Source: Escherichia coli (lineage in GTDB: Bacteria; Pseudomonadota; Gammaproteobacteria; Enterobacterales; Enterobacteriaceae). Taken from it: 1,160 nt of DNA. How positions within the stretch are numbered: the first letter of the stretch is position 1; each line of letters starts with the position of its first letter. The stretch lies in the NCBI RefSeq assembly GCF_003334335.1, contig NZ_QOWQ01000119.1, one strand, 5' to 3'. The notes under the pieces were generated by a model. The model had not been told where the DNA came from and searched no databases. It worked only from the letters and a program-made list of their open reading frames with translations. Made by a program: the position numbers and the translations under genes. Of the stretch, positions 1 through 1,160 are shown one piece after another.

Positions 1-201
1 CCATCAGAGCAGGCGTATCGCGTATGGCGTAAGACACCGGAGAAGGCTGCTGACCCGACACTGATTCGAAAGTTACCTGACGGAGAAATACGTCGTTACA
101 ACAGACGGCAGAACATAATTTGTCGTGAGAGCAGGAGGAGCGAAGTTATGCAGCGTGTGCTGGCGTTCTATCGGGGAAACTTTCAGGAGGTGATGGAGTG
201 A
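1..201 (+). CDS. 3' end of an upstream gene (C-terminal 66 codons in window, ...SEVMQRVLAFYRGNFQEVME*); product not recognised, presumed phage early protein
   Basis: Frame 1 is open from position 1 to a TGA stop at 199..201, while the other two + frames hit stops at 30..32 and 62..64. The stop overlaps the GTG start of the next gene (GTGA at 198..201). It is absent from the ORF track only because its start lies outside the window. I do not recognise the protein family. Confidence 0.55.
   Translation, partial: PSEQAYRVWRKTPEKAADPTLIRKLPDGEIRRYNRRQNIICRESRRSEVMQRVLAFYRGNFQEVME
185..190 (+). promoter_or_regulatory. Shine-Dalgarno (AGGAGG) for the DUF4406-like gene, embedded in the 3' end of the upstream gene
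   Basis: AGGAGG at 185..190 lies 7 nt upstream of the GTG at 198, which is near-optimal spacing. Confidence 0.7.
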
Positions 202-500
202 GGGTGAGAGTCTATATCGCCGGTCCAATGACCGGGTATAAAAATTTCAACCGTGAGGCGTTTCACAATGCGGAAGAGGTACTGAAACGGGAAGGGCATA
301 CCGTTTTAAACCCGGCAGTACTTCCGGACGGGCTGACTCAACCACACTACATGGATATTTGCATGGCAATGCTCCGTTGCGTGGATGCGGTTTACATGCT
401 GAAAGGCTGGCAGCAGTCGGCAGGTGCAAGGGCTGAGCTGGCACTGGCGGAGAAACTGGGCCATGCGGTGATTTTTCAGGAGGTGGGCAGTGAATATTGA
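198..500 (+). CDS. DUF4406 family protein (nucleoside 2-deoxyribosyltransferase-like fold), 100 aa, GTG start
   Basis: The N-terminus MRVRVYIAGPMTG...NFNREAF...GHTVLNP matches the signature I associate with DUF4406 / NDT-like small phage proteins (beta-strand, then a glycine-rich AGPMTG loop, then an aromatic FN..AF motif). The ORF is complete with a strong SD upstream, and the family normally begins right at the YIAGPMTG motif, which supports GTG 198 over the internal ATG at 228. Confidence 0.85.
   Translation: MRVRVYIAGPMTGYKNFNREAFHNAEEVLKREGHTVLNPAVLPDGLTQPHYMDICMAMLRCVDAVYMLKGWQQSAGARAELALAEKLGHAVIFQEVGSEY
478..483 (+). promoter_or_regulatory. Shine-Dalgarno (AGGAGG) for the small membrane-protein gene, embedded in the 3' end of the DUF4406-like gene
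   Basis: AGGAGG at 478..483 lies 6 nt upstream of the GTG at 490. Confidence 0.6.
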
Positions 501-729
501 CCCGGCGATAACGATTGATATGGCCCTGAACACCGGCCTGGCACTTCTTGGTTATTTCTACATCATGTTCTGCAGCGGACGATGGCTGTCACTGTTGTTC
601 ATGAAAAAATGGAATAAACGCCGTAAGCAGGAGCAACGCCAGAAGGCAATGGATGCATTTTCGAAGCCTTCGGAATTGACGGCATGGAACCAGGGGATCC
701 AGCTCGCGCAATCAGCAGAGGGGGTGTAG
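490..729 (+). CDS. Small predicted membrane protein, 79 aa: one hydrophobic helix followed by a polybasic segment; function unknown
   Basis: The ORF starts at GTG 490 with AGGAGG 6 nt upstream and overlaps the previous gene by 11 nt (previous stop 498..500); an in-frame ATG at 520 is an alternative start. Residues ~12-37 (ALNTGLALLGYFYIMFCSGRWLSLLF) are hydrophobic, immediately followed by KKWNKRRKQEQRQK, consistent with an N-out/C-in single-pass topology by the positive-inside rule. It ends in a tandem stop, TAG 727..729 then TAA 730..732. No family recognised. Confidence 0.6.
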   Translation: MNIDPAITIDMALNTGLALLGYFYIMFCSGRWLSLLFMKKWNKRRKQEQRQKAMDAFSKPSELTAWNQGIQLAQSAEGV

Positions 730-759
730 TAATCCTTGTATATCGGAGTGAAGAGAAAA

Positions 760-1074
760 ATGACGATCACAAAACAACGAGTAGAAAAAATCATATATCG
801 CCATGAAATGGGACTGAACAGCGATGTCACTGCCGAAGAGGTTTATGACCTGGCTGTACTGGCGCTGAATTTATCAAATATCGCAAACCTGAAGCGATAC
901 GAGCTTGATATGGATGGTTGCGACTCGTGCGGTCAGGATTGTGGCGCAGATATGACTGAAGATCCTGATGGTGATTATGTCCTGTTTGATGACGTGGTTA
1001 AGTTGTTTGAATTTGATACAACCACTCAAAAGTTAGAAATCCCGGCAAAGGAGGCAGCCAGTGAGCAAGATTGA
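760..1074 (+). CDS. Hypothetical small acidic protein, 104 aa, with a C-x2-C-x3-C cluster; function unknown
   Basis: ATG at 760 is preceded by a purine-rich stretch (GGAG 745..748, GAAGAG 750..755), and the ORF runs to TGA 1072..1074. By hand count it has about 24 Asp/Glu against 9 Lys/Arg. Cysteines sit at residues 54, 57 and 61 (nt 919..942). The track's TTG 736 start has no SD and is less likely. Confidence 0.7.
   Translation: MTITKQRVEKIIYRHEMGLNSDVTAEEVYDLAVLALNLSNIANLKRYELDMDGCDSCGQDCGADMTEDPDGDYVLFDDVVKLFEFDTTTQKLEIPAKEAASEQD
1046..1052 (+). promoter_or_regulatory. Shine-Dalgarno (AAGGAGG) for the downstream partial gene, embedded in the 3' end of the acidic-protein gene
   Basis: AAGGAGG at 1046..1052 lies 8 nt upstream of the GTG at 1061. 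Confidence 0.7.
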
Positions 1075-1160
1075 CTATCAGGCACTGCGTGAAAAGGCAG
1101 AGAAAGCAACTAAAGGAAGCTACATCGTAGGGCATACATCTGTTAACCAGCACGGCAATT
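1061..1160 (+). CDS. 5' end of a gene, likely ead/Ea22-like family prophage protein (N-terminal 33 codons in window, VSKIDYQALREKAEKATKGSYIVGHTSVNQHGN...)
   Basis: GTG 1061 has a strong SD 8 nt upstream, and the frame stays open to the window end. It overlaps the previous gene by 14 nt in a different frame. The N-terminal pattern (short leader, then QALRE-AEKAT) resembles what I recall of ead/Ea22-like proteins in E. coli prophages; this is from memory and not verified. Confidence 0.55.
   Translation, partial: MSKIDYQALREKAEKATKGSYIVGHTSVNQHGN

Follow-up and report, generated by a model that had tools for sequence, protein, structure and literature searches.

In human DNPH1 (Rcl, 2'-deoxynucleoside 5'-phosphate N-hydrolase 1), the catalytic triad is Y24/D80/E104. 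The covalent deoxyribose-phosphate ester forms on E104, the phosphate is bound by S98 and S128', and the base lies between I29 and I76; a separate residue, E55, has been proposed to activate water (PMC10603095). MilB is a related characterised system (PMC4081090). Its phosphate-coordinating serine is S97, equivalent to S98 in DNPH1, and tyrosine versus phenylalanine at the first triad position tracks deoxyribose versus ribose preference in these two enzymes (PMC10603095). The nucleoside 2-deoxyribosyltransferases (NDTs) hold the 5'-hydroxyl by an Asp or Asn (Asp92 in the Lactobacillus enzyme), where the nucleotide hydrolases have small uncharged residues (PMC12884076). Among phage enzymes, DmtZ of Z-genome actinophages is an NDT-like dAMP hydrolase and deoxyribose-5-phosphate transferase of about 145 aa, covered by no Pfam model according to its authors; it has Asn in its triad, a change also tolerated in TbPDT, and is described as carrying the Pro after strand 2 that is typical of transferases (PMC12884076). 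In Z-genome phages it is fused or adjacent to a dUTPase-like dNTPase (PMC12884076), and an NDT of the Pfam family PF05014 has also been linked to dZ phages (bioRxiv 2025.10.22.683976). The effector of retron Ec86 is likewise NDT-like, and is another related characterised system.

The protein considered here belongs to the DUF4406 family (PF14359). A reading made from the DNA sequence alone (below, the sequence-only reading) had described its role in phages as not established, and the literature bears this out: full-text searches returned annotation mentions only for DUF4406 and no functional work on DUF4406, PF14359, or DUF1937, and no solved structure of any DUF4406 protein was found. Database labels for the family are mixed, including "nucleoside deoxyribosyltransferase," "deoxycytidylate deaminase," and "MazG-like." The gene itself is an ordinary, common prophage accessory gene, and the stretch of Escherichia coli DNA analyzed (1,160 nt from contig NZ_QOWQ01000119.1; hereafter the window) adds nothing over public annotation. 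The present analysis contributes a more specific functional prediction and notes that the enterobacterial clade is peculiar in having Cys for Asp.

Gene and prophage setting

The DUF4406 gene occupies positions 198–500 of the forward strand. Both its coordinates and its N-terminus are exactly those given in the sequence-only reading; the product begins MRVRVYIAGPMTG, and the complete 100-aa sequence is MRVRVYIAGPMTGYKNFNREAFHNAEEVLKREGHTVLNPAVLPDGLTQPHYMDICMAMLRCVDAVYMLKGWQQSAGARAELALAEKLGHAVIFQEVGSEY. The features of this part of the window, all on the + strand, are:

1..201, +: 3' end of the upstream DUF977 / Ren-like gene, stop TGA at 199–201 (RefSeq annotation; phrog_142, E=8e-18)
181..192, +: exact 12-nt repeat TTTCAGGAGGTG, copy 1, at the upstream gene junction (repeat search and shuffles)
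185..190, +: Shine-Dalgarno sequence AGGAGG, 7 nt before the GTG, within the last codons of the upstream gene (direct sequence reading)
198..500, +: DUF4406 CDS, 100 aa, GTG start, TGA at 498–500 (ORF list; Pfam PF14359; RefSeq CDS WP_021577230.1 at the same coordinates)
474..485, +: exact 12-nt repeat TTTCAGGAGGTG, copy 2, coding F-Q-E-V near the DUF4406 C-terminus (repeat search and shuffles)

The DUF4406 GTG overlaps the stop of the upstream gene (GTGA, 198–201), and the GTG of the downstream gene (490) falls inside the last DUF4406 codons. Because starts and stops overlap at both ends, the genes appear to be translationally coupled, and DUF4406 is one cistron of a tightly packed operon that is probably coupled in this way. 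The second copy of TTTCAGGAGGTG provides the ribosome-binding site for the next gene (GTG 490); two copies were found in 0 of 200 shuffles. A start at a second GTG (204), where many homologues begin, was set aside, since the spacing of the ribosome-binding site and RefSeq both favor 198. An RNA or regulatory reading of 198–500 was also dropped, because a search of the window matched no Rfam family and showed no promoter-like or terminator-like signals beyond shuffled expectation.

The whole window recurs at 100% identity in the chromosome of E. coli NCTC9112, inside a Rac-like lambdoid prophage integrated beside yccA. The order there is integrase, exonuclease, dicB, relBE, repressor/regulator, YdaT, DUF1376 replication initiator, replication protein P, DUF1627, DUF977, DUF4406, a frameshifted DUF4752, a hypothetical gene, ead/Ea22-like, hokD, RusA, an antiterminator-region gene, a methyltransferase, tRNAs, and lysis genes. 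The intact phage Rac-SA53 has the same arrangement, with the DUF4406 gene named "rac19." The gene thus sits in the rightward operon directly past the replication genes, a position that places it in the early region, as the sequence-only reading had supposed. No annotated MazG and no PurZ or Z-genome genes are present in the NCTC9112 prophage.

In a survey of 80 related viral contigs, all from close enterobacterial relatives, DUF4406 is co-oriented with its upstream neighbors in every case, and the downstream neighbors vary. This set was informative about gene position rather than about functional partners. A replication gene (O-like, DnaC-like, or DnaB-like cluster) is found within four upstream genes at 37 of the 69 loci where four upstream genes could be seen. 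Unrelated phages also carry DUF4406 in or beside replication modules: between polymerase/primase and helicase in BFK20, after DnaN in TIN4, and after a helicase in Mordred. The family is large, with 12,180 representatives of 50%-identity clusters (E<=1e-3), and tblastn places it in at least 584 phage genome records, mostly from Arthrobacter, Vibrio, Gordonia, and Mycobacterium phages. When 30 long (at least 179 aa) close relatives were scanned with Pfam, DUF4406 was the sole significant domain, so their extensions are either uninformative or gene-call artefacts.

Fold and predicted active site

Membership of the DUF4406 family and of the NDT fold is near certain. Residues 4–93 align to positions 2–91 of the 91-position Pfam model PF14359 (i-Evalue 8.2e-37), a significant and essentially full-length match in the profile search that the sequence-only reading had proposed, and the RefSeq name for the identical sequence (WP_021577230.1) is "DUF4406 domain-containing protein." The protein also matches PHROG phrog_355, labelled "nucleoside 2-deoxyribosyltransferase," at 2.3e-47. 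There is a weak Pfam cross-match to DUF1937 (2.4e-4), and the Pfam NDT model PF05014 stays below threshold (E=0.13, score 12.9). Neither NCBIfam nor the PADLOC defence models matched any of the four proteins of the window.

An AlphaFold2 model built with a 72-sequence alignment has a mean pLDDT of 93.7 and a pTM of 0.86. The predicted secondary structure is beta(4–8), alpha(15–31), beta(35–37), alpha(48–60), beta(64–67), alpha(75–87), beta(90–93), and the modelled protein is a minimal four-stranded version of the NDT fold, with a Rossmann-like parallel sheet and flanking helices. Foldseek searches of the PDB with this model returned NDTs of T. brucei, Leishmania, and Chroococcidiopsis, then DNPH1, BcmB, and MilB (E from 7e-5, TM about 0.7); DUF1937, MilB, NDTs, and DNPH1 are the nearest solved structures. 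The small Rossmann-like, NDT-related fold named in the sequence-only reading is therefore what the model predicts, and neither of the outcomes which that reading had listed as speaking against it, the lack of a family match or of a Rossmann-like core, occurred. By single-sequence search of the PDB, only 1t1j was found (E=1.3), a Pseudomonas aeruginosa hypothetical protein of DUF1937. This is a separate Pfam family and likewise a DUF, so the likeness adds no functional information.

The protein is a reduced form of the fold. The characterised enzymes have 130–160 residues, as against 100 residues and four strands here; DNPH1, MilB, BcmB, and BlsM are about 30–70 residues longer. The model lacks the C-terminal strand and helix by which a neighboring subunit completes the NDT/DNPH1 active site. 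In DNPH1 this strand and helical extension gives a second phosphate ligand from the partner subunit (S128'); in MilB the second ligand is R23. In the protein from the window the extension is absent. Conserved T/S12 and R19 lie near the loop and may be candidates for a second phosphate ligand; the R19 position is F or Y in the clade that carries Asp at position 55.

Among solved structures, the strongest tie by sequence profile is to the NDTs (PF05014): built from 72 relatives, the profile matches the T. brucei enzyme (TbNDT) at E=2.9e-5. The catalytic Glu, the Pro that follows strand 2, and YIAGP are features common to both. The family motif S-x-G-A-x-x-E aligns with DCGTAFE of NDT and with SPGTHxE of the CMP N-glycosidases BcmB and BlsM. 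In the NDT-like superfamily the nucleophile Glu stands in a (D/S)-x-G-x-x-x-E motif that follows strand 3, the triad Tyr or Phe ends strand 1, and the triad Asp (Asn in TbPDT and DmtZ) is on the helix preceding strand 3. DNPH1 itself is not significantly matched, and its hhalign equivalences (Y6=Y24, C55=D80, S74=S98, E80=E104) come with low probability (E=0.05). The numbering of the DNPH1 sequence used there fits the PDB mutant names Y24F and D80A/N. The placement of C55 at the triad Asp site agrees with its 8-residue spacing to the "xD" motif before strand 3, which is the same in NDT and DNPH1 sequences. The positions concerned, whose equivalences rest on profile alignments rather than three-dimensional superposition, are:

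213..215, +: codon of Y6, putative triad tyrosine (Y24 of DNPH1), in the YIAGP strand-1 motif (TbNDT and DNPH1 profile alignments)
312..314, +: codon of P39, in the near-invariant N38-P39 after strand 2; putative equivalent of the transferase Pro (LIPT in TbNDT) (profile alignment)
360..362, +: codon of C55, at the predicted position of the triad Asp (D80 of DNPH1, D72 of LlNDT) (hhalign against DNPH1; spacing)
417..419, +: codon of S74, invariant; putative equivalent of the phosphate-binding Ser of BcmB/BlsM/DNPH1 and of the Asp of true NDTs (alignments)
435..437, +: codon of E80, invariant; putative equivalent of the catalytic nucleophile Glu of the NDT superfamily (TbNDT, BcmB, BlsM, and DNPH1 alignments)

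Conservation was counted in 265 query-centered relatives and in a second sample of 120 centered on actinophage and jumbo-phage members. S74 is kept in 265/265 and 119/120, respectively, and E80 in 262/265 and 120/120 (382/385 overall). P39 (261/265), G9 (258/265), and N18 (251/265) are each present in 120/120 of the second sample. Position 6 is Y in 233 and F in 25 of the 265, and Y in 120/120 of the second sample.

From these alignments the active site reads as a nucleophile E80, an orienting Y6, a phosphate selector made of S74 and the GPM(T/S)G loop, a base sandwich of M11 and Y51, and a transferase-type P39. S74 appears to match the motif Ser of the nucleotide N-glycosidases DNPH1, MilB, BcmB, and BlsM, and tyrosine at position 6 implies a preference for 2'-deoxy substrates. 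The comparison with NDT active sites that the sequence-only reading had suggested thus holds in part: E80 and Y6 probably correspond to the catalytic Glu and the triad Tyr, but the triad Asp appears to be replaced by C55 and the 5'-hydroxyl-binding Asp by S74. The same hybrid of hydrolase and transferase features, an uncharged phosphate pocket together with the transferase Pro, is found in DmtZ, which was judged here by its published description.

Position 55 and MazG-like pyrophosphatases

Among the 127 relatives that share 60% identity or more with the query, 126 have Cys at position 55. The residue there in the actinophage/jumbo-centered sample (120) is D in 77, A in 25, and G in 16; the proteins of NihilNomen, Ariel, Nebkiss, TIN4, DismalStressor, Lizalica, EE36phi1, and RTH11 all have D. 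The enterobacterial clade, as aligned, carries a Tyr-Cys-Glu site in place of Tyr-Asp-Glu. With Cys at this site, the clade does not keep the canonical acid/base step, and its chemistry or its substrate may differ. This is the main ground for caution over an enzymatic reading of the protein from the window.

The Asp-bearing members, for their part, have links to dNTP pyrophosphatases. The gp166 protein of Mycobacterium phage NihilNomen joins DUF4406 (1.6e-21) to a PRA-PH/MazG-like domain (1.8e-4) in one chain. In the related Ariel the two halves are separate genes two apart, with gp162 the DUF4406 protein and gp164 a match (2.2e-66) to the C-terminal half of phrog_12019, the family of the fusion. 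In Nebkiss the gene immediately after DUF4406 (gp126) is MazG-like and belongs to a different PHROG. The Xanthomonas jumbo phage RTH11 has DUF4406 right beside a MazG-like gene, with a dCTP deaminase two genes downstream, an order kept in two divergent metagenomic jumbo phages. In Tsukamurella phage TIN4 a pyrophosphatase is four genes from DUF4406. The BFVD structures include DUF4406-like folds within proteins named "dATP/dGTP diphosphohydrolase N-terminal domain-containing." For the DUF6378 fusion partner, neither a PDB sequence search nor NCBIfam gave an identity. All MazG-linked members examined carry Asp at position 55. Counting fusions, adjacent genes, and near neighbors together, the pairing of Asp-bearing DUF4406 with a MazG-like dNTP pyrophosphatase recurs in three or more phage lineages, as neighborhood observations without a statistical baseline. 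The pairing of DmtZ with a dNTP-hydrolysing partner is a parallel to that of DUF4406 with a MazG-like one. So is the human DCTPP1/DCTD/DNPH1 route.

Proposed function and alternatives

The best explanation, to which we give an even chance, is that the protein is an NDT-superfamily enzyme acting on a 2'-deoxynucleoside 5'-monophosphate via a covalent E80 intermediate. Its activity would be that of an N-glycosidase or of a phosphodeoxyribosyl-transferase, and it would be expressed alongside the replication genes. We infer the substrate class, the covalent chemistry, and the physiological role, taking DNPH1, MilB, and phage DmtZ as the models for the mechanism. The 5'-phosphate would be gripped by the invariant S74 and by the GPM(T/S)G loop that follows strand 1, M11 and Y51 would sandwich the base, and Y6 would orient the invariant E80. 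Attack of E80 on C1' would then release the base and leave a covalent deoxyribose-5-phosphate–enzyme ester. Water would resolve this ester in an N-glycosidase, and another base would do so in phosphodeoxyribosyl transfer. For members with the full Tyr-Asp-Glu triad, coupling to MazG-like pyrophosphatases suggests a two-step breakdown, dNTP to dNMP and then to base and deoxyribose-5-phosphate, which would remove or reshape particular deoxynucleotides while phage DNA is being replicated. A dNMP-directed N-glycosidase or transferase could give a function to thousands of phage genes; if borne out, the prediction would correct the mixed DUF4406 labels and add a phage counterpart to the nucleotide-sanitising logic of human DCTPP1/DNPH1.

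Other readings account for some of the same observations. NDTs lead the protein's Foldseek matches among solved structures, its YIAGP motif and the Pro that follows strand 2 recur in the T. brucei and Leishmania enzymes, and many annotators of phage records use the name, all of which would suit a genuine nucleoside 2-deoxyribosyltransferase (EC 2.4.2.6) that swaps bases between free 2'-deoxynucleosides for salvage. This is nevertheless distinctly unlikely: the PF05014 match is insignificant (E=0.13), the database labels are homology transfers rather than assays, the protein lacks the C-terminal segment of the T. brucei, Leishmania, Chroococcidiopsis, and Lactobacillus NDTs, and their 5'-hydroxyl-binding Asp is replaced by the invariant Ser74 (by the rule in PMC12884076). 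Methyltransferase genes lie beside or near DUF4406 in several unrelated phages and at some enterobacterial loci, so that the protein might act with DNA methyltransferases, clearing methylated nucleotides or a methylation by-product, or on DNA itself as a glycosylase of the polymer. Methyltransferases are common in phage early regions, however, and the neighbor observation has no baseline; the sole one annotated here is ~6 kb downstream rather than adjacent. We know of no NDT-fold enzyme acting on polymeric DNA, and a role of this kind is very improbable.

With C55 in place of the acid/base Asp, A or G at this position in other members, and a very small chain without a second-subunit lid, the protein might be a non-catalytic nucleotide-binding protein that sequesters or senses a nucleotide without cleaving it. 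Against this, clades with different residues at position 55 retain E80, S74, P39, N18, and Y6 with little or no variation, and loss of the Asp does not by itself mean loss of catalysis, because DmtZ and TbPDT function with Asn at the same site (PMC12884076) and E55 of DNPH1 is proposed to activate water, so that the Asp is not the sole route to turnover (PMC10603095). We consider pure binding quite unlikely. Another reading is a counter-defence or pool-sanitising enzyme with the same glutamate chemistry, in which the open, C-terminally truncated pocket could admit a larger and unusual substrate, such as an immune-signalling or toxic nucleotide (ADP-ribose-derived signals, chain-terminating or deaminated nucleotides) or NAD-related molecules. 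The protein matches no PADLOC defence model, in a comparison directed at known anti-phage effectors with NDT-like or TIR domains such as that of retron Ec86 and ThsB; its similarity to TIR is below that to NDT, MilB, and DUF1937. The conserved Ser/loop pattern suits a simple 5'-phosphate, no anti-defence neighbors were identified, and no support was found in the literature. This too seems unlikely.

Beside the proposed dNMP-directed enzyme, a narrower suggestion concerns the Cys55 clade only. With its Tyr-Cys-Glu site and no partner-subunit lid, it may have been re-purposed for a nucleotide that is non-canonical or derived from host immunity (deaminated, chain-terminating, or signalling), whose base it could destroy or exchange. 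We regard this as distinctly unlikely; if true, the clade would be a widespread, unrecognised phage counter-measure or pool sanitiser in about a fifth of E. coli genomes. With a cut-off of at least 80% nucleotide identity, a near-identical DUF4406 gene is carried by 1,210 of 5,426 complete E. coli genomes (~22%).

The repeat and the genes of the window

The features considered here are the following:

1–201: C-terminus of the upstream DUF977 protein, matching phrog_142 ('Ren-like exclusion protein') at 8e-18
181–192 and 474–485: exact 12-nt direct repeat TTTCAGGAGGTG, one copy on either side of the DUF4406 gene
490–806: frameshifted DUF4752-family gene, with a T-run at 658–661
760–1074: 104-aa ORF matching phrog_3126 at 3.7e-64

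Two copies of TTTCAGGAGGTG were not found in any of 200 shuffles. Both copies code for F-Q-E-V close to the C-terminal end of the protein ahead, and each also contains the ribosome-binding site of the following gene. Of 80 related loci, 31 have the exact 12-mer upstream of DUF4406 and four have it downstream; the contig that is identical to the window is the only one with both copies. The repeat may represent a recombination joint in the mosaic, or merely a common coupling signal.

The DUF4752-family product has a predicted membrane helix close to its N-terminus. The T-run has four residues in the window vs. five in the homologues from two related loci (L007 and L022), and the missing T breaks a single ORF of ~105 aa into two (490–729 and 684–806); RefSeq likewise marks the gene as frameshifted. 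The identical deletion is found in a metagenomic contig (L006), which suggests that it is not merely a read error.

The phrog_3126 ORF includes an acidic, Cys-containing stretch, DMDGCDSCGQDCGADMTEDPDGDY, and is named 'putative zinc-finger containing protein' in some Stx-phage records. [quoted passage not shown]

The 25 kb around the window in the NCTC9112 prophage include several genes for toxins or host interference (dicB, relBE, a YdaT-family toxin, and hokD), together with a gene of the TerB family and three that encode tRNAs. With several pseudogenes among its genes, the prophage may be partly decayed.

DUF4406 neighbors and fusions in other phages

In individual instances from several unrelated temperate phages, DNA methyltransferase genes (C5, N6/N4, or Dam-like) adjoin DUF4406 or are one gene away. 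These loci are LESphi3, Aeromonas phage 56, Mycobacterium phage Brujita, three further related loci (L103–L105), and the enterobacterial loci with the methyltransferases of neighbor cluster 23.

Fusions of DUF4406 to DUF6378 (PF19905) are recurrent, in four metagenomic proteins of ~200 aa each (P0340, P0341, P0354, and P0366). The DUF6378 domain, of ~80 residues (1.2e-18 in P0341), is dubiously labeled 'phosphofructokinase' in PHROGs; neither a PDB sequence search nor NCBIfam gave it an identity.

Database names and a jumbo-phage gene block

Three actinophage genes, Kepler gp54, Nebkiss gp126, and Lizalica gp27, carry the name 'deoxycytidylate deaminase' or 'MazG-like pyrophosphatase' in their database records. 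In tblastn, DUF4406 covers the greater part of each product (95–122 aa), as confirmed by PHROG for Lizalica gp27, and the deposited names probably derive from fusion proteins or weak profile matches.

In jumbo phages (RTH11 and related loci L097–L098 and L100–L102) there is a conserved block consisting of a 268–279-aa gene, MazG-like in RTH11, followed by DUF4406 with an N-terminal extension of ~70 aa, a 204–217-aa gene of unknown function, and a dCTP deaminase. This arrangement suggests a deoxypyrimidine-handling module.

Follow-up and report, generated by a model that had tools for sequence, protein, structure and literature searches.

The window (the whole stretch of 1,160 nucleotides of Escherichia coli DNA that was analysed) is matched at 100% by E. 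coli NCTC9112 (NZ_LR134079.1, 3371777-3372936, minus strand). It lies in the rightward operon of a lambdoid/Rac-like prophage, directly downstream of the replication genes, where the local gene order is DUF1376, P, DUF1627, DUF977, DUF4406, DUF4752, a hypothetical gene, an ead/Ea22-like gene, DUF551 and further genes. The window itself carries the following genes:

1 to 201, plus strand: 3' part of DUF977 (Ren-like, HTH), its last 66 codons, ending ...AFYRGNFQEVME*, the reading frame entering from beyond the left end of the window (translation, PHROG 142, PF06163, PGAP)
198 to 500, plus strand: DUF4406 (nucleoside 2-deoxyribosyltransferase-like), 100 codons, GTG start (ORF, PHROG 355, Pfam PF14359, PGAP)
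490 to 729, plus strand: DUF4752, GTG start, truncated here by a frameshift (ORF, PHROG search, PGAP, comparison with intact homologs)
760 to 1074, plus strand: hypothetical gene (PHROG 3126), ATG 760, ending ...PAKEAASEQD*, its 3' end holding the Shine-Dalgarno (SD) sequence of the next gene (ORF, PHROG, PGAP)
1061 to 1160, plus strand: 5' part of an ead/Ea22-like gene (VSKIDYQALREK...), GTG start (PHROG search, PGAP)

The Pfam domain PF06163 (DUF977) reaches from residue 1 to residue 126 of the 130 encoded by the full gene and so includes F125-Q126, and PF14359 (DUF4406) spans residues 4-93, with the end of the model falling exactly at Phe93. The frameshift in DUF4752 lies in a run of T at 658-661 (four T, against five in the intact homologs at loci L002 and L009) and leads to a premature stop at 727-729; PGAP likewise marks a frameshifted pseudogene. 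An intact DUF4752 would reach approximately position 806, overlapping the next gene (ATG 760) by 47 nt. Several further pseudogenes occur downstream in the host prophage, including DUF551 and a hypothetical gene, and these pseudogenised genes suggest that the prophage is decaying. Close to its immunity and replication region it also encodes the toxin-antitoxin pair RelE/RelB, together with dicB and hokD (L001, 1787-2266 and 9506-9661).

The junctions between DUF977 and DUF4406 (junction A), between DUF4406 and DUF4752 (junction B), and between the hypothetical gene and the ead/Ea22-like gene (junction D) carry these elements:

181 to 192, plus strand: first copy of a 12-mer, forming the F-Q-E-V codons of DUF977 and containing the putative SD for DUF4406 (sequence; TTTCAGGAGG kept at the DUF977 3' end)
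185 to 194, plus strand: putative SD of junction A, AGGAGGTGAT, 10 nt, ending 3 nt before GTG 198 (sequence)
474 to 485, plus strand: second copy of the 12-mer, forming F93 of DUF4406 and a Q-E-V tail and containing the putative SD for DUF4752 (sequence; allelic series)
478 to 485, plus strand: putative SD of junction B, AGGAGGTG, 8 nt, ending 4 nt before GTG 490 (sequence)
1049 to 1065, plus strand: junction D, AGGAGGCAGCCAGTGAG (putative SD, spacer of about 5-6 nt, GTG 1061 of the ead/Ea22-like gene; sequence, locus comparison)

Exact copies of the 12-mer TTTCAGGAGGTG stand at 181-192 and 474-485 of the plus strand, and no third copy is present in the window, even allowing one mismatch. A preliminary description of this DNA had reported that the repeat encodes Phe-Gln-Glu-Val at both positions, and this is exact and in frame. 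Copy 1 is read TTT CAG GAG GTG ATG GAG TGA (...NFQEVME*), and copy 2, in the ORF at 198-500, gives ...VIFQEVGSEY*. The TTT of copy 2 encodes Phe93, the last residue of the DUF4406 Pfam domain; since the model ends exactly there, QEVGSEY is a tail outside the domain. The GTG starts lie 4-5 nt past the copies, each overlapping the upstream gene: GTG 198 shares GTGA (198-201) with the DUF977 stop at 199-201, and GTG 490 of DUF4752 precedes the DUF4406 stop at 498-500, so that the two genes overlap by 11 nt and the stop falls 8 nt beyond the start. PGAP picks GTG 198 in the source genome and, in intact relatives, the GTG equivalent to 490. No extended homology was found between the copies, the upstream flanks (GGGGAAAC versus GGTGATT) being unrelated; downstream, only the start context G-AGTGA recurs, offset by 1 nt.

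The octamer AGGAGGTG is the full complement of the 3' end of 16S rRNA (anti-SD). At junction A, AGGAGGTGAT extends this complementarity to 10 contiguous bases, which is unusually long. The core AGGAGG stands at 185-190, 7 nt before GTG 198, at junction A, at 478-483, 6 nt before GTG 490, at junction B, and at 1050-1055, 5 nt before GTG 1061, at junction D, where the upstream stop (1072-1074) lies 11 nt past that start. At all three junctions the upstream ORF thus contains an SD that is functionally spaced from a start in agreement with PGAP, and the upstream stop overlaps the downstream start or lies a few nucleotides from it; all three coupled starts are GTG. From this anatomy and the PGAP annotation we infer that translation initiates at GTG 198 and GTG 490 and that these SDs are used in coupled translation, in line with the dual coding and initiation role proposed in the preliminary description. 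RNA folding at the junctions was no better than in shuffled sequences (z = +1.05 at A, +0.65 at B and +0.86 at D), and the positive scores are consistent with accessible SDs. Moreover, dozens of non-identical loci, with alleles that vary at other positions, retain CAGGAGG at junctions A and B, always 6-8 nt from the annotated start (7-8 nt at junction A).

Translational coupling with the downstream SD in the upstream coding region is known from trpE-trpD, trpB-trpA and galT-galK of E. coli and from the nin region of lambda. As in those systems, the final codons of each upstream gene contain the SD, at 6-8 nt from the next start; the stop overlaps that start at junction A and follows it by 8-11 nt at junctions B and D, and the genes are densely packed on one strand. 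There is no essential difference, although the SDs are unusually long here (8-10 nt of complementarity) and the starts are GTG. On this model, a near-maximal SD (AGGAGGTG) in the last codons would allow ribosomes to initiate the following gene at a weak GTG that overlaps the upstream stop.

We then compared each copy with its equivalents at related loci. For copy 2, 85 DUF4406-carrying loci yielded 40 non-identical DNA sequences. The Phe codon is TTC in 24 of these, TTT in 14 and TAT in two, and the nine bases that follow it are CAGGAGGCA (23), CAGGAGGTG (10), CAGGAGACA (3), CAGGAGGAG (2) or CAGGAGGAT (2). The resulting allelic series is TT[TC]/TAT CAG GAG G[TG/CA] and others, with GTG alternating with GCA, ACA, GAG and GAT. 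What is conserved at copy 2 is therefore the protein (F/Y-Q-E) and the SD core, and not the 12-mer. DUF4406 homologs of 60-70% identity from other Enterobacterales likewise have F (55) or Y (31) at the aligned position, followed by Q and then by E, S, D or G.

Copy 1 was surveyed in 125 loci with a DUF977 3' end. Here TTTCAGGAGG is almost invariant and stands before at least five different downstream genes, which include DUF4406, DUF4752 (L091), an Ea22-like gene (L007) and others (L160, L167, L006). The SD is broken in a single DUF977 allele (TTTCAGAAGG, AGAAGG; L005 and L171), in which the next annotated gene is 105 nt away; this one allele, seen at two loci, is suggestive of SD loss where no gene closely follows DUF977. 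Copy 1 accordingly tracks DUF977 regardless of the next gene, and copy 2 tracks DUF4406. Where DUF4406 stands behind a different upstream gene (O157 type), the junction is TTTCGACAGGAGGGTTCAGGAGTGA, with the SD read AGG-AGG, and that alternative upstream gene uses GACAGGAGGGTT instead of the 12-mer. This alternative neighbour (hypothetical/DNA-binding) also has a T-rich tract just 5' of the SD, TTTATTTCGACAGGAGG/TTTATTTCGACAGGAGGG (L002:1475-1507, L003:1475-1507), and the junctions may share a weak preference for U-rich sequence at that place.

Of the 40 non-identical loci, a single one (the haplotype of the window) has the exact 12-mer at both junctions; 22 have it at A alone, seven at B alone and 10 at neither. 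The identity of the copies is therefore haplotype-specific, and the two assort independently. The preliminary description had taken a lack of conservation at equivalent junctions as a sign of coincidence, and at these 40 loci the 12-mer is indeed not conserved; the reused junction module that it had proposed is likewise not supported, each copy belonging to its own upstream gene. Gene conversion from copy 1 to copy 2 was considered as well and rejected: O157-type prophages without copy 1 commonly carry the copy-2 allele, which can therefore be explained without any exchange between the copies.

The 12-mer is also found far from these genes. Followed by N4-8 and GTGA, it occurs in at least 120 IMG/VR contigs. 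Among the matches listed, 59 of 121 lie outside DUF977/DUF4406 contexts and represent, by our own grouping, roughly 25 or more mutually unrelated flank contexts; many of the contigs listed are clearly non-enterobacterial. Because unrelated viral contexts share it, the 12-mer appears to be a generic strong ribosome-binding sequence that arises repeatedly.

How surprising, then, is the repeat? When the window was put through 5000 dinucleotide shuffles, 227 of them (4.5%) contained some exact 12-nt direct repeat, so before any biology is considered a 12-nt repeat is modestly unusual. Eight of the 12 bases (AGGAGGTG) are an SD at two sites that both need one, which leaves only about four bases to explain. 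By a rough estimate, the residual coincidence (the Phe codon, C and TG) amounts to 1-2% for this pair and is not trivially likely. The repeat is thus out of the ordinary, as the preliminary description had it, although less so than was claimed there.

The amino acids encoded by the repeat can be approached in the same way. In a survey of the coupled junctions at all fetched loci, an SD in the upstream ORF is mostly read xAG-GAG-G. At least five unrelated upstream genes read it as CAG-GAG (Q-E), namely DUF977, DUF4406, the DUF4752 gene of L091 (...FRQEKTK*), a gene of L080 (...KQEATSEQD*) and a Stx1 phage gene (...PPQEVN*), the last of which has the full CAGGAGGTG. The PHROG 3126 gene (...PAKEAASEQD*) reads K-E, and one further gene reads E-E. 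The first codon of the xAG reading cannot be TAG, and AGG-AGG is a pair of rare Arg codons. An in-frame AGGAGG would thus best be read xAG-GAG-Gxx, avoiding the rare Arg pair, which would yield Gln-Glu and, where the SD is extended by TG, Val. The TTT before the SD would encode a Phe that the DUF977 and DUF4406 families each conserve for their own reasons. Past the SD, the upstream ORF would continue through the spacer and the first codons of the next gene until the first stop. The DUF4406 tails indeed vary with the downstream gene (ANSE*, ATSEQH*, ATSERN*, VGSEY*, VAQ*, EVQ* and others), because the upstream ORF runs on after Q-E into whichever gene follows.

The preliminary description had further suggested that the 12-mer may mark recombination breakpoints. 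We compared the window with 98 distinct related segments and obtained 142 true HSP edges; 102 of these lie in four zones around the junctions, which together account for 12.6% of the window. Right edges gather at 483 (26), 486 (17), 482 (5), 190 (5) and 202 (2), and left edges at 195 (16), 198 (4) and 1045-1074 (15); searches of phage and of E. coli genomes show the same homology edges. This clustering at junctions, well known from mosaic joints at the coupled gene boundaries of lambdoid phages, places the cassette joints just 3' of the SDs. Breakpoints at the copies are therefore real, whereas the 12-mer is not singled out as the crossover site. The spacers after AGGAGG follow the DUF977 allele, one allele having TGATG before two downstream genes and others CGGCGCA/CAGCGCA before two others, and since the spacers segregate with the upstream allele, the joints are placed at the GTGA start and not inside the 12-mer. 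The operon genes would then act as cassettes in which the upstream gene carries the SD and joints fall in the SD-to-start interval.

A further recurrent mosaic edge lies within DUF977, at 72-75 of the window (15 distinct left edges, with many genome matches starting at 72-73), so that the last approximately 43 codons of DUF977 assort apart from the N-terminal HTH part. Stx phages have cassettes related to those of DUF4752 and the Ea22-like gene beside the attachment site and an AntB-like gene (L008 = AP005153.1, Stx1 phage, 1386-2235), annotated there as repeat 'arrangements c/f/e, region II'; the same cassettes are thus found in another part of the phage genome.

For joints of this kind in lambdoid phages, PMC3233612 contrasts two models: crossover within short boundary sequences that are conserved (Susskind & Botstein 1978; Clark et al. 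2001, HK620), and illegitimate recombination after which intact genes are selected (Juhala et al. 2000; Hendrix). The debate between the two models is also found in PMC2327257 and PMC3945230. The present locus resembles lambdoid mosaic boundaries in that homology between related prophages stops within a few bases of gene junctions and in that cassettes reassort in many combinations. In contrast to a conserved boundary sequence, the 12-mer is not conserved, and only the SD core AGGAGG and the GTGA start are common to the junctions.

A different picture is offered by junction D. Among the sampled loci, a 17-nt core, AGGAGGCA[AG][AC]CAGTGAG, comprising SD, spacer and GTG start, is found between six upstream and five downstream flank classes (also at L009:2042, L038:1781, L072:2164, L080:2744 and L092:1433), and its spacer is conserved without obvious functional constraint. 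Much of this sharing arises because the Ea22-like gene brings its own SD and spacer; the core also precedes non-Ea22 genes behind DUF4406. A recombination linker would be the same short sequence whichever modules flank it. This holds for the 17-nt core and not for the 12-mer, exact at both junctions in just one of 40 haplotypes, and by its sequence the core at 1049-1065 fits a boundary sequence better than the 12-mer does, while still being a known kind of thing.

Taking these results together, the two copies are most probably the 3' ends of two unrelated genes, each with an embedded SD, their identity reflecting SD convergence and a coincidence of about four nucleotides. An alternative is that the 12-mer, or the SD-to-start junction as a whole, is a recombination linker, with copies identical by descent between which cassettes such as DUF4406 are gained and lost. 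The clustering of breakpoints right on the 3' side of the copies (190-202 and 482-486) would be expected under this alternative, as would the sharing of a related 17-nt core by so many flank classes at junction D, and the boundary-sequence model is treated as an accepted possibility in PMC3233612 and PMC3945230. A natural DUF977>DUF4752 joint that lacks DUF4406 even exists, in L091 (TTTCAGGAGGcagcgcaGTGAATATCGA), with TTTCAGGAGG at the joint, although we rejected L091 as a recent recombinant of the window's copies, its allele being diverged (83% identity). When an artificial DUF977-12mer-DUF4752 joint, as a 12-mer-mediated deletion would leave it, was searched against 5,426 E. coli genomes, no exact recombinant was found; full coverage was reached solely by the source genome, in which the match is split in two. 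Furthermore, the exact 12-mer is allele-specific and its two copies assort independently, neither flank of one copy is related to that of the other, an arrangement that could not come from one crossover, and the spacers travel with the DUF977 allele, putting the joints at the GTGA start. Random joining followed by selection for intact genes would give an equal clustering of breakpoints, and sequence by itself would not separate targeted crossover from selection. Overall, we regard descent of the copies from a common linker as improbable. We hold just as doubtful the broader proposal that SD-to-start junctions (Y-CAG-GAG-G, N5-7, (C)A-GTGA) serve as universal adaptors for crossover by a phage single-strand-annealing recombinase, a grammar that would be clearest in the 17-nt core. 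If true, any cassette could be placed behind any other with translational coupling kept, and the accessory-gene region of lambdoid prophages would provide direct evidence for the Susskind-Botstein linker model.

It is very unlikely that the repeat is pure chance, with AGGAGG motifs that are not used as ribosome-binding sites. The frequency of 12-nt repeats in shuffled windows does leave room for chance, and this repeat was picked after the fact out of a genome scan; CAGGAGG is nevertheless kept at both positions, at its constant distance from an annotated start, and the sole DUF977 allele without a closely following annotated gene is the one that has lost it. Still less credible is another kind of cis element, be it a frameshift stimulator with a prfB/dnaX-like internal SD, a structured RNA, a protein operator or an integron-like cassette site. 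Internal SD-like sequences near stop codons do resemble frameshift stimulators, and the 12-mer does sit at cassette borders. A programmed frameshift stimulator was, however, rejected on anatomy: the 3' contexts GTGATGGAGTGA and GTGGGCAGTGAATATTGA contain neither an X XXY YYZ slippery heptamer nor a shifty stop of the CUU UGA type beside either copy. A structured RNA is at odds with the folding scores, and Rfam families gave no match at E <= 1. Promoter and terminator searches at the junctions returned nothing above shuffle expectation. Integron attC sites are imperfect palindromes of 57-141 bp recombined by an integrase. The 12-mer resembles them as a short repeated element bordering a single-gene cassette, but it has 12 nt, no palindrome or structure and no attC-type flanking inverted repeat at either copy, and no integron integrase is present in the surrounding 13 kb; an attC-like site was rejected on these grounds.

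The preferred reading, SD convergence at the ends of two unrelated genes, makes the whole an ordinary and already known arrangement, embedded-SD translational coupling at lambdoid mosaic gene boundaries, with little significance beyond that of a clean textbook example. Repeat scans should give no weight to short exact repeats at gene junctions if these contain AGGAGGTG, and for annotation, C-terminal tails such as QEVGSEY are to be taken as junction by-products and not as a protein domain. The case shows how the upstream protein comes to have a Gln-Glu-(Val/Ala) tail, imposed by a maximal SD in its coding frame, and how junction sequences become almost identical by convergence between unrelated phage genes, with cassette joints in the SD-to-start interval.

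Follow-up and report, generated by a model that had tools for sequence, protein, structure and literature searches.

Three gene junctions in a stretch of prophage DNA from Escherichia coli (the window, 1,160 nt in full, with all features on the + strand) share one build. The final codons of the upstream gene spell AGGAGG, and 6-7 nt further on lies (C/G)AGTGA, whose GTG starts the next gene, while the upstream frame reads on and meets its first stop after 4 to 14 nt, counted from the initial G of this start codon. The GTG codons at 198, 490 and 1061 are real, conserved start positions, and the arrangement is probably best explained by conserved GTG starts embedded in shared portable gene boundaries, with probable coupling of translation and with gene swapping through short homology. 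On comparison of their sequences, the three junctions are of one recurring type, of which junctions 1 and 2 are looser variants, and their common build is a shared portable gene boundary rather than the outcome of three independent origins. The initial annotation of this DNA missed that the GTG starts belong to a junction sequence common to many unrelated gene pairs.

The window matches E. coli NCTC9112 at 100% and comes from a lambdoid prophage, where it lies in the nin-like, rightward early operon, 3′ of O/P-like replication genes and a Ren-like gene. The initial annotation had read the genes as those of a phage early operon, and the lambdoid prophage, this position and the conservation of the junctions all agree with that reading. 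The gene order is Ren-like/DUF977, DUF4406, DUF4752 (frameshifted), phrog_3126 and Ea22-like. The 3′ part of the Ren-like/DUF977 gene occupies positions 1..201 (stop TGA 199-201; RefSeq CDS 11809-12201 of L001), and its product matches phrog_142, annotated as 'Ren-like exclusion protein', with E = 3e-41. The Rfam search of the window returned no match at E up to 1, the promoter and terminator scan returned one promoter-like and one terminator-like site, not above shuffled sequences, and the NCBIfam search with the five products gave no useful match. A fourth AGGAGG (133-138), followed by an in-frame ATG at 148, lies within the DUF977 gene; it is not conserved in a relative and was treated as a chance occurrence.

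Junction 1 (185..201) consists of AGGAGG at 185-190, a 7-nt spacer, GTG at 198-200 and TGA at 199-201, giving a 4-nt GTGA overlap, and junction 2 (478..500) consists of AGGAGG at 478-483, a 6-nt spacer, GTG at 490-492 and TGA at 498-500, giving an overlap of 11 nt. In junction 3 (1049..1074; AGGAGGCAGCCAGTGAG), AGGAGG at 1049-1054 is followed 6 nt on by GTG at 1061-1063, and the upstream stop is TGA 1072-1074, hence a 14-nt overlap. The overlaps first reported at 198-201, 490-500 and 1061-1074 thus had the right coordinates, and the Shine-Dalgarno (SD) sites were rightly placed inside the upstream gene: each is a perfect AGGAGG within that gene's 3′ end, 6-7 nt before the GTG. Predicted pairing with the 3′ end of 16S rRNA is −11.6 kcal/mol at each of GTG 198, 490 and 1061, compared with −2.4 kcal/mol 5′ of the internal ATG 228 and −2.1 kcal/mol 5′ of ATG 520. 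AGGAGG-N5-8-GTGA has three matches in the window and none in 200 dinucleotide-preserving shuffles, and AGGAGG alone occurs four times against 0.54 expected. The predominance of GTG was also correctly noted, three of the four in-window starts being GTG (198, 490 and 1061) and that at 760 being ATG. GTG accounts for about 14% of E. coli starts; taking this approximate background frequency, the probability of at least three GTG starts in four is 0.01. Furthermore, across the whole prophage operon, GTG starts occur at 4/6 overlapped junctions vs 2/19 others (Fisher P = 0.015). The junctions were said to overlap throughout, which is an overstatement, since the 729/760 junction is a 30-nt gap in this window. 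RNA folding at the start sites revealed no inhibitory or regulatory structure (z = 0.80, −0.29, 0.75 and 0.51), hence none of the kind by which coupling would become obligatory.

Between junctions 1 and 2, the DUF4406 gene (198..500, 100 aa, GTG start) has identical coordinates in RefSeq (WP_021577230.1), which starts it at GTG 198 in all three genomes compared. Its product belongs to Pfam PF14359 (DUF4406; E = 8.2e-37, model positions 2-91 of 91 on residues 4-93), and residues 94-100, beyond the Pfam domain, are the junction read in another frame. All 83 loci retain GTG 198 together with its GTGA overlap, and they do so downstream of two unrelated genes. A further in-frame GTG lies at 204. 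It shows less conservation than the codon at 198 and makes a less likely start: it is GTA in four loci, the nearby GGAG is unconserved and the AGGAGG lies 13 nt away. At the other end, the gene that follows DUF4406 has a GTG start and an overlap of 4, 8, 11 or 14 nt in 75/75 resolvable loci, and at least five unrelated gene families are represented among these followers. CAGGAG is kept in 24/24 distinct junction sequences after DUF4406, and the downstream partner switches exactly at the junction. The DUF4406-anchored loci comprise 17 combinations of upstream and downstream families.

Junction 3 is one mismatch from a widespread 17-mer, AGGAGGCAACCAGTGAG, which is found exactly at at least 133 sites in at least 120 viral contigs. 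At least 123 of these sites are gene junctions, and among the matches listed they bring together 15 upstream and 15 downstream gene families in 36 combinations. Two upstream frames read through the 17-mer to a stop: one ends in ...RKGGNQ and overlaps by 4 nt, the other ends in ...EATSEQD and overlaps by 14 nt. The NTGA form is present at 99 of the 123 junctions listed. Around the 17-mer, sequence identity is already down to background after about 5 nt, and single genes have the 17-mer on both sides. Junctions 1 and 2 depart from the 17-mer in spacer sequence or length; they are tied to the motif family by AGGAGG, the spacing, AGTGA and a shared TTTCAGGAGGTG. The junction motif marks true junctions at 171/196 sites; these sites and the junction sites in the DUF4406-anchored loci were picked by a pattern in which GGAG and GTGA were already fixed, and independent evidence thus comes only from the spacer and the flanking columns. 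In those columns, every junction pair has A directly 5′ of the GTG, and 91% of pairs have G as fifth base of the downstream gene. Near-identical prophages account for many of the loci, and counting by family combinations (17 and 36) is fairer.

The geometry of the junctions makes coupled translation across them plausible. Ribosomes that terminate on the upstream gene would do so close to a strong SD and a start codon from which they can restart, and the genes would therefore probably be translated in a coupled, roughly proportional way, with the strong SD probably compensating for the GTG. Indeed, the NTGA overlap is the commonest coupled spacing, and coupling falls steeply with distance (PMC12548453, PMC10666635). 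Another explanation, possible although we consider it the less probable one, is independent initiation, in which ribosomes load de novo at every GTG by way of the strong SD in front of it, the overlaps are incidental and there is no meaningful coupling. The perfect AGGAGG at 6-7 nt with its strong predicted pairing could suffice for this, the start sites carry no sequestering RNA structure, and the tail of DUF4406 is merely the junction in another frame. Overlap lengths also shift with the genes that are joined (4, 8, 11, 14, 29, 32 and 47 nt), and therefore look like by-products rather than tuned features. However, the stops at the three junctions lie at a distance from the start codon (4-14 nt, counted from its first base) at which termination-reinitiation is efficient in E. 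coli (PMC10666635, PMC12548453), the classic coupled NTGA spacing predominates at the listed 17-mer junctions, and coupling and independent initiation can coexist.

The initial annotation regarded expression as probably attenuated, so that the GTG starts would keep the accessory proteins low. GTG initiates more weakly than ATG in E. coli, and it is enriched at these junctions. However, the SD core in front of every GTG is as strong as it can be and optimally spaced, as expected of strong rather than weak initiation; attenuation is thus left unsupported, and we consider it unlikely. The Ea22-like gene bears on the same point. Its 5′ part (ead/Ea22-like, 1061..1160; RefSeq WP_033805601.1) begins at GTG 1061, the start also given in RefSeq, and ten PHROG profiles align their position 1 to residue 1 of the protein. 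Among 57 homologues, the N-termini divide into 30 GTG and 27 ATG starts, split perfectly by the upstream sequence. The allele in Stx1 phage AP005153 starts with ATG and is identical at 99/100 nt, with the opening base of that codon as the sole difference. In other phages, the ATG version of this allele sits behind a much weaker SD, GGAGTGAAGAGAAAA. Since the same allele carries ATG behind the weaker SD, the choice of GTG or ATG follows the upstream junction sequence and not the need of the gene.

Convergence would account for the likeness of the junctions if an efficient ribosome binding site were always AGGAGG-N6-NTG, in which case the likeness would be uninformative about descent or recombination. 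The SD and its spacing are under functional constraint everywhere, and the spacers of junctions 1 and 2 are unlike that of the 17-mer. Nevertheless, the exact recurrence of the whole 17-mer, including the functionally neutral spacer CAACCA, across so many sites and family combinations, the bias in the columns flanking the GTG, and the near-identical alleles that meet at the junction on either side of a phrog_3126 insertion/deletion together make convergence very unlikely.

The phrog_3126 gene itself (760..1074, 104 aa; RefSeq WP_001300189.1, with the same start) has an ATG start and a weak SD, and matches the phrog_3126 profile end to end (E = 4e-64); an in-frame TTG at 736 may be an alternative start. 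Stx1 phage AP005153 lacks exactly 301 nt, corresponding to phrog_3126, with NTGA at both ends, and identity flanking the indel is 61/64 on one side and 99/100 on the other. In this comparison, phrog_3126 behaves as a one-gene insertion/deletion. The joint has only 3-4 nt (NTGA) in common, which fits illegitimate recombination plus selection as well as it fits targeted homologous exchange. Under the shared-boundary explanation that we favour, the conserved boundary would provide enough short homology for phage recombinases of the Red/RecET type, and single genes could be swapped, inserted or deleted at the boundary while expression is kept.

That the start calls are wrong, and that the true starts are the in-frame internal ATGs at 228 and 520, with no overlaps, is scarcely credible: such starts would truncate the Pfam domains, cutting the first 8 positions from the DUF4406 model and 4 from the DUF4752 model, neither ATG has an SD, the Met encoded at 228 falls inside the conserved AGPMTG motif of DUF4406, diverged DUF4752 homologues have ACG or ACA in place of the ATG at 520, and RefSeq places the DUF4752 start, like that of DUF4406, at the GTG (490 in the related genomes L002 and L003; for NCTC9112, the record of the pseudogene starts from 520). 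A free-standing DUF4752 copy has ATG at the equivalent upstream start position. Comparison of start sites across homologues, which the initial annotation had proposed as a check, thus favours the GTG codons over the internal ATGs. The start calls had been said to rest on SD spacing; the spacing does fit, but it is no longer the sole basis, as the GTG starts are now backed by annotation, domain coverage, SD pairing and about 80 related loci.

The 79-aa ORF at 490..729, with its GTG start and premature TAG at 727-729, had been taken for an intact gene. It is instead a frameshifted DUF4752 pseudogene, and RefSeq records it as such. Alignment with L002 places a 1-nt deletion in the T4 run at 658..661, which is T5 in intact copies, and one T added to this run restores a 105-aa DUF4752 protein. 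By comparison with intact copies, the out-of-frame remainder occupies 662..806 and ends at the original stop, TGA 804-806; intact DUF4752 extends as far as 806 and shares 47 nt with the gene that follows. Because of the deletion, the window copy matches only positions 1-71 of 94 of phrog_667, compared with 1-93 for the intact copy, to which Pfam PF15944 also aligns over its whole length (residues 7-90, model 1-84 of 84). The window copy therefore does not match its family at full length and is a broken member of it. An assembly error is unlikely to be behind the T4 allele, which is present in other RefSeq genomes and, with its 79-aa product, in seven IMG/VR loci. A programmed frameshift was also considered and rejected: GCA TTT TCG, the sequence around the T run at 658-661, has no slippery X XXY YYZ heptamer, and no shift is needed for the intact T5 copies to encode the C-terminus of the family. 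Transcriptional slippage would require a longer run than 4-5 T. For annotation, the 79-aa ORF is best treated as a broken DUF4752 gene, and the GTG starts in this region should be trusted and the internal ATGs avoided.

The arrangement as a whole is ordinary and already annotated, and it fits the known boundary-sequence model; it illustrates current understanding and leaves it unchanged. As a worked example of that model, it combines a ribosome binding site, a start codon, an upstream stop and a gene-joining site in one sequence, and such a boundary helps to explain how expression survives shuffling between phages and between left and right early operons. More tentatively, and with considerable doubt on our part, the SD-GTG-stop junction of about 17 nt (AGGAGGCAACCAGTGAG and its variants) could be a selected portable boundary for cassette-like shuffling of accessory genes. 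If so, its embedded GTG and TGA would be kept because they serve any partner in two reading frames, single genes could be inserted, deleted and reshuffled ready to express through short-homology recombination, and the arrangement would come close to an integron-like array of genes, though one lacking an integrase.

The junctions resemble coupled NTGA gene pairs in that co-directional genes meet with the stop at or just past the next start and with the SD in the upstream gene, junction 1 having the canonical NTGA form. They differ in that the overlaps at junctions 2 and 3 (11 and 14 nt) are of less common length than 4 or 1 nt, and, whereas short overlaps are reported to be enriched among subunits of a complex (PMC10666635), the products here are unrelated accessory proteins. 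The region also recalls the nin and ea/b regions of lambda in its position after O/P-like and Ren-like genes (Ren-like follows a P-like gene, as in lambda), in its small, densely packed accessory genes and in its Ea22-like gene. However, no counterpart of DUF4406, DUF4752 or phrog_3126, which carry only DUF or PHROG labels, was found in lambda, and the Ea22-like module lies in a rightward operon here, whereas the same gene module lies in the early-left operon of phage PhiR49_2 and Stx phages. The closest parallel may be drawn with lambdoid mosaicism, for which the boundary-sequence model and recombination on very short homologies have been put forward (PMC3233612, PMC2327257). Conserved boundary (linker) sequences are described at the joints between lambdoid modules (Susskind & Botstein 1978; Clark et al. 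2001, for HK620; both as cited in PMC3233612 and PMC2327257). Like those sequences, the junction is short, is conserved in only part of a group of related phages and has unrelated genes on either side, and mosaic joints lie at or next to it, as the phrog_3126 indel and the DUF4406 partner switch exemplify; as a difference, it is here also the ribosome binding site, the start codon and, in its 4-nt form, the upstream stop.

The window contains five co-directional genes on the + strand. The open reading frame entering from the left (DUF977/Ren-like; stop TGA 199–201) is followed by a DUF4406 gene (GTG 198 to TGA 500, 100 aa), a broken DUF4752 copy (GTG 490 to TAG 729, 79 aa), a phrog_3126 gene (ATG 760 to TGA 1074, 104 aa) and an Ea22-like gene that starts at GTG 1061 and runs past the right end. 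At junction 1, stop and start overlap by 4 nt (GTGA, 198–201), with AGGAGG at 185–190, 7 nt before the GTG; junctions 2 and 3 overlap by 11 nt (490–500) and 14 nt (1061–1074), with AGGAGG (478–483 and 1049–1054) 6 nt before each GTG. The overlaps claimed in the initial annotation are exact and not due to chance, since AGGAGG-N5-8-GTGA has three matches in the window and none across 200 shuffles; AGGAGG alone occurs four times against 0.54 expected. The fourth copy (133–138), within the DUF977/Ren-like gene, precedes an in-frame ATG (148) that would yield a 17-aa C-terminal peptide, is not conserved in the relative locus of E. coli O111:H11 strain 8D (L002), and probably arose by chance.

These junctions belong to a wider class. 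In all 75 resolvable related loci, the gene after DUF4406 starts with GTG inside the DUF4406 3′ end, overlapping by 4, 8, 11 or 14 nt, and these following genes fall into at least five unrelated families. The Shine-Dalgarno (SD) sequence of junction 2 is encoded by Q94-E95, directly after the end of the Pfam domain at F93; CAGGAG is present in 24/24 distinct DUF4406 junction sequences, whereas the Phe codon beside it can be TTT or TTC. Junction 3, AGGAGGCAGCCAGTGAG, differs by a single mismatch from the 17-mer AGGAGGCAACCAGTGAG, found exactly at no fewer than 133 sites in at least 120 viral contigs (IMG/VR, L086–L205). Among the listed sites, at least 123 are gene junctions, joining 15 families on the upstream side to 15 on the downstream side in 36 combinations. 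The 17-mer is read in two upstream frames, ending ...RKGGNQ* (4-nt overlap) or ...EATSEQD* (14-nt overlap), so conservation of the upstream protein cannot account for its conservation. Furthermore, identity between unrelated pairs drops to background within ~5 nt of it in each direction, and single genes, such as an 84-aa 'MSNSARLQLGF...' gene, carry the 17-mer at both ends; tandem Ea22-like genes separated by it also occur in IMG/VR contigs. Junctions 1 and 2 share TTTCAGGAGGTG and AGTGA, their spacers differ from the 17-mer, and by sequence they are its looser relatives. The predominance of GTG starts, reported in the initial annotation without recognition of the shared junction, is on this comparison explained by it.

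Indeed, judged by these alignments, the start codon is a property of the junction, not of the gene. Ea22-like genes start with GTG behind AGGAG-CAACCA-type junctions (30/30) and with ATG when either of two other sequences lies upstream (27/27). In Stx1 phage AP005153, where DUF4752 is immediately followed by the Ea22-like gene, the first 100 nt of the latter (L084 3786–3885) match window 1061–1160 at 99 of 100 positions. The sole mismatch is the opening base of the start codon (A versus G), and the left flank of the gene matches window 700–763 at 61/64. These matches on both sides indicate that the phrog_3126 gene was gained or lost as a single unit of precisely 301 nt, with NTGA at both ends. 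Its product (760–1074) is acidic with a CDSCGQDC motif, and some Stx-phage records name a gene under the phrog_3126 match 'putative zinc-finger containing protein'. In strain 8D, a T insertion (L002 3051–3053, ~window 1047) creates a TAA in phrog_3126, 11 nt before the Ea22-like GTG; the 14-nt overlap is lost, and RefSeq calls this phrog_3126 copy frameshifted.

Junction anatomy, start conservation, the junction common to unrelated pairs and the breakpoints at it are directly observed, and coupled translation is likely from the geometry: terminating ribosomes would be released beside a strong SD, 4–14 nt away from where the start codon begins, and termination-reinitiation works in such stop/start arrangements (PMC12548453, PMC10666635). 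In the main alternative, each gene would initiate on its own and the overlaps would be incidental; overlap lengths do change with the partner gene, although independent initiation and coupling are compatible. Alongside coupling, the conserved boundary could supply short homology for gene exchange, as lambdoid mosaicism is explained in the boundary-sequence model (PMC3233612, PMC2327257); RecET recombination on 5–13 bp is noted in PMC2327257. That the junction itself is selected as a portable gene boundary is a tentative idea that we consider rather unlikely. The expression had also been called probably attenuated, which finds no support: folding revealed no inhibitory RNA structure around the window start sites, and each SD has the maximum possible strength.

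The GTG starts themselves are, on comparative grounds, real. RefSeq already annotates the locus with starts at 198, 760 and 1061 in NCTC9112, and 490 in two related genomes. The DUF4406 Pfam model spans residues 4–93, and a start at ATG 228 (residue 11) would cut off the first strand and with it the conserved YIAGP. Across 83 loci, GTG 198 and its GTGA overlap never vary, whichever of two unrelated genes precedes them; the second in-frame GTG (204) is GTA in 4 of these, its adjoining GGAG mostly being GGCG. The DUF4752 model begins at residue 7 (intact relative), in diverged homologues codon 520 reads ACG or ACA, and a free-standing copy (phage PhiR49_2) starts with ATG at the equivalent upstream position. 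The Ea22-like start position is occupied by ATG in 27/57 homologous N-termini. The start-site comparison proposed in the initial annotation thus upholds GTG 198 across the 83 loci and, through homologue starts, positions 490 and 1061. Predicted anti-SD pairing is −11.6 kcal/mol at all three GTGs versus −2.4 (ATG 228) and −2.1 (ATG 520). Together, annotation, Pfam coverage, conservation and pairing make internal starts at 228 or 520, which would remove the overlaps, unlikely, given the domain truncation, the lack of codon conservation at 520 and the weak pairing.

The initial annotation missed that DUF4752, marked by RefSeq as frameshifted, is broken here. Alignment shows T4 at 658–661 versus T5 in the intact copy, and one added T restores a 105-aa protein (stop TGA 804–806). 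The phrog_667 profile is matched over positions 1–93 by the intact copy and only 1–71 by the window copy, so the conserved C-terminus is encoded in the shifted frame. Intact copies share a 47-nt overlap with the following gene (start 760), whereas the window copy ends 30 nt before that start; since a gap of ~20 nt nearly abolishes coupling in E. coli (PMC10666635), the 729/760 junction is unlikely to be coupled in this strain, unless translation begins at the in-frame TTG 736. This TTG, 6 nt after the premature TAG, has a predicted anti-SD pairing of −12.4 kcal/mol, and its use could bring close coupling back to the broken allele; ATG 760 stays the annotated start. A second, independent allele (5-nt deletion, 72 aa) is common in other prophages, and 18/33 copies adjoining DUF4406 are broken, a pattern suggesting that this small membrane protein is decaying, or being selected against, in lysogens.

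The window matches E. coli NCTC9112 (NZ_LR134079.1) at 100% identity and falls within a lambdoid prophage adjoining yccA. Its rightward operon reads regulator, YdaT-like, DUF1376, P, DUF1627, DUF977, DUF4406, DUF4752, hypothetical, ead/Ea22-like, hokD, DUF968, RusA, DUF1133; DUF1376 occupies the lambda O position, and the DUF977 product matches PHROG 'Ren-like exclusion protein' in a profile search. The lambda order is cro-cII-O-P-ren-nin-Q, and synteny with it places the region in the nin-like, delayed-early section of the rightward operon. The DUF4752/phrog_3126/Ea22-like module lies after the replication genes here (L001), versus in the early-left operon in PhiR49_2 (L085) and AP005153 (L084), the DUF4752/Ea22-like module being near xis/int in PhiR49_2 and Stx phages; the 'phage early operon' label is right in either setting. 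The AP005153 record labels the module area as rearranged repeat 'arrangements' c, e and f. The NCTC9112 prophage also carries a relBE toxin-antitoxin pair, hokD, dicB and three tRNA genes (Ile, Arg, Arg) (L001 7787–8266, 15506–15661, 19764–20013), and several further pseudogenes, including DUF551 and YdfR, indicate partial decay.

The initial interpretation is thus partly supported by the sequence: early-operon context and real GTG starts hold, and coupling is plausible. Overlapping junctions of the NTGA type are textbook material, as are GTG starts at overlaps, and the literature already describes conserved boundary sequences in lambdoid phages. The finding is already known in kind, and the window is a clean example.

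Follow-up and report, generated by a model that had tools for sequence, protein, structure and literature searches.

A probable recent frameshift allele of a DUF4752 gene, encoding a predicted membrane-anchored phage early protein, in a lambdoid prophage of Escherichia coli

The window, by which we mean the whole 1,160-nt stretch of DNA analysed here, is 100% identical to positions 3371777-3372936 (minus strand) of the Escherichia coli NCTC9112 chromosome (NZ_LR134079.1), where it sits within a lambdoid prophage. Replication genes (DUF1376/DnaT-like and lambda-P-like) lie 5' of the window in this prophage, and Ea22-like, DUF551, hokD, DUF968, RusA, and Q-like genes lie 3' of it. In the RefSeq annotation a DUF977 gene ends at position 201 of the window and is followed on the plus strand by a 100-aa DUF4406 / nucleoside 2-deoxyribosyltransferase-like gene (198-500), by a pseudogene described as a frameshifted DUF4752 family protein (520-806), and by a gene for a 104-aa hypothetical protein (760-1074) that matches PHROG 3126, a profile of unknown function; an ead/Ea22-like gene starts at 1061. 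Promoter, terminator, and Rfam scans of the window returned nothing above shuffled expectation. The DUF4406 protein matches only positions 73-175 of the 249-position PHROG 355 profile (nucleoside 2-deoxyribosyltransferase) and is a minimal version of that fold; the DUF4406 protein of phage D6 is 203 aa long.

Two other parts of the NCTC9112 prophage deserve mention. Three more RefSeq pseudogene fragments, one frameshifted hypothetical protein and two DUF551 pieces, lie at positions 9611-11040 of the extended locus (L001), 1.6-3.0 kb downstream of the window start. Another gene caller finds ORFs of 171 aa and 305 aa there, and the fragments may reflect decay of the prophage or over-calling by PGAP. 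Positions 2495-4266 of the same locus carry dicB, an adjoining DUF1482 gene, and a RelE/ParE-RelB toxin-antitoxin pair, with hokD further downstream; the prophage thus already holds several small toxic or division-inhibiting genes that are unrelated to the ORF discussed below.

What is encoded at positions 490-729? This plus-strand ORF specifies 79 aa from a GTG start (490-492) that is preceded, at a distance of 6 nt, by the Shine-Dalgarno sequence AGGAGGT (478-484), and it overlaps the DUF4406 gene, whose TGA stop occupies 498-500, by 11 nt. A short acidic N-tail (residues 1-11) leads into a 26-residue hydrophobic stretch, ALNTGLALLGYFYIMFCSGRWLSLLF (residues 12-37, nt 523-600), in which Arg31 is the single charged residue. 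Directly after this segment comes KKWNKRRKQEQRQK, and residues 38-52 (nt 601-645), MKKWNKRRKQEQRQK, make up a polybasic juxtamembrane stretch with eight Lys or Arg residues and one Glu. An earlier note had described this geometry, from the GTG start and strong Shine-Dalgarno sequence to the hydrophobic and then basic stretches, and all of it can be read back from the DNA. The same note supposed that the ORF is of a kind often missed by annotation, which does not apply here: RefSeq records a frameshifted DUF4752 family protein and GenBank a 79-aa hypothetical protein. It also took the 79-aa ORF for the gene itself, and on this point we part company with it, as the ORF is a frameshift allele without the most constrained part of the protein.

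The frameshift lies in a short T-run at positions 658-661. In a DNA alignment this run is TTTT in the window and in JE86-ST05 and TTTTT in E. coli O111 8D, in OkiPb01717, and in orf78 of VT2-Sakai. Given this single missing T, residues 1-57 (nt 490-660) are authentic, whereas residues 58-79, SKPSELTAWNQGIQLAQSAEGV, are a 22-codon tail read out of frame (661-729, with the stop TAG at 727-729). The intact genes in the alignment encode proteins of 94-105 aa that continue as ...QKAMDAF-FEAFGIDGMEPGDPARAISRGGVVILVYRSEEKN..., and intact relatives of the window gene in general are about 85-105 aa long. In the window, the authentic C-terminus, FEAFGIDGMEPGDPARAISRGGVVILVYRSEEKN..., is found in another frame, the third forward (codon starts at positions divisible by 3), and runs to 806; it can be followed on the plus strand as (F)EAFGIDGMEPGDPARAISRGGVVILVYRSEEKN... 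from 660 to the stop TGA at 804-806, which by alignment covers the helix and beta-hairpin module of the family, and the ORF at 684-806, MEPGDPARAISRGGVVILVYRSEEKN..., is a remnant of it.

Profile searches place the gene in a catalogued family. The protein restored by re-inserting the missing T matches Pfam DUF4752 (PF15944) over model positions 1-84 of 84 (E=4.4e-39) and PHROG 667, a family of unknown function, over positions 1-93 of 94 (E=1.7e-41), that is, over the full length of both profiles. The window ORF itself matches the DUF4752/PHROG 667 family profile with E=5.3e-26; its alignment to PHROG 667 spans residues 1-71, of which only 1-57 are authentic. An intact frame through the C-terminal module (..EPG..R....G..VI..YR.E) is absent from the window, and the locus is a disrupted member of the family. 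We conclude, with a probability of roughly 85%, that the window holds a recently frameshifted DUF4752 gene. The family was already known as PF15944 and PHROG 667, and the locus was already a RefSeq pseudogene.

The window contains other homopolymer runs besides the T-run at 658-661, namely an A6 run at 604-609 and a G run at 721-724. Public databases hold several other independent homopolymer frameshift variants of the gene (P0018, P0019, P0046, P0050, P0054, and P0056, as well as the IMG/VR locus L080); P0056 fuses DUF4406 to DUF4752, and P0001 and P0046 carry a second, compensating shift. Many of these database variants may be read or assembly errors. We considered whether recurrent inactivation of DUF4752 might hint at toxicity and rejected the idea: only one of 80 IMG/VR loci (L080) is frameshifted, so there is no convincing excess of inactivation.

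The pattern of substitution among intact alleles shows which parts of the gene are constrained. Fifteen distinct intact alleles, taken from 80 IMG/VR loci and from the reference loci, give a pooled Nei-Gojobori pN/pS of 0.30 in the annotated frame versus 1.1-1.4 in the two other frames; since the alleles recombine and the pairs compared share phylogenetic history, this and the following ratios are indicative and are not formal tests. Over the hydrophobic region pN/pS is 0.24 in the gene's own frame versus 1.3-1.6 in the others. Residues 58-92 show the strongest constraint in the protein (pN/pS 0.16). The frame that the window ORF enters past the deletion gives a value of 3.8 in the intact alleles, and hence no constraint. 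The direction of these differences is unambiguous: as far as substitution patterns can tell, no part of the protein is under tighter constraint than the C-terminus that the window allele has lost, and the 22 residues in its place do not come from a coding frame. The coding character that the earlier note ascribed to the ORF accordingly holds over the authentic part, which is under purifying selection in its own frame.

The start codon can be assigned in the same manner. Position 11, where ATG 520 would initiate, is Thr in all other allele types and Met only in the window lineage, so that ATG 520 is lineage-specific. GTG 490 is the conserved start, a GTG or ATG being found at this position in 16 of 16 allele types (86 loci), and a GAGGTG-type motif also precedes the start in other GTG-start alleles. 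The choice between GTG 490 and ATG 520 that the earlier note had posed is thereby settled in favour of the former.

How common is the deletion, and how did it arise? A search with a 40-mer centred on the T4 run found the T4 allele in five of 5,426 complete E. coli genomes (NCTC9112, JE86-ST02, JE86-ST05, UCPROB-001, and UCPROB-002). The intact T5 run is present in at least 395 of the same genomes, a lower bound because the 41-mer search required an exact 28-mer. The exact 79-aa product is recorded on 264 public contigs drawn from NCBI, ENA, Logan, and JGI sources, and a position index has 581 blocks with it, the prophages concerned having different immunity and Q modules. The DNA of all ten carriers examined is one identical 317-nt sequence, and over positions 490-759 the missing T and one substitution are all that separates the T4 allele from the nearest intact one. 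The identity among carriers and the near-identity to an intact allele point to a single, recent mutational event. These comparisons suggest that the deletion has since been inherited, carried along in a DUF4406 / DUF4752 / PHROG-3126 / Ea22 module, and that the window allele is most likely a recent loss-of-function allele, or pseudogene, hitch-hiking in a conserved prophage module.

The family to which the intact gene belongs appears strongly restricted to phages. A profile search of 1.84 billion cluster representatives (50% identity) recovered only 61 DUF4752 proteins at E<=1e-3. By tblastn against phage genomes, members were found in Stx-converting phages, in P22-like phages (BTP1, L, ST64T, and ST104), in HK97-like phages (mEp213, mEp043, and HK106), in the P1-like phage D6, and in Klebsiella, Hafnia, and Erwinia phages. 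In an alignment of 37 full-length members with identities down to ~20%, the anchor, the basic cluster, and the C-terminal module are co-linear. The order of motifs is a short N-tail; a hydrophobic helix of the G(L/I)xxxG(Y/W) type; Lys or Arg followed by a near-invariant Trp (W32); the basic cluster; a helix, QKAxNxFxxAF; and a hairpin, (E)PG...R/K..T.G..VI..YR.E. A53 is, like W32, near-invariant across the 37 homologues.

Is the hydrophobic segment a membrane anchor? In the window protein it scores KD19 = 1.41 against a classical cut-off of 1.6, with a Hessa 19-residue sum of +2.7 kcal, and more hydrophobic 19-mers (KD19 up to 2.14) exist in non-coding frames of the window; hydrophobic composition alone therefore proves nothing. 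Judged by its conserved position and character across the 37 homologues, and by purifying selection in its own frame only, the segment is real. On these simple scales the window protein is borderline for membrane insertion, and only 17 of 28 relatives have a KD19 of at least 1.6. The N-flanks of the family are acidic (0-1 Lys/Arg versus 1-2 Asp/Glu) and the C-flanks basic. The window protein follows this pattern, with no Lys/Arg and two Asp/Glu in its N-flank and eight Lys/Arg and one Asp/Glu in its C-flank, a charge distribution that agrees with the positive-inside rule, according to which the basic flank stays on the cytoplasmic side. The flank charges, together with an architecture that stays co-linear down to ~20% identity, support the prediction that intact DUF4752 is a bitopic inner-membrane protein with its N-terminus outside and its C-terminus inside.

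AlphaFold2 models the protein as a single long helix (residues 5-61, pLDDT ~90 over the hydrophobic part) followed by a beta-hairpin (residues 72-84, with strands at 72-75 and 81-84); the C-terminal module has a pLDDT of only ~57-61, which is low confidence, and the deeper alignment of 37 sequences gave a confidence there no higher than a shallow alignment did. The layout of the intact family is thus a short acidic N-tail, a helix of ~20-26 residues, a polybasic juxtamembrane segment, and a C-terminal helix and beta-hairpin of ~35 residues. The description first proposed for the ORF, a small protein in which a polybasic stretch comes after an N-terminal hydrophobic helix, is borne out by alignment, pN/pS, and structure prediction for the family as a whole.

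The conserved core ends near residue 88-92. The intact DUF4752 frame extends 47 nt into the downstream gene, whose ATG at 760 lies inside it, and the alleles diverge right after AAAAATGA (window 760-806; alignment from column 286). From this coincidence it follows that the tail past ..EEKN is the 5' end of the following gene, read in another frame, and position 760, judged from the allele alignment, is a module junction at a gene start. The C-terminal module also occurs without the hydrophobic helix in three proteins (P0088, P0104, and P0106), of which P0088 joins it to an N-terminus of the Ead/Ea22 type (Pfam Ead_Ea22 E=1.5e-10, DUF4752 E=1.1e-17). As each of the three comes from one contig only, they may not be real, and we do not use them to argue that the domain is autonomous. 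Finally, we rejected as relatives the long proteins P0070, P0105, and P0116, which match the module 3 to 13 times; they are TPR-like, cystatin-like, or other repeat proteins that gather weak matches. For example, P0070 is a 1,194-aa protein of 13 near-identical ~90-aa repeats with a cystatin-like QIVNG motif; its E=3.8e-16 against the DUF4752 profile is a sum of weak matches to the hairpin region, which we judge to be a repeat artefact.

The DUF4752 gene always lies among small early accessory genes, either in the pR cluster (P to ninB) or in the pL cluster (exo-xis or beyond att). In the window prophage it is found between the replication gene P and the Ea22-like/hok/DUF968/RusA/Q genes; here, as for BTP1_045 and in phiEt88, the position is between P or a helicase gene and ninB. 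The member mEp213_029 lies in the exo-xis/ea region, the SPN1S member follows the replication genes, the VT2-Sakai member lies beyond att, and that of D6 is in an accessory block; PhiR46_1 likewise carries its copy in an early accessory cluster. The gene that overlaps the DUF4752 start from upstream varies: it is DUF4406 in 19 loci, a MarR-like wHTH gene in 41, a gene for a 73-aa Zn-finger protein in 15, and LygF in one, and in 57 of the 77 classified related loci it is something other than DUF4406. In every classified locus the end of the upstream gene and the start of DUF4752 share 1-11 nt. The overlap on which the earlier note based co-expression with the DUF4406 protein thus stands, but a specific coupling does not; since the upstream gene varies, DUF4752 has no specific functional tie to DUF4406, which is a neighbour in the window and not a conserved partner. 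As read from gene order, the overlap reflects how tightly phage operons are packed and perhaps also a coupling of translation. With upstream and downstream neighbours varying between phages, we also abandoned an attempt to assign a function by guilt by association.

Which characterised systems does DUF4752 resemble? VT2-Sakai orf78, BTP1_045, ST104 ORF7, ST64T Orf-90, SPN1S_0050, and phage D6 orf94 are direct homologues of the restored window protein. They share its start, its order of anchor, basic stretch, and helix-hairpin, and its place in the early clusters of temperate enterobacterial phages; the window copy differs from them by the 1-nt deletion and the loss of the C-terminal module. 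A full-text search with the family and member identifiers found no paper on, and no known function for, any member, and a paper on the exo-xis region of Phi24B (PMC10789677) says nothing on the DUF4752 gene.

The earlier note had likened the ORF to Kil-like division inhibitors, superinfection-exclusion factors, and membrane toxins. Among Pfam families DUF4752 is the sole match for the protein, with no SieA/SieB/Imm-type, HOK_GEF, Kil, or DicB family found, and NCBIfam and PADLOC (the latter at E<=0.1) gave no match for the window ORF, for the restored protein, or for either neighbour. BLASTP against DicB of the same prophage yielded only E=3.7 over four residues and against its DUF1482 protein nothing. 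A sequence-profile search of the PDB remained at chance level (the top match, cytochrome c oxidase subunit 6C, which is a single-pass helix, had E=0.28), and Foldseek found nothing in the PDB for the AlphaFold2 model at E<=0.001. The proposed likenesses therefore lack sequence, profile, or structural support and are best regarded as unsupported analogies.

The lambda/Rac Kil, DicB, and DUF1482 proteins are, like DUF4752, small proteins from early or accessory gene regions in lambdoid prophages. DicB is soluble and works by way of MinC, and the DUF1482 protein adjoining dicB is presumably of the YdfD family; both genes are present in the same prophage as the window, without detectable similarity to DUF4752. 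The Hok/Gef type I toxins are likewise small and prophage-borne, with a hydrophobic helix at the N-terminus, and the prophage of the window has hokD 2.7 kb further downstream. However, the flank charges of DUF4752 suggest the opposite topology, it has an additional conserved C-terminal module, and no antisense RNA or mok-like arrangement was found at the locus, Rfam being empty for the window. The closest mechanistic analogy, in topology only, may be to proteins of the Pf3 coat type, which are small N-out/C-in single-span proteins with a short acidic N-tail and no signal peptide. DUF4752 resembles them in the acidic N-tail, the lack of a signal peptide, the single hydrophobic helix, and the basic, predictedly cytoplasmic segment that follows it; it differs in having no sequence relationship to them, in being an early-operon accessory and not a virion component, and in its extra C-terminal module.

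Could the gene nevertheless yield a full-length protein? The missing T might be a homopolymer error of sequencing or assembly, the gene being intact in vivo, and NCTC9112 is presumably a long-read assembly (of the NCTC 3000 project), in which homopolymer indels are typical. Yet five complete genomes from three strain-name series (NCTC9112; JE86-ST02/ST05; UCPROB-001/002) carry this allele, and its exact product, found on 264 contigs from several sources, cannot be the outcome of an assembly error; we regard this explanation as extremely unlikely. Alternatively, the frameshift could be corrected during expression, by -1 ribosomal frameshifting or by transcriptional slippage on the T-run, to give a low and possibly regulated amount of full-length protein. 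A -1 shift at TTT 658-660 would restore exactly ...DAFFEAF..., and other database alleles are also frameshifted at homopolymer runs. Against this, GCA TTT TCG does not fit the canonical X XXY YYZ pattern of a slippery heptamer, the four T of the run fall far short of the roughly 7-9 residues that appreciable transcriptional slippage takes, Rfam shows neither a frameshift element nor another RNA family in the window at E<=1, and the in-frame T5 is kept in at least 395 genomes. Such correction seems to us very improbable.

A different question is whether the 79-aa product is itself a functional truncated variant, in which the transmembrane and polybasic part is active, perturbing the membrane or inhibiting division, and the C-terminal module is dispensable or regulatory. 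The breadth of its distribution over contigs, index blocks, and prophages with different flanking modules is what such a variant would show, and the start, the Shine-Dalgarno sequence, and the N-terminal 57 residues are untouched. That the examined carriers share one identical DNA, however, speaks for a young allele spread by descent and linkage, with no sign of maintenance; the part that was lost is the most constrained of the protein; the allele is rare; and the protein has no homology to the Kil, DicB, Hok, or Sie families. We consider a functional variant improbable, and the anchor and basic stretch of the 79-aa allele may yet retain some activity or have acquired an altered one.

We propose, then, that window positions 490-729 are the 5' part of a DUF4752 early accessory gene of a lambdoid prophage, broken by a 1-nt deletion in a T5 run. 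In the intact protein, the short acidic N-tail would cross the inner membrane without a signal peptide, as in Pf3-coat-type proteins, and the C-terminal helix-hairpin module would be kept on the cytoplasmic side of the membrane, in a position to bind a partner from host or phage while the early lytic genes are transcribed. To judge from the pattern of conservation, the intact family most likely consists of membrane-anchored early proteins that act through this conserved cytoplasmic module. The likeliest specific activity would be to recruit or sequester such a partner at the inner side of the membrane in early development, though as a particular claim we hold it to be doubtful; the partner-binding role of the module is conjecture, as the protein has no structural or sequence relative of known function. 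The window allele keeps the anchor and the basic stretch and has the C-terminal module swapped for 22 unrelated residues, which makes it most likely a loss-of-function allele, one most likely devoid of any partner-recruiting activity. A bolder version of this proposal is that DUF4752 represents an uncharacterised class of membrane-tethered early effectors that capture a host factor, and that the T4 allele is a selected 'anchor-only' variant and not a neutral pseudogene, one that would escape or modify the effector activity, for instance by relieving a cost to the lysogen; we see this as a long shot.

The finding is an ordinary one that will not surprise phage specialists. It does carry a lesson for annotation: a clean small ORF with a good Shine-Dalgarno sequence and the look of a transmembrane protein with a polybasic tail turned out to be the front of a frameshifted gene, and for this reason its C-terminal third should not be interpreted. 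Beyond this lesson, DUF4752 emerges as a compact, conserved, and tractable family of predicted phage early membrane proteins. The natural T4 truncation provides a ready-made allele for comparison with intact DUF4752, and a conserved membrane-tethered early protein of this kind would be a reasonable candidate for a role in host take-over or in the modulation of lysogeny.

Follow-up and report, generated by a model that had tools for sequence, protein, structure and literature searches.

Gene content of the window and of the source prophage

The window, which is the whole stretch of 1,160 nucleotides that was analysed, is 100% identical to positions 3371777–3372936 of NZ_LR134079.1 (E. coli NCTC9112), on the minus strand, and a script check confirmed that it corresponds to positions 15001–16160 of the annotated 31-kb NCTC9112 neighbourhood (L001). 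Its last ORF opens at GTG 1061 in the ORF list and runs past the end of the window. The features of the window, in its own coordinates, are as follows:

1–201, plus strand: 3' end of a DUF977-family gene (PGAP, L001 14809–15201; frame read from the sequence; stop TGA at 199–201)
198–500, plus strand: DUF4406 gene, 100 aa (ORF list; PGAP name; PHROG 355)
490–806, plus strand: DUF4752 gene, annotated by PGAP as "frameshifted" (PHROG 667, E 5e-26)
760–1074, plus strand: hypothetical gene, 104 aa, directly upstream of the Ea22-like gene (PGAP WP_001300189.1; PHROG 3126, E 3.7e-64)
1048–1054, plus strand: Shine-Dalgarno sequence AAGGAGG of the Ea22-like gene, 6 nt before the GTG (read from the sequence)
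1061–1160, plus strand: first 33 codons of an ead/Ea22-like gene (ORF list, annotation, Pfam, alignments)
1061–1092, plus strand: conserved N-terminal island MSKIDYQALRE, also the apparent mosaic joint (megablast ends; DNA conservation)

At full length in NCTC9112, the Ea22-like gene occupies L001 16061–16609 and encodes 182 aa (WP_033805601.1), with the RefSeq name "ead/Ea22-like family protein". Its GTG overlaps the stop of the preceding ORF (TGA 1072–1074) by 14 nt, and its Shine-Dalgarno sequence is carried by the last codons of the PHROG 3126 gene; the same AAGGAGG is kept in three further loci (L002, L004 and L006), all with the same upstream gene. The DUF4406 protein matches PHROG 355, "nucleoside 2-deoxyribosyltransferase", with an E-value of 2.3e-47, and its GTG start overlaps the DUF977 stop (GTGA). 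The DUF977 gene is itself the last member of a replication-proximal block, and in all surveyed loci with core markers it lies behind DUF1627 and the replication genes on the rightward strand.

The NCTC9112 neighbourhood holds a complete-looking lambdoid prophage adjoining yccA and annotated from int to terminase, and the genes flanking the window are phage genes, as the first-pass annotation had supposed. No tRNA was found between yccA and int using ARAGORN. The leftward strand carries int, a DUF4224 xis-like gene, a 2.5-kb RecE-like exonuclease gene, DUF1482, dicB, DUF1391, relBE and a small hypothetical gene. The annotated landmarks used to orient the Ea22-like gene are:

L001 5621–6640, opposite to the Ea22-like gene: int
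L001 6618–6860, opposite to the Ea22-like gene: DUF4224 xis-like gene
L001 6928–9399, opposite to the Ea22-like gene: RecE-like exonuclease gene
L001 11761, plus strand: cro-like gene
L001 20171, plus strand: RusA gene
L001 20539, plus strand: DUF1133 Q-like gene

The leftward genes int, xis-like, exonuclease, DUF1482, dicB and DUF1391 lie 5.5–10 kb from the Ea22-like gene, across a divergent immunity region in which the gap between leftward and rightward genes is ~100 bp. The relBE toxin-antitoxin pair (L001 10787–11266) belongs to the leftward arm and borders the immunity region, and phage PhiR5_1 carries a HipA-like pair at the analogous place (L003 3431–5004).

Rightward of the immunity region, a first block consists of a cro-like regulator, YdaT, DUF1376 (O-like), replication protein P, DUF1627 and DUF977. 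It is followed by a cassette of DUF4406, the frameshifted DUF4752, PHROG 3126, the Ea22-like gene, a frameshifted gene and DUF551 fragments, and then by a third block of hokD, DUF968, RusA, DUF1133 (Q-like), a methyltransferase, three tRNAs, lysis genes and terminase. The Ea22-like gene thus runs in the direction of the cro-like and replication genes, which precede it, and lies upstream of the RusA resolvase and Q-like genes. It occupies a pR-type, nin-like position between the replication genes and Q, and the source prophage has a Rac-like layout (the K-12 Rac reference being intR-xisR-recT-recE-kilR, racR, ydaS-T-U-V-W). The same arrangement as in NCTC9112, with the leftward genes on the opposite strand, was observed in O111:H11 8D, JE86-ST05 (L005) and O157:H7 493/89.

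In lambda, the nin region is made up of accessory genes that lie between P and Q and are transcribed rightward. The cassette described here is its positional equivalent, being likewise a set of tightly packed, overlapping, small, non-essential rightward genes, bounded by the replication genes on one side and by a Holliday-junction resolvase and the Q antiterminator on the other. The content, however, differs, with ren and ninA-I in lambda and DUF1627, DUF977, DUF4406, DUF4752, PHROG 3126, Ea22, DUF551, hokD and DUF968 here. As the cassette lies between the replication genes and Q, the small genes upstream of the Ea22-like gene are to be read as nin-type accessory genes; the earlier reading of them as accessory functions of a lambdoid prophage thus stands, but their assignment to a pL or exo-xis region does not. 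The exonuclease and xis-like genes are only 67 bp apart (L001 6860–6928), so the source prophage is without an exo-xis accessory region, and families of the lambda-type exo-xis region (Ea22 and possibly DUF551) sit instead between P and Q. An Ea22-family gene in the rightward early operon of a Rac-like lambdoid prophage is, with high confidence, the explanation of the locus.

The Ea22-like protein and its conserved ends

Bases 1061–1160 are the 5' end of an intact Ea22-family gene. Residues 2–151 of the protein align with positions 1–139 of the 139-position Pfam model PF13935 (Ead_Ea22; E 2.7e-37, score 128.9), and even the 33 residues encoded in the window match positions 1–31 of that model on their own (E 5.3e-7, score 30.7), as well as PHROG 6389 (E 3e-21), 368 and 250. 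The identification first made from the N-terminal motif is borne out by this end-to-end Pfam match, by homology to lambda Ea22 and P22 EaD, and by the RefSeq name. The BLASTP comparison of the full-length ORF that had been proposed as a check gave 84% identity to lambda Ea22 over 45 aa (aa 78–122, E 2e-23), plus the terminal GIRIKGE, and 80% identity to P22 EaD over 40 aa (aa 83–122, E 6e-18). This homology to the founding members falls in a central coiled-coil block (LLDERERNQQYIKRRDQENEDIALTVGKLRVELE) encoded outside the window.

The motif itself is a true family signature. It has the form M-S-x-I-[DN]-x-Q-x-L-R-E, present here as MSKIDYQALRE, and none of M1, I4, Q7, L9, R10 and E11 varies among eight aligned members, including lambda Ea22, P22 EaD and VT2-Sakai orf9, that were found by BLAST and not through the motif. 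The C-terminus, also outside the window, is GIRIKGE and so has the K/R-G-E ending noted for all Ea22 proteins by Dydecka et al. (PMC7093339). Using tblastn, 375 phage records matched the protein, the best match being a PhiR5_1 gene annotated as Ea22 (96% identity, full length), with Stx phages at ~90–97% identity over residues 1–118/122. No NCBIfam model matched any of the five window proteins, so Pfam is evidently the source of the PGAP name. RefSeq already lists the gene by its family name, and previous studies of the family exist for lambda and Stx phages. Tandem Ea22-family genes were seen at two loci (L029 near 10795 and L072 near 10630), joined by a stop/start overlap, ATGA, with the second gene beginning MSNIDKQ or MSEINYQ.

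An AlphaFold (AF2) monomer model, built on 51 family sequences, has a mean pLDDT of 78, rising above 90 for residues 71–130. Its elements are:

residues 6–15: helix
residues 21–55: three strands
residues 63–75: helix
residues 78–156: long helix
residues 166–177: short helix

This agrees with the architecture published for Stx-phage Ea22, in which one N-terminal helix and three strands are followed by a coiled coil (PMC7093339). Foldseek of the model against the PDB returned no match with E < 1, so the fold gives no clue to mechanism, and a PDB sequence search with the full protein returned nothing at E ≤ 1. From homology and the model, the protein would be a modular oligomer, with a small alpha/beta N-terminal domain of the Stx-phage type (residues 1–75), a long coiled-coil helix (78–156) bearing the block common to lambda Ea22 and P22 EaD, and a short C-terminal helical part with KGE at its end.

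[quoted passage not shown] They are, however, longer (257 aa in VT2-Sakai) and have another C-terminal part, and the gene here differs in following PHROG 3126 in a rightward operon. Lambda Ea22, the founding PF13935 member, has the same length of 182 aa and a similar motif, MSEINSQALRE, with the 84% identity falling on aa 34–78 of the lambda protein and the last seven residues being identical. It lacks the ~45-residue beta-strand insert of the N-terminal domain, and its gene lies between orf73 and ea8.5 in the exo-xis region. P22 EaD shares the N-terminal MSNIDKQALRE, the central 40 residues and the KGE end, but the rest of its sequence is unrelated and its gene, ead, lies in the pL "ea" region between abc2 and xis/int. 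The dimeric C-terminal domain of lambda Ea22 that was solved by NMR (PMC10834534) is not homologous to the C-terminus here, as no BLAST or PDB sequence match was found beyond GIRIKGE.

Deletion of ea22 in lambda and Phi24B lowers lysogeny and raises burst size or phage yield (PMC7093339), and the full-length lambda protein forms tetramers, its dimeric C-terminal domain being separable (PMC10834534; PMC8614690). By analogy, the Ea22-like protein would nudge the lysis-lysogeny decision towards lysogeny by engaging a partner protein. This bias via a putative partner is the weakest step of the proposal and is put forward tentatively, as rather less probable than its opposite; the pro-lysogenic phenotype was measured on proteins with other C-terminal domains, expressed from pL (PMC7093339). 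The gene is presumably non-essential, as ea22 was in a CRISPRi screen of lambda (PMC10695390). PADLOC models of defense families gave no match for Ea22, its downstream neighbor, PHROG 3126 or DUF4406.

The two conserved ends of the gene may also be considered at the level of DNA. Megablast matches end at position 1092, the 11th codon of Ea22, both for PhiR49_2 (509–1092) and for many O157:H7 chromosomes (195–1092), and the same first 33 nt are conserved behind two unrelated upstream genes, either TraR/orf73 or PHROG 3126. Mean pairwise DNA identity is 88% in these 33 nt vs. 50% in the next 60 nt, although the IMG/VR loci were retrieved through an N-terminal peptide pattern, which inflates apparent conservation. 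Positions 1061–1092 thus look like a mosaic recombination joint inside the coding sequence. At the other end, just outside the window (L001 16598–16613), the K-G-E codons AAA GGA GAG (AAAGGAGAG) form a Shine-Dalgarno sequence. From 54 family ORFs in L002–L091, 39 ending in K/R-G-x were drawn, and in 36 of these an ATG-initiated ORF of at least 40 codons follows at −4 to +8 nt, mostly +1, and the coupled ORFs have ten or more distinct N-termini downstream; both an ATG and an ORF were needed for a count of coupling, a looser count being inflated by the GTG inside GAGTGA. The K/R-G-E motif has been described as of unknown significance (PMC7093339), and a Shine-Dalgarno role would offer a simple explanation for it.

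This suggests an alternative, in which the conserved ends matter mainly at the level of DNA and translation, as junctions of portable modules: codons 1–11 would serve as a recombination joint, the final AAAGGAGAG the Shine-Dalgarno sequence of the next gene, and the recognized N-terminal motif would mark a mosaic boundary more than a protein function. The breakpoints, the shared 33 nt, the fall in identity and the coupled ORFs all point this way, and the alternative comes close to an even chance. A protein-level role is, however, compatible with the same data, the N-terminal helix being modeled at pLDDT 87–88, and lambda is an exception in keeping KGE without a coupled downstream ORF. The wider proposal, that Ea22-family genes are relocatable cassettes with two conserved ends acting as junctions for DNA and translation and not as motifs of the protein, falls somewhat short of an even chance. 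If it were true, the 11-codon joint would let the gene body be swapped and the gene move between pL and pR operons, whilst K/R-G-E would couple the translation of whichever gene sits downstream. The term "exo-xis gene" would then be a lambda-centric label for genes that would work, in many prophages of E. coli, from the rightward operon, where they would possibly be timed differently relative to the lysis-lysogeny decision.

Operon structure and prophage decay

Five small co-oriented genes (DUF977, DUF4406, DUF4752, PHROG 3126 and Ea22) form a run with successive overlaps of 4, 11, 47 and 14 nt, in which the Ea22-like gene comes fifth and the Shine-Dalgarno sequence of each start lies inside the preceding gene. 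There is no room for separate promoters within this run. Nothing obvious separates the replication genes from the cassette in a promoter and terminator scan that was not enriched over shuffled sequence. In the same scan, a promoter-like site lies before the cro-like gene (L001 11698–11727), with counts no higher than in shuffled sequence, and the only convincing plus-strand terminator comes after hokD, with no strong one before L001 18730, again without enrichment over shuffles. Transcription of the Ea22-like gene would therefore be expected from a pR-type promoter beside the cro-like gene, after induction or infection, and its translation would be coupled to that of its neighbors.

The DUF4752 gene has four T at 658–661 where intact relatives (O157:H7 493/89, O111:H11 8D and PhiR49_2) have five in the DNA alignment, a 1-nt deletion. 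Strain JE86-ST05, which was sequenced independently, carries the same lesion, so it is probably real and not a sequencing error. As DUF4752 and the gene directly downstream of Ea22 are frameshifted and DUF551 is broken, the operon may be silent through prophage decay around the Ea22-like gene.

It could be argued from this damage that the Ea22-like gene is a functionless relic in a cryptic, decaying prophage, intact by chance and neither expressed nor selected. Besides the two frameshifts and the split DUF551 gene, YdfR is truncated, and in JE86-ST05 the corresponding Ea22 gene is itself truncated. This seems improbable, however, as the Ea22-like ORF is complete, with its Shine-Dalgarno sequence and all family islands, and shares 96–98% identity with copies found in the complete genome deposited for phage PhiR5_1 and in prophage contigs of IMG/VR, and the annotation shows the remainder of the prophage (int, replication, Q-like, lysis and terminase genes) as intact. 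The preferred reading remains that of an Ea22-family gene in a rightward early operon.

Ea22 genes in the leftward and rightward arms

The first-pass annotation had placed the window in a pL region between the recombination genes and the integration module, and had named exo/bet/gam, xis/int and kil/cIII homologs as the neighbors to look for. The int, xis-like, exonuclease and dicB genes were found, but all on the strand opposite to the Ea22-like gene and beyond the immunity region. Whilst Ea22 genes do lie in the pL operon between recombination genes and xis/int in lambda, P22, VT2-Sakai, PhiR5_1 (with its 96% identical protein) and PhiR49_2, as well as in 40 of the 65 classifiable IMG/VR loci, and ea22 is treated as an exo-xis gene in the literature (PMC10834534; PMC8614690), it is extremely improbable that the gene here does so too, as in the sole 100% match the replication genes lie upstream of it and int, xis, exonuclease and dicB are on the other strand, the near-identical relatives examined all agree with a pR placement, and the window starts in DUF977 and contains DUF4406, both of which accompany rightward replication genes in every classifiable surveyed locus.

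How general the rightward placement is was surveyed in 80 IMG/VR loci with genes for Ea22 relatives; the loci are not independent of one another and were collected via an N-terminal peptide pattern. In these, 62 marker proteins taken from annotated loci were located by tblastn, and each locus was classed by the strand of its core markers relative to Ea22. The core leftward markers were int, xis, exo, bet, gam, erf, abc2, recE, kil, cIII, N, ral, dicB and others, and the core rightward markers were cro, cII, YdaT, O, P, DnaC, DUF1627, DUF977, DUF968, RusA, Q and others. Markers of the ea type and TraR were dropped; with them, nine loci scored as "mixed", because these markers are themselves mobile. 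The core-marker classes (n = 80) were:

pL-oriented: 40 loci
pR-oriented: 24 loci
no core marker: 15 loci
conflict: 1 locus (L067)

With 40 pL-oriented against 24 pR-oriented loci, the Ea22 gene alone does not tell which arm it lies in. The earlier inference from an Ea22 gene to a pL location is valid for lambda, P22, VT2-Sakai, PhiR5_1 and PhiR49_2, in which Ea22 occupies the classical site between the recombination genes and xis/int, but it is not general. The neighbors are more informative: all classifiable loci in which DUF4406 precedes Ea22 by no more than 2 kb, or in which DUF977 lies upstream, were pR-oriented, L067 being scored as a conflict. Two loci with 98% identical full-length proteins (L012 and L013) are pR-oriented, with the gene order of NCTC9112. 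In PhiR49_2, on the other hand, the sub-cassette of DUF4752, PHROG 3126 and the start of Ea22 sits in the pL position. The Ea22 family, and even the DUF4752/PHROG 3126/Ea22 sub-cassette, can be found in either arm, in each case following the direction of local transcription.

In addition to its exo-xis Ea22 (orf9), VT2-Sakai holds a second, truncated copy of the module, made up of a TraR-like gene, a DUF4752-like gene and an Ea22 N-terminus (orf79–77; L010 1214–1921, equal to 59022–59729). This copy lies past the tail genes, at the record's far end, and the attachment site separates it from int. An unannotated Ea22-like ORF, 63% identical over 99% of the query, was also found in a P1-like phage-plasmid (MH422554.1, 80848–81285), and E. 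coli plasmids contain 128 places that match parts of the window. Lambdoid prophages are thus not the only carriers of the family.

The main use of these findings is as a correction, in that an Ea22-like gene does not mark the early-left arm of a lambdoid prophage. Rac-like prophages, which are common in E. coli (including O157:H7 and O111), have Ea22, along with the small genes that accompany it, placed between the replication genes and Q, and the many pR-located copies in EHEC prophages deserve inclusion in work on the reported restraint of Stx-phage lytic development by Ea22.
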